From contig JACPPQ010000003.1 of assembly GCA_016190925.1 (NCBI GenBank), positions 1,531 to 65,530 on the forward strand: a stretch of 64,000 nucleotides of DNA, read 5' to 3'. The translations under genes and the position numbers were made by a program. Positions 1 to 64,000 of this stretch are shown here, in pieces. Each line of letters starts with the position of its first letter. Positions within the stretch are counted from its first letter, which is position 1. Below the pieces are notes generated by a model that searched no databases, was not told where the DNA came from, and saw nothing but the letters and a program-made list of their open reading frames with translations. Source of the stretch: Chloroflexota bacterium. Its GTDB lineage: Bacteria; Chloroflexota; Dehalococcoidia; Dehalococcoidales; JACPPQ01.

Positions 1-875
1 ACACGCTGGTCCCTCTTCCAGACACAGAAGTCTTGATGCAAGCCATGGATAAAGCTGAGACTATAAGAATTGCACAGAAAAATGGGTTAGCCTGTCCTGA
101 AACGCATTTCGTGAACACCCCTGATGAATTGGACGCAATCAAAGATAGACTCACGTTTCCTGCGGTCATAAAACCCAGGAGGAGTTCCGGTTCGCGGGGA
201 CTGGCCTTGTGTCGTTCGAAAGAAGAATTATCGCAGAAATATCAGGACGTCGCAGCATCATACGGGCCTTGCCTGGTTCAAGAGTATATCCCCCATGGAG
301 GTGATGAGCTGGGGGTTTACCTGCTGCTTAACCACAACTCTGAGCTCAGGGCAGTCAGTGTGCAGAGAAGGCTGAGGTCTTATCCGGTATCGGGAGGCCC
401 GAGCACGCTTCGTGAGACAGTCAGCAGGCCTGACCTGGTGGAAATCGCCATGCGATTACTAAAAGCGATGGCATGGTGGGGTATTGCTATGGTGGAATTC
501 AAGGTTGACCCCAGAGACAATAAACCGAAGCTCATGGAGGTCAATCCCAGATGGTGGGGTTCGCTCCAGTTGTCAGTGCTCTCAGGAGTGGATTTCCCGT
601 ATCTTCTGTATCAACTGATAACTGAGGGGGATATTGAGCCTGTTCTTGACTATAGAGTTGGAGTCAGATGCCGCTGGCTGTTGCCGGGCGATATCCTCTG
701 GTTTCTCAGTGCGCCGCATAAACTATCTAACCTTCCGAAATTTCTGAAGTTTGAGCGGAATGATGACATTATATCGTTGAAAGACCCGGGGCCAACTTTA
801 GGCTTTGGGCTGGCCAGCTTGCGTTTCGCATTTGATAGAGACATGTGGAAGTTCGTGGTAAGGGAATCAATTTGA
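1..875 (+). CDS. ATP-grasp domain protein (5' end lies outside the window)
   Basis: The frame is open from nt 3 (TLVPLPDTEVL precedes the listed Met), so the gene starts upstream. ATP-grasp hallmarks are present: AVIKPRRSSGSRGL, CLVQEYIP, MVEFKVD...LMEVNPRWWGS. Confidence 0.7.
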   Translation, partial: TLVPLPDTEVLMQAMDKAETIRIAQKNGLACPETHFVNTPDELDAIKDRLTFPAVIKPRRSSGSRGLALCRSKEELSQKYQDVAASYGPCLVQEYIPHGGDELGVYLLLNHNSELRAVSVQRRLRSYPVSGGPSTLRETVSRPDLVEIAMRLLKAMAWWGIAMVEFKVDPRDNKPKLMEVNPRWWGSLQLSVLSGVDFPYLLYQLITEGDIEPVLDYRVGVRCRWLLPGDILWFLSAPHKLSNLPKFLKFERNDDIISLKDPGPTLGFGLASLRFAFDRDMWKFVVRESI

Positions 876-1738
876 TTAATGCCCTATCCATAGACCTCGA
901 ACCCTGGTATGTCAGCGAATTCCTGGCAAAGTATCTGCCCCAAGATAGGGACGACCAGATAGAGGATTCTGTGAGACCGGTGCTGGAGTTGCTGGAAAAG
1001 AATAACACAAAAGCTACTTTCTTCGTCCTCGGGACAGTGGCTGAAAAGTACCCGGAGCTAGTCCGTGAGATTTACGAAAGAGGGCATGAAGTTGCATCAC
1101 ACGGATACTCGCACAAAATGCTACGAGCGCTTGGCGAAGCTGGACTGGAGCAGGAAATAATAAAGTCCACCGAGCTTTTGAAAAACATCACCGGGGAAAG
1201 GCCTTTGGGCTTCCGCGCGCCCAGCTTTTCACTGGACAACTCCACCAGGTGGGCGTTGCGGATTTTGAAAAACCACGGTTTTGAATACGATTCAAGCATT
1301 TTCCCGGTAAAAACTCCCCTGTACGGTGTTCCTGGAGCGCCTGTCTATCCCTACAGACCGTCAATGGAAGACATTGGGCGGGAAGACCCCGGCGGACCAA
1401 TCATCGAGTTCCCTATGACTGTCTTTAGATTCGGAGCAAATATACCTGTATCCGGTGGTTTTTACCTCAGGTCTCTCCCCTTCTGGTTTCTGAAGTATGC
1501 AATCAGAAGTGTCAACAAAAAACGCCCTGCCATTATTTACGCGCATCCGTGGGAGATGTATCCCCGGACACCCAGGCTTAACGTAACTCCTTTCTCCAGA
1601 TTTGTGACTTATCATGGGATGGGGTCAGCCTTGCGTAAGTTAGAAGCGCTATTGACGGAATTCAAGTTCGAGCCGATTCGTACGATGTTGGGGACTGCGT
1701 CGTTTGCCATGTCCAGCCCGAGGCAAGGAAACAGATGA
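845..1738 (+). CDS. Polysaccharide deacetylase (NodB/CE4, DUF3473-like C-terminal extension)
   Basis: NodB-homology block TFFVLGTVAEKYPELVREIYERGHEVASHGYSH. Long C-terminal extension as in EPS-locus deacetylases. ATGA overlap with the next gene. Confidence 0.8.
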   Translation: MEVRGKGINLINALSIDLEPWYVSEFLAKYLPQDRDDQIEDSVRPVLELLEKNNTKATFFVLGTVAEKYPELVREIYERGHEVASHGYSHKMLRALGEAGLEQEIIKSTELLKNITGERPLGFRAPSFSLDNSTRWALRILKNHGFEYDSSIFPVKTPLYGVPGAPVYPYRPSMEDIGREDPGGPIIEFPMTVFRFGANIPVSGGFYLRSLPFWFLKYAIRSVNKKRPAIIYAHPWEMYPRTPRLNVTPFSRFVTYHGMGSALRKLEALLTEFKFEPIRTMLGTASFAMSSPRQGNR

Positions 1739-2910
1739 GAATACTTGTAACATCCATGGTGGATGTAAAGAAATCAGCGCACAACAGGCTTCACCAGTTT
1801 CTCAGACACCTGTCATTGAAAAACGATATAACTGTTTTCAGCATAAATGATTGGTGGAAAGAGGGACAAACTGATACCGGACTTTACCGCAAGGACCTTG
1901 ATGAGGTATTGCAGAAGACCCGTATCAAGTATTTCACGGAACGTAAGGCCAGCCCCGTTTTTCAGGAGTTGTTTTCGTTTGCGGGCATAGGAAGGCAACT
2001 TGATGGAGTGTCCCCGCATAGCTTCGACGTGCACTTGAACTATGGGACTCTCGTTTCCGGCTATGCCGCAGCAAGAAAGCTCAAATCGCTTGGCATTCAA
2101 ACAGTGTATGACATTGGAGATAACAACCCTGAAATGATTCGTAATTCTCCGCAGATTCCGTCTTTCCTGCGGCCGGCAGGCGGCTTTATGGGTGACATAA
2201 TGCTCAAGAAAAACATCGGAATTGCAACCAGGATAACCTATGTCACCCAGGCCATAAAAGATAGCTGCCATATTCCGAAAGACAAGTCTGAGCTCCTTCC
2301 CAACGGTGTAGATACGGCCTTATTCAGAAGTTATCCTTCAGAACATCTCAGGAAAAGCCTTGGCCTTGATGGAAAGTTCGTTGTTGGCTACGTAGGAGTG
2401 CTGCGGGAATGGGTCAAGCTGGAGCCGCTGTTTGCCGTGTTGAAGCTGCTCGAAAAAGACTACACGGACATACGAATGCTTATAGTAGGGCAAGAAGGCA
2501 GGTTCCGGGAGAACAAAGGCCTGGCCAGCGAGTACGGCGTTTCAGACAAGGTGGTATTCACCGGTACCGTCCCATATGCGCAGGTGCCACAATACATCTC
2601 CTGTATGGACATCGGCACCATCCCCTTCGAGAAAAACGGCGTCACTAGCGACCCTTGCCCGCTGAAACTATTTGAATATATGGCCTGCCAAAAACCGGTT
2701 ATTTCAGCCCTTGACATCACGGCAGTGAAAGATAAAATTCTGTATGCTTTCAACACTGACGAATACCGTGACAGGATTGTCAAACTCCATAACGACCCTG
2801 GTTTGCAAAGGCGCCTGGGCGCTGAGGGAAGAAAGTTTGTCGAGCAGAACTACGACTGGACGAAAATCGCAGCCAAACTGGAAAAGATTTTGGTCGAGGC
2901 GGCATCATGA
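1735..2910 (+). CDS. Glycosyltransferase, GT-B fold (GT4-like)
   Basis: C-terminal half VGYVG...RMLIVGQEG...FTGTVPY...PLKLFEYMACQKPVI (E-x7-E-like region). The start overlaps the previous stop (ATGA at 1735-1738). Confidence 0.8.
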   Translation: MRILVTSMVDVKKSAHNRLHQFLRHLSLKNDITVFSINDWWKEGQTDTGLYRKDLDEVLQKTRIKYFTERKASPVFQELFSFAGIGRQLDGVSPHSFDVHLNYGTLVSGYAAARKLKSLGIQTVYDIGDNNPEMIRNSPQIPSFLRPAGGFMGDIMLKKNIGIATRITYVTQAIKDSCHIPKDKSELLPNGVDTALFRSYPSEHLRKSLGLDGKFVVGYVGVLREWVKLEPLFAVLKLLEKDYTDIRMLIVGQEGRFRENKGLASEYGVSDKVVFTGTVPYAQVPQYISCMDIGTIPFEKNGVTSDPCPLKLFEYMACQKPVISALDITAVKDKILYAFNTDEYRDRIVKLHNDPGLQRRLGAEGRKFVEQNYDWTKIAAKLEKILVEAAS

Positions 2911-4016
2911 AGCTTGCCATTATTCTGGGAACGCGACCCGAGATAATCAAGATGTCTCCTATCATCCGTGAATGTGAGAGACAGGCGCTGGACTATTTTA
3001 TCCTTCACACAGGCCAGCACTACTCTTATCAAATGGACGGAACGTTCTTCGAGGAGTTGGAGCTACGCGGGCCCAAATACAATCTTGGTATTGGCTCCGG
3101 CACCCACGGTGAACAGACGGGCAAAATGCTGATAGCTATCGAAAAAATACTGATGCAGGAGCGCCCGCAGGTTGTTCTGGTACTGGGAGACACAAACACC
3201 ACCCTGGCAGGTGCCCTTGCCGCGGTCAAAATCCATATCAAGGTTGCGCATATTGAGGCTGGGATGAGGAGCTATGACAGGGAAATGCCGGAAGAGGTCA
3301 ACAGGGTGCTCGTCGACCATCTTGCTGATTACCTGTTTGCCCCCTCTGAAAGCGCCAGGAGCATCATGCTTGGGGAAGGAATCTCCGAAGACACCATATA
3401 CGTCACCGGTAATACCGCCGTTCAGGCGGTTTATGACCACCTGGAGATTGCGGAGAGGAAGAGGAACGCCCTTGCGAGATTGGGGTTGAAGAAGAAAGGT
3501 TACTTCCTCGTTACCTCCCACCGGCAAGAGAATGTGGATGTTGTTCACAAGCTGAGGGGAATCCTCGATGGTTTGCAACTGATACACAAAGAGTTTGGCT
3601 TGCCTGTGATTTTTTCTGTTCACCCCAGAACTCAAAAGAAACTCGAGGAGTTTGGGCTGGGTGTAGGAAACGGTGTCAAGCTCATTGAACCAGCGGGTTT
3701 CCTTGAGTTCCTGCAACTTGAAAAAGATGCCAGGCTAATCCTCACCGATTCCGGCGGCGTGCAGATGGAAGCATGTATCCTCTCCGTGCCCTGTGTCACT
3801 CTCCGAGAAAACACGGAGTGGACAGAAACCCTTGAGGTGGGAGCAAACATCCTGGCCGGGTGCGAGCCTCAGAAAATCCTGGAGTCCACAAGGTTAATGC
3901 TTGGAAGAAAGACCGATTGGGAAAATCCCTTCGGGGATGAAACCAGCGCAACGCGCACCCTTGCGGTGCTACAGGGCGGTAGAGTCGTAAAGCAATTCCG
4001 CACTGCAGGGCATTGA
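2907..4016 (+). CDS. wecB: UDP-N-acetylglucosamine 2-epimerase (non-hydrolysing), copy 1
   Basis: Hallmark N-terminus MKLAIILGTRPEIIKMSP, then HTGQHYSYQM and LGDTNTTLAGALAA. Length of 369 aa is typical. Confidence 0.85.
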   Translation: MKLAIILGTRPEIIKMSPIIRECERQALDYFILHTGQHYSYQMDGTFFEELELRGPKYNLGIGSGTHGEQTGKMLIAIEKILMQERPQVVLVLGDTNTTLAGALAAVKIHIKVAHIEAGMRSYDREMPEEVNRVLVDHLADYLFAPSESARSIMLGEGISEDTIYVTGNTAVQAVYDHLEIAERKRNALARLGLKKKGYFLVTSHRQENVDVVHKLRGILDGLQLIHKEFGLPVIFSVHPRTQKKLEEFGLGVGNGVKLIEPAGFLEFLQLEKDARLILTDSGGVQMEACILSVPCVTLRENTEWTETLEVGANILAGCEPQKILESTRLMLGRKTDWENPFGDETSATRTLAVLQGGRVVKQFRTAGH

Positions 4017-4126
4017 CCCTGCGTGCGGCCAAGGGACTCTGTCCCTTTGGAAACCCTGAAATTTTCTTACTCTGCGCCAAGAGCGCAGGGCGTTTACTAA
4101 CGTAAATCGGGCTATTTGAGTGAAGT

Positions 4127-4708
4127 ATGGATTATAAAATAGCAAAAACGGCCATCGTCTATGGCAAAGTAAGAATCGGGAAGGGCTCCGTAATTCAGGA
4201 TAATGTCATTCTGGGTAGTTCGGACGATGGTGAACTGGTAATTGGAGAGAATGCAATAGTAAGGTCCGGTTCGATAATATACTCAAAAGTGCGGATTGGA
4301 GCCAATTTCAAAAGCGGGCATAATATACTGGTCAGGGAAAACACGGAAATAGGGGATAGCGTATTGGTCGGGACAAATTCTGTGGTGGAAGGAGATTGCC
4401 GGATAGGCAACAGTGTGTCTATCCAGACCGGTGTTTACGTGACCAGGTACTCAGTTGTGGAAGATAAGGCATTTCTGGGGCCGTTCTGCGTTACCACCAA
4501 TGACAAGTATATGCGTTATGGGGCAGAACTGAAGGGGCCCATCATAAAAGAGGGTGCAAGAATTGGCGCAAACGCGACCATACTGCCAGGAATTGTAATT
4601 GGCAGGAATGCAGTGGTAGGCTCAGGGGCGGTAGTCACAAAGGATGTGAGTGATGGTGAGGTGGTTGCGGGGAACCCGGCTCGACCTATGAGGAGGAAAA
4701 GTGATTAG
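4127..4708 (+). CDS. Hexapeptide-repeat sugar N-acetyltransferase (WbpD-like)
   Basis: Left-handed beta-helix hexapeptide repeats throughout. C-terminal [41 protein letters not shown]. Confidence 0.7.
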
Positions 4709-5627
4709 AGTCGGGGTTATCGGCGTTGGCGCAATGGGAAGACATCATGCCAGGATTTACTCCGAGCTTCCAGGAGTCGAGCTTGTAGGGGTTGCGGACC
4801 TAGATAGTGAATCGCTATCCGCCGTAGCTTCCCGGTATCGCACAAAGGGGTTTAATGACTATCAGGAGCTGCTCAGGCAAAGTCTGGACGCTATCAGTAT
4901 CGTTGTTCCCACCTCGGTGCACAAAACAGTCGCTCTTGAGGCCGCTAACGCCGGTCTGAACATGCTGATAGAGAAGCCTATTGCCGATACCATTCCCAAT
5001 GCCAAAGAGATAATTAAAGCGTGCCAGAAGAACAGAGTAAAGCTTATGATTGGCCATGTCGAAAGGTTCAACCCCATCCTGCCGGTAGTGAAAAAGGCTA
5101 TTGAAAATTTGCACGTTATCTCCATAGATATGGTAAGGGTTGGGCCGCTGCCGCCGCGTATAAAAGATGTGGGCATCGTAGTTGACCTGGGGACACACGA
5201 CATCGACCTCCTCAGGTATTTGACCAGCTCTGACTTCAAGAAGGTGCGGGGTATGCTGTCAAAAGGCCCGTCCGGGAAGGAAGATACCGCTGTACTGTCT
5301 TTTGAGATGGAGAACGGCGTGCTGGCTCACATAACCACCAACTGGCTAACGCCGTTCAAAATACGCGAAATCAACATTGCCGCCAGGGAGAAGTATATCA
5401 AGGGCTGGTTTATCGAGCAGAAGGTGGCGGAATACAAGCTCTGTGACGAGGCGGATACCTACACTGTAAAGGAACTAAAAGTGCCCTTCGGCGAACCCCT
5501 GCGCCTGGAACTCGCCGCTTTCCTGAAATCGATAGCGGGCGGCGAATCCCCGCCGGTCACCGGAGAGGACGGATTGCGGGCATTGGAGGTAGCTGTCCAA
5601 TGCCTCAACCTGGGAGAATGCTCTTGA
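4701..5627 (+). CDS. Gfo/Idh/MocA family oxidoreductase (WbpB-like UDP-sugar dehydrogenase candidate)
   Basis: Rossmann N-terminus [15 protein letters not shown] and LIEKPIA motif. The substrate assignment is inferred from neighbouring genes only. Confidence 0.75.
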
Positions 5628-7096
5628 AGATATATGTTCTGAACCCCCCCTATTTACCCGGCTTTGTCCGTTTTTCCAGGCACCAGGGTGGCGTTGCCCG
5701 GGGCAGCGAGTTTTACTATCCCATCTGGCTGGCTTATGCCGCAGGGGCGTTGGAACAGGACAAGCATGATGTCAGGCTGGTTGATGCGCCTGCCTGGGGT
5801 TGGGACAGGGAAACCGTGCTGGAAGATGCCCGGAAATTCTCGCCTGACTTAGCTATCATCGATACTATCTTTGGCAGCCTGACTAACGATATTACTGTGG
5901 CTGAACTGCTCAAGAAGAACATCAGTAATCTCAGGACAATCCTGGTAGGGCCGCCGGCCTCCCAGTTTGCAGAGCGGATGCTACAGAACGGAGGAGTTGA
6001 CCTGGTCGCCCGGCTTGAATACGATTCCACCGTGAAAGAAGTAGCCCGGGCGTTAGAGGAAGGCAGAGACTTCAAAGATATCAAGGGGCTCTCCTACAAA
6101 CGGGATGGCAAAACAGTCCACAATCCCAACCGTGAATTCATGACTTCAGAAGAGTTGGATAAACTGCCATTTGTCTCTGAAGTGTACAAGAGGCATCTCC
6201 GCATAAAGGACTATTTCCTGAGCCATTCTCTGTATCCCATGGCGCAGCTCTTCACTGGTAGGGGATGTCCCTTTCAGTGCACCTTCTGCTCCTGGCCAGA
6301 AACCCTCATGGGCAGAAGATACCGCGCCAGGAGTGTCGAAAATGTCATTGCCGAGTTTGAATATATCCGGGCGGAATTGCCTGAGGTCAAAGAAGTTTTC
6401 ATAGAGGATGATACCTTTACCGCAGATAAGAATCGGGTTAAAGAGTTTTGCCGACAAATGAAAGCGCGGAGGCTCAATTTACCCTGGGCTTGCGATGCCA
6501 GGGCAAACCTCGATTACGAGACGATGAGAGAGATGAAGGATGCCGGTTGCAGACTTCTTGATGTAGGATACGAATCCGGTAGCGACGCGATTCTGAAGAA
6601 CGTGAAAAAGGGAATCACTACCGACCAGATGAGGAAGTTTGCCAGAGACGCCAGAAGAGCCGGACTGATGATAATGGCGGACTTCGTCATCGGCCTGCCA
6701 GGGGAGACCAAAGAGACGGCGGAAAAAACGATAAGATTTGCCAGCGAACTGAAACCTAACGTATTGCAGTATGAATCACCGATACCTATCCCGGGAACCG
6801 AATATTACCGTTGGGCCAAGGAAAACGGATTCCTGCTGGTAGACGACCTCGAAAAATCGCTGGACAGGGAGGGGTTCAAGTCCTGTATTGTCTCCTATCC
6901 GCATTTTACCGCCCAGGAGATGGTGGAGTACGTTGACAAGGGATTAAAATCATACTATTTAAGCCCTTCCTATATACCGATAGCGATGAGCATGGTATTC
7001 AGGAAGGGCGGCTTACACGAGCTAAAGGGACTGGTCAGGTCTGCAATAGGGTTTTTTAGATATCTGAGGAGGAATAAGTGGCATCTCGTAACCTAG
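5600..7096 (+). CDS. B12-binding-domain radical SAM protein (class B)
   Basis: N-terminal Rossmann-like B12-binding-type region followed by the radical SAM cluster motif GRGCPFQCTFCSWP (CxxxCxxC). Overlaps both neighbours. Confidence 0.8.
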   Translation: MPQPGRMLLKIYVLNPPYLPGFVRFSRHQGGVARGSEFYYPIWLAYAAGALEQDKHDVRLVDAPAWGWDRETVLEDARKFSPDLAIIDTIFGSLTNDITVAELLKKNISNLRTILVGPPASQFAERMLQNGGVDLVARLEYDSTVKEVARALEEGRDFKDIKGLSYKRDGKTVHNPNREFMTSEELDKLPFVSEVYKRHLRIKDYFLSHSLYPMAQLFTGRGCPFQCTFCSWPETLMGRRYRARSVENVIAEFEYIRAELPEVKEVFIEDDTFTADKNRVKEFCRQMKARRLNLPWACDARANLDYETMREMKDAGCRLLDVGYESGSDAILKNVKKGITTDQMRKFARDARRAGLMIMADFVIGLPGETKETAEKTIRFASELKPNVLQYESPIPIPGTEYYRWAKENGFLLVDDLEKSLDREGFKSCIVSYPHFTAQEMVEYVDKGLKSYYLSPSYIPIAMSMVFRKGGLHELKGLVRSAIGFFRYLRRNKWHLVT

Positions 7097-8313
7097 CCGA
7101 AAGAGGGCTGGTAATTTATGGGGGCTCCTATCTCAATAAAGGTGGCACAGCAATAACCTATGGCACTTTGAAGGTTCTTAAGGAACTTGGTGTTTCATTT
7201 AAGTACATTATTGACCCTGAACCGCTTCCAGATGAACATTTTTCCTCATTGGGTCTTACTCCTATCTACCGGTACTCTGACGTTCTTTGCGATAATCCCA
7301 TGCCGAGTGTAACTCTTATCCATACCTTTCGACCTTTTGCCAAATGCCTGTTAAATTCGCGCATTCCTGCCATAAAACAATTAAAGGGTATGCCGTTGTG
7401 GCATATTGGAGATGGTTGTTTTAGCGACCAGCGTTCAGTATTGTCTCTGGTGGGGCAGGTAATCAGCCTGGACATGTTGCGCATAGTGCTGAAGGGGAAG
7501 CTAATAATCGGGGGAATTTCTCTAGCCTATCCCCGAACAAAAATAGGAGAGATAATATTAAGGCGCTTCTTTAAATCAGTCGACCATTTCTTTATCAGAG
7601 GTTCAAAAACTTATGATACACTTACCAGACTTGGAGTTCCAGATGAGAAAATGTCCATAACCTGTGATTTCGCGTTTCATTTGGAGGGCCAGGAGAGTAT
7701 TGATTCCGAAAAATGCTCCGAGATGATAAGGCAAGCCGGTAAGCCGGCCATTGCTCTAGTCCTGAGAAAATTTTCGCAGGGTCGGCGCGCGGAAAATTAT
7801 GTGAAGGCTCTCAGGATATTGATATCCAGGCTAAAAGAGCAGAAATATAAGGTATTTTTTGTTCCAACGTCATATTCGTACCTTCTACCTGAAAACGACC
7901 TTTTATTCTTAAGAGAAGAGCTAGGCATTACGGACCAAAGCATTGTCAACATAAAAGACTTCAGACCGGAAGAAATAATTCACATATTTCAAAGTTTTGA
8001 TGTAGTAATTAGTTCCAGGTTGCATGGAGCGGTTTACAGCGCCCTGGGGAACGTACCAGTAGTCCACTTGTTTGAAGCCCCGAAGAGCCTGGAGGTAATA
8101 CAGGATATGTTTGGTGACGTTGCTGCCCCTCTGGTTGACATCGGCTCTTTTTCGGAAAATCCCTCCAAAATAGAGGAAATCATCAAAACCGTAGAAGACT
8201 TGATTCAGAGAAAAGAAACAGTTTCAACAGGAATGAAAAAGCGCATAGATGCAATGAGAAAAAGCTCTATGCAGGAAATAAAGCACGTTCTTAAACAAAG
8301 CGGCGTGTTATAA
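7078..8313 (+). CDS. Polysaccharide pyruvyl transferase family protein
   Basis: VVISSRLHGAVYSALGNVPVV (SxRLH motif) and the FFIRGSKTYDTL...CDFAF region are typical of CsaB/WcaK-type pyruvyl transferases. Non-ATG start in the ORF track. Confidence 0.7.
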   Translation: MASRNLAERGLVIYGGSYLNKGGTAITYGTLKVLKELGVSFKYIIDPEPLPDEHFSSLGLTPIYRYSDVLCDNPMPSVTLIHTFRPFAKCLLNSRIPAIKQLKGMPLWHIGDGCFSDQRSVLSLVGQVISLDMLRIVLKGKLIIGGISLAYPRTKIGEIILRRFFKSVDHFFIRGSKTYDTLTRLGVPDEKMSITCDFAFHLEGQESIDSEKCSEMIRQAGKPAIALVLRKFSQGRRAENYVKALRILISRLKEQKYKVFFVPTSYSYLLPENDLLFLREELGITDQSIVNIKDFRPEEIIHIFQSFDVVISSRLHGAVYSALGNVPVVHLFEAPKSLEVIQDMFGDVAAPLVDIGSFSENPSKIEEIIKTVEDLIQRKETVSTGMKKRIDAMRKSSMQEIKHVLKQSGVL

Positions 8314-8368
8314 CCGGAGAAACAATATAAAAAGAGCCGGGATTCGGATAAATAAGGATATAAAATCA

Positions 8369-9517
8369 ATGGGGCTAAATCTTGGTCTGGTTACCATTCC
8401 TTTCTGGGGAGCGTTTGGCAACCCTGTCAATATGACCAAAATGAGAATACTGGCAGGTGCGTGTAATAAGCTTTACATCCTCACAGGCGAACCTCATCTT
8501 AAAGATGCGCTGGACCTTAAAAATATTTGTATCGAAAACGTAAAACCGGTAAAAGCAGGACAATGGGAAGTAATTAGAGCTTTGAAATATGTATCATTGC
8601 AGCTTACGATATGCGCCAATATGTTGAAGGTCTCAAGAGATGTTCCCGTCATAGTGTTTGCGTCGGGAAGCACCTGGTTTACTTTACCCGTATTTTGGGC
8701 AAGGATTCTTAAAAAGAAAGTGGTGTTAATAGTAACCGGTTCTTCACCCAAAATATTTCGAGTGAATTTTGGCCATACCCTGTTTGGCGCGGGAGGCTTC
8801 GTCTTTTACACCGGCCTGAAGTTTTTAGAAATGATTAACTGCCGTTTAGCCCACGTTATTGTTATTGCTTTACCCAGGCTGGTTGCAGATTTTGAACTGG
8901 AGCGGTACCAGAATAAGATTGTCTTTGGGAACACTTTATATATTAGTGAGCAATTTGGTATAACAAAAGAGTTTAAACAAAGGGAAAACATAATAGGTTA
9001 TGTAGGGCGGCTAAAGGCGGAAAAAGGGGTTTTTGAGCTTATCAAATCCATACCGTTGATACTTAAAAAGAAAGGTGATATCAGGTTCCTCATTGTGGGG
9101 GATGGTCCTCTCCTGGATAGGTTGAAGGAGGAACTGAAGAAGGACGGATGTCTTGACAAGGTTGATTTTGTGGGAGGCGTAATGCCCGATAAAGTACCAT
9201 ACTACATGAACATGATGAAATTTCACATTCTTGCTTCCCATACCGAGGCCTTCCCCGCGGCAAACCTGGAAGCTATGGCCTGTGGAGCCATTGCTATCTC
9301 TAACTCCGTCGGAGGCGTGCCGGACACGATAATCGACGGAGCTACGGGGTTCCTTCTTCCAAATAATTCGCCACGAACTATTGCTGATAAGGTGCTGGAG
9401 GTATGGGACCATCCGGAACTTGAGCAAATTCAGAAAAAAGCTCAAAGCTTTGTCCGTGACAACTATAGCTATGGCAAAGCTACGCAGTGCTGGAGGAATA
9501 TTCTGAGCAGTTTATGA
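8369..9517 (+). CDS. Glycosyltransferase, GT4-like
   Basis: IGYVGRLKAEKGV, FLIVGDGP, EAFPAANLEAMACGAIAI. The start is uncertain (alternative Met at 8432). Confidence 0.75.
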   Translation: MGLNLGLVTIPFWGAFGNPVNMTKMRILAGACNKLYILTGEPHLKDALDLKNICIENVKPVKAGQWEVIRALKYVSLQLTICANMLKVSRDVPVIVFASGSTWFTLPVFWARILKKKVVLIVTGSSPKIFRVNFGHTLFGAGGFVFYTGLKFLEMINCRLAHVIVIALPRLVADFELERYQNKIVFGNTLYISEQFGITKEFKQRENIIGYVGRLKAEKGVFELIKSIPLILKKKGDIRFLIVGDGPLLDRLKEELKKDGCLDKVDFVGGVMPDKVPYYMNMMKFHILASHTEAFPAANLEAMACGAIAISNSVGGVPDTIIDGATGFLLPNNSPRTIADKVLEVWDHPELEQIQKKAQSFVRDNYSYGKATQCWRNILSSL

Positions 9518-11404
9518 AATCCTCGTTTTCAAGTAAACGAAAACTGACCCGGAATCGTAGATGCGACTGAGTCCCTGCTTGGAGAGGTTTTCCTTAAGGT
9601 CATAGTCTATCCGAACAAAGCCAAGACTGCCATACCATAAATTCCTGCTTGTATTATATTCCTGGACAACTATCGGGACATCTGTATCGAAATCACCCTT
9701 CACCAATCTTTCCTGAATCTCCTCATATTGAAGAGGTTGCTGCAATTCGGGTGGCTGATAGGGCGGTCGAAGCAAGCCTAAATAATAGGAAGAGACTATC
9801 ATGCGGCTGTGGATTATCTCTGTGAGCGTGCTTGCCGCGGCCATTTCCGATGAAGTGTTCGAATACCGTAACGTGGTCTTTTCCGAATATATCGGATTAT
9901 CATAATTCCCCGTTGCATTGGTAATCATGAAAAAAGTTAATATCGCAACCAGCATCCCGGGCATTATTCTTTGCCACAACCTGGCTTTGAACACCTTACT
10001 TATGAGGTCGAGTCCAGCCCCCATTGCCGGCGCAAGCAGAATAACCGATGGCCCCAGCCACCGGTCAGATAGCAGCCATTTTGAACCGGAATAAGCGTAA
10101 AGCCCCAGCACCGCAAAAGCAAAACCTGTCACCAAGAGGTAAAACACGTGGCTGTTTCTGTACCGCTTTGATAGACAAACAAGGACACCCAGTATGGAAA
10201 TCCCGTAAAAGATAAGAAGCCCCATGTCATTGAGCAGGACTTCCCCCTGCGGAACTCCGGCGGTCTGCGCGAATGGTTTAATATACATCTCCTGTAGGCC
10301 AAAGGCCCATTCTATACGTAGAGCGATGCTGGTAATTGCGCCGGTGACATACATCCAATGTGAGAACATACCTACGAAGGACAGGACCCATAAATTCGCG
10401 CTGGCCCACGTGCTCCCTTCACGGTATAGCCACCTGTAAAGCTGGATAGTGACCCAGATAATAAACAGGATGAAGGTTGATTGAAATGCCGATAGCGTGT
10501 TGCTCAACGTCGCCAGCGCTATGAAGGAGATACAAATAAAAACTGTTTTTACGGCAGGTTCCATGAATAAGACACAATAGATTATAATCACGAGGAATAC
10601 CACGCCCAATGTATGGGGCACCTGGTCCAAAACACCACGGTAAACATACCAGTTGGCAGTAGCAAGCGCCAGGCAGGCAAGCAGCCCGAGACGGGTATTG
10701 AAAAGTCGCTTGACCATCAGGAAAACCAGTGGCAGGACAGCGATGTAAAAGGTCCCGACGGAAAGCAACGACGCAAACTTATAGTCCAACCCGGTCACCA
10801 GAGATGTTCCGCCCACAATCATGTGAAAGACCGGTATCTTCCCGTAAGCCCATTCAGGAGTGTGGCCGGTGGCAAGCGTCCATTGCGTATAATATCTGTG
10901 GTCCCACACGTCAGAACCGGAGAGGCTATCATAAAATATGATTTGGGGCAGGACTTGCAAACTTACGGTGATGAGAACTATCCGCATCAGGGTATGTATA
11001 GCATATCTCCCTCTTTGAGGCAGAGACATTATCTCCGTAGCCAATACACTGGTCAAAGCCACCGTGATGAAGAAATATGCTGTTGGCCTGACATAGAGTT
11101 CCGGCCTGAACTTGATAACCATCAGGCTCGCGGCGAACAAAGCGAAAAATACTGCATTAAATGCCAGATACCCAAGCGGACCAGCAGATGTCTGAGAACC
11201 GGCAGCAACAGACAGAGTTCTTTTGCGCACCAGCAAATATACCAGGCAAGCTACTAACAGAGTAAGCGCGACCGGTCCGAATCTTGTCCCTGTGAGCTTG
11301 AAGAAAAGAGCCCCTGCGGATATCGCTGCCAGGATTGCCAGCCCGACGTCCGCGTCTTGAATGAGCCTGGTTACGCACGCAGAAATTTTATTCTTCACCA
11401 TCAA
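9512..11404 (-). CDS. Polytopic membrane protein, candidate glycan polymerase or GT-C-type transferase
   Basis: By eye, about 14 hydrophobic helices followed by a ~130-aa soluble C-terminal domain. Acidic loop SGSDVWDH after the early helices. I cannot name a family; the role is inferred from context beside glycosyltransferases and Wzx. Confidence 0.4.
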   Translation of the reverse strand: MMVKNKISACVTRLIQDADVGLAILAAISAGALFFKLTGTRFGPVALTLLVACLVYLLVRKRTLSVAAGSQTSAGPLGYLAFNAVFFALFAASLMVIKFRPELYVRPTAYFFITVALTSVLATEIMSLPQRGRYAIHTLMRIVLITVSLQVLPQIIFYDSLSGSDVWDHRYYTQWTLATGHTPEWAYGKIPVFHMIVGGTSLVTGLDYKFASLLSVGTFYIAVLPLVFLMVKRLFNTRLGLLACLALATANWYVYRGVLDQVPHTLGVVFLVIIIYCVLFMEPAVKTVFICISFIALATLSNTLSAFQSTFILFIIWVTIQLYRWLYREGSTWASANLWVLSFVGMFSHWMYVTGAITSIALRIEWAFGLQEMYIKPFAQTAGVPQGEVLLNDMGLLIFYGISILGVLVCLSKRYRNSHVFYLLVTGFAFAVLGLYAYSGSKWLLSDRWLGPSVILLAPAMGAGLDLISKVFKARLWQRIMPGMLVAILTFFMITNATGNYDNPIYSEKTTLRYSNTSSEMAAASTLTEIIHSRMIVSSYYLGLLRPPYQPPELQQPLQYEEIQERLVKGDFDTDVPIVVQEYNTSRNLWYGSLGFVRIDYDLKENLSKQGLSRIYDSGSVFVYLKTRIS

Positions 11405-11407
11405 TTC

Positions 11408-12562
11408 CTAAGTCTTGTGAGGAGTCGAGAACAGTTTAATGTATTCCTGCACTATCCTGTCAACATCGGCTGTGTCCTCAACGTATTTGCGGGAATTTGC
11501 AGCCATTTCTTCTCTTAATTCATCATCCTCAAGAAGTTGCTTGACGTCCAGGACCATTTGCTCAAAAGTCCTGGAATGAAATCCCAGGCGGTTCCGGCAT
11601 ATGACCTCATCCGGGTCTGCATTAAGGCTCACTACTGGTGTATAGCTTGCCCACGCTTCCAGAAAAGTGACGGGGAATCCCTCAAAACGAGAAGTATTCA
11701 CCAGTACGGAAGCCTCTCCGAAGTAGCGGGAGATTTCCTGGTGCGGGACAAAACCGACAAACTCGAGGTTTGGTATCGAACGGGCGGATTTTTCGATGTT
11801 ATTGTAAAATTCAATGTCCTGCTCGGCTCCGCCTATCATCTGGAACCTGGCATCCGGGAGGCTGGCGGCGAGCTTTAAAAACAATTCCGGCTGCTTTACC
11901 CAGTAGATTGTGGCAACCCACAGCACGATTGGAGGCTTAGTCTTTGCGGGTTTGAACGCGGGCAATTCGCAACAACTTGGCATTATAATACTTTTTCGAT
12001 GGAAATCGCTTGCGAGAAGATTCTGTTGATGTACGTTTTGAGCTATTACACAGTCCGCCTTCTTCACCGCGAATCTGAAAAGCCAGACCTTATAGAACGC
12101 CGGTTTTCTTAGTCGCGTGTCAACGTTGCCATCACTGGACGTGGCCAGGACCAGCCTCCTTCTTTTCAGCCAACAGTAGGTCGCAAGAAGTGCGGATATC
12201 TCTCCGGCAAATCCTCTATGATAATAAATATCTGAATCTGCTTTATCCAGTGCTCGCCACACAGATGCGAGAGCAGAAAAACCGGTACGTATTTTTTGCA
12301 TCCAGGACAATCCCTTCCAACGTGCGGTCATACTTGTCTTCAAGATACGGATGCCTTCTCTTACCTCAAGAGTGTCCTGCTCATAGTCTCCTACTACAAA
12401 AGAGACCCTTGCTCCCTTTTTGGCTAGTCCCCTGGCGAGCAGTACCTGGACTGCTTCTGCACCTCCACGTGGTTTTAAGAATGAAGCTGCTTCAGTAATT
12501 TCCGCAGTAAGCAGAGGATATGCAGTGAAACACACGAAGCAAAACCTCAGTTTATTTTTCAT
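11408..12562 (-). CDS. Glycosyltransferase, GT4-like
   Basis: FVGFVPH and SRFEGFPVTFLEAWASYTPVV (E-x7-E region). GT-B size. Confidence 0.75.
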   Translation of the reverse strand: MKNKLRFCFVCFTAYPLLTAEITEAASFLKPRGGAEAVQVLLARGLAKKGARVSFVVGDYEQDTLEVREGIRILKTSMTARWKGLSWMQKIRTGFSALASVWRALDKADSDIYYHRGFAGEISALLATYCWLKRRRLVLATSSDGNVDTRLRKPAFYKVWLFRFAVKKADCVIAQNVHQQNLLASDFHRKSIIMPSCCELPAFKPAKTKPPIVLWVATIYWVKQPELFLKLAASLPDARFQMIGGAEQDIEFYNNIEKSARSIPNLEFVGFVPHQEISRYFGEASVLVNTSRFEGFPVTFLEAWASYTPVVSLNADPDEVICRNRLGFHSRTFEQMVLDVKQLLEDDELREEMAANSRKYVEDTADVDRIVQEYIKLFSTPHKT

Positions 12563-14418
12563 TCAGTAGTCAACCCTTCGTCTTCCTTGAAATGCACTTC
12601 ATGCCACAGTTCCAGAACAAACAGCGTCCAGATTGTGCGTGCGCGGTGTGTGGGGTTCCTGTCAAAGTTTCTCAGGAGTGACTCCATCCTGTCCTTTTTC
12701 ACGAACTCCCTGAGTAACTCCCCCTTTTCAAGCTTTCGATACACCGAGTCTTTCATGATGCCACTAACCCAGGTGTTCACTGGTGTACCGAAACCCTGCT
12801 TTTTCCGGTTCACAATCTTTGGCGGAAGCAAGTCCTCTACAGCCTTCCTCAGGATGAATTTCTCCTGTCCTCTATTGATTTTAAGACTTGGCGGTATAGA
12901 AAAAGCAAATTGTATGATATCCTTGTCCAGGAGAGGTAATCTCTCTTCTATTGAGTTTGCCATGGTGCCTTTATCCGCTTTCATCAGAAACTTCTCCGGT
13001 AGAAGGTTCTTGCAATCAAGCGCCAGCATTCTATCCAGAGTGTTATCCATTTTGTCGGGGTAGATAATCAGGCTTTGAACATCACTGGTGCCATTGAATC
13101 CAGTTAAATATTTCATTTCAGCGTCATTCAACTGCCTTCTGGTATACAGGTGAGCTTCCTCAAAGGAATTCTGACAGAAAAACCCGCTTATGCGACTGAT
13201 TCGATTCCCCATCCTGTAGATATTCCCGGTTCCAGGAATCCGGGCAGCTAGCGCACAGGCTGTGTTCTTGGTAAATGAGGGCAGAGAGTAAACTTTCGAT
13301 AATCTCAGGCTCCTGGCGTATTCAGGGTAACCGCCGAAAAGCTCGTCACCACCTTCGCCGGCGAGAACCACCTTGACATATTTCTGGGCCTCTTTAGACA
13401 AATAGTAGTTGTTTATTATTGCCGCGTCCCCCAGAGGTTCATCGTAATGCCATGCAATCCGGGGAAGGTCTTTAGCTACCATCTCAGCGGAAATTGTGAG
13501 TTCATGGTGCACCGTATCAAGGTGCTTGCTGACCATTGAGGCATATTCCGATTCCGACGCCGTCTCAAAATCGACGAAAAAGGTGTGGAACTCTTCCTTT
13601 GCATGAGGCCGGGCTAAGGCAGACACAGCAGCAGAGTCTATGCCGCCCGAGAGAAAAGCTCCAACGGGAACGTCGGCAATCATCCTCAATCTGGTGGACT
13701 CCTCAAGAAGCGCTCGCAGTTTCTTGATAAAGTAGTCGTCGCCGGCCTGTACCCGGTTTGTTTTAATATCCCAGTATTTCTGCATTTGCAGTGTCCCTTG
13801 CTCGAAAATCAGCATGTTTCCTGCGGGCACTCTTTTTATGCCTTTAAACAGGGTTCTTTCCCCCAGAGTATGCTGGTAAGCCAGGTAAGCCTTGAGGCCA
13901 ACTTCATCAACTCCCTTTATTACCCCTGCCTCTAAAATAGCCTTTATCTCTGAAGCAAAAAACAGAAGATTTCCATCATGGGTGTAGTAGAGTGGTTTCT
14001 TTCCTATCGGGTCTCTGGCCAGAATGAGCCTTTTTCTTTTGCCATCGTAGAGGGCGAAGGCAAACATGCCGCTCAGTTTATTGATAAAGTCGAGGCCGTG
14101 TTCCTCGTAGGCATGTATAATTGTTTCGCTGTCAGATTTGGAGTAAAAACGGTGCCCTCTTTGTTCGAGTGCATCTCTCAACGTTATAAAATTATAGATT
14201 TCACCATTTGCCGCAAGCCAGACGTCGCCGTTTTCATTGGACATCGGCTGCCTACCTTTTTCTGAGAGGTCTATAATACTCAACCTGGCATGACCCAGAG
14301 TAACATTGTTGTCGCTGTAGGTGCCGGCATCATCCGGTCCCCTGTGCCTGAGCGTTGAAAGCATCCTTTCGACCAGGGGTTTGTCTCCAATTCCGCAAAC
14401 TCCGCAAATTCCGCACAT
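12559..14418 (-). CDS. Asparagine synthase (glutamine-hydrolysing) family amidotransferase
   Basis: N-terminal MCGICG (Cys2 nucleophile of Ntn glutaminases) and PP-loop SGGIDSAAV. 619 aa. Within a glycan locus it is probably a sugar or uronate amidotransferase (inference). Confidence 0.85.
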   Translation of the reverse strand: MCGICGVCGIGDKPLVERMLSTLRHRGPDDAGTYSDNNVTLGHARLSIIDLSEKGRQPMSNENGDVWLAANGEIYNFITLRDALEQRGHRFYSKSDSETIIHAYEEHGLDFINKLSGMFAFALYDGKRKRLILARDPIGKKPLYYTHDGNLLFFASEIKAILEAGVIKGVDEVGLKAYLAYQHTLGERTLFKGIKRVPAGNMLIFEQGTLQMQKYWDIKTNRVQAGDDYFIKKLRALLEESTRLRMIADVPVGAFLSGGIDSAAVSALARPHAKEEFHTFFVDFETASESEYASMVSKHLDTVHHELTISAEMVAKDLPRIAWHYDEPLGDAAIINNYYLSKEAQKYVKVVLAGEGGDELFGGYPEYARSLRLSKVYSLPSFTKNTACALAARIPGTGNIYRMGNRISRISGFFCQNSFEEAHLYTRRQLNDAEMKYLTGFNGTSDVQSLIIYPDKMDNTLDRMLALDCKNLLPEKFLMKADKGTMANSIEERLPLLDKDIIQFAFSIPPSLKINRGQEKFILRKAVEDLLPPKIVNRKKQGFGTPVNTWVSGIMKDSVYRKLEKGELLREFVKKDRMESLLRNFDRNPTHRARTIWTLFVLELWHEVHFKEDEGLTTE

Positions 14419-14422
14419 ACCC

Positions 14423-15169
14423 TTACCCTGCGGTCTTCCTCACCACAATTAGCATCATGTTGCTAAAAGGGTTGCATCCGAGCGGTCTGAAAAATCCTTC
14501 GATAAGCGAGTATATCCGCTTTCCAGACCACCTGTCCAGGCTATTGGGAAGCCATATCAAACCATCGTCCATCCTGCACTCGACCATCTCCAATCCATTC
14601 CTCTGAAATAGGTTAGCCAGCTCTTTTCTTGATGCTTCCCTGACACTGTTTTTCTTCCGTAGCGCTTTCGCGCCAAGCTTTAAGGGCATACGGCATAAGC
14701 TATATTTGTTGGGGGTAAGGATGAGGCATATCCCGTCCTTCTTCAGTACCCGGTATATTTCTCCGGCTACTATTTCTCGGTCGACATATTCGAACAGGTT
14801 GCAGGTGACGGTATCAATCGAGTTATTTTTGATAGGGAGCGTATGGGCATCTCCGCGCAGCAGATTCAAGCTCCGGTTCCGGTTCTTGCCGTGCATCAGG
14901 AAGGGAAGTGAGATGTCCAACCCCACGACTACGGCGTGTTCTTCCAGCATCGGCATAAAATATGCGCCGGTGCCGCAGCCAATATCCAGGGCAACGTTTT
15001 TGCTGTGGCAATACTTCGCAATTGCTTTCCTGACCAGTGGCCTCCAGTGGGTATCAAGATAGCCCTCCCGTGGCACTGATTCAAAACGTTTGTCGTATAG
15101 TTCTGGGTCTACCTGGTTGCACTTCATGACACACCTAACGTCTGCCTTTCCGCAGAGCCTTCGTTCCAC
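14423..15169 (-). CDS. Class I SAM-dependent methyltransferase
   Basis: Motif I VALDIGCGTGAY. An alternative start at 15127 (MKCNQ) would remove the 35-nt overlap with the upstream gene. Confidence 0.75.
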   Translation of the reverse strand: MERRLCGKADVRCVMKCNQVDPELYDKRFESVPREGYLDTHWRPLVRKAIAKYCHSKNVALDIGCGTGAYFMPMLEEHAVVVGLDISLPFLMHGKNRNRSLNLLRGDAHTLPIKNNSIDTVTCNLFEYVDREIVAGEIYRVLKKDGICLILTPNKYSLCRMPLKLGAKALRKKNSVREASRKELANLFQRNGLEMVECRMDDGLIWLPNSLDRWSGKRIYSLIEGFFRPLGCNPFSNMMLIVVRKTAG

Positions 15170-16127
15170 ATGCCCGGGCGCATGTCATCATCATGTTTCT
15201 ATTGACTCCCAAGAGGTAAGGGCTGATTCTGTTTCCTGGTACAGTCCTGTCATATTCCTTTATCTCAGAGGCAAACTTGAACGCAACATCATGTTTTGAT
15301 ATGAATCTCAACAACTCATCGAGGACTGCCACAAAATAGGGGTCTGTCATTGAAGGAGAGTGAAGACAGACATGAAATAACGGCAATCCAAGCTTGTGAT
15401 ATTCCCGGAAACATGCTTTTATCCAGGACAAGCCCCATACAGTCGCCACCTCCGGGCTGGCCGCACCGCCGAGCCACATTCGGGAGACGGGAACAAACAG
15501 CAGTGGCAAATTGCCTCTAGCCTGGTAGTTTTGCTTTCCCGGGTGGTAAGGCATGCATATTCTGGGTAGCTTGGACCAGTCGAAATGGGTTGCTTTGCTA
15601 TGGGGTACTGCTGAGCAATCATGGGTAAACCCTGTTTCTATTAGCGCCGCCATCGTGTCGTTGTTGACGGACCATCTGCCGGCAACGAATACTCTGGTTC
15701 TGGTCCCGAACTTAGCTTCAAGCAGCTGCTTCCCTGCTTTTATCATTTCCAATTGTTCTTCGTAGGGGTAGTCCTTCAGGACTGTTGAGTTCACAGACTG
15801 CTTGACAGCCTTTTTTATGTAGGAATCACCCACATGCCATCGAAATCCCTTATGCTTCCATTCTACCCAGCCTGGATGCAGGTGTAATCCAACCTCGTGG
15901 CCTGTGTCCGTTGGGAAAAAGCCTACCACTTCGGGGCATACGGCAAATGTGACCCTGGCGCCATAGGTAGCGGCTACCCTGGCCAGATTTCTCACGCCGA
16001 TTTCCACCCCTGAGGTCGAGCCTTTATCGAAAATCACCTCCCTCCGGTGAACAAACCCAAACTCAGTATGACATACTATGATTATATCCATCGGAGGTCG
16101 TTTAAGTGTACCTACCATGGAAATCAT
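15135..16127 (-). CDS. Hypothetical protein, possibly a divergent polysaccharide-deacetylase-like enzyme
   Basis: MDIIIVCHTEFGF and GLHLHPGW resemble CE4-type Asp/His metal motifs. The layout resembles ORF 26847-27854. Not firmly recognised. Confidence 0.35.
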   Translation of the reverse strand: MISMVGTLKRPPMDIIIVCHTEFGFVHRREVIFDKGSTSGVEIGVRNLARVAATYGARVTFAVCPEVVGFFPTDTGHEVGLHLHPGWVEWKHKGFRWHVGDSYIKKAVKQSVNSTVLKDYPYEEQLEMIKAGKQLLEAKFGTRTRVFVAGRWSVNNDTMAALIETGFTHDCSAVPHSKATHFDWSKLPRICMPYHPGKQNYQARGNLPLLFVPVSRMWLGGAASPEVATVWGLSWIKACFREYHKLGLPLFHVCLHSPSMTDPYFVAVLDELLRFISKHDVAFKFASEIKEYDRTVPGNRISPYLLGVNRNMMMTCARACGTKALRKGRR

Positions 16128-17383
16128 TCTCTGTGCTTCTCAAAGGGGATAAAACGCTTAATATCTTTCCCCTCCAGGATATGTTCAAATAACCTGATAA
16201 ACTCATCGGTTAACCCGTTCCCATAGTATTTCTCCATCCAATTCCGGGCTTCCTTCCCAATGTTGAGATATTTATTTTTATTTGAGGAGAAATCTCGCAA
16301 CACAGAATATATTTCCTCTGCGGTCCTGACATTCAGGCAGGGAGGAAACGGCCTTTTTGCTGCTTTTTCATAATCTCCTGCAATATATACCATCACCGGC
16401 TTCTCACAGGCAAAGGCCTCAAGCGCAATAAGGCCGTACATTCCCACTTTATACTGGTCACCCACAATATCAGCTAAGCAATAATAGTACCTCAGCATCT
16501 CCCTGCTGATGTGGGGTGCCCAAAATATGTTCTTCTCAATGCCAAGGTTTCTTATCAACTCCTTTGACGCTGCCAGGCTTTCGCCGGTTTCAATCAATAC
16601 AAGCAGGGGATTTGATTTTCCCTCTAAAACAAGCCTGGCAAATGCTTCGATTAGCAGGTCGTTTCGCTTGTCATCCGCGTGGTCGCCAATAGTTTCACCC
16701 CAGCAGTGCCTTGTCGGAGAAAAAACCACCATGTCATATTCTTTGCGCCTGGAAAGCAGTGCAAGAAGATTTTTATCCCTGACACCGGAAAGCTCTTTCT
16801 CGATGATGCTGTTGTTGAACTTCTCGAGGTCCAGTGGCTTATGCATAGGCAGGCACTTGTGCTGTAGATTCATCTTTTTGATAGCCGCGCCATACGAAGC
16901 AGATGGAATTATGCTGATGGCATCTGCTTTATGGATGCCTCTCTTCTGAAATCCGGAAATAACCATAGCAGCTGGCAGAAGAGGCAGGCTTCTCAGCCCT
17001 CTCTTGATTATCTGTCTGTACCAGTGTTTGGGGAAGGCGGCTGCATAGATGTCACTACCGTAAGGGAGGATAACTGAACGTTTGAGGTTCAGCCTGGAAA
17101 GAAAAGCTGGCCCGAAGTTGCACGAGACATAGATATCAGCTTCGCCGGTGTCTGCCTTCAATTTGCTATTCGTCACACGGAAGAAGGATAAAGGGTAGCC
17201 CCAATCGACTTTTTTAATCCATTCCGGATAACCGTTTTTCAGAAAGCTGTCTTCTCGTTCAGGCAAGGATTCATCGGGTTCGCCACCAAGCAAGATAAGG
17301 TGTGCATCTATTCCTTTCCTACGCAATAGCTTGGTGAGCACATAGCTGCTGTTATGCTCATTTCCCACGAAGCAAACTTTCAA
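16124..17383 (-). CDS. Glycosyltransferase, divergent GT-B
   Basis: MKVCFVGNEH N-terminus and C-terminal GMYGLIALEAFACEKPVMVY. ATGA-type coupling to neighbours. Confidence 0.55.
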   Translation of the reverse strand: MKVCFVGNEHNSSYVLTKLLRRKGIDAHLILLGGEPDESLPEREDSFLKNGYPEWIKKVDWGYPLSFFRVTNSKLKADTGEADIYVSCNFGPAFLSRLNLKRSVILPYGSDIYAAAFPKHWYRQIIKRGLRSLPLLPAAMVISGFQKRGIHKADAISIIPSASYGAAIKKMNLQHKCLPMHKPLDLEKFNNSIIEKELSGVRDKNLLALLSRRKEYDMVVFSPTRHCWGETIGDHADDKRNDLLIEAFARLVLEGKSNPLLVLIETGESLAASKELIRNLGIEKNIFWAPHISREMLRYYYCLADIVGDQYKVGMYGLIALEAFACEKPVMVYIAGDYEKAAKRPFPPCLNVRTAEEIYSVLRDFSSNKNKYLNIGKEARNWMEKYYGNGLTDEFIRLFEHILEGKDIKRFIPFEKHRE

Positions 17384-18921
17384 GGCTTGGACACCTTCTG
17401 TGGTTGATTCCTCCGGGATAGCTTGTCACCGGTCAATCTCAGGTTAATATAGTCGAGAAGCTTACGAGTTAGCTCGCGGGTTTTCTGTTTTTCTTCAGGC
17501 AGGTAAAATCGACTTAAATACAGAAGAAAGGGATAGGCAAGGATTACAGCCAGTTTGAACCCCGCTGACGCATATAGGTTATCAATCCGCACCAGGTATC
17601 CGGCCGCAAAGATGAGCGCCGTGACCAGGCCTATCTTCGCAATCCTGGCCCATTCGTAGTCTACTTTGATTAGCCTGCGATTGAATAAGTACACTATCAC
17701 CATCATAGCGATGTATGATATCAGAGTTGCATAGGCTGCGCCGAGCATCCCGTAACGGGGTATGAGTAGAAAGTTGAACCCGAGGTTTACCAGGCCTCCC
17801 GCTACAAAGTAGACCATCACCAGTTTGGTCTTCCTTTTTAGCCCGATGCCAACGTTCAGGATAATTTCAAAGCTGTAAAGAAGGAAGGACCCTACTATCA
17901 GAGGAACGATAATGTAAGAATCCCAGTATTGTTTAGTGGCCAGCACTCGAATGACCTCCTTTGAGAGCAGGCTTAGCCCCAAAAACAGGAAGCATCCAAT
18001 GAATAACACATATGTCAGCGCTCTACCGTAGAACTCCTTGGCGTTGCTATGGTCCTTGACGGAGAGAAACATGGGTGTCCAGATTTGCCTGAGTGGCATG
18101 ATGAATATGGCACTAAAGACAGAGCCAAACTGATATCCCAGTGTGAACAAGCCGACCGCTCCCAGGCTGGTGAAGGCGTTTAAAAAATACCTTGCCGAGA
18201 AATTCATAACAAAACCACCCAGGTTGGTGGGGACCAGCGGCACCCCGAAACTCAGCATTTTCCTGGCTTCCTGCATGGAGAACTTCAGGCTGATGTCTCC
18301 TCTTATGTAGTAGTAAAGGCCGAAGAAGGAAAGCGCTCCTGTGATGAAATTTCCGTAAAGAGCGCCTAAGATTCCCCATTTGAGTACCGCAACCATGTAT
18401 ATTGTCAGGCCCAATCCAACTACAAAGAACACGAGATTAAGGATACTGAACAGTGTCGACTTCATTTTTGCTCTGAACAAGATGTAGGGTATTGAGGTCA
18501 GCAATCCAAAGATGGTAGAACCCATTATTATTAGCAGGTGAGGGCGGTATCCTTCATCCTGGAATAACATAATGGATAACTGCCTTGAGACCAATAGCCC
18601 TAGAAGGCCTAACAATATGCAGCTTGCAGCAGTCAGTATTACAGCGGTGGAAACAACCGTTTTCCTCTCATTCTCATTCTCATAATCATAATACGACCTT
18701 ATCAAGCCGGAGGTTATGCCAAGCCCGAAAATACCCAGGAATATGGAACCGGTGGTCATAACGAGTCCTAAAACTCCGTAATCTGCAGTGGTCAGTTCCC
18801 TGGTGTAGATAGGGACCAGTATGATAGACAAGGCATACTGGAACGATGTCCCCAACCCATAGATTATCCCGTGTTTGCCTGTTTCTTTGAACTTTTCAAA
18901 TAGCGATGTTTCTTGTGCCAT
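17380..18921 (-). CDS. wzx: Oligosaccharide flippase (Wzx/MOP superfamily)
   Basis: 513 aa with about 14 hydrophobic helices. N-terminus KHGIIYGLGTSFQYALSIILVPIYTRELTTADYGV is typical of polysaccharide biosynthesis (Wzx) proteins. Confidence 0.75.
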   Translation of the reverse strand: MAQETSLFEKFKETGKHGIIYGLGTSFQYALSIILVPIYTRELTTADYGVLGLVMTTGSIFLGIFGLGITSGLIRSYYDYENENERKTVVSTAVILTAASCILLGLLGLLVSRQLSIMLFQDEGYRPHLLIIMGSTIFGLLTSIPYILFRAKMKSTLFSILNLVFFVVGLGLTIYMVAVLKWGILGALYGNFITGALSFFGLYYYIRGDISLKFSMQEARKMLSFGVPLVPTNLGGFVMNFSARYFLNAFTSLGAVGLFTLGYQFGSVFSAIFIMPLRQIWTPMFLSVKDHSNAKEFYGRALTYVLFIGCFLFLGLSLLSKEVIRVLATKQYWDSYIIVPLIVGSFLLYSFEIILNVGIGLKRKTKLVMVYFVAGGLVNLGFNFLLIPRYGMLGAAYATLISYIAMMVIVYLFNRRLIKVDYEWARIAKIGLVTALIFAAGYLVRIDNLYASAGFKLAVILAYPFLLYLSRFYLPEEKQKTRELTRKLLDYINLRLTGDKLSRRNQPQKVSKP

Positions 18922-18956
18922 TTCTATTCAACACTACACCTTTAGTCTATGCGATG

Positions 18957-20027
18957 CTATTTTGCCTGTTTGCGGTTCTCTCCTACCTCGACTATCCTCT
19001 CAATAATCCGGCCAATGTCCCCGTTCTGTTCTACAAGGATAGTATTGCAACGCGCCCTCTTACCCGCCTCGATGTCTCTAATGTTGTCCCCGAGAACCCA
19101 TGATTCACGGAGATTGATATTGTGCTTGTGCGCCGCTTCAAGAAGCATCCCCGGCTTCGGTTTGCGGCAGGTGCAGCAGTCTTCGGAGTTATGCGGACAG
19201 TAGTAAAGGTCATCCACGTGAGCGCCGTTTTCCTCCAGGACTTTATGCATGTTTTCGTGGATTTGCTTGAGGTCTTCCTCAGTATAAAGCCCTTTGTTTA
19301 TGCCGGACTGGTTGGTGACGATGATTACCAGAAACCCTGCCTGGTTGAGCTTTTTAATGCCCTCGGTTATTCCGGGCAAAAACTCGAACTCCTCCCACGA
19401 TTTGGTAAAGCCCTTTTCCCTGTTGACCACGCCGTCCCTGTCCAGGAATACCGCTTTCTTGAACTCGCAGGCCGGCTGTTCATTTCTAAGGCAGGAGGCA
19501 ATGAGGTGCGTTATAGCCAGGTGTACGTCCTCTACTATTTCCATGTTTGTGCTGGGGACATGTATCGGGTAGTCTACCATCCCTTTTAGTTTTCCCCCAT
19601 CGAACCCGCACAGTCCCACCGTGACCCCGCTGTTTTCCCTGGCATAAGCTATAGCCCGTATTACGTTCTCGGAGTTTCCGCTGCCGCTTATGCCGATGAC
19701 CACATCCCCTTCCTCCATCAGGTTCCTGAGTTGCTCCACAAATATGTTTTCGTATCCAAAATCATTGGCATAGGCAAGTAAGTTGGGAATATTATCGGTA
19801 AGGGCTACTGCTCTGAACCTGGACTCGCCTTCCACGGTAGCGCCCTGAGACAGCCCGTTTACAAAATGTGTGGCGGTTGAAGCGCTTCCTCCGTTTCCCA
19901 TGGTGATGATTTTGTTGCCGTTGACCCTGGCCCGGCACAGCAAGTCGATAACAGCCGAGACTTCATCCGCATTTACCGAGGAGAGTGCTTGTTTTACATC
20001 TTTAAGATATTTCTCTACGAATCGCAT
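18957..20027 (-). CDS. gmhA/gmhB: Fusion protein: phosphoheptose isomerase (GmhA, SIS domain) + D,D-heptose 1,7-bisphosphate phosphatase (GmhB, HAD)
   Basis: N-terminal half has the SIS motif GNGGSASTATHF. C-terminal half has AVFLDRDGVVN, VTNQSGI, CTCRKPKPGM and GDNIRDIEAG. Confidence 0.8.
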   Translation of the reverse strand: MRFVEKYLKDVKQALSSVNADEVSAVIDLLCRARVNGNKIITMGNGGSASTATHFVNGLSQGATVEGESRFRAVALTDNIPNLLAYANDFGYENIFVEQLRNLMEEGDVVIGISGSGNSENVIRAIAYARENSGVTVGLCGFDGGKLKGMVDYPIHVPSTNMEIVEDVHLAITHLIASCLRNEQPACEFKKAVFLDRDGVVNREKGFTKSWEEFEFLPGITEGIKKLNQAGFLVIIVTNQSGINKGLYTEEDLKQIHENMHKVLEENGAHVDDLYYCPHNSEDCCTCRKPKPGMLLEAAHKHNINLRESWVLGDNIRDIEAGKRARCNTILVEQNGDIGRIIERIVEVGENRKQAK

Positions 20028-20035
20028 CCCATCCC

Positions 20036-21541
20036 CTACGCCAGCATGTATTTTATGAACTTCTGAAATTCTACCGAGCGAACCGGCTCTTTGTTACCCA
20101 GGATTTTCACCTTGAGCGCGCCCACCGCATTACCCACGAAGGGTATGAGCCGTGGGTCGACGTCTTTGCAGGCAAGCATGCAGGTGACCGAGAGGACCGC
20201 ATCGCCGGCGCCGACTGTATCAACCACCCTGTCAGAGAAAACAGGCGCGAAGTAGGCTTTTCCACTCTGATAGTAGATGCTCCCGGACTCGCCCAGGGTG
20301 ACGTTTATCTTTTGACAGCCGGTATCAGCCGCCAGTTTCTCTATGAGCGGTTCCAGCTCGCCGTATTTTGCCCGGTATGGTAGACGCAATTCCCTTTCAT
20401 CGATAGAGATGTAGTCCACGTCACGGTACCTGGTAATGAGGTTAAACCCGAAGTTGGAGCTGTTGGTCTGGGCGTTTGCGGCGCAGAAGTTTGCCTTCTG
20501 AACTATCTTTTTCTGGATATCTGGAGTTATCAGCCCGTGGCCGAAATCCGTTACCAGAACTACATCCGCGTCCTGTATCTTCCTATCCAGGTGCTCCGTA
20601 ATCTCTTTTTCCAGGGACCTGTCGATGAACTGGTCGTTTATCTCGGCAACTTCAAAGAGCTTGACATTGAACCTGTCCAGATATCGTCTCTTGATGATGG
20701 TCGGGGCATCCTTGCGGTAAAAGAAGGTGGACTTGATTTTGCGGTTCAGCTTCTGCCTGACGAAATCTTCCATGCTGTTTGTTTTGCCAAGAGTCGCAAC
20801 AAGCTCCACATTTCCTGCGAATCCTGCGATGTGGTTGGCCGCCGCCAGGCTGCCGCCGGCATATACCTCGCTGGAAAGGTACTTGGTTGAGACGATACTG
20901 GCCTTTTCCACCTTGCCCACCGGGTCGCAAAAGGTGTACTCGTCCAGGATGGCATCCCCGACTATGAGGACATTCAAATCCTTTAGCCCTTTAAGGACTT
21001 CAAGCACATCCACGTAAGAGTACTGTTTCTTAAATCCTTCGATATATTCTTTGGCCTCCGCCGAGAGAACGTTGAAATTCTCGTTTATCAGGTTGGACGA
21101 GGAGAAAGTGATTTCATCGGTAAACCTTATTTCGCCGCCGCCTTCTTTTACCGCCTGTTCTTCCAGCACGATGTTTCCTGTGATATCCTCCGAGCTATCC
21201 GAATAGTCGTTCCCCTTAACGTAAAAGTCCGGTTTGAGGAGCTTTATGGTCTCTATCGCCGTGGGCCACCGGTTGATTGCAACGTAATCGACAAACTCCA
21301 GGGAAGCAAGGGACTCCGCTCTGAGAGTTTCGTGGAAGACGGGGCGGCCAGGCCCCTTGTTTACGAATCTATCAGGTGTTACAGTGACAATAAGCACATC
21401 GCCAAAGTTCTTTGCCGCTCTCAGGTGTCGGATATGCCCGGGATGCATCAGGTCGAAGCAGCCGTGGCATAGAACGATTTTCTTGTCGTGAACGGCTGAG
21501 CGTATAGATGACAATTGTGCGCACGGGATTATCTTACTCAC
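20036..21541 (-). CDS. hldE: Bifunctional heptose-1-phosphate adenylyltransferase / heptose-7-phosphate kinase (HldE-like, reversed domain order)
   Basis: N-terminal cytidylyltransferase-like domain CHGCFDLMHPGHIRHL (HxGH). C-terminal PfkB kinase domain VLIVGDAILDEY...DTVGAGDA. Confidence 0.8.
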   Translation of the reverse strand: MSKIIPCAQLSSIRSAVHDKKIVLCHGCFDLMHPGHIRHLRAAKNFGDVLIVTVTPDRFVNKGPGRPVFHETLRAESLASLEFVDYVAINRWPTAIETIKLLKPDFYVKGNDYSDSSEDITGNIVLEEQAVKEGGGEIRFTDEITFSSSNLINENFNVLSAEAKEYIEGFKKQYSYVDVLEVLKGLKDLNVLIVGDAILDEYTFCDPVGKVEKASIVSTKYLSSEVYAGGSLAAANHIAGFAGNVELVATLGKTNSMEDFVRQKLNRKIKSTFFYRKDAPTIIKRRYLDRFNVKLFEVAEINDQFIDRSLEKEITEHLDRKIQDADVVLVTDFGHGLITPDIQKKIVQKANFCAANAQTNSSNFGFNLITRYRDVDYISIDERELRLPYRAKYGELEPLIEKLAADTGCQKINVTLGESGSIYYQSGKAYFAPVFSDRVVDTVGAGDAVLSVTCMLACKDVDPRLIPFVGNAVGALKVKILGNKEPVRSVEFQKFIKYMLA

Positions 21542-21558
21542 TATGGACTCCTTGTATG

Positions 21559-22566
21559 TCAGGCAAAATGGTCAAGTTTCATCTGCCGAATATTGTAATA
21601 TTTATCCCACTCAATGTTTCCAACGAGGCCCTTTTCCATTGCGCTAGCCACCTGAAGAATCATGTCTTTGACAGTGGCTTTGGGCTGGAAGCCAAGTTCT
21701 TTCCGTATCTTTTCGGAAGAGATGTGGTAGTCGCGATGGTCAAAAGTCTCGTCGACACGAATTTGAACATCACGTTTTGAACCGAGAGTCTGCTTGACGA
21801 GTTCCGCTATTTCGATAATCTTCATGTTCTCATATCCCACATTGAAGACCTTGCCCGCGATGAGCGACTTGTCTGTTTCGACCAGCTTGACGTAGAGGTC
21901 AGTGATGTCTTCCATGGTCAGATTTGGACGTCTCTGTTGGCCCCCGTGGACAGTAATTACGCCCTTGCTCGCGGCGTGTGCTGTGAGCACGTTCACCGTC
22001 AGGTCAAGTCTTTGGCGCGGCGAATATCCGCATATAGTAGCCGGTCTGATGTTCACCGTAGTAAATTTGTCGTCGCAAGCCTCTTCTACCAACTTCTCTG
22101 ACATCAGCTTGTACTTCGAATAGTAGGTCAAAGGATTGCAACTCAACTCTTCTGTAACGTTTTCCTCATCCTTTATTCCGTAGACGCTGCTTGAAGAGGC
22201 ATTGATAAAGCGTTTCACGCCTTTCCTCTTAGCAGAGTCCAGTAGCACTTTGTAGGCTTCGAAATTGACAGAACGGGTCAATGATTCGTCTAGGTCACCC
22301 GTTGGGTCATTGGAGATAGAGGCTAGATGAATCACGCAATCCATATCCTTCATCGCTTGCTGGACCGCGTCCTTGTTCCTGATATCACCTTTGACAGTCT
22401 CAAAGGAATTATATTTTTTACAGGCATCAAGGCTTGCCGGGTCGTAGATGAACAGGTCAAGCACTCGAACATTGTAGCCCTGCTTCAGCAATTTAGGGCA
22501 CAGGGCGCTCCCCACGTAACCGGCTCCACCGGTGACTAATATTTTCTCACTCGAATTCATAGCCAT
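21559..22566 (-). CDS. NAD-dependent epimerase/dehydratase (extended SDR)
   Basis: ILVTGGAGYVGSAL Rossmann motif and YSKYK (YxxxK). Could be the heptose 6-epimerase or another nucleotide-sugar epimerase. Confidence 0.75.
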   Translation of the reverse strand: MAMNSSEKILVTGGAGYVGSALCPKLLKQGYNVRVLDLFIYDPASLDACKKYNSFETVKGDIRNKDAVQQAMKDMDCVIHLASISNDPTGDLDESLTRSVNFEAYKVLLDSAKRKGVKRFINASSSSVYGIKDEENVTEELSCNPLTYYSKYKLMSEKLVEEACDDKFTTVNIRPATICGYSPRQRLDLTVNVLTAHAASKGVITVHGGQQRRPNLTMEDITDLYVKLVETDKSLIAGKVFNVGYENMKIIEIAELVKQTLGSKRDVQIRVDETFDHRDYHISSEKIRKELGFQPKATVKDMILQVASAMEKGLVGNIEWDKYYNIRQMKLDHFA

Positions 22567-22607
22567 TCCCCTTTCCTAATCTAGTTTTCTATATCAATAG
22601 TAACCCG

Positions 22608-23444
22608 TTAAACAGCGCTCCCGGGCACTTTCGACAATAACTTTTTTAAGTTGCGATGTGCTATAACTGTACCACGCACCACATCTTCAAAAGTCTCATA
22701 TTCTACGGAAAGAAAACCACTATAGTGCGCTTCTCCTAGAATCGACAATATGCTTGAATAATCGACGGTTCCCGCTCCAATTTCGCAATACTCGTACCCA
22801 TTATGACGTCCCTTACCGGTAAAACGCACGTCCTTCAGATGAACGTGCGCAATATACGGCAGGAGTTTTTTGCATGCGTGAACCGGGTCTTCGCCAATCG
22901 GTACAAAATTGGCAGGGTCGAAGTTAGCCTGTAGCCATTCGCTTGATACTCCATCCAGTATGCGCAGCATATCGTCAGCGGTAGCCGTGATTCCGTAATG
23001 GTTTTCCATAGCCATGCAGACACCTTTGTCCCGGGCTTCAGGGACTATCCGTTTAATGTTCCTGATGACACGGCTCACCATAGCATCATCGATATACTGT
23101 GGGGGCAAATGACTGGCAAACACTCTGAGAAGCTTTACACCAAAATGCTTGCAAAGCTCAAATTGGCGTTGGAGAGATTCATATTGGGCATCAAGTTGAT
23201 GGTTGGCCACGGCAAAATCGCTCCATCCCCCAGAGACAGCAACCAGCGCAACTTTTGATTGTCGTAGGATACCCTCAAGCTCCGAAAGGTTACGCCCTTC
23301 GAATAAGTAAGGATATATATGAGCTTTTCCATCTGTGGTACACTCCACATATTTGAAGCCTATTTCCTCGAGAATGGTCAGGGTTTCCTCAAGGGTGAGA
23401 TTACGGAAGCCACCCGTACAACACGCAATTTTTACGGGCAACAC
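22608..23444 (-). CDS. Sugar phosphate isomerase/epimerase (xylose isomerase-like TIM barrel)
   Basis: FKYVECT, MENHYG and HVHLKD segments are typical of the AP-endonuclease-2/xylose-isomerase-like TIM barrel family. Confidence 0.65.
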   Translation of the reverse strand: MLPVKIACCTGGFRNLTLEETLTILEEIGFKYVECTTDGKAHIYPYLFEGRNLSELEGILRQSKVALVAVSGGWSDFAVANHQLDAQYESLQRQFELCKHFGVKLLRVFASHLPPQYIDDAMVSRVIRNIKRIVPEARDKGVCMAMENHYGITATADDMLRILDGVSSEWLQANFDPANFVPIGEDPVHACKKLLPYIAHVHLKDVRFTGKGRHNGYEYCEIGAGTVDYSSILSILGEAHYSGFLSVEYETFEDVVRGTVIAHRNLKKLLSKVPGSAV

Positions 23445-23474
23445 ATGTCCTCCATGAAAGCCTCCTGTGGCAAA

Positions 23475-24716
23475 TTAGAAACGCGCCTTTACTAACTGAT
23501 AAGCTGAATTCACCGTTTCCGGCATCCCCCAATATTTGTACTCCCCGTATCTGCCGCAATGAATAAGATTGCCTATCACCTGTCCTCGAGCCACGTAAGC
23601 TTCGTACGCTGCGATTGCCTCTTTGGACTGTTGCGGATACGCCCGGGGTCGGAAATTGGCAGCGCATTTAACATTATCAGGGAAAGCCTGCTCTGACTGA
23701 TGGGTAACCGGTATTTCGATGAGTATTAATGTATCCGGGCTCTCGTATCCGGTTATCCTCTTCATTTCAGTAATCCTGGTTTGGAATTCGTTTCCAGGAT
23801 AATGTATAGACTCTGCTCCGTTCGGGAAAGCCCACTCTATTCCGGGCAGCAAGAATGGCACAATTATTCTGCCGGTATAAGGCAAACTGTTTTCCCCCCA
23901 GAGTTGGTCTACGGAAAGCGTGTTTATGACATAGCCGTAATCGCCAAAATGGTACTTCCCGCCTGAGCTATTCACAAAGTACCCCTTCGAATCCTTTCCA
24001 ATTCCGAGAATCTCAATACCAAGGCCTTTATTTGCTCCCTCAACCATTCGTTCCCAAATGATGTTCCACCCACCCTTGGGATAGACTTGGAAAGCGATGC
24101 CCTTTCCTAGAGTATGGTCTTCGAACTTCAGGGGATCGTAACCGGCAAGTCCTTCATAGTGGTCCTTGATTCTGTCTGCCCAGACCATTGATGTTTGCAA
24201 AAGATTACCCGGAATTGCCCACATCTTGTGACTGTAGTTCTCCATGAATTTCTGGTAGAGATTTTTCCCTAAGGCAGCAACAAAGTATTCTTCAAATGTG
24301 CAGTGCCCCATTCTGGGAAGCTTCTCCTCTACCAGCTTCATATTTTTATCCCGGTTTGCGGAAAGCTGTTGGATAATTTCCTTTGCGTCCGGCATCTGTG
24401 CAATATCATCATAATGGACGGGATAGCGATACAGTCTCCGTTCTTTTTCGATGTACGAATAGAGTCTCCGCTGGATATAATACAAATTGTTGTCAGACAG
24501 TTCTCGCACCACATCATTTATATCATCTTTCGTCCAGAACCAGACGTGCGGGCCGAATTCATAGGGATGACCTGCATAGTAGTAGGTTCGTGCCATACCA
24601 CCTACTACACCTTCCTTCTCCAAGAGGCTCACGTTATACCCCTTGCGCTTCAAAAAATATGCCAGGCTGCATCCCGCCACTCCGCCTCCCAGAATTAAAA
24701 CATCGGTTTTTTTCAT
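23475..24716 (-). CDS. glf: UDP-galactopyranose mutase family flavoprotein
   Basis: N-terminal FAD fold DVLILGGGVAGCSLAY...EKEGVVGG, LYQKFMENYSHKMWA, and C-terminal CGRYGEYKYWGMPETVNSA. For comparison, Glf has GGRLAEYKYYDMHQVISSA. Confidence 0.65.
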   Translation of the reverse strand: MKKTDVLILGGGVAGCSLAYFLKRKGYNVSLLEKEGVVGGMARTYYYAGHPYEFGPHVWFWTKDDINDVVRELSDNNLYYIQRRLYSYIEKERRLYRYPVHYDDIAQMPDAKEIIQQLSANRDKNMKLVEEKLPRMGHCTFEEYFVAALGKNLYQKFMENYSHKMWAIPGNLLQTSMVWADRIKDHYEGLAGYDPLKFEDHTLGKGIAFQVYPKGGWNIIWERMVEGANKGLGIEILGIGKDSKGYFVNSSGGKYHFGDYGYVINTLSVDQLWGENSLPYTGRIIVPFLLPGIEWAFPNGAESIHYPGNEFQTRITEMKRITGYESPDTLILIEIPVTHQSEQAFPDNVKCAANFRPRAYPQQSKEAIAAYEAYVARGQVIGNLIHCGRYGEYKYWGMPETVNSAYQLVKARF

Positions 24717-24761
24717 TAATGCATTGTCTCCATCTTATAAAATAATCTGATAGTCAAATTA

Positions 24762-25970
24762 CTAAAGAAACTGGCTGTAGAACTTCTCTAAGCGAGTTAT
24801 ATTGTTATCCATGCATAATTGACCTTTTCTTGCCTCAAGGACGTTTTTCTTCAAGCTTGCGTAGTCAACATCCTGCAAAATTTTGTGAAGTATCTCAAGG
24901 TCTGCCAGGTCAACCACTACACCCACTTTGTTTTCAGTAACGACCTGGGCGTTGAGCTTAAGGTTGGAACTGACAATGACAGGCAAACCTGCTTCCAGGT
25001 AGGTAAACAACTTAACTCCGATGGAGGTCTCCTCAAATTCTTTAGTATGGGCAGTTCCGGAGAAATCGTGAATGTTGCAACCATAATGGTATTTTGAGAT
25101 TTCCAATTGCAGGTCATGTTGTCTAACAGGTTCATGTAACGAAAATTGCGGATTATTATCGGCGGCATCGAAGTAGTCCTGAATTAGCGTTCTGCTATAT
25201 TGCCAGGGATTGGGATATATGTGAAATGACAGTCCAGGCTGGATAATGCGGAGTGCAATGTTAATAATTTGATTATTACCGGCTTGCCTGCGAGGCAGAC
25301 TTCCGGACTCCACGACCCCCGTATAAACTAAATGAAAACCGTCATTGAACGTGTGGCCTGTGTTGAGAGAAGAAACGCAGAACTCGGGCTGGCAATAGTC
25401 TCTAAACTCTAACGTAGGACAATTGATATTGTAACCGAATGCTCTGTAGTACTGGATTACCTTTTCGTTGAATTTCGTGACTATGCCCGATGCATTTTCC
25501 AAGGCAAATCGCTCCGCTTCACGTTCAATTTCAGGAAGCTTGTCCAAACCAAAACGGAGACCCGAATAGTCGTAGGCATCATAAATCACCGGCCTGTCCG
25601 TGTTCTCCATCACTATACGAGGTATGATATTCGGCTCAGCGTGGGCGTGGAAGATGTCGGCTTCGGTTTTCCTGACCAGCTTCGCCAGCCTTTCTCTGGC
25701 AGCCTCCTCTGTGCCCCACATCTTCGTGGCAAAGCTCAAGACGTTTCTTGGAGTAATTCTCTTTCCGAGGAGCTTGATACCTGCGTCTGGCACCTTGTTG
25801 AATCCCATTCCATAGTCGATAATCTCATCAAACACGTCCTTAAACAGGCTGTAATCATACCTGTGGGCGAGCAGGATAAGCCTGTATCTACCCGTCCTTT
25901 TTAGTGCAACCGCTTGTTTATATTCACGTACCTGCGGGTTCCGTTTTACAAAGCATATGGTGGTTTTCAT
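24762..25970 (-). CDS. Divergent GT-B glycosyltransferase-like protein
   Basis: Start moved to Met16, giving an ATGA overlap at 25967-25970 with the upstream stop. C-terminal EETSIGVKLFTYLEAGLPVIVS resembles the GT-B donor-binding region. AT-rich gene. Confidence 0.45.
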   Translation of the reverse strand: MKTTICFVKRNPQVREYKQAVALKRTGRYRLILLAHRYDYSLFKDVFDEIIDYGMGFNKVPDAGIKLLGKRITPRNVLSFATKMWGTEEAARERLAKLVRKTEADIFHAHAEPNIIPRIVMENTDRPVIYDAYDYSGLRFGLDKLPEIEREAERFALENASGIVTKFNEKVIQYYRAFGYNINCPTLEFRDYCQPEFCVSSLNTGHTFNDGFHLVYTGVVESGSLPRRQAGNNQIINIALRIIQPGLSFHIYPNPWQYSRTLIQDYFDAADNNPQFSLHEPVRQHDLQLEISKYHYGCNIHDFSGTAHTKEFEETSIGVKLFTYLEAGLPVIVSSNLKLNAQVVTENKVGVVVDLADLEILHKILQDVDYASLKKNVLEARKGQLCMDNNITRLEKFYSQFL

Positions 25971-26863
25971 ATTATCCTTGCCACGATTGCTATTGAGCTT
26001 GGTTTTCGACCCCACACCAGAGCCCTGGTCAACTCCTGGGAGAACGCAGGTGAGGCTCCGTTTGAGATGGCGGCTCTAAGCAGACGTTCCGACACGCTCA
26101 GCATTCCATTTGTAATATTCCTGCCGGGCAGCCTTCGTGCCAGATTGATAACCGATGGTCTTCTACCTGGCTTTCTGCCTTCCAGCCATGCCGCGTATTG
26201 CTTATCGGACATATTAGTTAGCTTCTCTGCGTGGCTAACCATGTTGAGCGTTGCAAGCAGCCTCCGTTCCAGTGACGCGTACATCTGATTATAAGAGTAT
26301 TGGGTCTTTTCAACTAGAAAACCCTTCTCCGCAACGAGTTTTAGAATTCCATCCCTTTTAAAATACCGTTTGCCACCATCGAGAGGTCCCGATATTACAA
26401 GGCAGCCGCCGGGCCTCAATGCCCGCTTTATCGAGTCCAGCCCTCTTTCTCTTCCGGCGCTATCAAGATAGTATAGCACTTCCAGGCAAAGGACGAGGTC
26501 GAACGAGCCAGCAGGGAAGTCCAACGCCGGGAGGGCATTTACCCTGAACCTCAATTGCGGCAGTCTCTCAGATACAACTTTTATGGCATTCTCCGATATG
26601 TCCACGCCACAGATGCGGTTCTGCGGATTCAGCGCGTAAACCTTCTCCGTAAAATCCCCGAAGGCGCAGCCGATGTCCAGTATGTCCAGTTGCCTGTCGC
26701 TTCGAACGACCAGTGGCTTGAGCAGCTTCAGGTAGCGGGCATAGCGGAACTGCTGGAGACCGCGCCACCTGTGACCCCACCCATCGCCCGTAGTATCGGC
26801 GCAGGAAGGGTCGCACATCCGCTCGAACCATTCCCTGGTGCCCCACTCAGCCATTAATACCAA
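25967..26863 (-). CDS. Class I SAM-dependent methyltransferase
   Basis: Motif I ILDIGCAFGDF, later GGCLVISGP. Confidence 0.7.
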   Translation of the reverse strand: MVLMAEWGTREWFERMCDPSCADTTGDGWGHRWRGLQQFRYARYLKLLKPLVVRSDRQLDILDIGCAFGDFTEKVYALNPQNRICGVDISENAIKVVSERLPQLRFRVNALPALDFPAGSFDLVLCLEVLYYLDSAGRERGLDSIKRALRPGGCLVISGPLDGGKRYFKRDGILKLVAEKGFLVEKTQYSYNQMYASLERRLLATLNMVSHAEKLTNMSDKQYAAWLEGRKPGRRPSVINLARRLPGRNITNGMLSVSERLLRAAISNGASPAFSQELTRALVWGRKPSSIAIVARII

Positions 26864-27854
26864 CCTTTTGCGCGCGTGCCTTAAATCGATTTAATCCCTT
26901 TCGAGCCGCCTCTGAAATGGTCACCGGCTCTGCCTTCACCGGAACATAGTCCGATGCACGGGTAAAATACTCCGGGTCACTGCGGTAAAGCTCATAAAAC
27001 TGCTTCATGGTGACGATTTCTATTTCCGGGTCTTTGGTGACCACAGCCAGGAACTTCTCGAATTTCTCTGCATCCTCATAATCCGGCTCGAAATGGGTAA
27101 AGTTTGAGTCGAATTTTATAAAGGAATAGCTGTGCAGGAACAATGTCATCACTTTGAGATTGTGTAGCTTGGCCTGCTCCGCGAACCAGAGAAGCTCATC
27201 CAGGCTGGCCCAGTCGACATCGGTTTTGATGAAGTTTTCCACCAGTTTAAGTTTAGCCGGACCCAGTCCGGTCTCTTTTCTCCTCTTAAAAAAGGTCACG
27301 GGCACTTCCACAATTTCCTGTCTCTCAACGACCCGGTTTTTGGTCACGGCCAGTTTGCAGGTTTCATGCCCGTAGAAGTTGGAACTATCGATAGGAATAT
27401 CGTTCTGTTTCAAAGCCCGCAAGGTGTTTTCATCCGCCCCATACACGCCGGCCCGGTGAGCAATCGGGCTGTCTCCCGTCCATCTCTCCAGAAGTTCCTT
27501 TCCCTCCTGGATGATTCTGACTTGCTCTTCAAGGGAATTATCGTACATGTGCCTCTTCTCATAAGTCCATATCGGGTGGGTATGTAGCTGGACATCGTGT
27601 CCCTTTTGTTTTATCTCACGGCAAACCTCACGGAGACCGTCACCGTCATATTTCCTGAATTCAAAGACGCTGACAAAGAACGTGGCTTTGCAGGTAAAAC
27701 GCTCACAAATCTCGATTATCCTCGGGAAGCCATAGTAGCTCCCCTCAAACTGTCCATAGAACATGGGTTTAAGCAAATCGGTTCTCCGGATAGCCTGAGG
27801 ACTATCTGAGCTTTCCGTATCAACCGTTATGATGATAAAAAGCTTGGTGTTCAT
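26847..27854 (-). CDS. Divergent polysaccharide deacetylase-like protein
   Basis: FIIITVDTESS, HDVQLHTHP and AHRAGVYG resemble CE4 metal and catalytic motifs. Confidence 0.45.
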   Translation of the reverse strand: MNTKLFIIITVDTESSDSPQAIRRTDLLKPMFYGQFEGSYYGFPRIIEICERFTCKATFFVSVFEFRKYDGDGLREVCREIKQKGHDVQLHTHPIWTYEKRHMYDNSLEEQVRIIQEGKELLERWTGDSPIAHRAGVYGADENTLRALKQNDIPIDSSNFYGHETCKLAVTKNRVVERQEIVEVPVTFFKRRKETGLGPAKLKLVENFIKTDVDWASLDELLWFAEQAKLHNLKVMTLFLHSYSFIKFDSNFTHFEPDYEDAEKFEKFLAVVTKDPEIEIVTMKQFYELYRSDPEYFTRASDYVPVKAEPVTISEAARKGLNRFKARAQKVGING

Positions 27855-29060
27855 TTACACGTTCGCCAACTCCGCCATTGCTCTCATCATCCACGCCTGC
27901 CCCCATCTCAGATATGGAATCTTCACCGCATTGGCGCTATTCCGCATATAATAGAAATAGCCGTCCCTCGACTGCATATTGTCCCTGGTCCACTCAAAAG
28001 TGTTCTGAGCATATTCTAACGCATCCGGGAAAAGGCTGCTCAGGGTGGACATGCACAGAATGGCCTCGGCGCAGCTATGGATGTTAATAGGAAACTTCAA
28101 TTCCGGTCTAAATTTTGGGATTCTGCCATCCTCGAAAAGATTATCCCTGTAAAACCGGTAGCCTCTAGACAGGGCTTCCAGGACTTTCTTATCGCCGGTA
28201 TTATTATAGATGCCGTAAAGACACCTCAGCACAAAGCCAGTATGGTAATGGTCTATGTTTTTCAAACTGGAGTCATGAATATGGTAAACGTCCCTATCAC
28301 TGAGCGCCCAGTAGTAAAAGGAGCCGTCCTTGTTCTGAGCATCCAGAGTGTAGTTCAAGGCCTTGACGCCATGCTTGTAATAGTTGCTGTTACCCAGCTC
28401 TTCCCCCACCCATATGAGGAATTCTGCGGCGAAGAGATTAGCATTGTGAACGTGAAACCGGTCGAGGGGTGTATAGCTGAAGCAAAGACGATTGGCATCA
28501 AGCTGGTCTATGTTCAGGCTGCCGAGCATAAAATCGCATATGCTGGCGCATGTATCGATATATTTCCTTTTCCCGGTATGCTTGTAGAAGCGCCAGAAGG
28601 CATCTCCGCAGACCGAGGATACCACGGCGCTCGGAGTTCCTTTGGGAATAAAGACCAGAGATTGCCAGTCGAAGGGGTATCCCCAGCAAGCCCCGGCGTA
28701 GCCCTGGCTCTTGTTCTGCTCCAGCCAGTCGAGGCATTCGGAAGCCTTCCGCAGGTAGCCCTCATCTTCGAGTTTCTGATGTAGTTCCAGATAAGCCGAG
28801 GCAAACAGTCCCATCGCCTTGGCGTTCACCTGCTTACCAACCCCCAACACCCTTCTCGAAGTCATAGGGAACTTCTCAACCGCGGTGAACAAGGCGTACC
28901 TGGTCGCTCTTAATGGGAAATTCCTTGACTTGCTGTTGAGCGCTCGCAGGACTATCGGATGTCCCTTGATATCATAGGGGTCGTAGCCCGCCCAGCCGTT
29001 ATTCTCCACCCACCTGTCCAGCCGCCTGACAGATTCCATGACCGCTTCATTCGCCGGCAT
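27855..29060 (-). CDS. Hypothetical soluble protein, possibly an (alpha/alpha)6-barrel carbohydrate-modifying enzyme
   Basis: Trp/Tyr-rich with WGYPFDWQS, HNANLFAAEFL, DGSFYYW, HYHTGFVLRCL. NAKAMGLFASAYL weakly recalls the SAMAQG segment of glucuronyl C5-epimerases. Not firmly recognised. Confidence 0.3.
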   Translation of the reverse strand: MPANEAVMESVRRLDRWVENNGWAGYDPYDIKGHPIVLRALNSKSRNFPLRATRYALFTAVEKFPMTSRRVLGVGKQVNAKAMGLFASAYLELHQKLEDEGYLRKASECLDWLEQNKSQGYAGACWGYPFDWQSLVFIPKGTPSAVVSSVCGDAFWRFYKHTGKRKYIDTCASICDFMLGSLNIDQLDANRLCFSYTPLDRFHVHNANLFAAEFLIWVGEELGNSNYYKHGVKALNYTLDAQNKDGSFYYWALSDRDVYHIHDSSLKNIDHYHTGFVLRCLYGIYNNTGDKKVLEALSRGYRFYRDNLFEDGRIPKFRPELKFPINIHSCAEAILCMSTLSSLFPDALEYAQNTFEWTRDNMQSRDGYFYYMRNSANAVKIPYLRWGQAWMMRAMAELANV

Positions 29061-29063
29061 CCC

Positions 29064-30296
29064 TTACCCCACCCTCTTTTTCCCTGCCAGACCTTCTTGC
29101 AAATCCTCATACAGCTTCACCAACTTTGCTGCGTCTGTCTTCCAACTATATTTGCCCTGCGTTGCCTTCTTGCCTTCCTCACCCATTTTAGCTGCCAGTC
29201 CCGGTTCACGATACAACTTTATTATTGCCTGTGCGAGTGCGCTGGCGTCACCTGACGGAAAAACCAGTCCCGTGCCGGTCTCTTCTACAATGCGTGCCAG
29301 CGGCCTGGCGGAGGAAACGATGACCGGCTTGCCCAGGGCCATGTACTGAAAGAGCTTGTGCGGGATGGTGGTCTCGGTATGCCCCGAGGCGATGTGGGGT
29401 ACCAGGCAGACCCGGCTGGCAGCAACCAGGGATGGCACAAGCGAAAAGGGCTGCCTTCCGGTGAACTCCACGTTCTCAGCCACGCATTCTCTCTGTGCAA
29501 GTTGCCTGAATTCTCTCTCTGTTTCGCCCGGCCCTGTCCCCACCAGGAGCAGTCGGGCGTTGGGGATTTCCCGAAGCACCTGTGGCATCGCGGAAATGGC
29601 CGTGTGTATGCCGCGGTGAGGTCCAAATCCCCCGATGTAAGATATAGTGAAGAATGGCTCGTACTTCTTAACGATGTCCTGTTTCACCGGCAGCGACAAG
29701 AAGTAATCAGGGTCTTCCGTGTTCATCACCACTGTGACTTTTTCCGCCGGTGCTCCACAATCGTTGACATAATGTTCTTTGCCTTCATCCACTACGGCAA
29801 TTACCCTCTCCGCCTTCCGTGCGCAATATTGCTCTACCCTTCGCCAGCGCCAGACAGGGCTAAGCAATTTGCTTTTCCATCCAGTACCCCACACCTTGAT
29901 TGCTTCGGGATAATTTTCATGCAGGTCTGCAACGAGTGGAATCCGGAACCGCCGGGTTACGGCCATGCTTGTTCTAACATTAGGAAGGTCGTGGGCATGT
30001 AGCACCTGAATGTCTTTAGCTTTCACAACCTCTGAAATAGCCCGCGCATGATATTTAGAAACAAAAGAAAGTTGAAATAGGGCAAAGTTGATGGCTCTTC
30101 TTGCCAGGCTCGCGGGCTCAATGCGGATTACGTTGACTCCCCCCACTACCTCATTGCTCGGAGCATTGCCGATTTTCTTGCAAATAAGAAAAACCTCATG
30201 CCCGACATTGAGCAGAGACCTTGCTTCCTTCTCAATGCGAATGTCAGTAGGGAAGGTGGCATCAGCAAGAACCATCAGAATCCTCAATCCTTTCAT
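29064..30296 (-). CDS. Glycosyltransferase, GT4-like
   Basis: LLLVGTGPGE, VEFTGRQP, HTETTIPHKLFQYMALGKPVIVS. Confidence 0.8.
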   Translation of the reverse strand: MKGLRILMVLADATFPTDIRIEKEARSLLNVGHEVFLICKKIGNAPSNEVVGGVNVIRIEPASLARRAINFALFQLSFVSKYHARAISEVVKAKDIQVLHAHDLPNVRTSMAVTRRFRIPLVADLHENYPEAIKVWGTGWKSKLLSPVWRWRRVEQYCARKAERVIAVVDEGKEHYVNDCGAPAEKVTVVMNTEDPDYFLSLPVKQDIVKKYEPFFTISYIGGFGPHRGIHTAISAMPQVLREIPNARLLLVGTGPGETEREFRQLAQRECVAENVEFTGRQPFSLVPSLVAASRVCLVPHIASGHTETTIPHKLFQYMALGKPVIVSSARPLARIVEETGTGLVFPSGDASALAQAIIKLYREPGLAAKMGEEGKKATQGKYSWKTDAAKLVKLYEDLQEGLAGKKRVG

Positions 30297-31414
30297 CTGA
30301 TGAGCACATCCATGATTCTTTCCGCCGCCTTGCCGTCCCAGAAATCTAATTGAATGCCTTTCTTGCCCCGGCCTTCGAGGATTGCGTTGGCTTCCTCTTT
30401 CATCCTTCGAGTGTCGTTACCCACAAGCGTGTTGGTGCCCTGCGTTATCGTTATTGGTCTTTCCGTGGTATCTCTGAGTGTGAGGCAGGGAACATTCAAC
30501 ACGGTGGTCTCCTCCTGCATGCCGCCGGAGTCAGTCATCACAAACGCGGAATCCATCATCAACCTCAAGCAGTCCAGGTACCCCAGCGGCTCGGTGAGCA
30601 AGACGCCTTTTGAGTTTGCAGCGGACTTGTCCATCTGGAAAAGCGAAATGAGTCCGAACTTTTCAATGTTTATCCTTGTACGCGGATGACAGAGAAAGAT
30701 GATAGGCAGTTGCTGCCCCATCTCGTATATCGCTTCGACAAGACGACTCAGGTTCTCTTTATCGTCTACGTTGGAAGGACGGTGCAATGTAAGCAGCGCA
30801 TAATTCCCTTCCCTGAGATTGAAAACGTCTAATATCCGGCGCTGAGACGCCTTTTTTCTATTGTAGAGCAGGCTATCAACCATCACGTCCCCAACGAAGA
30901 AAACCTTTTCTCTGGGAATTCCCTCCTTTATAAGGTTTTCATCTGCATCGCGGGAAGGAGTAAACAAATAGTCTGAAATATGGTCAGTGAGGACGCGGTT
31001 TATCTCCTCAGGCATGCTCTTATCATAAGAACGTAGTCCAGCTTCAACGTGCGCTACTTTGATGTGCAGCTTGACCGCTGCCAGGGCAGCCGCCAGTGTG
31101 GAGTTGACATCCCCCACAACTATTACCATGTCCGGCTTTAGCTCAACGAGCACTTTCTCAAGCTCAAGCATTACCTTTCCAGTCTGCTCAGCATGAGTCC
31201 CGGAGCCGACGCCCAGATGTACGTCTGGCCGGGGTAATTCCAGCTCCTGGAAAAAAAGCTCCGACATCTGGTAATCATAGTGCTGCCCGGTATGGACAAG
31301 CACTCGTTCTACCAAGGGCTTTTCCCCTGAAAAATTATGCCTGTCGATAGCCCGGATAAGGGGGGAAATTTTCATGAAGTTCGGCCTTGCGCCGCAGACC
31401 AGCAGGACTTTCAT
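30293..31414 (-). CDS. UDP-N-acetylglucosamine 2-epimerase family, copy 2 (WbpI-like candidate)
   Basis: [45 protein letters not shown]. Start set at Met11 (31414), a one-base TAATG junction with the upstream stop. Confidence 0.85.
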   Translation of the reverse strand: MKVLLVCGARPNFMKISPLIRAIDRHNFSGEKPLVERVLVHTGQHYDYQMSELFFQELELPRPDVHLGVGSGTHAEQTGKVMLELEKVLVELKPDMVIVVGDVNSTLAAALAAVKLHIKVAHVEAGLRSYDKSMPEEINRVLTDHISDYLFTPSRDADENLIKEGIPREKVFFVGDVMVDSLLYNRKKASQRRILDVFNLREGNYALLTLHRPSNVDDKENLSRLVEAIYEMGQQLPIIFLCHPRTRINIEKFGLISLFQMDKSAANSKGVLLTEPLGYLDCLRLMMDSAFVMTDSGGMQEETTVLNVPCLTLRDTTERPITITQGTNTLVGNDTRRMKEEANAILEGRGKKGIQLDFWDGKAAERIMDVLIR

Positions 31415-32547
31415 TAGCGGACCTTCGTTTCCTCCCGACAACACCGCCCAACCAGCGAAATGATTTCCTCCATTTGCCCCTCGGTTAGCTCAGGATAGAG
31501 AGGCAAAGAGAGTACCTCCGCCTGGGCAAGCTCGCTCTGAGGGAAATCGCCTGGCTTGTATCCCAGATACCGGTAGACTTCCTGAAGATGCAGCGAAAGG
31601 GGATAGTAGATAGCGGTAGCGATTCCCTGCGATGCCAGGAATTCCCTTACTTTGTCGCGTCTTTGCTCTTTGAAACGAAGAGTGTAGTAGTTGAAGCAAT
31701 GGTAAGCATATGGCGCTTCCCACGGGGACTCGATGCCATCGATTTGACTGACGAGCTTTGAATAATGTGACGCCTTCTGCCTTCGCAGTTCAATCCATGA
31801 ATCAAGATACCTGAGCTTGACTCTGAGGATGGCCGCCTGCAAAGAATCGAGGCGACTGTTGAACCCGTGGACCAGGTGATAGTACTTTTCCTTGCTGCCG
31901 TGATTTCTCAGCATCTCCAGCTTTTCGGCAACTGCGGGGTCATCTGTTACTACCATGCCGCCGTCCCCGTAGGCCCCAAGCACCTTGCTGGGGAAGAAGC
32001 TGAGGCACCCGGCGTTGCCTATCGAGCCGACCTTTTTACCCTTGTGCTTTGCTCCCAGCGCCTGGGCGCAGTCTTCGATTACCTTCAGGTTGTGCTCTCG
32101 GGCAATTTTCGTAATTTGTCCCATATCGGCGGGATGTCCGTACAGATGGACGGGAAGGATAGCCGTGGTCTTTTTGGTAATTTTGGCCTCGATTTTCGAG
32201 GGGTCGATGTTGCAGGTCTTCGGGTCTATGTCCACGAATACCGGCTTAGCCCCGCACTTGGCGATGGTTTCCGCGGTGGCAATGAAGGTGAACGGCGTGG
32301 TAAGGACTTCATCGTCCGGCTGGATGCCGCAGGCAAGCAGGGCAAGCTCAAGCGCATCGGTGCCGGAAGCCACGCCCACCGCATACTTCACATCCAGGTA
32401 CGCGGCCATGTCCTCCTCGAAGGCTTTTAGCTCCGGCCCCAGGATAAACTCGCCACGTTCGATGACCTCGCCTACAGCAGAGTCGATTTCCGTTTTTAGC
32501 GATTTATATTGTAATTTAAGGTCAACCAGGGGAATTTTCATTGTCAC
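31414..32547 (-). CDS. DegT/DnrJ/EryC1/StrS PLP-dependent sugar aminotransferase (WbpE-like)
   Basis: [38 protein letters not shown] (PLP lysine region). Confidence 0.85.
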
Positions 32548-32548
32548 C

Positions 32549-34111
32549 TCACGTCAGGGGCGAGCATATCTTGTCTTCTAATCGGTACACTTTAGCGCAG
32601 CGCGGACAACGAAGGGTGTTTCCCTTTCCTTTTAGCTCTTCTCCACACTCGCACATCCAACCGTGAATCCTGGCTGGATTTCCGTAGACCAGAGCATAGT
32701 CGGGAATATCCTTCGTCACTACTGCTCCGGCGCCGATGAACGCGAATTGCCCGATAGTATTTCCACAGACAATAGTAGCATTAGCGCCGATGCTGGCGCC
32801 CTTTTTCACCAGCGTTGGATTGAAATCATCTTTCCGGGACACATGGCTACGCGGATTCACAACGTTAGTAAAGACACTTGAGGGACCGCAAAAAACATCA
32901 TCTTCCAGCGTCACTCCCTCGAAAACAGAGACGTTGTTTTGAATTTTCACGTTGTTACCTATCTTCGTTCCCTTCCCGATAAACACATTCTGCCCGATAA
33001 CGCAGTTCTTCCCGATGGTTACGTTGGGCATAATATGGGAAAAATGCCAGATTTTCGTCCCTTCGCCGATGGCGAAGGGCTTCTCAATGACGCTGGACTC
33101 GTGGACAAAGTGGTCTTTTTCTTTCTTGCCTATAGGAACAATCGCTCCCCTGTTTCCGAGAGAAGCCTGGCAATGTGAGAGAATCTCCAGGACCTGCACT
33201 CCCTTACGGCCGTCGGTTTTCGGCTTTTTACGGCTTTCTATGCATTCGATGAAGTTCTGGCACTCCCTTCTCAGAGGTTCTTCGGAAGAGACCTCGATAG
33301 CCTCCGCCTCCTTGCGATGGGGAACAGGTTTTCTATCTATCCATTCTATTTCATGGCTGAAAAGCAGCAGCTTATTTTGTGCGGTATCATTGAACTCTGC
33401 CATCTTCCTATCGCCTACAACCACCAGCTTTTGTTCTTTGTACGGGTGAAGCCAGCTAACAAAGATGTGCGCCCTGGCTCCGCTCCTGAAGCTCATGGTA
33501 GTCACCGTGACATCCGCGATGTCCTGGTGAAGATAATAGCCACCGTGAGCAGAGACCTCGTGGGGCATCTCTCCGCCGAGAAGAAGAAGTATAACGGATA
33601 TGTCATGGGGCGCAAAACTCCACAGTATGTTTTCCTCGGTGCGGAACTTCCCCAGGTTCAAGCGGTTCGAATAGATGTACTGGATTTTCCCGAGAGCGCC
33701 GCCATCAACCAGCTCCTTAAGCTTTTCCACGGCAGGATGATGTTCGAGAAGATGTCCCACCATCAGGATTCTTCCTTTTTCCTCAGCCAGCGCAACAAGC
33801 TCTTTACCTTCTTCCACTTTTAAAGACAGCGGCTTTTCCACAAAGGCATCTTTTCCCGCCAGGAGGCACTCTTTTGCCAGGGAGTAGTGCGTTGCGGCGG
33901 GCGTGGCAATGACTACGCCTTTTATCTCTTTGTTCTTCAGCAGGTCGGAATAGTCACATTCTCTGAAGACCTGGGGATACTTCGAAGTGGCTTCTTTGAG
34001 CCTGGCGGCGTCAACATCGCAGACGGTGTGAAGGGCGCCTAACTCCGCAAAGTTTCGCACCAGGTTCTTGCCCCAGTAGCCCGAGCCGATGACCGCTATG
34101 TTTTTATTCAT
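32549..34111 (-). CDS. Fusion: Gfo/Idh/MocA oxidoreductase + hexapeptide N-acetyltransferase + C-terminal zinc-ribbon tail
   Basis: N-terminal [12 protein letters not shown] and FVEKPL. C-terminal [40 protein letters not shown]. The last ~35 aa are CECGEEL...CPRCAKVY. Confidence 0.8.
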
Positions 34112-35126
34112 AGCCTTCTCTCAACTTTTTCCAGGCTTGTTTCCATTGCCGGTGGGGCATAGCATAAAAGCCGCTGACCATTTCATCTTCTGAGACATCA
34201 TAGGCAACCACTGCATTTAGTAGAATTTTTGCTCTATTGCCGATAGATACACCATTTGAGATTGTTACACCAATTCCAATCCATACATCCTCACCAATTT
34301 TATCACTTCCACCGATGCAGGTCTGAGCAGCTATCAGCGTTCTCGGCCCAATTTTTGCATTATGGCCTATATGAACAAGGTTATCTATTTTCACATCATC
34401 GGAGAGAACAGTGGCGTCATCTTCGAATGTTGCACGGTCGACCGCTGAATTGGCTCCCACTTCAACTCTATTGCCTATTTTTACCACACCGGCGTGCTGA
34501 ATTTTCATTGTTCTTTTGTGCTCGATGTCCTGTTCAAACCTGAACCCATCACCACCTATTCGCGCTCCAGAATCGATGGTGCAATCATCGCCAATATAGC
34601 AGCGACTATAAACACAAACTCCCGGATAGATGCGGGTACCGCTGCCTAGAGTCACTCCATCAAGTAAACACGTGTTATGCAATATTTTTGTTCCATCACC
34701 AATGATTACATTCTTGCCTATGAACACATTTTCACCAATATAGACTTTTTCCCCAATTATGGCGCTCTCATCAACAAAAGATGTGCCCGATATTCCTACT
34801 TCCAGAATATCATTAAAATCCCTATAAAAATAATCTTGCAAGTCTATTAAAGAATCCAAGACATCTTGCACAACAATATATGTATTCTGAGGATACCTTG
34901 TGCAAAACTCGGAGAGAGTCTTTGGAATCAGCACTATCGCATTTTGCAGTCCGGCAAGCAGTTCACCATACTTCCTGTTTCTAATGAATGAAACCTTGTC
35001 TTTGACATAATTATCTATGGTGCAGGTGCCGATTATTTTGGTGTCTTTATTGAAGCTGCCCACTATTGCACCTTGGAGTTTGATGGCTAGTTCACTGATG
35101 CTGAGTTCTTTCACCAACAGTCTCAC
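34104..35126 (-). CDS. LpxD-like UDP-aminosugar N-acyltransferase
   Basis: LpxD-type N-terminal domain plus a long LbH domain. IGGDGFRF...KIGNRVEVGANSAVDRATFEDDATVLSDDVKIDNLVHIGHNAKIG follows the LpxD active-site pattern. Confidence 0.7.
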   Translation of the reverse strand: MRLLVKELSISELAIKLQGAIVGSFNKDTKIIGTCTIDNYVKDKVSFIRNRKYGELLAGLQNAIVLIPKTLSEFCTRYPQNTYIVVQDVLDSLIDLQDYFYRDFNDILEVGISGTSFVDESAIIGEKVYIGENVFIGKNVIIGDGTKILHNTCLLDGVTLGSGTRIYPGVCVYSRCYIGDDCTIDSGARIGGDGFRFEQDIEHKRTMKIQHAGVVKIGNRVEVGANSAVDRATFEDDATVLSDDVKIDNLVHIGHNAKIGPRTLIAAQTCIGGSDKIGEDVWIGIGVTISNGVSIGNRAKILLNAVVAYDVSEDEMVSGFYAMPHRQWKQAWKKLREGYE

Positions 35127-35127
35127 T

Positions 35128-35775
35128 TTACCTCAGAATCCACCTGACTACTTCAAATGTTTCGGCATAGGTTGTATTGACCTGAACCCCTCTGGTACGA
35201 GCCCAGCCATCGATGAACTCTGGGGAAGCATAATTTCGGCTTTCCTGCGACTGATAACATCTTATGGACTGTATTTTTTTCTCCAAGTGCTGCTTTTCCA
35301 GTGGTATAAAAAGGGAAGTAGTGAAGTTGAACAGATTCCATGGCAATTCGTAGCACAGGATATTGCTATTTTTGAAAGCTCTTATCCCTTCTTCAGCAAT
35401 AGTGTGATGGTCTTGGTGCACATCTGCTAATGATGGTAAGAGCACTAATTCTGGATTAAGTTGTTTTCGAAGGCTGACCAATATTTCCAGAATTTCCTGT
35501 CTAAATTGAGGAAACTTTCGCACCTCAAATTTATAAATATACAAGTTCCTCTGCGTTATTCCGAGCACTCTAGTTGCTGCCGTTACCTCGTGTTCTAGGA
35601 TATCTTTCGGCAGGCCTTCAGGCACTGATTTCTCAGCTATACTGAAAGTAACATAGGAGACCTCTTTGCCCTCTTCCACCCACTTGGCGACTGCCCCTCC
35701 TGCACCAAACTCAACATCGTCCGTGTGCGGTGCTAAAACCAGAACTCGTGTAAACTCATGAACCATCGGCCTCAC
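35128..35775 (-). CDS. PIG-L (LmbE) family N-acetyl-sugar deacetylase
   Basis: VLVLAPHTDDVEFGAGG and HQDH zinc-deacetylase motifs. Confidence 0.8.
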   Translation of the reverse strand: MRPMVHEFTRVLVLAPHTDDVEFGAGGAVAKWVEEGKEVSYVTFSIAEKSVPEGLPKDILEHEVTAATRVLGITQRNLYIYKFEVRKFPQFRQEILEILVSLRKQLNPELVLLPSLADVHQDHHTIAEEGIRAFKNSNILCYELPWNLFNFTTSLFIPLEKQHLEKKIQSIRCYQSQESRNYASPEFIDGWARTRGVQVNTTYAETFEVVRWILR

Positions 35776-35788
35776 CCATCACAAGCAT

Positions 35789-36793
35789 TTAGATTTCGTT
35801 TTTGCCCATATGCGCAATAGCGTTAAGTCTTTGTTGGAAGCTCTTGAAGGTTTCCTTAAGACCATCTTCGAGACTGTACTTCGGCTCATAGCCAAAGGCC
35901 CGTGCGCGGGAAATATCCGCCAGGCTATCTCTGATATCTCCCGGCCTCGGCTCCGCGTGCACCGGTTTGATGTTGTTCCCCGCAAGCCCCGTGATAAGCT
36001 CAGCCAGGCGGTTCAGGGTAACGCTCTCGCCCCTCCCGATATTGAAGACACCCGTAGCATCGCTCTCAGCCGCAAGGATGTTCGCCGTTACTGCATCCTT
36101 AACAAAGGTAAAGTCGCGTGTTTGCTTCCCATCTCCGAAGATGACCGGCGGCTCACTTTTGGAAGCGCACATTATGAACCTGGGTATAACTGCCGCGTAT
36201 TCGGAACGGGGGTCCTGCCTGGGCCCATAGATGTTGAAGTATCTCAAGGATACCGTGGGAAGTCCAAAGGCCTCCTGGAAGACGCAGCAATAGTGCTCTC
36301 CCGCGAGTTTGGTCACGGCATAAGGGGACAGGGGGTTGGGCGCCATATTCTCGGTCTTGGGAAGCGTGGGGGTGTCTCCATACGCAGAGGAGGAGGAAGA
36401 ATAGATGACCTTTTTGACCGAATTTTCTCTTGCGGCCAGAAGCACGTTCAATGTCCCCGTTGCGTTGACTTCGTGGGATGTCAGGGGGTCTTTTATGCTG
36501 CGTGGCACGCTGGGAAGAGCGGCGAGATGGAAAACGTACTTTACATCTCGAAGAGCTTTTCTAAGAGAGGGAAGGTCCGTGACGCTACCTTTGACAAGCT
36601 CCGCGCTATCCTCTCGGAGCAATGGCTCCACATTATCCACTTTCCCCGTGGAAAGGTCATCAAATATTATGACCTTGTAGCCTTGCTTTACCAGTTCTTC
36701 GACAAGATGCGAACCAATGAAACCTGCCCCACCAGTGACAACCACCTTTATCTTATTCACTTTGCTCCCAACGGTTACAAGCGGCACAACCAC
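35789..36793 (-). CDS. NAD-dependent nucleotide-sugar 4-epimerase (WbpP/TviC-like extended SDR)
   Basis: VVVTGGAGFIGSHL, SPYAVTKLAGE (YxxxK), RYFNIYGPRQ. Confidence 0.8.
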   Translation of the reverse strand: MVVPLVTVGSKVNKIKVVVTGGAGFIGSHLVEELVKQGYKVIIFDDLSTGKVDNVEPLLREDSAELVKGSVTDLPSLRKALRDVKYVFHLAALPSVPRSIKDPLTSHEVNATGTLNVLLAARENSVKKVIYSSSSSAYGDTPTLPKTENMAPNPLSPYAVTKLAGEHYCCVFQEAFGLPTVSLRYFNIYGPRQDPRSEYAAVIPRFIMCASKSEPPVIFGDGKQTRDFTFVKDAVTANILAAESDATGVFNIGRGESVTLNRLAELITGLAGNNIKPVHAEPRPGDIRDSLADISRARAFGYEPKYSLEDGLKETFKSFQQRLNAIAHMGKNEI

Positions 36794-36914
36794 CTCACCT
36801 CAACTGCCACAAATTTATTATAACTGAGCCAGGACAAGCCTGCAAGCCGTGCTAAGGCGGCGGGCTTCCTGCTCGTATATTACCCCGAAAATAGGCTTCT
36901 CGCCTCGCCATTGT

Positions 36915-37017
36915 GTCATTCCAGTCCGCCCCAGGCGGAGAATCAAGCGGTGGGAAAACGGGGTCTGGATTCTGGCTCCCGTATCGCGGTACGAGACAAG
37001 CTTAGCCAGAATGACAG
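36915..37017. repeat. Hairpin repeat modules (GTCATTC...GAATC type), one carrying a nested insert
   Basis: 36915-36944 is GTCATTCCAG-TCCGCC-CCAG-GCGGA-GAATC. 36965-37017 is CTGGATTCTGGCT...AGCCAGAATGACAG with a 26-nt insert (cccgtatcgcggtacgagacaagctt) in the loop. Confidence 0.8.
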
Positions 37018-37111
37018 CTTAAATCAAACGCACTATTTTCATATTTCGTGATGCTGGCTGCAAGCCAGAATGAAAAATTGTTACGTTGAGATGAAAGTGT
37101 TGAGATGAGCG

Positions 37112-37141
37112 TTGACATTTGAGCCAGGCAATCACTATAGT
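37112..37141 (+). promoter_or_regulatory. Putative sigma70-type promoter for the DUF1616 gene
   Basis: TTGACA (37112-37117), 18 nt spacer, TATAGT (37136-37141), about 40 nt upstream of the TTG start at 37183. Confidence 0.3.
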
Positions 37142-37182
37142 TAAGGTGTAAACTTAACTCGCAAAGGACGCTGTTATCAAAT

Positions 37183-38118
37183 TTGAAGCTACGCATTAAG
37201 AATGAACTCCTCCTAATCGATATCTTTGTAGTTCTGCTAGTTGTCGTTGCTATCTTCTTTCCCGTCCCCGCTCTCCGAGTAGTTTTGGGACTGCCTTTCT
37301 TTTTGTTTTTCCCCGGGTACACTTTGACCGTCTCCCTGTTCCCAAAGAAAGATAGCCTGGGGGTTATTGAAAGGGTAGTGCTGAGCTTCGGACTCTCAAT
37401 CGGGGTTTCTGCTTTCATCCTGATGATTCTCAATGCCACCGAACTGGGCGTGAATTTGTATCCGGTGCTCATCTCGCTCTCTGCTTTTATCCTATTAACA
37501 TCGTATATTGGCTGGTATCGGAGACACAAAATTTTACCGGAAGAAAGATACGGCGTTGCCATAGAAGTGAATCTACCTTCTCTGGAAGGGCAATCCCGTG
37601 GAAGAAAAGTATTATTCGTTTTCCTTATTGCCGTGATTTTGGTGTCTCTGGCAGCTATCGGCTACGTCATCGCTTCACCTCGAAGCGAAGAACGGTTCTC
37701 CGAGTTTTATTTGCTCGGTCGTTATGGCAAGGTGGAATATTACCCTGGTAGATTCACCATGGAAAAAGGTAAAGTGGTTGCTGTCGAATACGGAGATGAA
37801 GCAGGAGGGGTAAATACTCAACGCGGTGAAGTGACTTTGGTGATAATAAACCATGAATACCAGCGTTCGGTTTATCAGATAGGAGTGAGACTGAATGCGC
37901 GAGATATAGCCGTGGGCCTGGATGGTGAGGACCGGACACTCATAGGTCCGATAAGGCTTGAACCCGATGAGAAATGGGAAAGGGTGATAAGCTTTGCTCC
38001 GCTACGTGCCGGCGATAACCAAAAAGTAGAGTTCATCCTGTATAAGGACGGGGTCCAATACTTTCAAACCCCTGCATATATTTGGATAAATGTGGTGGAG
38101 CTGGACTCCGGCCAGTAG
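37183..38118 (+). CDS. DUF1616-type membrane protein
   Basis: TTG start. The N-terminus IDIFVVLLVVVAIFFPVPALRVVLGLPFFLFFPGYTL matches my recollection of DUF1616, a family that is mostly archaeal. Several TM helices are followed by a soluble C-terminal half. Confidence 0.55.
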   Translation: MKLRIKNELLLIDIFVVLLVVVAIFFPVPALRVVLGLPFFLFFPGYTLTVSLFPKKDSLGVIERVVLSFGLSIGVSAFILMILNATELGVNLYPVLISLSAFILLTSYIGWYRRHKILPEERYGVAIEVNLPSLEGQSRGRKVLFVFLIAVILVSLAAIGYVIASPRSEERFSEFYLLGRYGKVEYYPGRFTMEKGKVVAVEYGDEAGGVNTQRGEVTLVIINHEYQRSVYQIGVRLNARDIAVGLDGEDRTLIGPIRLEPDEKWERVISFAPLRAGDNQKVEFILYKDGVQYFQTPAYIWINVVELDSGQ

Positions 38119-38331
38119 GTGCTTGCCGTACCGCTGCCATAACAGTTTGTGCATAGTCCCGGGAGGTAATATAATATATTGATTGTCCTGTCCGCGGCAA
38201 GGGTTGCTCGAATCCATATCTACCATGCGCTGAATATATCCTCTATGTGCGCGGTTGAGTGCTGACAGAAGCATGCGCAAGAAGTAGACCATTTGCCGGT
38301 AAGCTGGAATGTTCCTGGCAGTTCCAGGTAA

Positions 38332-39243
38332 ATGAGAAAGGACATCATCATGAGACTGAAAATTTGGTTTCTTGAGACCAGGCCGCAATTCCTTCTCCTT
38401 TCCGTAGTCTTGGCTTTCCTGGGCACTTCCATTGCCTTTTACAACGGTGTTTTTCACGCCGGGTATGCGGTGCTGGCATTTTTCGGGCTGCTCTTTGCGC
38501 ATATCAGCGTCAACGTCCTCAACGATTATTTCGACTTTAAGAGCGGTGTCGACCTGAAGACCCGTCGGACGCCCTTCAGCGGCGGCAGCGGTATCCTGCC
38601 GCAGTCCCTCCTCACTTCCCATCAGGTCCTGGGGCTTGGGCTGGCCGCGTTTGCGGTCTCTTTAGGTATCGGTATTTTCTTTATGGTAGCCAGGGGACTG
38701 CTCCTGTTGCCTGTGGTCGTCGTAGCCGCAATCTGCATTCTGCTTTATTCCCCGCTGATACTGAAGATGAAATGGCCCGAGTGGTCACCCGGCGTGGGGT
38801 TGGGCCTTCTGCCGGTGCTGGGGGCTTATTTTGTTCAGACCGGTAACTTTACTGCGCCTGCCGTGATTGCTGCTGTGCCGTCAGGCTTTCTGGTGCACAA
38901 CCTCCTGCTGATAAACGAGTTTCCGGATGTTGAAGCCGATAAGACTGCCAACAGAAAGACCTTGCCCATCACCATCGGATTGAAAAAGGCGGGCGTAGTC
39001 TATTCAGCGGTGACTATCGGGGTCTATATCTGGCTGGTGGTCGCTGTTGCCGCAAGACAGATGCCTGTCTTCTCTTTGCTTGGATTGCTGACCTATCCCT
39101 TCGCAGTCAAAGCCATCCGTGGCTCGATGAGTCCGGACCGCATGGACAAGCTTGTGCCCGCTATGGCTAACAATGTGCTGGTGGTGCTGCTCACCCAATT
39201 GCTCATGGGTATAGGTTATATTGTGGCTGGAAAGCTGGCATAA
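38332..39243 (+). CDS. menA: UbiA-family prenyltransferase (MenA-like)
   Basis: NDYFDFKSGVD Asp-rich motif and 8-9 hydrophobic helices. Lies next to the ubiE/menG-type methyltransferase. Confidence 0.65.
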   Translation: MRKDIIMRLKIWFLETRPQFLLLSVVLAFLGTSIAFYNGVFHAGYAVLAFFGLLFAHISVNVLNDYFDFKSGVDLKTRRTPFSGGSGILPQSLLTSHQVLGLGLAAFAVSLGIGIFFMVARGLLLLPVVVVAAICILLYSPLILKMKWPEWSPGVGLGLLPVLGAYFVQTGNFTAPAVIAAVPSGFLVHNLLLINEFPDVEADKTANRKTLPITIGLKKAGVVYSAVTIGVYIWLVVAVAARQMPVFSLLGLLTYPFAVKAIRGSMSPDRMDKLVPAMANNVLVVLLTQLLMGIGYIVAGKLA

Positions 39244-39369
39244 AATCATTTCATATTGTCATACTGGTGTGGGACAGGACTACCATCCAGGATTCTGACT
39301 CCGGTTGGAGTTGGGAATAAACTTCCGGAATAACATCTTGATTTTTACAAGAGGCGGTGTTCTTAAGAT

Positions 39370-40095
39370 ATGTCACAATGCGCAGATAATGCGGCTCGCG
39401 GCAAGCCCCTATACGAGATGTTCAATGCTGTGCCGCCTCGCTACGACCTGGTGAACCATGTCTTAACCCTGGGGTTGGACAAATGCTGGCGGCTGGCAGC
39501 AGCAAGGGAATGCCTGTCTTTGCGTCCAAAAAGAGTGCTTGACCTCTGTTGCGGCACTGGCGACCTTGCCATAAACATATCACAGCTTTCCGATACCGGC
39601 ATCGATGTGCAGGGATTCGATTACAGCCAGCCTATGTTAGATATAGCTGCCGCCAAGGCTAAGGCGGCTGGAAAGGAAATTCCTTTCACCCGGGGCGAAG
39701 CGGCAGCCATGCCTTTTGCAGACAGATATTTCGACTGCGTGGGCATCTCCTTTGCCTTTCGCAACCTGATTTACAAAAATCCCCTGGCGGAGCGTCATAT
39801 AGCCGAGGTGCTGCGCGTGCTTGCTCCCGGCGGGCGTTTTGTCATCGTAGAGACCAGCCAGCCGGAAGCAGGATTGGTACGGAAGCTATTCCACCTTTAT
39901 CTGCGGGCTTATGTGCGCAACGTGGGCTACTGGTTCTCCGGCAACAAGGGAGCGTACCACTATCTGTCCCAGTCTGCTGCCAGATTCTATTCGCCCGAAA
40001 AGGCGAGAGACCTCCTGCTGGCTGCCGGCTTCAGCGCTGTATCCTACCGGCCGTTCTTGTTCGGGGCGGTGGGAATCCACGTGGCGGTAAAGTAG
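39370..40095 (+). CDS. ubiE: Demethylmenaquinone/ubiquinone methyltransferase (UbiE/MenG family)
   Basis: YDLVNHVLTLGLDKCWR and VLDLCCGTGDL. Confidence 0.8.
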   Translation: MSQCADNAARGKPLYEMFNAVPPRYDLVNHVLTLGLDKCWRLAAARECLSLRPKRVLDLCCGTGDLAINISQLSDTGIDVQGFDYSQPMLDIAAAKAKAAGKEIPFTRGEAAAMPFADRYFDCVGISFAFRNLIYKNPLAERHIAEVLRVLAPGGRFVIVETSQPEAGLVRKLFHLYLRAYVRNVGYWFSGNKGAYHYLSQSAARFYSPEKARDLLLAAGFSAVSYRPFLFGAVGIHVAVK

Positions 40096-40191
40096 AATTA
40101 CCTGTTCCGGTCGCATGTGCGTGTCTATTCTATTCAGCAAGTATCTTCGCTCACACTTTTTCGGCAGTCCGCTTTGTGCTAAGATATTTCG

Positions 40192-40908
40192 GTGCAAATA
40201 GCTATTGATACCTCGACGGATACCGCCAGCGTCGCCCTTGTCCGGGATAGCACTGTCCTTGCGGAATTGACCTGGCGCTGCGACCAGAACCATTCGGTTG
40301 AAGTCTTGCCCCGGCTGGCCTACCTGCTGGAGAAGTCGAAGCTGGACATCCAGTCCGCTACCTGCATTGTCGTAGCCAGGGGGCCGGGCAGCTACAACGG
40401 ACTGCGGGTAGGTGTCAGCATGGCAAAGGGACTGGCCTTCAGCCTGGGTGTGCCGCTGATTGGAATAAGCACTTTGGAGGCAGCCGCTTACCAGCACGCA
40501 GCAACAGGTTTGCCAGTCTGCGCCATCTCCGATGCCGGCCGGGGTGAAATCGGCTCTGCCGTATACCAGATGCAGGGCAATGGCTGGCAGCAGATTCTCG
40601 CCGAACACCTCACTACCCTCGAAAACCTCCTTGCGCAACTCGCGGGAAAAGTTGTATTCTGTGGGGAGTTTGTGCCATCGATTGCGGGGCAGATAAAAGA
40701 TAAGCTGGGAGAGAAAGCAGTCATACCCTCTCCGGCAGCCATCGTGCGTCGGGCAGTTTTCCTGGCTGAGCTTGGCAAGCGTCGATTCGATGCCGGGGAT
40801 ACCGATGACCCGGCGACATTACAACCCCTGTATCTCAGGCGGCCGCATATCACTAAACCAAAGCAGGACTGGAGGCAAAATGGTAAGCTTACCCCAGGTG
40901 TGGATTGA
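40192..40908 (+). CDS. tsaB: tRNA t6A37 biosynthesis protein TsaB
   Basis: GTG start. IAIDTSTDTASVALV and GPGSYNGLRVGVSMAKGLA. Confidence 0.8.
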   Translation: MQIAIDTSTDTASVALVRDSTVLAELTWRCDQNHSVEVLPRLAYLLEKSKLDIQSATCIVVARGPGSYNGLRVGVSMAKGLAFSLGVPLIGISTLEAAAYQHAATGLPVCAISDAGRGEIGSAVYQMQGNGWQQILAEHLTTLENLLAQLAGKVVFCGEFVPSIAGQIKDKLGEKAVIPSPAAIVRRAVFLAELGKRRFDAGDTDDPATLQPLYLRRPHITKPKQDWRQNGKLTPGVD

Positions 40909-41353
40909 TATCGAAAGGATAGACAAGTGCTTCGGGTGCGGGCCGAACAACCCCATCGGGCTGAAACTAAAATTCGAGTGGGACGGCAAGACAGCCAGGG
41001 CTGAGTTCACCCCCGGCGAGGTCTACCAGGGATGGGCGGGCATTGTGCACGGAGGCATACTCAGTGTCATGCTCGATGAGGCGATGGCCTACGCCGCCTT
41101 TTTTGAAGGTTTGCCCAGCGTCACTGCCGAGGCGAAGGTCAAGCTGAAGCTCCCCGCAAAGGTCGGCGAACCCCTGGTCATCTCCGCCTCCGTAACCAAA
41201 AAGACCAGGCGGTTGATTGAATCCACAGCAACGATATGCCTCAAAGACGGCACACTGGTTGCCGAGGGTTCGGCCACGCAGATTGTCATCAGGAACGGCC
41301 CCTGGAAAGATAAGCTCAACGGTTCGGGAAGCGATGCCGCAAACCAGAAATAA
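40880..41353 (+). CDS. PaaI/YbgC-like hotdog-fold thioesterase
   Basis: Start placed at ATG 40880, preceded by GGAGG (40871-40875). CFGCGPNNP and GIVHGGILSVMLDEAM. Confidence 0.7.
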   Translation: MVSLPQVWIDIERIDKCFGCGPNNPIGLKLKFEWDGKTARAEFTPGEVYQGWAGIVHGGILSVMLDEAMAYAAFFEGLPSVTAEAKVKLKLPAKVGEPLVISASVTKKTRRLIESTATICLKDGTLVAEGSATQIVIRNGPWKDKLNGSGSDAANQK

Positions 41354-41999
41354 AGCGGTTATCTGGGATATGGACGGGGTCATCGTTGACAGTTTCGACC
41401 AGCATTTCCAGGCGTGGCAAACTGTCTTCCGCCGGAAGGGTGTAAATTTTACGGTAGAGGACTTCCGCCGCACCTTCGGGCAGAGAAACGATACCATCAT
41501 CCGGGATATGATGGGAAACGCCATTTCGCGGGATGAAATAGAAGCCGTCAACCATGACAAGCAGGAGATGTACCGTGAGATAGCGGAAGGCCACGTCAGG
41601 GCGCTGCCGGGAGCTATCGAACTCATAAAATCGCTGAAGGACAGGGGGTTCAAACTGGCGGTGGCATCCTCCGGCCCACCCAGGAATATCGAAATGGTCT
41701 TGCGGAACCTGAACATCGACCGCTATTTCGATGCCGTGGTATCGGCAGATGACGTGACCGAAGGTAAACCCAACCCGCAGTGCTTCCTGCTGGCGGCGCG
41801 AAAGCTGGACGTAGCGCCTGAGGGCTGCATTGTGATTGAGGATGCCGTGGCCGGCGTGGCTGCCTGCAAGAACGCGGGGATGCGCTGCGTGGCGGTGACC
41901 ACCACCCACCCATCGGACAAGCTGAAACAGGCCGACCTAATTGTCGATAGCCTTAAAAAAATTTCTGTTAGCGATATTATGAGGCTTCTAGCGGATTGA
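41334..41999 (+). CDS. HAD-superfamily hydrolase (beta-phosphoglucomutase-like subfamily)
   Basis: Start placed at ATG 41334. Motif I VIWDMDGVIVDS, ASSG, and EDAVAGVAACKNAGM. Confidence 0.75.
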   Translation: MPQTRNKAVIWDMDGVIVDSFDQHFQAWQTVFRRKGVNFTVEDFRRTFGQRNDTIIRDMMGNAISRDEIEAVNHDKQEMYREIAEGHVRALPGAIELIKSLKDRGFKLAVASSGPPRNIEMVLRNLNIDRYFDAVVSADDVTEGKPNPQCFLLAARKLDVAPEGCIVIEDAVAGVAACKNAGMRCVAVTTTHPSDKLKQADLIVDSLKKISVSDIMRLLAD

Positions 42000-42024
42000 T
42001 AAAAAAGAGAGTTGCTGCTTATTT

Positions 42025-42080
42025 TCTCCCTTTCGCAAAGGGAGAGCAAGAGGGATTTACCCCCAAAATCCCCTGAATCC
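42025..42080. repeat. Hairpin repeat module (TCTCCC-tttcgcaaa-GGGAGA ... GGGATTT type)
   Basis: tctccctttcgcaaagggagagcaagagggatttacccccaaaatcccc. Related to the copy at 43866-43901 in the opposite orientation. Confidence 0.7.
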
Positions 42081-42114
42081 ACCATAAAATTTATCTCATA
42101 AAGGAGTTCGAGCA

Positions 42115-42534
42115 ATGGAACAATCTTTGATTCTGGTCAAGCCCGATGCCATGGAAAGAGGACTGGCAGGCACAATTATCGCCCGGCTGGAGGGACAGGG
42201 ATTCAAGCTGGTAGCGATGAAAATGCTGCGTATGGACAGGTTACTTGCGGAGCGGCACTATGACGTCCACCGGGATAAACCCTTCTTCAAAGGCCTGGTG
42301 GAGTTCATCACCTCCGGCCCTATCGTAGCCGCCGTTTTCGAAGGGGAAAATGCCGTGTCCGGCCTGCGAAAGGCCATGGGCTCCACCGACCCCGCAAAGG
42401 CAGCAAAGGGCACAATCAGGGGCGATTTCGGGCAGAATATCGAGCGTAACGTCATCCACGGCTCGGATTCAGTGGAGACCGCAGAGAAAGAGATAAGGCT
42501 GTTCTTTTCCGGGGCGGAAATCTTCAGCTACTGA
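42115..42534 (+). CDS. ndk: Nucleoside diphosphate kinase
   Basis: LILVKPDAMERGL and NVIHGSDS (active-site His region). 139 aa. Confidence 0.9.
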   Translation: MEQSLILVKPDAMERGLAGTIIARLEGQGFKLVAMKMLRMDRLLAERHYDVHRDKPFFKGLVEFITSGPIVAAVFEGENAVSGLRKAMGSTDPAKAAKGTIRGDFGQNIERNVIHGSDSVETAEKEIRLFFSGAEIFSY

Positions 42535-42842
42535 ATACGGACTACCGGCGTGGCATGGCACCACAGTCCATCGAGGTCGTAGTACTGCCTTTCGGTAGAT
42601 GAGAAGATGTGGACGACGACGCTGCCGTAGTCGAGGAGGAGCCAGCCGGACTCTATTGTGCCTTCGACATGGCGTGGCAGAACACCCGCTTTTTTAAGCG
42701 TTTGCTCGATTTCCTCGTAGATGGCTTTGATTTGCGGCTCGGATTCACCGGTGCACAACACGAAATATGAGGTGAAGCTGCATACTTCGTGCACATCGAG
42801 CAGGACAACGTCAGCCGCCTGTTTTTCACTCGCTGCTTCCAC
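42528..42842 (-). CDS. rsfS: Ribosome silencing factor RsfS (iojap-like)
   Basis: KQAADVVLLDVHEVCSFTSYFVLCTGES...WLLLDYGSVVVHIF. The true start probably lies slightly upstream (in-frame LEPIEIARKAV with GGAGGA nearby), so the start codon is uncertain. Confidence 0.8.
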   Translation of the reverse strand: MEAASEKQAADVVLLDVHEVCSFTSYFVLCTGESEPQIKAIYEEIEQTLKKAGVLPRHVEGTIESGWLLLDYGSVVVHIFSSTERQYYDLDGLWCHATPVVRIQ

Positions 42843-42973
42843 CGCCTTACGCGCTATTTCTATCGGTTCCAGAAAACAGTTCCTCCGATTTAGCTCTCAA
42901 GATTATTATAACAGAGGTTGCCTGCTGACTCCATCCCTTGCCCTGAGCGTTCTGATAGTATAAACTGCTAAAC

Positions 42974-43810
42974 ATGGATAAGCTTCTCTTCGGCACGGGC
43001 GGAGTGCCGCATAGCGCCAGGACCGGCTCTACTATCGACGGCATCAGGCGCATCGCCGAGCTTGGACTAGGTTGCATGGAGCTTGAGTTTGTCCAGCGGG
43101 TGAGCATGAATGAGGCCGGCGCGAAAATCGTGGCGGAAGTGGCCAAACAGGCAGGAGTCAAACTTTCGGCTCACGCTCCATACTATATCAACCTGAACTC
43201 CCCTGAGCCGGACAAGATAAAGGCAAGCCAGGAGCGCATCTTCCAAACCGCCCGCATCGGCGCCATCTGCGGCGCGGAGAGTATCGTCTTTCACCCTGCC
43301 TTCTACCTCGGCAATCCACCATCCGAAGCCTATGATAGAGTTAAAAGCAACCTGGCGGAAGTTCTGGCCCGCGTTAAAGAGTTAAAGCTGAAAGTGGTTA
43401 TCAGGCCGGAAATCATGGGCAAGACCAGCCAGTTCGGCACACTGGATGAAGCGCTCCGCCTCAGCACGGAGCTTGAGGGAGTGGCGCCATGTGTGGACTT
43501 TGCGCACTGGCGCGCCCGCAGTGAAGTCAATTCCTACAAAGAGTTCGTTTCTGTCTTCGAGCAGATTGAAAAGAAGCTGGGCCGGGCTGCCGTCGACAAC
43601 ATACACATACACGTCTCTGGAATTGAGTTCGGAAAGAGCGGAGAGAGGAAGCACCTCGACTTCAAAGAATCGGATTTCCAGTATTCCTCTTTCGTCAAGG
43701 CGTTGAAGGACTGCGACATCAAGGGCTGCATTGTCTGCGAAAGTCCCAACCTTGAGAAGGATGCGCTGCTTCTCCAGGGAAAATACCGGACACTGCCGCA
43801 GACAAAGTGA
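42974..43810 (+). CDS. nfo: Endonuclease IV family TIM-barrel protein
   Basis: LSAHAPYYINLNSPE and IVFHPAFY match the Nfo-type metal-binding pattern. 278 aa. Confidence 0.6.
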   Translation: MDKLLFGTGGVPHSARTGSTIDGIRRIAELGLGCMELEFVQRVSMNEAGAKIVAEVAKQAGVKLSAHAPYYINLNSPEPDKIKASQERIFQTARIGAICGAESIVFHPAFYLGNPPSEAYDRVKSNLAEVLARVKELKLKVVIRPEIMGKTSQFGTLDEALRLSTELEGVAPCVDFAHWRARSEVNSYKEFVSVFEQIEKKLGRAAVDNIHIHVSGIEFGKSGERKHLDFKESDFQYSSFVKALKDCDIKGCIVCESPNLEKDALLLQGKYRTLPQTK

Positions 43811-43865
43811 ACGGCAAAGTTACCCCAATTTTTCGAACTTCCCGCAAAACACAAACCGTTAAAAT

Positions 43866-44012
43866 CTCCCTTAATCCCTCTTTGCCAAAGAGGGAAATCC
43901 CAGCCTGCTCAGGCTATCAAAATGCAGGAAAATCGCGCGAATTGTCATTCTGGCGCAGGCCAGAATCCAGAACCCCACCTGCCACTGGATTCCAGCCTCC
44001 GCTGGAATGACA
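43866..44012. repeat. Cluster of hairpin repeat modules
   Basis: ccctctttgccaaagaggg hairpin. 43944-43970 is GTCATTCTGGC-GCAG-GCCAGAATCCAG, and 43985-44012 is the inverted copy CTGGATTCCAGC-CTCC-GCTGGAATGACA. Confidence 0.8.
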
Positions 44013-44030
44013 ATAGGGGAGATGGATTTC

Positions 44031-44179
44031 GGTCCCGTATCGAGCCTGTCTCATAATTCATTAAAACGCTGTGAAAAGATAAAAATCAACGGCTCACAGG
44101 TCCGCCAGAGGCGGATGCCACCGGAAGAAAAAATGGGATAAACTACTATTATGAGACAGGCTCGTATCCTGTGCGGGAC
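44031..44179. repeat. ~150-bp element bounded by a perfect 17-bp inverted repeat
   Basis: cgagcctgtctcataat (44041-44057) is the exact reverse complement of attatgagacaggctcg (44148-44164). The flanks extend with gtcccg on both sides. Internal hairpin tccgcc-agag-gcgga. Confidence 0.75.
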
Positions 44180-44274
44180 AAACTTTAACTGGAATGGTAA
44201 ACAGGATATTTCTTTGAGATTGCCTATCGGCTCGCCTCTTGCCTTATTGCCCCAAATCGGGTAAAGTCTAACCT

Positions 44275-45675
44275 ATGGCAAAAGCCGATAAGTCCAGGAC
44301 AGTCTTCGTCTGCCAGGCGTGTGGCAAAGAGAACCTGCGCTGGGAGGGACGCTGCCCAAACTGCCACCAGTGGAACACCCTCATTGAAAGCGTGATAGTG
44401 GCCGCTTCCGCACGCACTCACACGGCAGACAGCCCGCTACAGGAGCTATCCCGCATTACTGTCGAGGCAACCGACCGCTTCCCGCTGCGTCTTGGAGAGT
44501 TCGACCGCGTGCTGGGTGGAGGGCTGGTGGCCGGCTCCCTGGTGCTCATCAGCGGCGACCCCGGCATAGGCAAGTCCACGCTCCTGTTACAGGCGTTGGC
44601 TCTGTCCGTTCAGGACAGGGGCAGGGTGGCCTATGTCTCCGCAGAAGAGACCCTGCGCCAGATAAAGCTCCGGGCGGAGAGGCTGGGAGTGAAGGGCGAT
44701 GGTCTTTATCTGCTGGCTCAATCCGACCTCAACGCCATCGTGGACAAAATCGAGCAGTTGAAGCCCGGACTGGTGGTCGTGGATTCCATCCAGGCGGTCT
44801 ATCTTCCTGAACTCGACTCAGCCGCGGGTAGCGTGACTCAGGTGCGGGAGTGCGCTGTGCGCCTGATGCAATGGGCCAAGTCCAACGCCGTGCCAGTTTT
44901 CATCGCCGGGCATGTCACCAAGGACGGCGCTATTGCCGGTCCGCGTGTCCTGGAACATATCGTCGACGTGGTGCTGCACCTTGAAGGCGAGCCGTTCAGC
45001 CAGTACCGGTTGCTGCGCTGCGTGAAGAACCGCTTCGGCTCCACTAACGAGATAGGCGTCTTCGAGATGAAGTCGCAGGGATTGGTAGAGGTGGACAATC
45101 CCTCGAAGGTGTTCCTTTCCCAGCGCTGGGAGGAGGCCATCGGCTCGGCGGTAGTGCCTGCTCTGGAAGGCAGCCGCCCGGTGCTGGTCGAAATCCAGGC
45201 GCTGACCAACCCCACCAGCTTCGGTCTGCCCCGGCGCACGGCCAATGGGGTCGATTTCGGTCGGTTGTTGATGATTATCGCCGTGCTGAGCAAACGGGTG
45301 GGGCTGAGACTGGGCGGGCAGGACATTATAGTGAATGTCACCGGCGGGCTCAAAATCAACGAACCGGGAGCGGATTTGGGAATCGCACTTGCCATCGCCT
45401 CCAGCTTCCGCGATGTGCCGGTAGACTCAAAACTGGTGGCAGTGGGGGAGGTGGGACTGAGCGGGGAGCTGCGCGCCGTCTCCCAGCTTGAGCGCAGGGT
45501 GGCGGAGTCTGCCCGTTTGGGCTTTAAGCGCTGCCTGGTGCCCAAAATAGGCAGCAGCAAGATTGCCGTCCCTGAGGGGATGGAGCTAATCCCGGCCAGC
45601 ACCCTGCGGCAGGCGATTGGGGTGGGGTTGGTGGGGGAGAAGAGCAAAAGTGAGGCCGCCCACGAGAGTCAGTAA
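44275..45675 (+). CDS. radA: DNA repair protein RadA (Sms)
   Basis: Zinc finger CQACGKENLRWEGRCPNC, Walker A GDPGIGKST, KNRFG motif, C-terminal Lon-protease-like domain. Confidence 0.9.
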   Translation: MAKADKSRTVFVCQACGKENLRWEGRCPNCHQWNTLIESVIVAASARTHTADSPLQELSRITVEATDRFPLRLGEFDRVLGGGLVAGSLVLISGDPGIGKSTLLLQALALSVQDRGRVAYVSAEETLRQIKLRAERLGVKGDGLYLLAQSDLNAIVDKIEQLKPGLVVVDSIQAVYLPELDSAAGSVTQVRECAVRLMQWAKSNAVPVFIAGHVTKDGAIAGPRVLEHIVDVVLHLEGEPFSQYRLLRCVKNRFGSTNEIGVFEMKSQGLVEVDNPSKVFLSQRWEEAIGSAVVPALEGSRPVLVEIQALTNPTSFGLPRRTANGVDFGRLLMIIAVLSKRVGLRLGGQDIIVNVTGGLKINEPGADLGIALAIASSFRDVPVDSKLVAVGEVGLSGELRAVSQLERRVAESARLGFKRCLVPKIGSSKIAVPEGMELIPASTLRQAIGVGLVGEKSKSEAAHESQ

Positions 45676-45678
45676 ATT

Positions 45679-45918
45679 ATGAAGACATTGCAGATAGGAC
45701 AACGCTCATTTAGCGCGGTCATTACAAAAGAAGGCGAACTGTTTAGCTCATTGTGTCCTGAGTTGGACGTTGCCAGCAGTGGCGATACAAGTAAGGAAGC
45801 ATTTGAGAACCTGAAGGATGCGGTAAAGCTTTATCTGAAGACTCTTGCGGAAGAGGGTGAACTTAAATCAGTGCTTGAAGCGAAAAGGAGGAAATATGTC
45901 AAAGAACAGCCAAGATGA
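45679..45918 (+). CDS. HicB-like (UPF0150) small protein, no DNA-binding domain
   Basis: FSAVITKEGELFSSLCPELDVASSGDTSKEAFENLKDAVKLYL matches the HicB N-terminal fold pattern. Starts 4 nt after the radA stop. Confidence 0.55.
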   Translation: MKTLQIGQRSFSAVITKEGELFSSLCPELDVASSGDTSKEAFENLKDAVKLYLKTLAEEGELKSVLEAKRRKYVKEQPR

Positions 45919-46273
45919 ACTAGTGCGGGCTTACGCAATGCTTTCGTCACTACGCAAGAACATTAGCCAAATGACAGACCGCAACGTTCCTGAAAAATAT
46001 GTTGCAGACTTCCATAATGTTCTTGACAGATTGGAAAGCATAGGAATAGGCGTTTCCGAGTTCCGAATTCCAGCTTCAGAAGTCAAGCCTAAAGTTACAG
46101 ACGTAAGTCCAGTTAATAATCATGGAGGTGGAGGGGGTCATGTCAGCTATTCCAAAGAAAAATATGTGGATAAATACTACTTACTAACCAAGCTAGACGC
46201 ACTTCTTGGCTATATTGAAAGCATTACTTCTGAAAAGCCAAAGCAAATAGGCTTTCATACTGAGAGAGATTAA
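45896..46273 (+). CDS. Hypothetical protein (125 aa)
   Basis: Start placed at ATG 45896, preceded by AGGAGG (45884-45889). Overlaps the HicB-like gene by 23 nt. Helical N-terminus, Gly run NNHGGGGGH, helical C-terminus. No family recognised. Confidence 0.4.
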   Translation: MSKNSQDELVRAYAMLSSLRKNISQMTDRNVPEKYVADFHNVLDRLESIGIGVSEFRIPASEVKPKVTDVSPVNNHGGGGGHVSYSKEKYVDKYYLLTKLDALLGYIESITSEKPKQIGFHTERD

Positions 46274-46278
46274 GGCAT

Positions 46279-46479
46279 ATGACCACCCATTCTAAAACCT
46301 CCGCCATTATCGCTGCTGCCGGGTCGAGCCAGCGCATGGGCGGCATGGACAAAATGTTCGCCCCGCTTGGTGGAAGGCCTGTGCTGGCACGCGTGGTTGA
46401 CGTCTTCCAGCAGTGTGAGGCTATCGGCCAGATTGTGGTCGTAGTCAGCCAGCAAGACCTGAGCCTGCCCCGTACCTGA
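46279..46479 (+). pseudogene. ispD: Truncated ispD (N-terminal 66 codons only)
   Basis: SAIIAAAGSSQRMGGMDKMFAPLGGRPVLARVV is the IspD nucleotide-binding N-terminus. The ORF stops after 66 codons, and no other frame continues an IspD-like sequence. Confidence 0.7.
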
Positions 46480-46522
46480 TACGGGGGGCAATGGCCACTC
46501 CTGCCTCTGTCGGGCGGGATTG

Positions 46523-46679
46523 CTTTACATAACTTTCGCAAAAAACGAATCAAAAAACGCCTTTCTTTTCACGGTTTTTAGCCTCAACTTTACATAAGTT
46601 ATCCAAAAAACGAATCAAAACCAGATAATTATGTCGACCGAAATTAGCCACTACTTGACATAAATAGTAAAACGAATTC
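46523..46679. repeat. Three degenerate ~33-nt direct repeats at 65-66-nt spacing
   Basis: 46523 is CTTTACATAACTTTCGCAAAAAACGAATCAAAA and 46588 is CTTTACATAAGTTATCCAAAAAACGAATCAAAA (29/33 identical). 46654 is CTTGACATAAATAGTAAAACGAAT (more degenerate). The intervening sequences are unrelated. Confidence 0.6.
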
Positions 46680-46988
46680 TCCTATCTACTTAGCTTTGAG
46701 TTGTTTCCCGCAAAAACATATCAGCGCATATGTCCTGTGTTGTCTTGAGAGCTATGTCGCACCGGCTGACATCTCTGAAAGCTGAAAGCTGACGGCTGAA
46801 AGCTTTTACGGCAATTGTACTCCACGCACATAGATGTGTTAAAATGAGCGCATTATTGTCGGAGATGTCAGGTAGTCTGTGTTGCATAGTTTCCCCATAG
46901 TGGTGGTAGTTGGCAGTGTGGTTTTCTCAAAGATAATCGATTTTAAAGGCGGATAACTGTTTTACAGATGAGATAAGGTTTTTCAAAT

Positions 46989-48611
46989 ATGGCGCAGATG
47001 AAACGAAGTGAAGAGTTGACTGAGAGAAAGAAGGAGTTCCGCACTACCGTGGGCGGGACAGTGGTCAAGCGGGTATACCTTTCTTCTGATTTAGCTGGCC
47101 TCAAAGAGGAAGACACCGGTCTTCCAGGCGAATATCCCTTTACCAGGCATATTATGCCCACCGGCTACCGCGGCAGGCTGTGGACCATGCGCCAGTATGC
47201 CGGCTTCGGCACGGTGGAAGAGACCAACGAGCGCTACAAGTTCCTCTACAGGCAGGGACAGACCGGCTTCAGCGTGGCTTTTCAGCTTCCTACCCAGGAA
47301 GGCTACGATTCCGACCATCCGCTGGCAGCCGGGGAGGTAGGCAAATGCGGGGTTGCCGTAGACTCGTTGCAGGACATGGAGCAGCTCTGGGAGGGCATCC
47401 CGCTGGGACAGGTTAGCACTTCGATGACCATCAACGCCACAGCGCCTATCCTGCTTGCCATGTACATCGCCTGCGCGGAAAAACAGGGAATTGACCGCAG
47501 CAAACTGGAAGGCACTGTCCAGAATGATATTCTGAAAGAGTATATCGCCAGGAACACCTATATTTTCGGGCCGGCGGCATCCATGCGGCTGGTCACCGAT
47601 GTTTGCGCCTACTGCGCCCGCGAGATGCCCAAATGGAACTCCATCAGCATCAGCGGCTACCACATGCGCGAGGCGGGAGCCACCGCCGACCAGGAAGCTG
47701 GTTTTACTCTGGCCAACGGCATCGCCTACGTCAAGGCCATGCTCGATAAGGGGATGCAGGTCGACTCTTTTGCGCCACGTTTCTCGTTCTTTTTTGCGGC
47801 GTATACCAACGTCCTGGAGGAGGTTGCCAAGTACCGTGCTTTACGGCGCATGTGGGCCAGAATAATGAAGGAACGCTTCGGCGCTCAGAATCCCAAATCG
47901 TTGATGCTGCGTTACCATGTCCAGACTGACGGTTTCACCCTGACCAGGCAGCAGCCTCTTAACAATACGGTGAGGGTGGCGTTGCAGGCGCTGGCGGCGG
48001 TGCTCGGCGGGTGCCAATCTTTGCACACCAACTCCTTCGATGAAGCCCTGGCTCTCCCCGGAGAAACGGCGGTGCAGGTGGCACTGAGGACGCAGCAAAT
48101 TATCGCCTATGAAAGCGGTGTTGCCGATACCGTCGACCCTCTTGGAGGTTCCTATTTTGTTGAAACACTCACGAATCAGATAGAGAGCGCTGCTTCGAAA
48201 TACATCGCTGAAATAGACAAAATGGGCGGCGCTCTGAAGGCTATCGAACAGGGATATATCCAGAAGGAGATTGCCCGTTCCGCTTACGAGTACCAGAAAG
48301 CCGTAGACTCCGGCGGGCAGGTGGTTGTCGGTGTCAACAAGTTTGCCACTCATGACGAGGAAGAAACCGAGACCCTGGAGATTGGCGCTGAGGTTGAGCA
48401 GAAACAAATCAAGCGCTTGAAGGCATTAAAGCATAGTCGTGACAACCAGAAGGTCAAAGAAGTTCTGGCAAGGGTGCGGGATGTGGCGTCTGGCAACGAA
48501 AACATTATGCCGGCACTGGTAGAGGCCGCGAAAGTCTATGCCACAGTTGGAGAAATAAGCGATGCTCTTCGGAGTGTCTTCGGGGAATACCGGGAGCCGA
48601 ACATTTTATAG
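46989..48611 (+). CDS. Methylmalonyl-CoA mutase, catalytic (large) subunit
   Basis: [57 protein letters not shown]. 540 aa with no B12 domain, so the enzyme is of the split type. Confidence 0.85.
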
Positions 48612-48838
48612 CGGTTAGCAGGTAGCGGGTAGCTAAATAATGTCTTAGAAATTCGTTGCTTAAACCAAGCCTTTCGAGAGTATGAAAATTACCCGGATTG
48701 TCATTCCTGCGGAAGCAGGAATCCAGGTCGGGTGGATGGGATGGGTTCTCTGACTTATCGCATGAGAAGTATAAAGAAATGTATTTCAGACATGACATCA
48801 GGGCAGAAGGAAGGGCTGATAGCTAAAAGCTGAAAGCT
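48612..48838. repeat. Repeat-filled spacer between the mutase subunit genes
   Basis: gcggttagcaggtagcgggtagc. 48700-48726 is GTCATTCCTGC-GGAA-GCAGGAATCCAG. gctgatagctaaaagctgaaagct lies just before the start codon. Confidence 0.75.
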
Positions 48839-49252
48839 ATGAATAAAAAAATCCGTGTACTAATAGCCAAGCCCGGCCTTGACGGTCATGACCGTGGAGC
48901 CAAGGTGGTTGCCAGCGGCCTGCGTGATGCCGGCATGGAGGTCATCTACCTCGGCCTGCGGCTGACGCCGGAGCAGATAGCCGAGGCCGCGCTTCAGGAA
49001 GACGTGGACGTGGTGGGACTGGCCTGTCTCTCCGGCGCCCACATGTCCTTGTTTCCCAGGACGGTTGAGCTTGTCAGGCAAAGGGATAACGATATCCTGG
49101 TCATCGGCGGAGGGATAATTCCCAAAAAGGACATACCGGCATTGAAAAAAGCGGGCATCGCCGAGGTCTTCGGGCCGGGCACAACGCTGGATGAAATTGC
49201 GGAGTTCATTAAGAAAGCGCTGGAGAAGAATGCGGATGATAACCAGGATTAA
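48839..49252 (+). CDS. Methylmalonyl-CoA mutase, cobalamin-binding (small) subunit
   Basis: [21 protein letters not shown] (DxHxxG B12-binding motif). 137 aa. Confidence 0.85.
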
Positions 49253-49637
49253 CCACATCGGGATAGCGGTAAACAGCATTTCAGATGTGCTCAAGCTCTA
49301 CACCGAGGCGCTCGGATTAAAGCTCAAGGACATCGAAATTGTGGAAGAGCAGAAGGTGCGCACTGCTATCATACCGGTGGGCGAAAGCAAAATCGAGCTG
49401 CTGGAATCGACCGACCCGGAAGGCGTGATTGCCAAATTCATCGAGAAAAAGGGCGAAGGACTTCATCACCTTGCTTTGGAGGTCGACAATATCGAAGCTG
49501 CCATGGCGAATATCGAGAAACAGGGCGTTCAGCTTGTTGATAAGAAGCCGAGGAAAGGCGTTGAAAATACCAGCATCGCCTTCTTGCATCCTAAGGGAAC
49601 GAGGGCATTAATCGAACTGGTGGAGACAGGGAAGTAG
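49236..49637 (+). CDS. mce: Methylmalonyl-CoA epimerase (VOC/glyoxalase fold)
   Basis: Start placed at ATG 49236 ([12 protein letters not shown]). [11 protein letters not shown]. Overlaps the end of the upstream gene. Confidence 0.8.
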
Positions 49638-49638
49638 C

Positions 49639-51219
49639 ATGGAAGACGAGAAGCACATCAAAGACAGACTGCTGGCCGACCTGCATGCCCAGCGAGAAAA
49701 AATACTGGCGATGGGCGGCAGGGACAGGCTTCAAAAGCGGAAAGAGCAGGGCCGGCTCTCCGCCCGCGAGCGCATAGAGTCGCTGCTGGACAAGGACACT
49801 TTCTGCGAGATTGGCATGTTCGCCAGAAACAGGGGCCAGGCATTCGGCATGGACCGGATAGAAATTCCGGCGGATGCGGCAATCACCGGCTATGGCAAAA
49901 TCGATGGCAGAAAGGTCTATGTTTTTTCGCAGGACTTCACCAGCGGCGGCGGGACCATCTCAGAGGTGCACGCCCAGAAGCTCTGCCGTGTCATTGACGC
50001 CGCCATGAAGGACGGTTGCCCCATTGTTGGAATATTCGATTCGGGTGGGGCCAGGATTCAGGACGGCGTGGATGCCCTCTCCGGCTGCGGGCAAATGTTC
50101 TACAGGAACACCATGGCGTCCGGCGTGGTGCCGCAAATATGCGCCATCATCGGGCCGTGCGCCGGGGCTTCGGTCTATTCCCCGGCGCTGATGGACTTCA
50201 TCTTTGCCGTAAAAAACCTGAGCTATGCCTTTATCACCGGCCCGAGGGTAGTCGAGGCCGTGCTGGGCAAAGAGGTCAGCGAGGAGGAGCTTGGCGGCGC
50301 GATGGTGGCCCAGGTGAAGGCGGGCGTGGTCTCGCGCACCGAGGACAGCGAACACGAATGCCTCAAGGCTATCAAAGAGCTGCTTACCTACCTGCCATCG
50401 AGCAACCGTGAGAAACCGCAGCAGGTGGATTGGGGAGATTGCCCTAACCGCACCGATAGCACCCTTTTTGAAATCGTGCCAGCCAGTCCGAGCAAGCCCT
50501 ACGATATGCACCGCATGATTCATCGAGTTTTCGACCAGAGAGCAGACGGCAAGGACAACTACTTCGAGCTATTTCCCAAGTTCGCTACCAACGTAATCAC
50601 TTGCTTTTGCCGCTTGAACGGCTGGACGGTGGGCGTCATCGCCAACCAGCCGATGTCGAAGGCGGGCTGCCTGGACATCGATGCCTGCGATAAGGCTTCC
50701 CGCTTCATCCGCTTCTGCGATGCCTTCAATATCCCGGTGGTGAACTTGGTGGACGTGCCCGGCTATCTTCCGGGGTCGAAGCAGGAGTGGGGCGGCATAA
50801 TACGGCACGGGGCCAAGATGCTCTATGCCTACTCCGAGGCCACCGTGCCCAAGCTAACCCTTACCATCAGGAAGGCCTACGGCGGCTCTTACCTGGGGAT
50901 GTGCAGCAAGGACCTGGGAGCCGACTCCGTGCTGTGCTGGCCGACCACCGAGCTTGCCGTAATGGGGCCGGAGGGAGCGGCGAACATCATCTTTCGCAAG
51001 GAGATTGAAAAGTCGCCCGAGCCGGACAAACTCCTCGATGAAAAGATAAAGGAATATCGCAGCATCTTTGCCAATCCCTACCGCGCTGCCTGGCACCTGC
51101 ACATCGATGACGTGATTGACCCGGCTGAGACCCGCCCGAGGCTCATCAGGGCGCTGGAGATGGCACTGGACAAGCAGCAGCAGAGGCCGGTCAGAAAACA
51201 CGGCATCATGCCGGTGTGA
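49639..51219 (+). CDS. Acyl-CoA carboxylase carboxyltransferase subunit (propionyl-CoA carboxylase beta / methylmalonyl-CoA carboxyltransferase family)
   Basis: GGRDRLQKRKEQGRLSARERI, GYGKIDGRKVYVFSQDFT, DVPGYLPGSKQEWGGIIRHGAKMLYAY. Confidence 0.85.
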   Translation: MEDEKHIKDRLLADLHAQREKILAMGGRDRLQKRKEQGRLSARERIESLLDKDTFCEIGMFARNRGQAFGMDRIEIPADAAITGYGKIDGRKVYVFSQDFTSGGGTISEVHAQKLCRVIDAAMKDGCPIVGIFDSGGARIQDGVDALSGCGQMFYRNTMASGVVPQICAIIGPCAGASVYSPALMDFIFAVKNLSYAFITGPRVVEAVLGKEVSEEELGGAMVAQVKAGVVSRTEDSEHECLKAIKELLTYLPSSNREKPQQVDWGDCPNRTDSTLFEIVPASPSKPYDMHRMIHRVFDQRADGKDNYFELFPKFATNVITCFCRLNGWTVGVIANQPMSKAGCLDIDACDKASRFIRFCDAFNIPVVNLVDVPGYLPGSKQEWGGIIRHGAKMLYAYSEATVPKLTLTIRKAYGGSYLGMCSKDLGADSVLCWPTTELAVMGPEGAANIIFRKEIEKSPEPDKLLDEKIKEYRSIFANPYRAAWHLHIDDVIDPAETRPRLIRALEMALDKQQQRPVRKHGIMPV

Positions 51220-51425
51220 GAGTTGGTTGAGTTCTTAGAATTTGTTTGGTTTGTTGAGTTTTTAGAGTTCTTTGAGTTAGGATGATACCTTCTATGTCTT
51301 TACGAGTCCTTCATCGGAAGGATTCGGCTGAAGGACGACGAAGCAATCTCAATCATGCTCAGTGTCATTCCAGTCCTTCAGGGAAGGAGAATCCAGAGGG
51401 TGGATGAGGCGGGGCTGGGTTCTTG
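51220..51425. repeat. Repeat-filled spacer
   Basis: Reiterated ttgagtt/tttggtt motif at 51228-51280. gtccttcatcggaagga hairpin. cgacgaagcaatctc module. 51364-51396 is GTCATTCCAG-TCCTTC-AGGG-AAGGA-GAATCCAG. Confidence 0.75.
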
Positions 51426-51638
51426 CTAATCATCTGACACCTCATAACTCAAGGCACCGCTGGGGCAGGTGTCTATGACCCGTATAATCTCTTCTATATC
51501 GGCACCCTCAAGATTCACCCAGGGTCGCTTGTCTGGGTCGAAGACATCATGAAGCTGACCGTGACACATACCGGCGTACATGCACTTGTCGCTATCCCAC
51601 AAGACCGTGAGCTTGCCTTTGGTGTATGTGCGCTTCAT
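51426..51638 (-). CDS. Small Fe-S protein (divergent 4Fe-4S mono-cluster, Fer4_19-like)
   Basis: LTVLWDSDKCMYAGMCHGQLHDVFDPDKRPWVNLEGA...IDTCPSGALSYE matches the pattern I recall for this family. Confidence 0.55.
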   Translation of the reverse strand: MKRTYTKGKLTVLWDSDKCMYAGMCHGQLHDVFDPDKRPWVNLEGADIEEIIRVIDTCPSGALSYEVSDD

Positions 51639-51653
51639 AATTTTATTCTAACA

Positions 51654-52067
51654 CTAACGTATTTTGGTTTTCTTTAACCTGGTTTTCCCACCTTCATCCC
51701 GCCCGACAGCGCGGGAGAGCGTAAACACCAGGAACTGGTTAAGGCTCACGCCCTCTTTCTCAGCCATCCGGTTAAGCTTACGGTGCAAGCTCTTCGGCAC
51801 ACGGACGTTAAACTTGCCGCTGTATTCTTCCTGTTTTTCTCCCGGCAAGGGAATATCCTGTCCGTCTTCGTATGCCACTTCAAGCCACATTCGACGGGCG
51901 ATTTCTATCATCTTGTGGGCTTCGGTTATTGATTCCCCCTGTGCGAAGCATCCGGGAAGGTCCTCAATTTGAATAAAATATCCACCCTCGGGAGCTTCCT
52001 CAATAGTGACAGGGTATTTAAGACTGAGATAATACTCAAGCGGTTGTCTCTTGACTGTCGTTACCAT
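51654..52067 (-). CDS. hicB: HicB family antitoxin with a C-terminal ribbon-helix-helix domain
   Basis: YPVTIEEAPEGGYFIQIEDLPGCFAQGESITEA and FNVRVPKSLHRKLNRMAEKEGVSLNQFLV. Confidence 0.8.
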   Translation of the reverse strand: MVTTVKRQPLEYYLSLKYPVTIEEAPEGGYFIQIEDLPGCFAQGESITEAHKMIEIARRMWLEVAYEDGQDIPLPGEKQEEYSGKFNVRVPKSLHRKLNRMAEKEGVSLNQFLVFTLSRAVGRDEGGKTRLKKTKIR

Positions 52068-52068
52068 G

Positions 52069-52308
52069 CTATCCCTCCAACTCCAGAACTTTAATGATGT
52101 TTTTAGCGTAGGATGTATTTACGTATTTCGTATTCTTGGGAACTACTACCGTGATCGGGCGAGTTCCCTTTTTATGGTAGGTCCTGTGACTCCCACCGCC
52201 CTTGCGCCACTCATATCCATAGGCAGTGAGAAGCCTATCGCAGTCCTCAACCGTGATATGCATCCTGTCGGTGAGAAACTTCTTGACTAACTTCTCATCA
52301 CCCTTCAC
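52069..52308 (-). CDS. hicA: HicA family mRNA interferase toxin
   Basis: LLTAYGYEWRKGGGSHRTYHKKG. 79 aa. The stop lies 1 nt before the hicB start. Confidence 0.8.
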   Translation of the reverse strand: MKGDEKLVKKFLTDRMHITVEDCDRLLTAYGYEWRKGGGSHRTYHKKGTRPITVVVPKNTKYVNTSYAKNIIKVLELEG

Positions 52309-52454
52309 GGTTTCATAGTACCATATATAGTGGCATATATCAACTGAAGAAGAAGCATTTCAAAATGGTGTTTGAGAGGAAGGGGCTAATACTGGATTTG
52401 CAGCGGGTTACTCACAGAGCAAGTTGGACGAAAGAAAGAACTTTTAGGCTAGAC

Positions 52455-52483
52455 TTTAGCATTGCTGAGTACGGGAGTATAAT
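52455..52483 (+). promoter_or_regulatory. Putative promoter giving a near-leaderless transcript for ORF 52490
   Basis: TTTAGC (52455-52460), 17 nt spacer, TATAAT (52478-52483). The ATG lies 7 nt further on with no Shine-Dalgarno sequence. Confidence 0.3.
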
Positions 52484-52489
52484 AATCTT

Positions 52490-53371
52490 ATGGAAGAGAA
52501 GCTTTTTAGCAATGATATAACCCCTGCTGACGACTTATATCGCATCATTCGTGACGACGAGAGATATGTTGAGGAAAAATCCCACATGGAGAATTTGTGG
52601 AAGACTTATCAACCTTACGCTGACAGAGATTACCTAAAGAAAATAACAGAGGACTTTGACGCCCGTTTTTGGGAGATGTATTTGACCTGCACCTTGGTTC
52701 ATTATTCCTTTAATGTTGTCCCAAAGCAAATGCCTAAAGGTCCTGATATAAAGATAGACCACGGTTCAACAACCATATGGATAGAAGCTGTTACACCAAC
52801 AATCGGAGACTCAAGCAAACCTGACAGTGTTCCTGATCTTAAAATGGGTATGACTCAGCAGATTCCAGACGACCAAATAATCCTCAGGTATACAAATGAT
52901 ATATCCGAAAAACATAAAAAATATCGCAAATATTTGGGTGATATTATCAGGGACGGGGATTGCTACGTAATCGCCTTAAATGGCTGTAAAACTCGGCATG
53001 GTAAGATCAATCCACCAAGAATTGTTCGTTCTGTTCTACCCATAGGTAGGCCAATAGGCACTTTAGATATAAAATCTAAAATATTGAATATGCAAAACCC
53101 ATACATGCCATCTTTGAAAAAGGCTAGCGGCAGCCTGGTCGAGACAGATATATTTACCAAACAGGAATATAATAATATCAGTGCCGTAATGTTCTCCAAT
53201 GTCGATGTTTGCAATCCAACTTCAACCATGGGCGATGATTTTATCATCGTTCGCAATCCTTTAGCATCAAAACAACTACCTGTTGATTTCCCCAATGTCG
53301 GCTTGGAATATACAGCCGAATTATCCCAAAATGGAATTACTTTGAACCGAAGGGAACTGATACAGCACTAA
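52490..53371 (+). CDS. Hypothetical protein (293 aa), possible PD-(D/E)xK-like nuclease fold
   Basis: GPDIKIDHGSTTIWIEAVTP resembles a PD...ExK-type core, but the Lys position is not conserved. No family recognised. AT-rich. Confidence 0.45.
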   Translation: MEEKLFSNDITPADDLYRIIRDDERYVEEKSHMENLWKTYQPYADRDYLKKITEDFDARFWEMYLTCTLVHYSFNVVPKQMPKGPDIKIDHGSTTIWIEAVTPTIGDSSKPDSVPDLKMGMTQQIPDDQIILRYTNDISEKHKKYRKYLGDIIRDGDCYVIALNGCKTRHGKINPPRIVRSVLPIGRPIGTLDIKSKILNMQNPYMPSLKKASGSLVETDIFTKQEYNNISAVMFSNVDVCNPTSTMGDDFIIVRNPLASKQLPVDFPNVGLEYTAELSQNGITLNRRELIQH

Positions 53372-53440
53372 AGGGCAAAAGCCCCTGCTTAAAAAACCCT
53401 TCAAGTTGGCGTTGCGATCCGTAAGTAGCAAACAAATAAA

Positions 53441-53459
53441 GCACCGTTTTTCGCGGTGC
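53441..53459 (-). terminator. Rho-independent terminator candidate for the hdrA operon (also closes ORF 52490 on the + strand)
   Basis: The minus strand reads GCACCG-CGAAAAA-CGGTGC followed by TTTATTTGTTTG. Confidence 0.45.
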
Positions 53460-53509
53460 CTCTTCAAATCCAATTGGTAGCCCACATTGGATTCGAACAG
53501 CCTCTGTCC

Positions 53510-53653
53510 CTACTTCTTCTCCCCCACCCGCCTCACGCTATTGCTCCGGCACTTGGGGCAAGCCCGCTCCACCTTGATGAGGTCGTCGGAAGTGGTGTAC
53601 TCATGGCCGCAGCGCATGCACTTTAGCTTGGACTGTTTCTCGGTGGGGGTCAT
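53510..53653 (-). CDS. Zinc-ribbon miniprotein (47 aa), not in the ORF track
   Basis: My own translation is MTPTEKQSKLKCMRCGHEYTTSDDLIKVERACPKCRSNSVRRVGEKK (CxxC...CxxC). Its ATG shares one base with the hdrA TAA (TAATG at 53651-53655). Confidence 0.5.
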   Translation of the reverse strand: MTPTEKQSKLKCMRCGHEYTTSDDLIKVERACPKCRSNSVRRVGEKK

Positions 53654-56067
53654 TATGCCACCTTCTTCTTGTCTGCGGCTTCCAATGCCTTTCGTGTCTG
53701 CTCAATCTCCTCCGGTGTTACCTTTGAACGTCTCTCGTCAAGCTCAGCCATGACCCTGGCAAACTTCTGACCCTCGGCGGCGCTCATCCACTCCAGTTGG
53801 AGTCGCTCAGGCCGGATGCCCAGTCGCTCCAGCCTGCTCCACAGCCGGTCCATGCGCTTCACAGTCGAGCGGTTGGCGGCCATGTAGTGGCAATCGGCCA
53901 GGTGGCAACCGGAGACCAGCACAACAGGAGCGCCCAGCTTGAAAGCCTGCATCACAAACTTCTCGTTGACGCGCGCGCTGCACATGGTGCGGATGATACG
54001 GATGTTGGGTGGGTATTGCAGTCGGGACGTTCCGGTGAGGTCGGCGGCGGCATAGGAGCACCAGTTGCAGGCAAAGACAATGGCCGTGTCCTGCGGGTTT
54101 TCCGCCAGCGCGGCCTCGATTTGAGCCATGTATTGCGCATCTTCGAAATGCCTCAGGCTGATAGCCCCGAAGGCGCACTCCGCCGCGCAGGAGCCGCATC
54201 CGGCACACATCGCTTCGGTGACGTGGGCGGCAATCTTATTCTGTTTGCTGGCGCTGATAGCGCTGTAGGGACAGACCTGGACGCAAAGCTCGCAGAACGT
54301 ACATTTCTCTTTGTCGACAACAGCTATGGCCGCGTCCAGCTTGATTTTATCCGAGCTGAGGATTACCCCAGCCCTCGCGGCGGCGGCGCTGGCCTGGGTC
54401 ACGCTGTCCTTGATGTCTTTCGGCGATTCCACGCATCCGGCCAGAAACACGCCGCGCGTCGGGGCATCCACCGGCATCAGCTTGGGATGCGATTCCGCCA
54501 GGAAGCCATCGCTGGTCTGTGATAGTGAAAGCAGGTGACGGATTTTATCGCCGTCCTTTCGTGCTTCCAGCCCGACTGCCAGCACCACCATGTCAAGCTC
54601 GTGCTCCTCGATACACCCGGCGGTGGTGTTTTCCACCTTGAGGCGGAGGCTGCCGGTAGACGGGTCTTCCTCGATGTGCTCCGGCAGGCCGCGCACGTAT
54701 CTCACACCTTCCCGCTTGCTGCGCTCGTACAGGTCTTCGAAGCCCTTCCCGAAGGCGCGAATGTCGATGTAAAACACAGTTATCTCGGTGTCCGGGTAGT
54801 GTTCCTTGATGAGCAGGCTGTTCTTGATGGTAACCATGCAGCAGATGTTGCTGCAGTAGGGATTTCCGCGATTATGCGACCTCGACCCAACGCACTGGAT
54901 AAACCCGATGCGCTTCGGAGCCTTCGTATCGCCCGGTCTGACCAGGTGGCCGCCGGTAGGGCCTCCGGCGTTTATCAGTCGCTCAAGCTCCAGGCTGGTG
55001 ACCACGTTCTGGAAGCGGGTGTAGCCGTACTCGTCCAGGCGGGTGGGGTCATAGACGTCCATGCCGGTAGCGACTACCACCGCTCCCACCTTGAGCTCTA
55101 CGATTTCATCCCGCATGTCGAAGTCGATGCAGCGTTTTTGGCACTTCTCCACGCACTTGTTGCAGGTGATGACGTCTTTGCTCAGGCAGTCTGCCATATT
55201 GATGACGTAGGAGGAGGGAATCGACTGCGGGAAGGGGATATAGATGGCGTTCCTGGTAGCCAGGCCGACCTCGTATTCGTTGTACTTGTTTACGGGGCAG
55301 ACGGTGGCGCATTCACCGCAGGCGGTGCAATCGGCTTCCCGGACGTAACGGGCCTTGCGGCGCACCTTAACATTGAAGTTGCCGACATATCCTGAGACGT
55401 CCTCGACTTCGCTCAGGGTCATCAGCTTGATTCTGGGATGTCGACCGACATCCTTCATTTTAGGGCCGAGTATTCATATCGAACAGTCCATGGTGGGAAA
55501 GGTCTTATCGAGCTGCGCCATCACGCCGCCGATGCTCGGTTGCTTCTCCACCAGGTAGACCATGTGTTCCGCATTGGCCAGGTCAAGGGATGCCTGTATT
55601 CCGGCTATGCCTCCCCCGATGACCAGTACTGCATCCGTGACGGGAATCTCGTTCTCTTTTTGAGGTTTGAGCAGGCGCGCCCTTGCCACCGCTATCCTCA
55701 CGATGTCTTTGGCTTTCTCCGTTGCCGCCTTTCGGTCGGTGGAGTGCACCCAGCTGCACTGCTCCCTGATATTCGCCATATCAACCAGGTAGGGGTTCAG
55801 TCCCTCCTCCGCCACGCAGGTGCGGAATGTCGGCTCATGGAGCCGCGGCGAACACGAGGCAACCACCACCCGGTTGAGGTTGAGTTCCCGTATTTTCTTC
55901 TTAATCTCCTGCTGGCCGGGGTCGGCGCAAGTATAGCGGTTCACCGTTGAAACAACCACGTTTTCCAACCCCTCTGCGTACCGCCGCACCTCTCCGCAGT
56001 CCAGGAACCCAGCGATGTTCAGCCCGCACTCGCAGACAAATACACCAATCCTTATCTCATCAGCCAT
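53653..56067 (-). CDS. hdrA: Heterodisulfide reductase subunit A fused to an MvhD-like domain; selenocysteine-containing (UGA at 55474-55476 read as Sec)
   Basis: ORFs 55474-56067 and 53653-55458 share one frame and are separated only by TGA plus 5 sense codons. The joined sequence LDKTFPTMDCSI-U-ILGPKMKDVGRHPRIKLMT matches the HdrA motif DKTFPTxDCSxCILxPKM. The C-terminus NWCSYAAADL...VSGCHLADCHY is MvhD-like. Confidence 0.8.
55436..55453 (-). promoter_or_regulatory. Candidate bacterial SECIS hairpin
   Basis: The minus-strand RNA GGAUGUC-GGUC-GACAUCC (7-bp stem, GGUC loop) begins 20 nt after the in-frame UGA. Confidence 0.55.
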
Positions 56068-56104
56068 TTTTAGTGTCCTCTATATCCTTCCATCTTGCAA
56101 GAAA

Positions 56105-56490
56105 TCAACCAATTCGGGAGAAATAACCAATTACCAAGCTCCAAGCACCAAACAAATCTCAATATTCAATTGTCAATAAACAAACACTTTTGGGTTCTTT
56201 TCTCGAGCAGAATCTTTAGCATACCTAGAAAATACCCTTTTACCATTTCGATTCTTCAGCCGAAGGAGAATCCAGACTCCACTTCCCCACTGGATTCCCG
56301 CCTTCGCGGGAATGACAGTTGGTGTGACTTTTTCATTGTTTCGTGGGTCCTTCATCCGAAGGATGACAAATTGTTTGGTTATTTTTTGGCCTGCCCTGAG
56401 CTTGCCGAAGGGTTATTGTATCTTGATTATTAGCTTGCTTTCAGCTTTTGTTTTTCACTCTTTTACACAAGCTGATCGCTGACTGCTGAT
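56105..56490. repeat. Repeat-filled spacer between the HdrCB-like gene and hdrA
   Basis: 56251-56275 is ATTCTTCAGCCGAAGGAGAATCCAG and 56290-56318 is CTGGATTCCCGCCTTCGCGGGAATGACAG. 56347-56367 is the gtccttcatccgaaggatgac hairpin. The region ends with gctgatcgctgactgctgatagct. Confidence 0.75.
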
Positions 56491-56492
56491 AG

Positions 56493-57629
56493 CTAATCCA
56501 CCAGCGCCTTCGCCGCAAAGCTGGTAATATCTTCAATTTCGATATTCAATTCTTTCTCGTTCTTCATGGCGCATTTCAGGTGAATCTGGCATTTGGGACA
56601 TGAAGTCAGCAAGAGCCCTGCTCCGGTGGCTTTAGCCTCCCGCAAACGCTCTGCCTGTATCTGCTTATTGATTGTGCCGCAGTTCATCCACGCCTGCGTG
56701 CCGCAGCAAAGTGCGCTCGTTCGATTATGGGCCATCTCCGTCATTTTAAGGCCGGGTATGGCGGTAATCGCTGCCCGCGGCTGGTCATAGATGCCGGAGA
56801 ACCTGCCCAGACGGCAAGGGTCGTGGTAGGTCACTTTCTTCTTCGACGTGCGGAATTTTAGCTTGCCATCCGCTATAAAGTCGGCCAGGACCTGCGAAAT
56901 ATGCACCACCTCGAAATCAAGACTTCCCGCGTAACGAGGATATTCCTCCTTGAGTGTCAAATAGCACTCCGGGCAGGTAGTCACCACCCGCTTTGCCTTC
57001 GATTCCTTTAGTGCTCTAATGTTGTGCTCAGCCAGGCGCGCAAAGCCCTTCGTGTCTCCGGCCCAGAGCAAGTCGTGTCCGCAGCAGCGTTCGTTGGGCA
57101 GCACGGCAGGTTCGATACCCAGTGTATTGAACAGCTTGATAGCGCCTCTCGCGGCATCCAGCGTCCTGACCTCCAGGTCTGAAAACAGCACATCGAAGTA
57201 GGGCTGGCATCCGACGAAGAAAAGGACATCGGACTGAGCAGAGACCTTCAGGTTTTTGCCTACCCAGTCCAGCCGGTTCTGGCTCAGGTTATTGGCGGTC
57301 ATAATATGTGTCAAAGCTCTCAAAGCTCCGCCGTGGGTGCACTGGCCGGTGTTGCCCAGGGTGTGGGCCTCCGCTCGTAGCGACTTCATAAGCTCGGTGT
57401 AGCGCACGCCTGACTGGCACCTTTCTTCACACATGGAGCAGGTGATGCACGACCACAGCGCGCTGTTCTGGAGCATTTCATTGCCATTCTTGCTAAGCGT
57501 GCTGGACACCACCTTCCGCGGCGAGTACGAGGGGTCGTACTTCGAGATAGGGCAGGCAACGGTGCACCTGCCGCAGTCGAGGCAGGAATACGCCCGCGTT
57601 TCTGTAATTATCTGGTGGATTTCAGACAA
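56493..57629 (-). CDS. HdrC/HdrB fusion-type Fe-S protein (HdrD-like, two CCG domains)
   Basis: TTG start with GGAAGGAA upstream. Ferredoxin motifs CLDCGRCTVACP and CITCSMCEERC. CCG motifs NERCCGHDL and SALCCGTQ. Confidence 0.75.
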   Translation of the reverse strand: MSEIHQIITETRAYSCLDCGRCTVACPISKYDPSYSPRKVVSSTLSKNGNEMLQNSALWSCITCSMCEERCQSGVRYTELMKSLRAEAHTLGNTGQCTHGGALRALTHIMTANNLSQNRLDWVGKNLKVSAQSDVLFFVGCQPYFDVLFSDLEVRTLDAARGAIKLFNTLGIEPAVLPNERCCGHDLLWAGDTKGFARLAEHNIRALKESKAKRVVTTCPECYLTLKEEYPRYAGSLDFEVVHISQVLADFIADGKLKFRTSKKKVTYHDPCRLGRFSGIYDQPRAAITAIPGLKMTEMAHNRTSALCCGTQAWMNCGTINKQIQAERLREAKATGAGLLLTSCPKCQIHLKCAMKNEKELNIEIEDITSFAAKALVD

Positions 57630-57643
57630 AAAAGGTTCCTTCC

Positions 57644-60600
57644 TTAAGCCTTCGGTTTCACCATATCATTGTTTAAAGACGCTGGTGTGGAGTTGGTCTT
57701 TCTGATGCGCTTCGCAAAATCGGAAACCTGCCTGGTGAAGACCTCATCGCCACCGAGCGGCACCTCAATCAAAGACAGCCTGCCGGGCTCGATTCCAAGC
57801 AGGTGCAGCATCTTCCCCGCCTGTTCAAATAGCTCCATCGCCCTGGTCATACCTTCGTCATAATGGCATTCCTTCGGCGGACAGCCCAGGAGCATCACCC
57901 CATCTGTGCCCAGTTGAAACGCTTTCAGAACAAGACCCAGGTGCACCCGCCCCAGGCAGGGAAGCCTGACCAGTTTGATGCTGGCCGGGTACTCGGTACC
58001 GTGAAGTCCGGCAAGCTCCACCCCGGTGTAGGCGCTCCAGTTGCAGACAAAACCCACAATGCGTGGTTCAAAATCCAGATTGCTTTCATTTATACTACGG
58101 CATTCCGGCTCGGATGAAATTGCCTCAAGCGAGGCCGTTATTTGTGCATCAGTATTGTCATATTGGCTGAGTGCCCCTGATGGGCAATTGGCCACACAGA
58201 GCCCGCAACCGCGGCACAGGCCCTCGTCAACCTCGGCTATTTTTACTCCTTTCTCTTGTTCAGAAACCTTGATAGCGAGGAACGGGCAGACGGATTCGCA
58301 TGTGCCGCAGCCGCGACACCTCATTCGGTCAACGGCAGCGATGGTCTCTACTATCTCCATTTCTCCGCTGTTCAGCAGTATGGATGCCTTGCTGGCTGCC
58401 GCCGAACCCTGGATGACGGCTTCCACGGTATCCTCCGTTGCCTCGCCGGTCCCGCAGAGGAATATCCCCGGCAAACGGCTGCCCGCAGGCTCGGACAGGA
58501 GTTTTTCGTAACCGTTTCTGATGGCCTTCTGCAAAAATACCGGCAGCTTCGATGTCCTGCCGTAGAGCTCGCTGATGTCCAGGATAACCACGCCCGCCCT
58601 GAAGGAGTGCTCCTTTTCACCTTGAATGACGGTGGCATTATAGCCCCCCGCAGTAACGCTCAGGCTGGCAACCTGCGCTCCGTAAAGCACTGTTGCCCCC
58701 TTCTTTGCCAGTTCCTTTTGCAGGTATCTTTTTAGAGTGTCAGCCTGGCACAGAGAGCCTTCGCACGGGAGCTCAAAGTGGCTGTTCACCAGGATGGTCT
58801 CGAAGCCCTGCGCCGCCATATCTGCTGCCGCCTGCATACCGCTCAGCCCCCTGCCCAATACCAGGATGCCCTTTCCCAGGCCGAGTGTTCTCTTTCTGTG
58901 CGGCTGGCTTTGCCTGGCGCGTGCCACCCCTGCTGCAATGAGGCTTATAGCTTTGGATGTGGCTTTATCGGGCCTGCTGCGGTGCGCCCAGGCGCAGTGC
59001 TCCCTTATGTTTACGAACTCGTAAGAGATGCCATCGGCTTCCTTGCTGTTCAACAGATTCTGCTTACAACGGACGCGGCGGTCGGAGCAGCTGAAACATA
59101 TCTGGTCGAGATTGCAGCAAGAGCAAGCCGCCAGAACAACGTGTGTAAGGTTTTGCTCCTTCGCCACCTTCTTTATCTCGATGGCCGCATCGGAAGTGCA
59201 GGCGTAGCCAATCTCTCCGCAATACACCACCCCTTCGAGTCCTTTGCAATAGCTGACCGTTTCTCTGATATTAACCACCTCGCTGATGCTGCCTCCGCAG
59301 CAACACACGCAGACGCCTATTTTCGTTTCTCGATTGCCCAGTACGACTTCCAGTTCAGCCGGAGCTTTTCTGGTTTCCCTTTTAACTTCACCGGTGTCAG
59401 CGGAACGCACCGCCATGTCCACCATTACCCTGGCGGCCACAGCGGATGCCTCGGAAAGGACTCCGGTTTCCGGAGAGGGCGGAATCCAGTAGATGCCAGG
59501 ACGCCTGTTCACAGGCTGCGATTCTCCGCTATCATCCTTCAATTTGACCGAGGCGTGTTTCGGGACAGGGTTTTCGGTAGCTATAATGGCCTCAACATCG
59601 AGTTCGACCATCTCCGCTTTTGCACTGTGGTCTATCGCCCTCAGTTCACAGGCACGCTGGCATTCCAGGCAGGTGCTGCAACCGGCGCAATTCAGGCATC
59701 GTTTTGCTTCTTTCACCGCCATTTCGGCGTCGAACCCAAGCTCTACCTCTTCGAAATTGCCGACCCTATCCTTGTAACGCAGCAAAGGCATCTGTTGACG
59801 TTCCACCGGGGGGATATATGTCTGTTGGAGGTCTACCTCTACAGGAGTGAGTTTACCCTGACGTTCTGTGATTTGCTCGCCACGCAGGTAAGCATCGATG
59901 GAAACTGCCGCACGGCGTCCGGCGGCGATGGCGTTAATCAGGGGCCCGGGCCTTCCGGTGGCGTCCCCCGCAGCGAATACTCCGGGAACGCCCGTGGTCA
60001 TAGTGAGCGGGTCGACTACTACGTGTCTCTTGCCTTCGGTTAATGTGGAGTCTCCTTCGAGGAAGGAAAGGTCGGGTCTCTGCCCTACGGCGACTATCAC
60101 GGTATCCACGTCCATCACAAACTCGGAGCCCTCAATGGGTATGGGAGTGCGCCGTCCGCTCTTGTCCGGCTCTCCCAGCCTCATGCGGGTACACTCGATG
60201 CCTGTCACCGCTCCATCACTGCCGTGGATTCTGACCGGCGCCACCAGGTACTCGATTTTTACCCCTTCTTCCTGTGCCTCGGCAACCTCCTCGGGGTCGG
60301 CGGGCATTTCCTCGAGGCTGCGGCGGTAGAGAATGCTAACGTTCTCACAGCCAAGGCGGATGGCGGCGCGCGCCGAATCGACGGCGGTATATCCCCCTCC
60401 GATGACCGCAACTCTCCGGCCGATTGTAACCGGCTGCTTGAGGTTCAGAGCCTTCAGGAAATTGACGCCGTTGATTACTCCTGAGAGGGTCTCTCCAGGG
60501 ACGTTCAATCTCTGGTTTGTATGGGCGCCCGTGGTGATGAGTATCGCTTCATAGCCCTGTTTGCGAAGGTCGGCCAGCGTCAGGTCTTTGCCGATGGGCG

Positions 60601-61555
60601 TCGAGGTCCTGATTTCGATGCCCAGCTTCACAATATCATTGATGTCTGCCATGCGGACCTCGCGCGGCAAACGAAAACGGGGCATTCCGACAGCTATCAT
60701 GCCGCCAGCGACGGGCAGGGCTTCAAAAACGGTTGACTTGTGGCCCAGCCTGGCCAGGTCGCGGGCTGCGGTCAGTCCGGCTGGTCCCCCTCCGATGATG
60801 GCTACACGAGGAGGGCCGACAGGCTTGCGCGCTCCGTTCGATGTCTGAGCCCGTCTCAGGGAGAAACCGGTGGAGTTATTATCAGCGATGAACCTTTTTA
60901 AGTCACAGATAGACACCGGCTGGTCTATCTTGCCGCGGGTGCACTTGCTTTCACAGGGACGGGTGCAAATCCTTCCCAGTACACGCGGGAAGGGGACTGC
61001 CTCCGTTACCAGGTCCAGCGCTTCGGCGAACTTGCCTTTGGAGACCAGTGCCACGTACCCCTGAACATTGATTCCGGCCGGGCAGGCGGCGGTGCACGGA
61101 GCAACGCCGTTCTTCTCCAGCGTATAAGCCGAAGGCTGGGACTTCAATCCGAAGGCGGGGAGATGTATTGCTTTGTGTGCATTGAGGCCGTCGGGCTGGA
61201 GGCTGATATTCACCGGGCACTCTCGCTCACACCGTCCGCAGCTTGTGCAAAGGTCGCTGTTTACATAACCGGGCTGCTTCAGGATTGTGGCTTTGAAGTT
61301 GCCCCTCTTGCCTTTGACCTGCAATACGTCCGCACTGGTAACTACGTTGATGTTGCGGTGACTTGCGGCTCTCAGGATTTTGGGAATGTAGCGCAGCGTC
61401 GCTGCCTCGCTGGCAGGCTGGCTGCCTGCTGTTGAGGTTGGATGAAGGGCAGGCGACTCCTCAACCAGGGTGACTTCGATTCCTGCATCAGCAAGGTCGA
61501 GGGCAGCCTGCACGCCTTCGATGTTTCCGCCTATTACCAGCGCTCTCCTGCTCAT
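57644..61555 (-). CDS. Giant (1303 aa) multidomain flavo-Fe-S protein: HdrA-like + GltD/NfnB-like + HdrA-like + MvhD-like (HdrL-like)
   Basis: N-terminal ALVIGGNIEGVQAALDLADAG. GltD-like CTAACPAGINVQGY...VAIIGGGPAGLTAARDL...GVFAAGDA. Cys-rich VCVCCCGGSI...AACSCC. Ferredoxin motifs CRGCGTCESVCP and CRGCGLCVANCP. C-terminal VCNWSAYTGVEL...LLGCPPKECHY. Confidence 0.75.
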   Translation of the reverse strand: MSRRALVIGGNIEGVQAALDLADAGIEVTLVEESPALHPTSTAGSQPASEAATLRYIPKILRAASHRNINVVTSADVLQVKGKRGNFKATILKQPGYVNSDLCTSCGRCERECPVNISLQPDGLNAHKAIHLPAFGLKSQPSAYTLEKNGVAPCTAACPAGINVQGYVALVSKGKFAEALDLVTEAVPFPRVLGRICTRPCESKCTRGKIDQPVSICDLKRFIADNNSTGFSLRRAQTSNGARKPVGPPRVAIIGGGPAGLTAARDLARLGHKSTVFEALPVAGGMIAVGMPRFRLPREVRMADINDIVKLGIEIRTSTPIGKDLTLADLRKQGYEAILITTGAHTNQRLNVPGETLSGVINGVNFLKALNLKQPVTIGRRVAVIGGGYTAVDSARAAIRLGCENVSILYRRSLEEMPADPEEVAEAQEEGVKIEYLVAPVRIHGSDGAVTGIECTRMRLGEPDKSGRRTPIPIEGSEFVMDVDTVIVAVGQRPDLSFLEGDSTLTEGKRHVVVDPLTMTTGVPGVFAAGDATGRPGPLINAIAAGRRAAVSIDAYLRGEQITERQGKLTPVEVDLQQTYIPPVERQQMPLLRYKDRVGNFEEVELGFDAEMAVKEAKRCLNCAGCSTCLECQRACELRAIDHSAKAEMVELDVEAIIATENPVPKHASVKLKDDSGESQPVNRRPGIYWIPPSPETGVLSEASAVAARVMVDMAVRSADTGEVKRETRKAPAELEVVLGNRETKIGVCVCCCGGSISEVVNIRETVSYCKGLEGVVYCGEIGYACTSDAAIEIKKVAKEQNLTHVVLAACSCCNLDQICFSCSDRRVRCKQNLLNSKEADGISYEFVNIREHCAWAHRSRPDKATSKAISLIAAGVARARQSQPHRKRTLGLGKGILVLGRGLSGMQAAADMAAQGFETILVNSHFELPCEGSLCQADTLKRYLQKELAKKGATVLYGAQVASLSVTAGGYNATVIQGEKEHSFRAGVVILDISELYGRTSKLPVFLQKAIRNGYEKLLSEPAGSRLPGIFLCGTGEATEDTVEAVIQGSAAASKASILLNSGEMEIVETIAAVDRMRCRGCGTCESVCPFLAIKVSEQEKGVKIAEVDEGLCRGCGLCVANCPSGALSQYDNTDAQITASLEAISSEPECRSINESNLDFEPRIVGFVCNWSAYTGVELAGLHGTEYPASIKLVRLPCLGRVHLGLVLKAFQLGTDGVMLLGCPPKECHYDEGMTRAMELFEQAGKMLHLLGIEPGRLSLIEVPLGGDEVFTRQVSDFAKRIRKTNSTPASLNNDMVKPKA

Positions 61556-62109
61556 CCACCACCGCCGGCCTTCAGCTTCTCTAATCCGTGAGCATATCCT
61601 CGCTCGAAGGCTTTCTGGTTAAGCTCCTCCGTGCCCTTCGGCACCGAGCTAAGTAGCGACTTCTTTATAGCCTCTACTGACACCACTCTGGTAATGGCAG
61701 TCATAAATCCGAGCATCACTATATTGGCTACCGCGGTCCTGCCCAACTCCTGCGCGATTTTCGTGGCAGGAACGGCAAATACTCTGCCATTCAGAGTCTT
61801 TCCCGGTTTGACCAGGTCTTCATCGATGAGCAGCAGGGCATCTTCGGCCAGTCCGTCGGCATACTTGGTATATGCTTCCTGGGACATCACCGCTACTACC
61901 GATGGGTTCTCCACGTAAGGATAGGAGACCTGGTCGTCGGAGATGACCACCTGGGTGCGGCATGCCCCGCCCCTTGCCTCCGGCCCGTAGTCCTGGGTCA
62001 TGGTGGCATTCTTTCCATCGTATATGGAAGCCGCCTGTCCCACGATGTAGCCGGCAAGGATTATTCCCTGCCCCCCGAATCCACCCAGCACGATTTCTTT
62101 TCGAGTCAT
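61552..62109 (-). CDS. 2-oxoacid:ferredoxin oxidoreductase gamma subunit
   Basis: IVLGGFGGQGIILAGYIVGQAA...DYGPEARGGACRTQVVIS. The stop overlaps the start of the giant gene (ATGA at 61552-61555). Confidence 0.85.
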   Translation of the reverse strand: MTRKEIVLGGFGGQGIILAGYIVGQAASIYDGKNATMTQDYGPEARGGACRTQVVISDDQVSYPYVENPSVVAVMSQEAYTKYADGLAEDALLLIDEDLVKPGKTLNGRVFAVPATKIAQELGRTAVANIVMLGFMTAITRVVSVEAIKKSLLSSVPKGTEELNQKAFERGYAHGLEKLKAGGGG

Positions 62110-62164
62110 CCCTTTGTTACCTTAGCCAGTGTTTGGAAGTATAACCAATACAAATTGTTACGAA

Positions 62165-62400
62165 AATAGGGTTCTCTTGCCCCTTGTGGGAGAGAGTTAG
62201 GGTGAGGGGAAAATGCTCTCACCCTCACCTTTCCGCCTCAGGCGGACCCACGAACGATGAAAATCACAATGGTGTCATTGCGAGCGGCCGAAGGCCAGCG
62301 AAGCAATCCCTACCTTAGCCGTGTGATGCCGTTCAGTCTTTATAAATCAAACACCGAGATTGCTTCATCCCGCCAAAGGCGGGCGGATTCGCAATGACAT
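62165..62400. repeat. Repeat-filled spacer between the oxidoreductase beta and gamma genes
   Basis: gggagagagttagggtgagggg...ctcaccctcacc hairpin and tccgcctcaggcgga. 62274-62310 is GTCATTGCGAGCGGCCGAAGGCCAGCGAAGCAATCCC. 62358-62398 is an inverted copy with a nested cccgccaaaggcggg hairpin. Confidence 0.75.
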
Positions 62401-62504
62401 TTCATTTGAAGCTTTGCCTCTATTTTCTGGGTAAATTCCAAATATCAAGTTCCAGGACCACAAACAATTGGTTATTGAATTTTGTATCTTGGTTATTAAT
62501 TACC

Positions 62505-63374
62505 TTATTTCCGCTTTGCCCCGGTTGCAACAGCTTCCGCCCCGAATGTTTTTCCCAGTACCTGAGCTTGAATATCCGAGAACGTTGGCCGTTCGATATC
62601 CACAAACTTGCCCACGATTATCTTGCCGTTCTGTTCGATATCCACCTCTCTGGGGTCGGCGTCGTGTTTGATTATGCTGTTCTCGCGGTAGTATTTCATG
62701 TGGTCGAGTCCGGTTGGCTGGCGGTTCATCCGCCCGTACACCGTGGGGCAAGGGCTTATCGCCTCTACAAGACTAAAGCCTTTCTTAAGCAATGCTTCCG
62801 TGATTGACGTTTCCAGCCTGCGGACGTGCACAGCCGTCCACCGCGCAACATAGACCGCTCCGCTGGCTGCCGCCAGGTAAGGGATATTGAATGGTTGCTC
62901 GTAGTTTCCGTAGGGTGAGGTGGTGCTACGCGCGGTTAACGGAGTAGTGGGCGCTGCCTGCCCTCCGGTCATGCCGTAGGTGAAATTATTGACGCACAAT
63001 ACGGTCATATCCACGTTTCTGCGGGCGGCATGGATAAAGTGGTTCCCGCCGATAGAAAAGAGGTCGCCGTCTCCGCTGAAGACCACCACTTTCAGTTCCG
63101 GGTTTGCCAGCTTCAATCCTGTGGCGAAGGGGAGAGCCCTGCCATGCGTGGTGTGGAACGAGTCCAGCTTGATGTACCCCGCCACCCGGCCGGTGCAGCC
63201 TATTCCGGAGACTATCACAACCTTGTCCAGCGCCAGCCCGGACTTGAGCAGGCCGGTCAGAAAGACCTCCAGGACAGTGCCTATTCCGCAGCCGGGACAC
63301 CAGATGTGCGGTATGCGGTCGGTCCTTAAATAGGCGTCCATCGGGTGTTTATGGTTAAGGTTTATCCGGCTCAT
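62505..63374 (-). CDS. 2-oxoacid:ferredoxin oxidoreductase beta subunit (TPP-binding)
   Basis: Start re-set to MSRINLN (63374), an ATGA overlap with the alpha subunit stop. WCPGCGIG, GIGCTGR, SGDGDLFSIGGNHFIHAARRN. Confidence 0.85.
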   Translation of the reverse strand: MSRINLNHKHPMDAYLRTDRIPHIWCPGCGIGTVLEVFLTGLLKSGLALDKVVIVSGIGCTGRVAGYIKLDSFHTTHGRALPFATGLKLANPELKVVVFSGDGDLFSIGGNHFIHAARRNVDMTVLCVNNFTYGMTGGQAAPTTPLTARSTTSPYGNYEQPFNIPYLAAASGAVYVARWTAVHVRRLETSITEALLKKGFSLVEAISPCPTVYGRMNRQPTGLDHMKYYRENSIIKHDADPREVDIEQNGKIIVGKFVDIERPTFSDIQAQVLGKTFGAEAVATGAKRK

Positions 63375-64000
63375 CTGGCAGCCTTTCTTATGGCATCTAA
63401 AATCGTGTCTGGATGGTGTACGCTGCCGCCCATGTGTGGCACAGGAATAGTTTTTGCTGCGCCTCCGGCGCACCGTTCCACTTCGAGGGATATCTGCCCG
63501 CAATTGATTTCCGGCACCACGAATGCCTTCACCTTTTTAGCGAGCCTTTTGATTCTGCCTTCGGGGAAGGGCCAGACGGTCACCAGCTTGAGCATGCCTG
63601 CCTTGATGCCCTCTTGTCGCGCACGTTCGACAGCGAATTTCGAGATTCGCGCAGAGACGCCGTAGGAACAGACCACAACCTCGGCGTCTTCCGTGCCCTG
63701 CTCCTCGTACTCTATAATATCATCTTTGTTTACTTCTATTTTCTCTACCAGCCGCCTGATGAGCTTTTCCTGCTCCTCGGCGGTCATCACCGGATACCCC
63801 TTCTCATCGTGTGTCAAGCCAGTGGTATGAAAGCCGTAGCCTTCGCCGGCGATTGCCATGGCAGGCACAAGGTCGGCACCGGGCAGGTACGGAAGGTATT
63901 TTTGCGGCGGGACGTCCGGTTTGCGCCTGGTGTATAGCTCAATCTCCTCCGGCGGAGGAATGGTAACTTTCTCGGTCATATGGGCCACCGCTTCGTCAGC
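63371..64000 (-). CDS. 2-oxoacid:ferredoxin oxidoreductase alpha subunit (C-terminal part; the gene continues past the window end)
   Basis: The frame stays open to nt 64000 (ADEAVAHMTEK...). The region from VVCSYGVSARI to GGSVHHPDTILDAIRKA is typical of KorA/PorA domain II. Confidence 0.8.
   Translation of the reverse strand, partial: ADEAVAHMTEKVTIPPPEEIELYTRRKPDVPPQKYLPYLPGADLVPAMAIAGEGYGFHTTGLTHDEKGYPVMTAEEQEKLIRRLVEKIEVNKDDIIEYEEQGTEDAEVVVCSYGVSARISKFAVERARQEGIKAGMLKLVTVWPFPEGRIKRLAKKVKAFVVPEINCGQISLEVERCAGGAAKTIPVPHMGGSVHHPDTILDAIRKAAR

Follow-up and report, generated by a model that had tools for sequence, protein, structure and literature searches.

A probable selenocysteine-containing HdrA2-MvhD fusion encoded by two open reading frames that join across an in-frame UGA

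Two open reading frames adjoin on the minus strand of the window, by which we mean the whole 64-kb stretch of DNA analysed here, and as split at a single TGA codon they encode 197 and 601 residues. The question raised by this locus is whether they represent two genes or one gene in which the UGA is decoded as an amino acid. Our analysis, which is based on sequence comparison, points to one gene, hdrA2, encoding an 804-residue HdrA-MvhD fusion flavoprotein in which the UGA at 55476-55474 is very probably decoded as selenocysteine (Sec, residue 198).

The complete hdrA2 coding sequence (53653..56067, minus strand) starts at ATG 56067, contains a sole in-frame TGA at 55476-55474 and stops at the TAA at 53655-53653. 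The first ORF (55474..56067, minus strand) ends ...DCSI and accounts for the N-terminal Fe-S domain together with the opening part of the FAD domain. Across the TGA the codons read ...LDKTFPTMDCSI, TGA, ATA CTC GGC CCT AAA (ILGPK) and then ATG 55458, and the frame continues without a shift to the TAA, giving one UGA read through and 804 residues plus stop. The first-pass annotation had proposed that the two ORFs join in frame across the TGA with five sense codons between them to form an 804-aa protein; both the frame and the coordinates were reproduced, and our translation agrees. A putative Shine-Dalgarno-like GAGGA (56076..56080, minus strand) can be read off the sequence 8 nt before ATG 56067.

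The joined protein matches a solved HdrA, 5ODC_A, at E 2e-240 in one alignment spanning residues 3-654, and the chains 8RVU, 9SFI and 7BKB at E values of 1e-197 or lower. Pfam places Pyr_redox_2, FAD and Fer4 domains on it, and the NCBIfam model for HdrA2 (NF040770) scores 1186.4 bits over residues 6-789, above a cut-off of 1100 that is reached by the joined protein only. The proposed selenocysteine codon (55474..55476, minus strand) aligns exactly to Cys197 of 5ODC_A in a stretch that is gapless around the TGA, and a break there would fall 13 residues beyond the FAD-binding region matched by Pfam FAD_oxidored (residues 147-184). The placement of the TGA on the conserved HdrA cysteine, on which the first-pass annotation had staked its reading, is thus upheld, and the motif it had cited, DCSxCILxPKM, is found in the solved HdrA chains. 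Within the DCSIU motif the partner Cys is residue 195, and the predicted Sec198 of D-C195-S-I-U198 occupies the position of Cys197 in the solved HdrA. The HdrA of M. maripaludis is reported to have Sec197 at the equivalent position, where it forms half of a Cys-Sec (selenylsulfide) pair beside the bifurcating FAD (PMC13518236). Residues E362 and K415 of the joined protein are identical to the aligned E356 and K409 of 5ODC, which have been tied to flavin-based electron bifurcation (FBEB) (PMC12054007). At the C-terminus, the MvhD-like domain that had been suggested earlier is confirmed as an MvhD/FlpD domain (residues 663-779; 53731..54081, minus strand; PF02662, E 8.5e-46); it is all-Cys, without a second UGA, and is matched by PDB MvhD/VhuD chains at E 1e-37.

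For comparison, 80 related genome loci were fetched, these being nearest relatives (62-71% identity) selected by peptide patterns drawn from the protein itself. At the codon in question 77 of them have TGA and three have TGT, a proportion that is not the Sec frequency of all HdrA2 because of this way of choosing the loci. Judged by record titles, the loci come from at least a dozen groups of phylum rank, and the Sec-type relatives are all MAGs or SAGs. The best 120 database homologues have Cys at this position in every case. A 78-sequence Sec-type alignment was used for the codon and stem counts that follow. In a rough neighbor-joining tree, which is only indicative, the window sequence and locus L001 adjoin the Cys clade, and the Sec form of locus L024 is nested within it.

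Immediately downstream of the TGA, a 20-nt spacer (55454..55473, minus strand), encoding ILGPKM plus the first two bases of the next codon, leads to a hairpin (55436..55453, minus strand) with a 7-bp stem, GGAUGUC/GACAUCC, and the apical loop GGUC (55443-55446). The first-pass annotation had described a SECIS-like hairpin 20 nt after the UGA; its position, stem and loop were all reproduced, with GGATGTC-GGTC-GACATCC beginning exactly 20 nt past the TGA, and essentially the same hairpin occurs in 77/80 loci. The same TGA in 77 of 80 diverged loci together with the same hairpin is well beyond chance. Folded alone, the hairpin has an energy of -9.4 kcal/mol; in a 60-nt context the fold z-score against shuffles is -2.25, which is modest by itself. 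The bacterial SECIS (bSECIS) model calls for an apical loop of 3-9 nt with G in the first two loop positions, an upper stem of 4-16 bp, 16-37 nt from UGA to loop and an MFE of at most -7.5 kcal/mol (PMC13188914), and with its 4-nt GGUC loop, 7-bp stem, spacing of 27 nt and energy of -9.4 kcal/mol the hairpin falls within every one of these limits.

Conservation of the hairpin across the Sec-type alignment is close to complete. RNAalifold returned the six inner pairs as the sole structure, and these hold in 78/78 Sec forms apart from one C-A mismatch in locus L008; the outermost G-C pair is kept in 72 of 77 distinct sequences and broken in five. Overall, 98.9% of alignment cells are paired in the stem, and the loop is GGUC in 77/78 sequences. 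Five stem pairs are invariant and the sixth covaries (UA 49, CG 17, UG 11, CA 1; n=78), a Val/Ala change being coupled to a synonymous Arg change. There is a single covarying pair because the conserved amino acids fix most of the stem bases. The comparative signature is TGA, 20 nt, then GGATGYC-GGTC-GRCATCC, and a search of the window and the related loci for perfect hairpins with a GGTC loop recovered hdrA copies only, plus three unrelated CATCCA hairpins. Positions 53000-57000 matched neither a SECIS nor any other family in Rfam, whether gathering thresholds were applied or E was relaxed to 10, a null result that the 18-nt length of the hairpin makes uninformative. These data support the assignment of the hairpin as a SECIS.

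Could the TGA be a real stop, with the locus representing a pseudogene, a sequencing error or a natural split into 197-aa and 601-aa polypeptides that assemble? Gene callers would indeed report two ORFs, an ATG sits five codons past the TGA, and neither tRNA-Sec (selC) nor selA, selB or selD was found within the 64-kb window, where ARAGORN detected no tRNA, as was also the case on 60 related loci. However, the TGA is shared by 77/80 loci whose protein sequences are as much as 41% different, which neither a sequencing error nor a nonsense mutation of recent origin could explain. The stretch from TGA to ATG also behaves as coding sequence: across 78 sequences the residues ILGPK never change, whereas their third codon positions do so freely (GGN 1.91 bits, CCN 1.87 bits), indicating purifying selection at the amino-acid level with synonymous sites unconstrained, and these codons are therefore translated. 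As for the internal ATG 55458, no Shine-Dalgarno-like sequence was seen ahead of it, as judged by eye, and in the alignment to solved HdrA it is the conserved Met of the PKM motif. A break lying directly after the FAD-binding match, within a gapless alignment, likewise argues against two separate proteins. With ILGPK retained and the HdrA2 score reached only jointly, the earlier claim of one polypeptide rather than two is supported, and we regard a genuine stop as very improbable.

If the UGA is translated, a different amino acid could still be inserted: a suppressor or near-cognate tRNA, or a reassigned code, might supply Cys, Trp or Gly, with the hairpin merely stimulating read-through. Downstream structures do stimulate stop-codon read-through in other systems, which counts in favor of this explanation. 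Reassignment is contradicted by the window itself, where TGA ends 16 of 40 family-supported ORFs and the genetic code is therefore standard. In addition, the position is precisely that of Sec in methanogen HdrA and of Cys in Cys forms, the hairpin fits the SelB-type SECIS model with its G-G/U loop start and shares the GGUC loop of E. coli fdhF, and the same element is conserved over many phyla; we consider that non-Sec read-through has only a slight chance of being correct. A scan for further TGA-joined ORF pairs in the window gave off-frame or gene-boundary artefacts and no second selenoprotein. Separately, a candidate Sec codon at the HdrL/MvhD junction of Cys-type relatives was rejected, the stops being TGA or TAA with inconsistent frame and spacing among loci. 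The remaining concern is that the hairpin is not a SECIS at all and owes its conservation, as a by-product, to codon preference or to the peptide M-D-V-G-R-H-P, which is conserved in both Sec and Cys forms and fixes 12 of the 18 hairpin bases. Seven Cys-type genes with the identical peptide speak against this, as they encode MMDVGRHP with other codons (GAC, GTG/GTA, GGA/GGC/GGG, CGT/CGC/AGG, CAC) that make the stem impossible, and the hairpin is absent from all seven. Among the 78 Sec-type genes, by contrast, GAT, GTC/GCC, GGT and CAT are each used in 78/78 sequences, and third-position entropy in codons +7 to +13 is 0.33 bit versus 1.40 elsewhere. Synonymous sites are near-maximally variable in the invariant Gly and Pro codons that lie five to six codons before the hairpin, and the sole variable stem position covaries with its partner, so that a by-product origin is hard to credit.

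Selenocysteine insertion at a SECIS thus remains our preferred reading, and a mechanism can be proposed on this basis. At the UGA, the downstream hairpin, 20 nt away with 27 nt from UGA to loop, would bind SelB-GTP-Sec-tRNASec, and the hairpin-bound SelB would, as in E. coli fdhF, allow Sec insertion to replace termination. The genes surrounding hdrA2 suggest likely partners for the product. Upstream lies an HdrD/GlpC-like Fe-S protein (56493..57629, minus strand; PF02754 CCG, E 3.4e-30) with a dicluster ferredoxin and two CCG domains, the equivalent of an HdrC-HdrB fusion. In 38/80 loci a homologue of this protein ends about 200 nt or less before hdrA begins, in 11 others a full-length copy lies farther upstream, and Cys-type loci carry one as well; synteny is thus kept in most relatives. 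Beyond it is a 1303-aa HdrL-like protein (57644..61555, minus strand) in which Pfam identifies a GltD/NfnB-like NAD(P)H module, a partial HdrA region, a ferredoxin domain and MvhD, with NCBIfam PRK12771 matching at 2.3e-151 alongside partial HdrA2 matches. The hdrA2 product would be partnered by an HdrD/GlpC-like CCG protein and an NAD(P)H-binding HdrL-like protein, in a complex that would be soluble and perform flavin-based bifurcation or confurcation between ferredoxin, NAD(P)H and a disulfide-type acceptor. CoM-S-S-CoB is unlikely to be the substrate here; no methanogenesis genes are present in the window. On the other side, a 47-aa CxxC...CxxC zinc-ribbon ORF (53510..53653, minus strand) overlaps the hdrA2 stop with its start (TAATG) and, by tblastn, is kept downstream of hdrA in at least 57 related loci, in all but two of them within about 300 nt. 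A consensus scan identified a terminator-like hairpin and T-run (53438..53462, minus strand) as the probable operon end.

The immediate consequence is an annotation fix, in which ORFs of 197 and 601 residues become one 804-residue selenoprotein whose HdrA2 identity is recognisable only when they are joined. By implication, the organism, probably a Chloroflexota/Dehalococcoidia-like anaerobe, would decode selenocysteine and need selenium for a central electron-bifurcating module. The 78-sequence signature can be reused to locate and mend split hdrA2 genes in metagenomes; existing knowledge of HdrA and of Sec decoding is unchanged. A broader evolutionary reading is that the Sec form, with its near-frozen SECIS (GGAUGYC-GGUC-GRCAUCC at +20), may be the original state of bacterial HdrA2-MvhD and also the most widely distributed one, across at least a dozen phyla of uncultivated anaerobes, the Chloroflexota Cys forms having arisen by repeated Sec-to-Cys conversion. 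This is a tentative proposal that we find plausible rather than probable. If it is true, the selenium dependence of HdrA2-type bifurcation in these lineages would be systematically under-counted in protein catalogues, because gene callers split Sec genes.

How does this locus compare with known systems? The SECIS of E. coli fdhF is also a coding-sequence hairpin immediately 3' of the UGA, and its sequence, GGTTGCA-GGTC-TGCACC, confirms the GGUC apical loop that the first-pass annotation had named as common to both. The stem here differs in that all 7 bp are perfectly paired, no U is bulged out and the sequence is unrelated; 27 nt separate the UGA from the loop, compared with 18 nt in fdhF. In E. 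coli, a bulged U in the upper stem and the 18-nt distance from UGA to loop serve as determinants for SelB; neither of these fdhF-type features is found here, and the GGUC loop is. By analogy, the hairpin would work like the fdhF SECIS without being the same form.

Among HdrA proteins, the Sec-HdrA of Methanococcales (M. jannaschii; M. maripaludis Sec197) belongs to the same family, with a fold collinear with this protein over about 650 residues and Sec at the same site, the second Cys of DCSxC by the FAD. In the archaeal genes the SECIS is of archaeal type, lies in the 3'-UTR and works with an archaeal SelB (PMC13188914), whereas here a bacterial-type SECIS hairpin lies inside the coding sequence; the Methanococcales enzymes also have a separate VhuD/MvhD, which is fused here. 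Such an MvhD fusion is seen in archaeal type Ia HdrA (PMC12054007), and HdrA2 (NF040770; archaeal HdrA2B2C2) has the identical domain architecture, the score here being above the NCBI curated cut-off. Characterised HdrA2 proteins, like the best 120 database proteins, are Cys forms, in contrast to the Sec form described here, and in place of HdrB2C2 the partner at this locus is the fused HdrD-like protein with the HdrL-like NAD(P)H module. By 2006 at the latest, HdrA was listed among the selenoprotein families of bacteria and archaea (PMC1794560). Bacterial Sec-HdrA genes (PMC1794560; D. autotrophicum HdrA1/A2, PMC2702500) share with this one the in-frame UGA, the coding-region SECIS and clustering with MvhD/FrhD and a GlpC/HdrD-like Fe-S protein. 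They differ in that here hdrA alone has Sec, the GlpC-like and MvhD parts being Cys forms, in that no hydrogenase is present, and in that the nearest relatives here are Chloroflexota/Dehalococcoidia MAGs. The gene is real but ordinary, one more member of a selenoprotein family that is well known and whose genes are routinely split by gene callers.

The hdrA2 reading frame on the minus strand starts at ATG 56067, with GAGGA 8 nt upstream, and its codons spell ...LDKTFPTMDCSI before an in-frame TGA, read directly from the sequence at 55476-55474. This triplet is followed by ATA CTC GGC CCT AAA (ILGPK) and then by ATG 55458, the head of the second ORF, from which the frame runs unbroken to TAA 53655-53653, giving a joined product of 804 residues. 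The hairpin GGATGTC-GGTC-GACATCC (55453-55436, minus strand) begins exactly 20 nt past the TGA. All coordinates and sequences of the first-pass annotation (frame, TGA, ILGPK, hairpin and 804-aa length) were verified. The observation is confirmed and the selenoprotein interpretation is supported; we consider it very probable that the UGA encodes selenocysteine (Sec) via the downstream hairpin.

For the alignment with structure chains, Cys was substituted at the UGA position. Residues 3-654 align in one stretch to HdrA of Methanothermococcus thermolithotrophicus (5ODC_A, E 2e-240), and four further solved HdrA sequences also align to the joined protein. In 5ODC_A the UGA aligns with Cys197 (DKTFPTNDCSIC197ILAPKM), which bears out its proposed placement on a conserved HdrA Cys. 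The MvhD-like C-terminus noted earlier was recovered as an MvhD/FlpD domain at residues 663-779 (PF02662, E 8.5e-46), and solved MvhD/VhuD chains match as well. Residues E356 and K409 (5ODC numbering), singled out for flavin-based bifurcation (PMC12054007), are conserved in the 5ODC_A alignment as E362 and K415. Against the NCBIfam model NF040770 ('CoB-CoM heterodisulfide reductase HdrA2', cut-off 1100 bits), the joined protein reaches 1186 bits and covers all 777 profile positions (1-777), a span that neither ORF fragment could cover by itself.

Scanning one genome per GTDB species gave 80 related loci at 62-71% identity, with record titles naming Dehalococcoidia, Anaerolineae, Zixibacteria, Ignavibacteria, KSB1, Eisenbacteria, Marinimicrobia/Fidelibacterota, Calditrichota, Desulfobacteria, Planctomycetes, Holophagae and WOR-3, among others. 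The aligned codon is TGA in 77 loci and TGT in three, a proportion that describes the nearest relatives and not the frequency of Sec among all HdrA2, as the loci were recruited by peptide patterns of this protein. In all 78 Sec-type sequences (the window and the 77 loci) the ILGPK following the TGA is unchanged, with third codon positions near maximal variability (GGN 1.91 bits, CCN 1.87 bits), indicating translated sequence under protein-level selection. The best 120 full-length matches in the protein database (65-68% identity, labelled Chloroflexota/Dehalococcoidia 'HdrA2') are all Cys forms, as expected given that gene callers are unable to yield full-length Sec forms. The codons flanking the UGA are also biased: the preceding Ile codon (55477-55479) is ATA in 71 of the 78 Sec forms, and the following residue (55471-55473) is always Ile in these, so that an A always comes directly after the UGA, while Val occupies this position in 116 of 120 Cys-type proteins. 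Such a codon context may reflect a requirement for Sec insertion.

The hairpin itself is constrained at the RNA level. Among the Sec-type sequences, mean third-position entropy is 0.33 bit at codons +7 to +13, which form the hairpin, versus 1.40 bit at the other 93 codons examined, and GAT, GT/CC, GGT and CAT are each present in 78/78. RNAalifold returned the hairpin as the sole structure in this alignment. Five of the seven stem pairs do not vary; at pair 6, 49 sequences have U-A, 17 have C-G, 11 have U-G and one is mismatched, a covariation in which a Val/Ala change is offset by a synonymous Arg change. The apical loop is GGUC in 77 and GGUA in one. Seven Cys-type genes encoding the same MMDVGRHP use GAC, GTG/GTA, GGA/GGC/GGG, CGT/CGC/AGG and CAC, and the stem cannot form in any of them; the constraint therefore goes with the TGA. 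The published bacterial SECIS model specifies a loop of 3-9 nt with G in its first two positions, a stem of 4-16 bp, a UGA-to-loop distance of 16-37 nt and an MFE of at most -7.5 kcal/mol (PMC13188914). With its 4-nt GGUC loop, 7-bp stem, distance of 27 nt and -9.4 kcal/mol, the window hairpin falls within all these bounds. The identity with the E. coli fdhF loop noted earlier also holds: fdhF has TGA, 18 nt, and then GGTC within GGTTGCA-GGTC-TGCACC. The two elements share the GGUC apical loop, but the window hairpin has no bulged U and its loop lies 9 nt farther from the UGA.

Other explanations of the TGA fare poorly against these data. It serves as the ordinary terminator of 16 of the 40 window ORFs with family support, so the standard code applies here, and no second TGA-joined gene was found in the window. 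The TGA is retained in proteins that differ by as much as 41%, which rules out both a sequencing error and a recent nonsense mutation. Were the gene naturally split into two polypeptides, translation would have to restart at the downstream ATG, and the ILGPK pattern would not be expected. The split is further contradicted by the absence of a Shine-Dalgarno-like sequence before the internal ATG (judged by eye), and by a break that would fall 13 residues past the FAD-binding match, inside a gapless alignment to solved HdrA. Read-through with some other amino acid is unlikely, given a SECIS of the SelB type and a position at which methanogens have Sec. Neither a tRNA nor, among the window ORFs, SelA, SelB or SelD was found in the 64 kb.

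To compare Sec with Cys forms, p-distances and a neighbor-joining tree (no outgroup or support values) were computed for 78 Sec and 47 Cys forms. Sec forms are far more diverse (mean p-distance 0.305 versus 0.181). On this unrooted tree one clade takes in 46 of the 47 Cys forms (the exception is locus L058), with the window and locus L001 as its neighbours. Tentatively, these results agree with an older Sec state and Sec-to-Cys conversions within Chloroflexota. Locus L024 (QIGA01000109.1, 3592-3651), a Sec form with an intact hairpin, is nested within the Chloroflexota Cys clade and shares 83% identity with a Cys protein (p-distance 0.17; P0063 was among those compared), which suggests recent or repeated interchange there.

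The minus-strand operon opens with 2-oxoacid:ferredoxin oxidoreductase subunits (63988-61552), followed by a 1303-aa HdrL-like protein (57644-61555) comprising a GltD/NfnB-type NAD(P)H module, a partial HdrA, a ferredoxin and MvhD, then an HdrD/GlpC-like CCG protein gene, the Sec-HdrA2-MvhD gene, a zinc-ribbon ORF and a terminator-like hairpin. The zinc-ribbon ORF (53510-53653; 47 aa, CxxC...CxxC, MTPTEKQSKLKCMRCGHEYTTSDDLIKVERACPKCRSNSVRRVGEKK), below the 60-aa minimum of the ORF list, overlaps the hdrA2 stop with its start (TAATG). At least 57 of the 80 loci have it 3' of hdrA (tblastn), so it probably encodes a conserved small subunit of the complex or a factor for its assembly. Cys-type loci share the HdrL-MvhD-HdrD-HdrA2 gene order. 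MvhD is fused to the C-terminus of the window HdrL-like protein; in four Cys-type relatives (L082-L085, 1-1800) adjoining genes encode HdrL (~1180 aa) and MvhD (105-150 aa) separately. A Sec codon at these junctions was rejected, as they are ordinary stops. Of the 80 loci, 54 have the CCG gene 5' of hdrA, and in 38 of these it ends no more than ~200 nt from the hdrA start, versus an unusually long 425 nt in the window (56068-56492, GC 0.41). Several short hairpins, whose loops are UUCG or GAAG, lie in this spacer, and its motifs TGGATTCTCCTTC and ATCCTTCSGATGAAGGAC recur in the intergenic region 51225-51430 (three matches, 0.11 expected); they resemble dispersed REP-like elements of small size.

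Directly downstream of the operon is a low-GC island (51654-53371; GC 0.38-0.44 versus 0.57-0.61 in hdrA2) carrying HicB (Pfam), an adjoining 79-aa ORF that reads like a candidate HicA, and, on the plus strand, a 293-aa ORF for which Pfam gave no match at E up to 1e-5. A mobile or defence module has probably been inserted here. Past it, 2.4 kb downstream of the operon, a methylmalonyl-CoA cluster (46989-51219, plus strand) encodes mutase large and B12-binding subunits, a glyoxalase-fold epimerase-like protein and a carboxyltransferase, a propionate/succinate pathway module. Bases 1-36800 hold a large polysaccharide/glycan biosynthesis cluster (XrtA/PEP-CTERM-type deacetylase, glycosyltransferases and amidotransferase, two WecB epimerases, the heptose pathway GmhA/B and HldE, an LpxD-like acyltransferase and a B12-binding radical-SAM HpnJ-like protein); housekeeping genes complete the window.

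By analogy with HdrABC-MvhD complexes, we infer that the operon products would form a soluble module that bifurcates or confurcates electrons by a flavin-based mechanism and links ferredoxin, NAD(P)H and some disulfide-type acceptor. In M. maripaludis HdrA, a 2026 cryo-EM study reported a Cys-Sec197 selenylsulfide in the density between cluster A3 and FAD; a thiol/selenol relay was proposed, with no settled role claimed (PMC13518236). HdrA of Methanococcales and Methanopyrus is a long-established selenoprotein family (PMC2933860), and a 2006 catalogue lists 16 bacterial Sec-HdrA genes, mainly from Deltaproteobacteria and Clostridia and often beside GlpC and FrhD/MvhD (PMC1794560). Truncation of Sec-hdrA by gene predictors is likewise documented (PMC12054007). 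The window gene thus adds one member to a family already known in archaea and bacteria, and will not surprise a specialist. Its form is an HdrA-MvhD (HdrA2) fusion in a Chloroflexota-like genome and, whereas Desulfobacterium autotrophicum has Sec forms of HdrA, HdrL, HdrD and MvhD (PMC2702500), here Sec is confined to HdrA.
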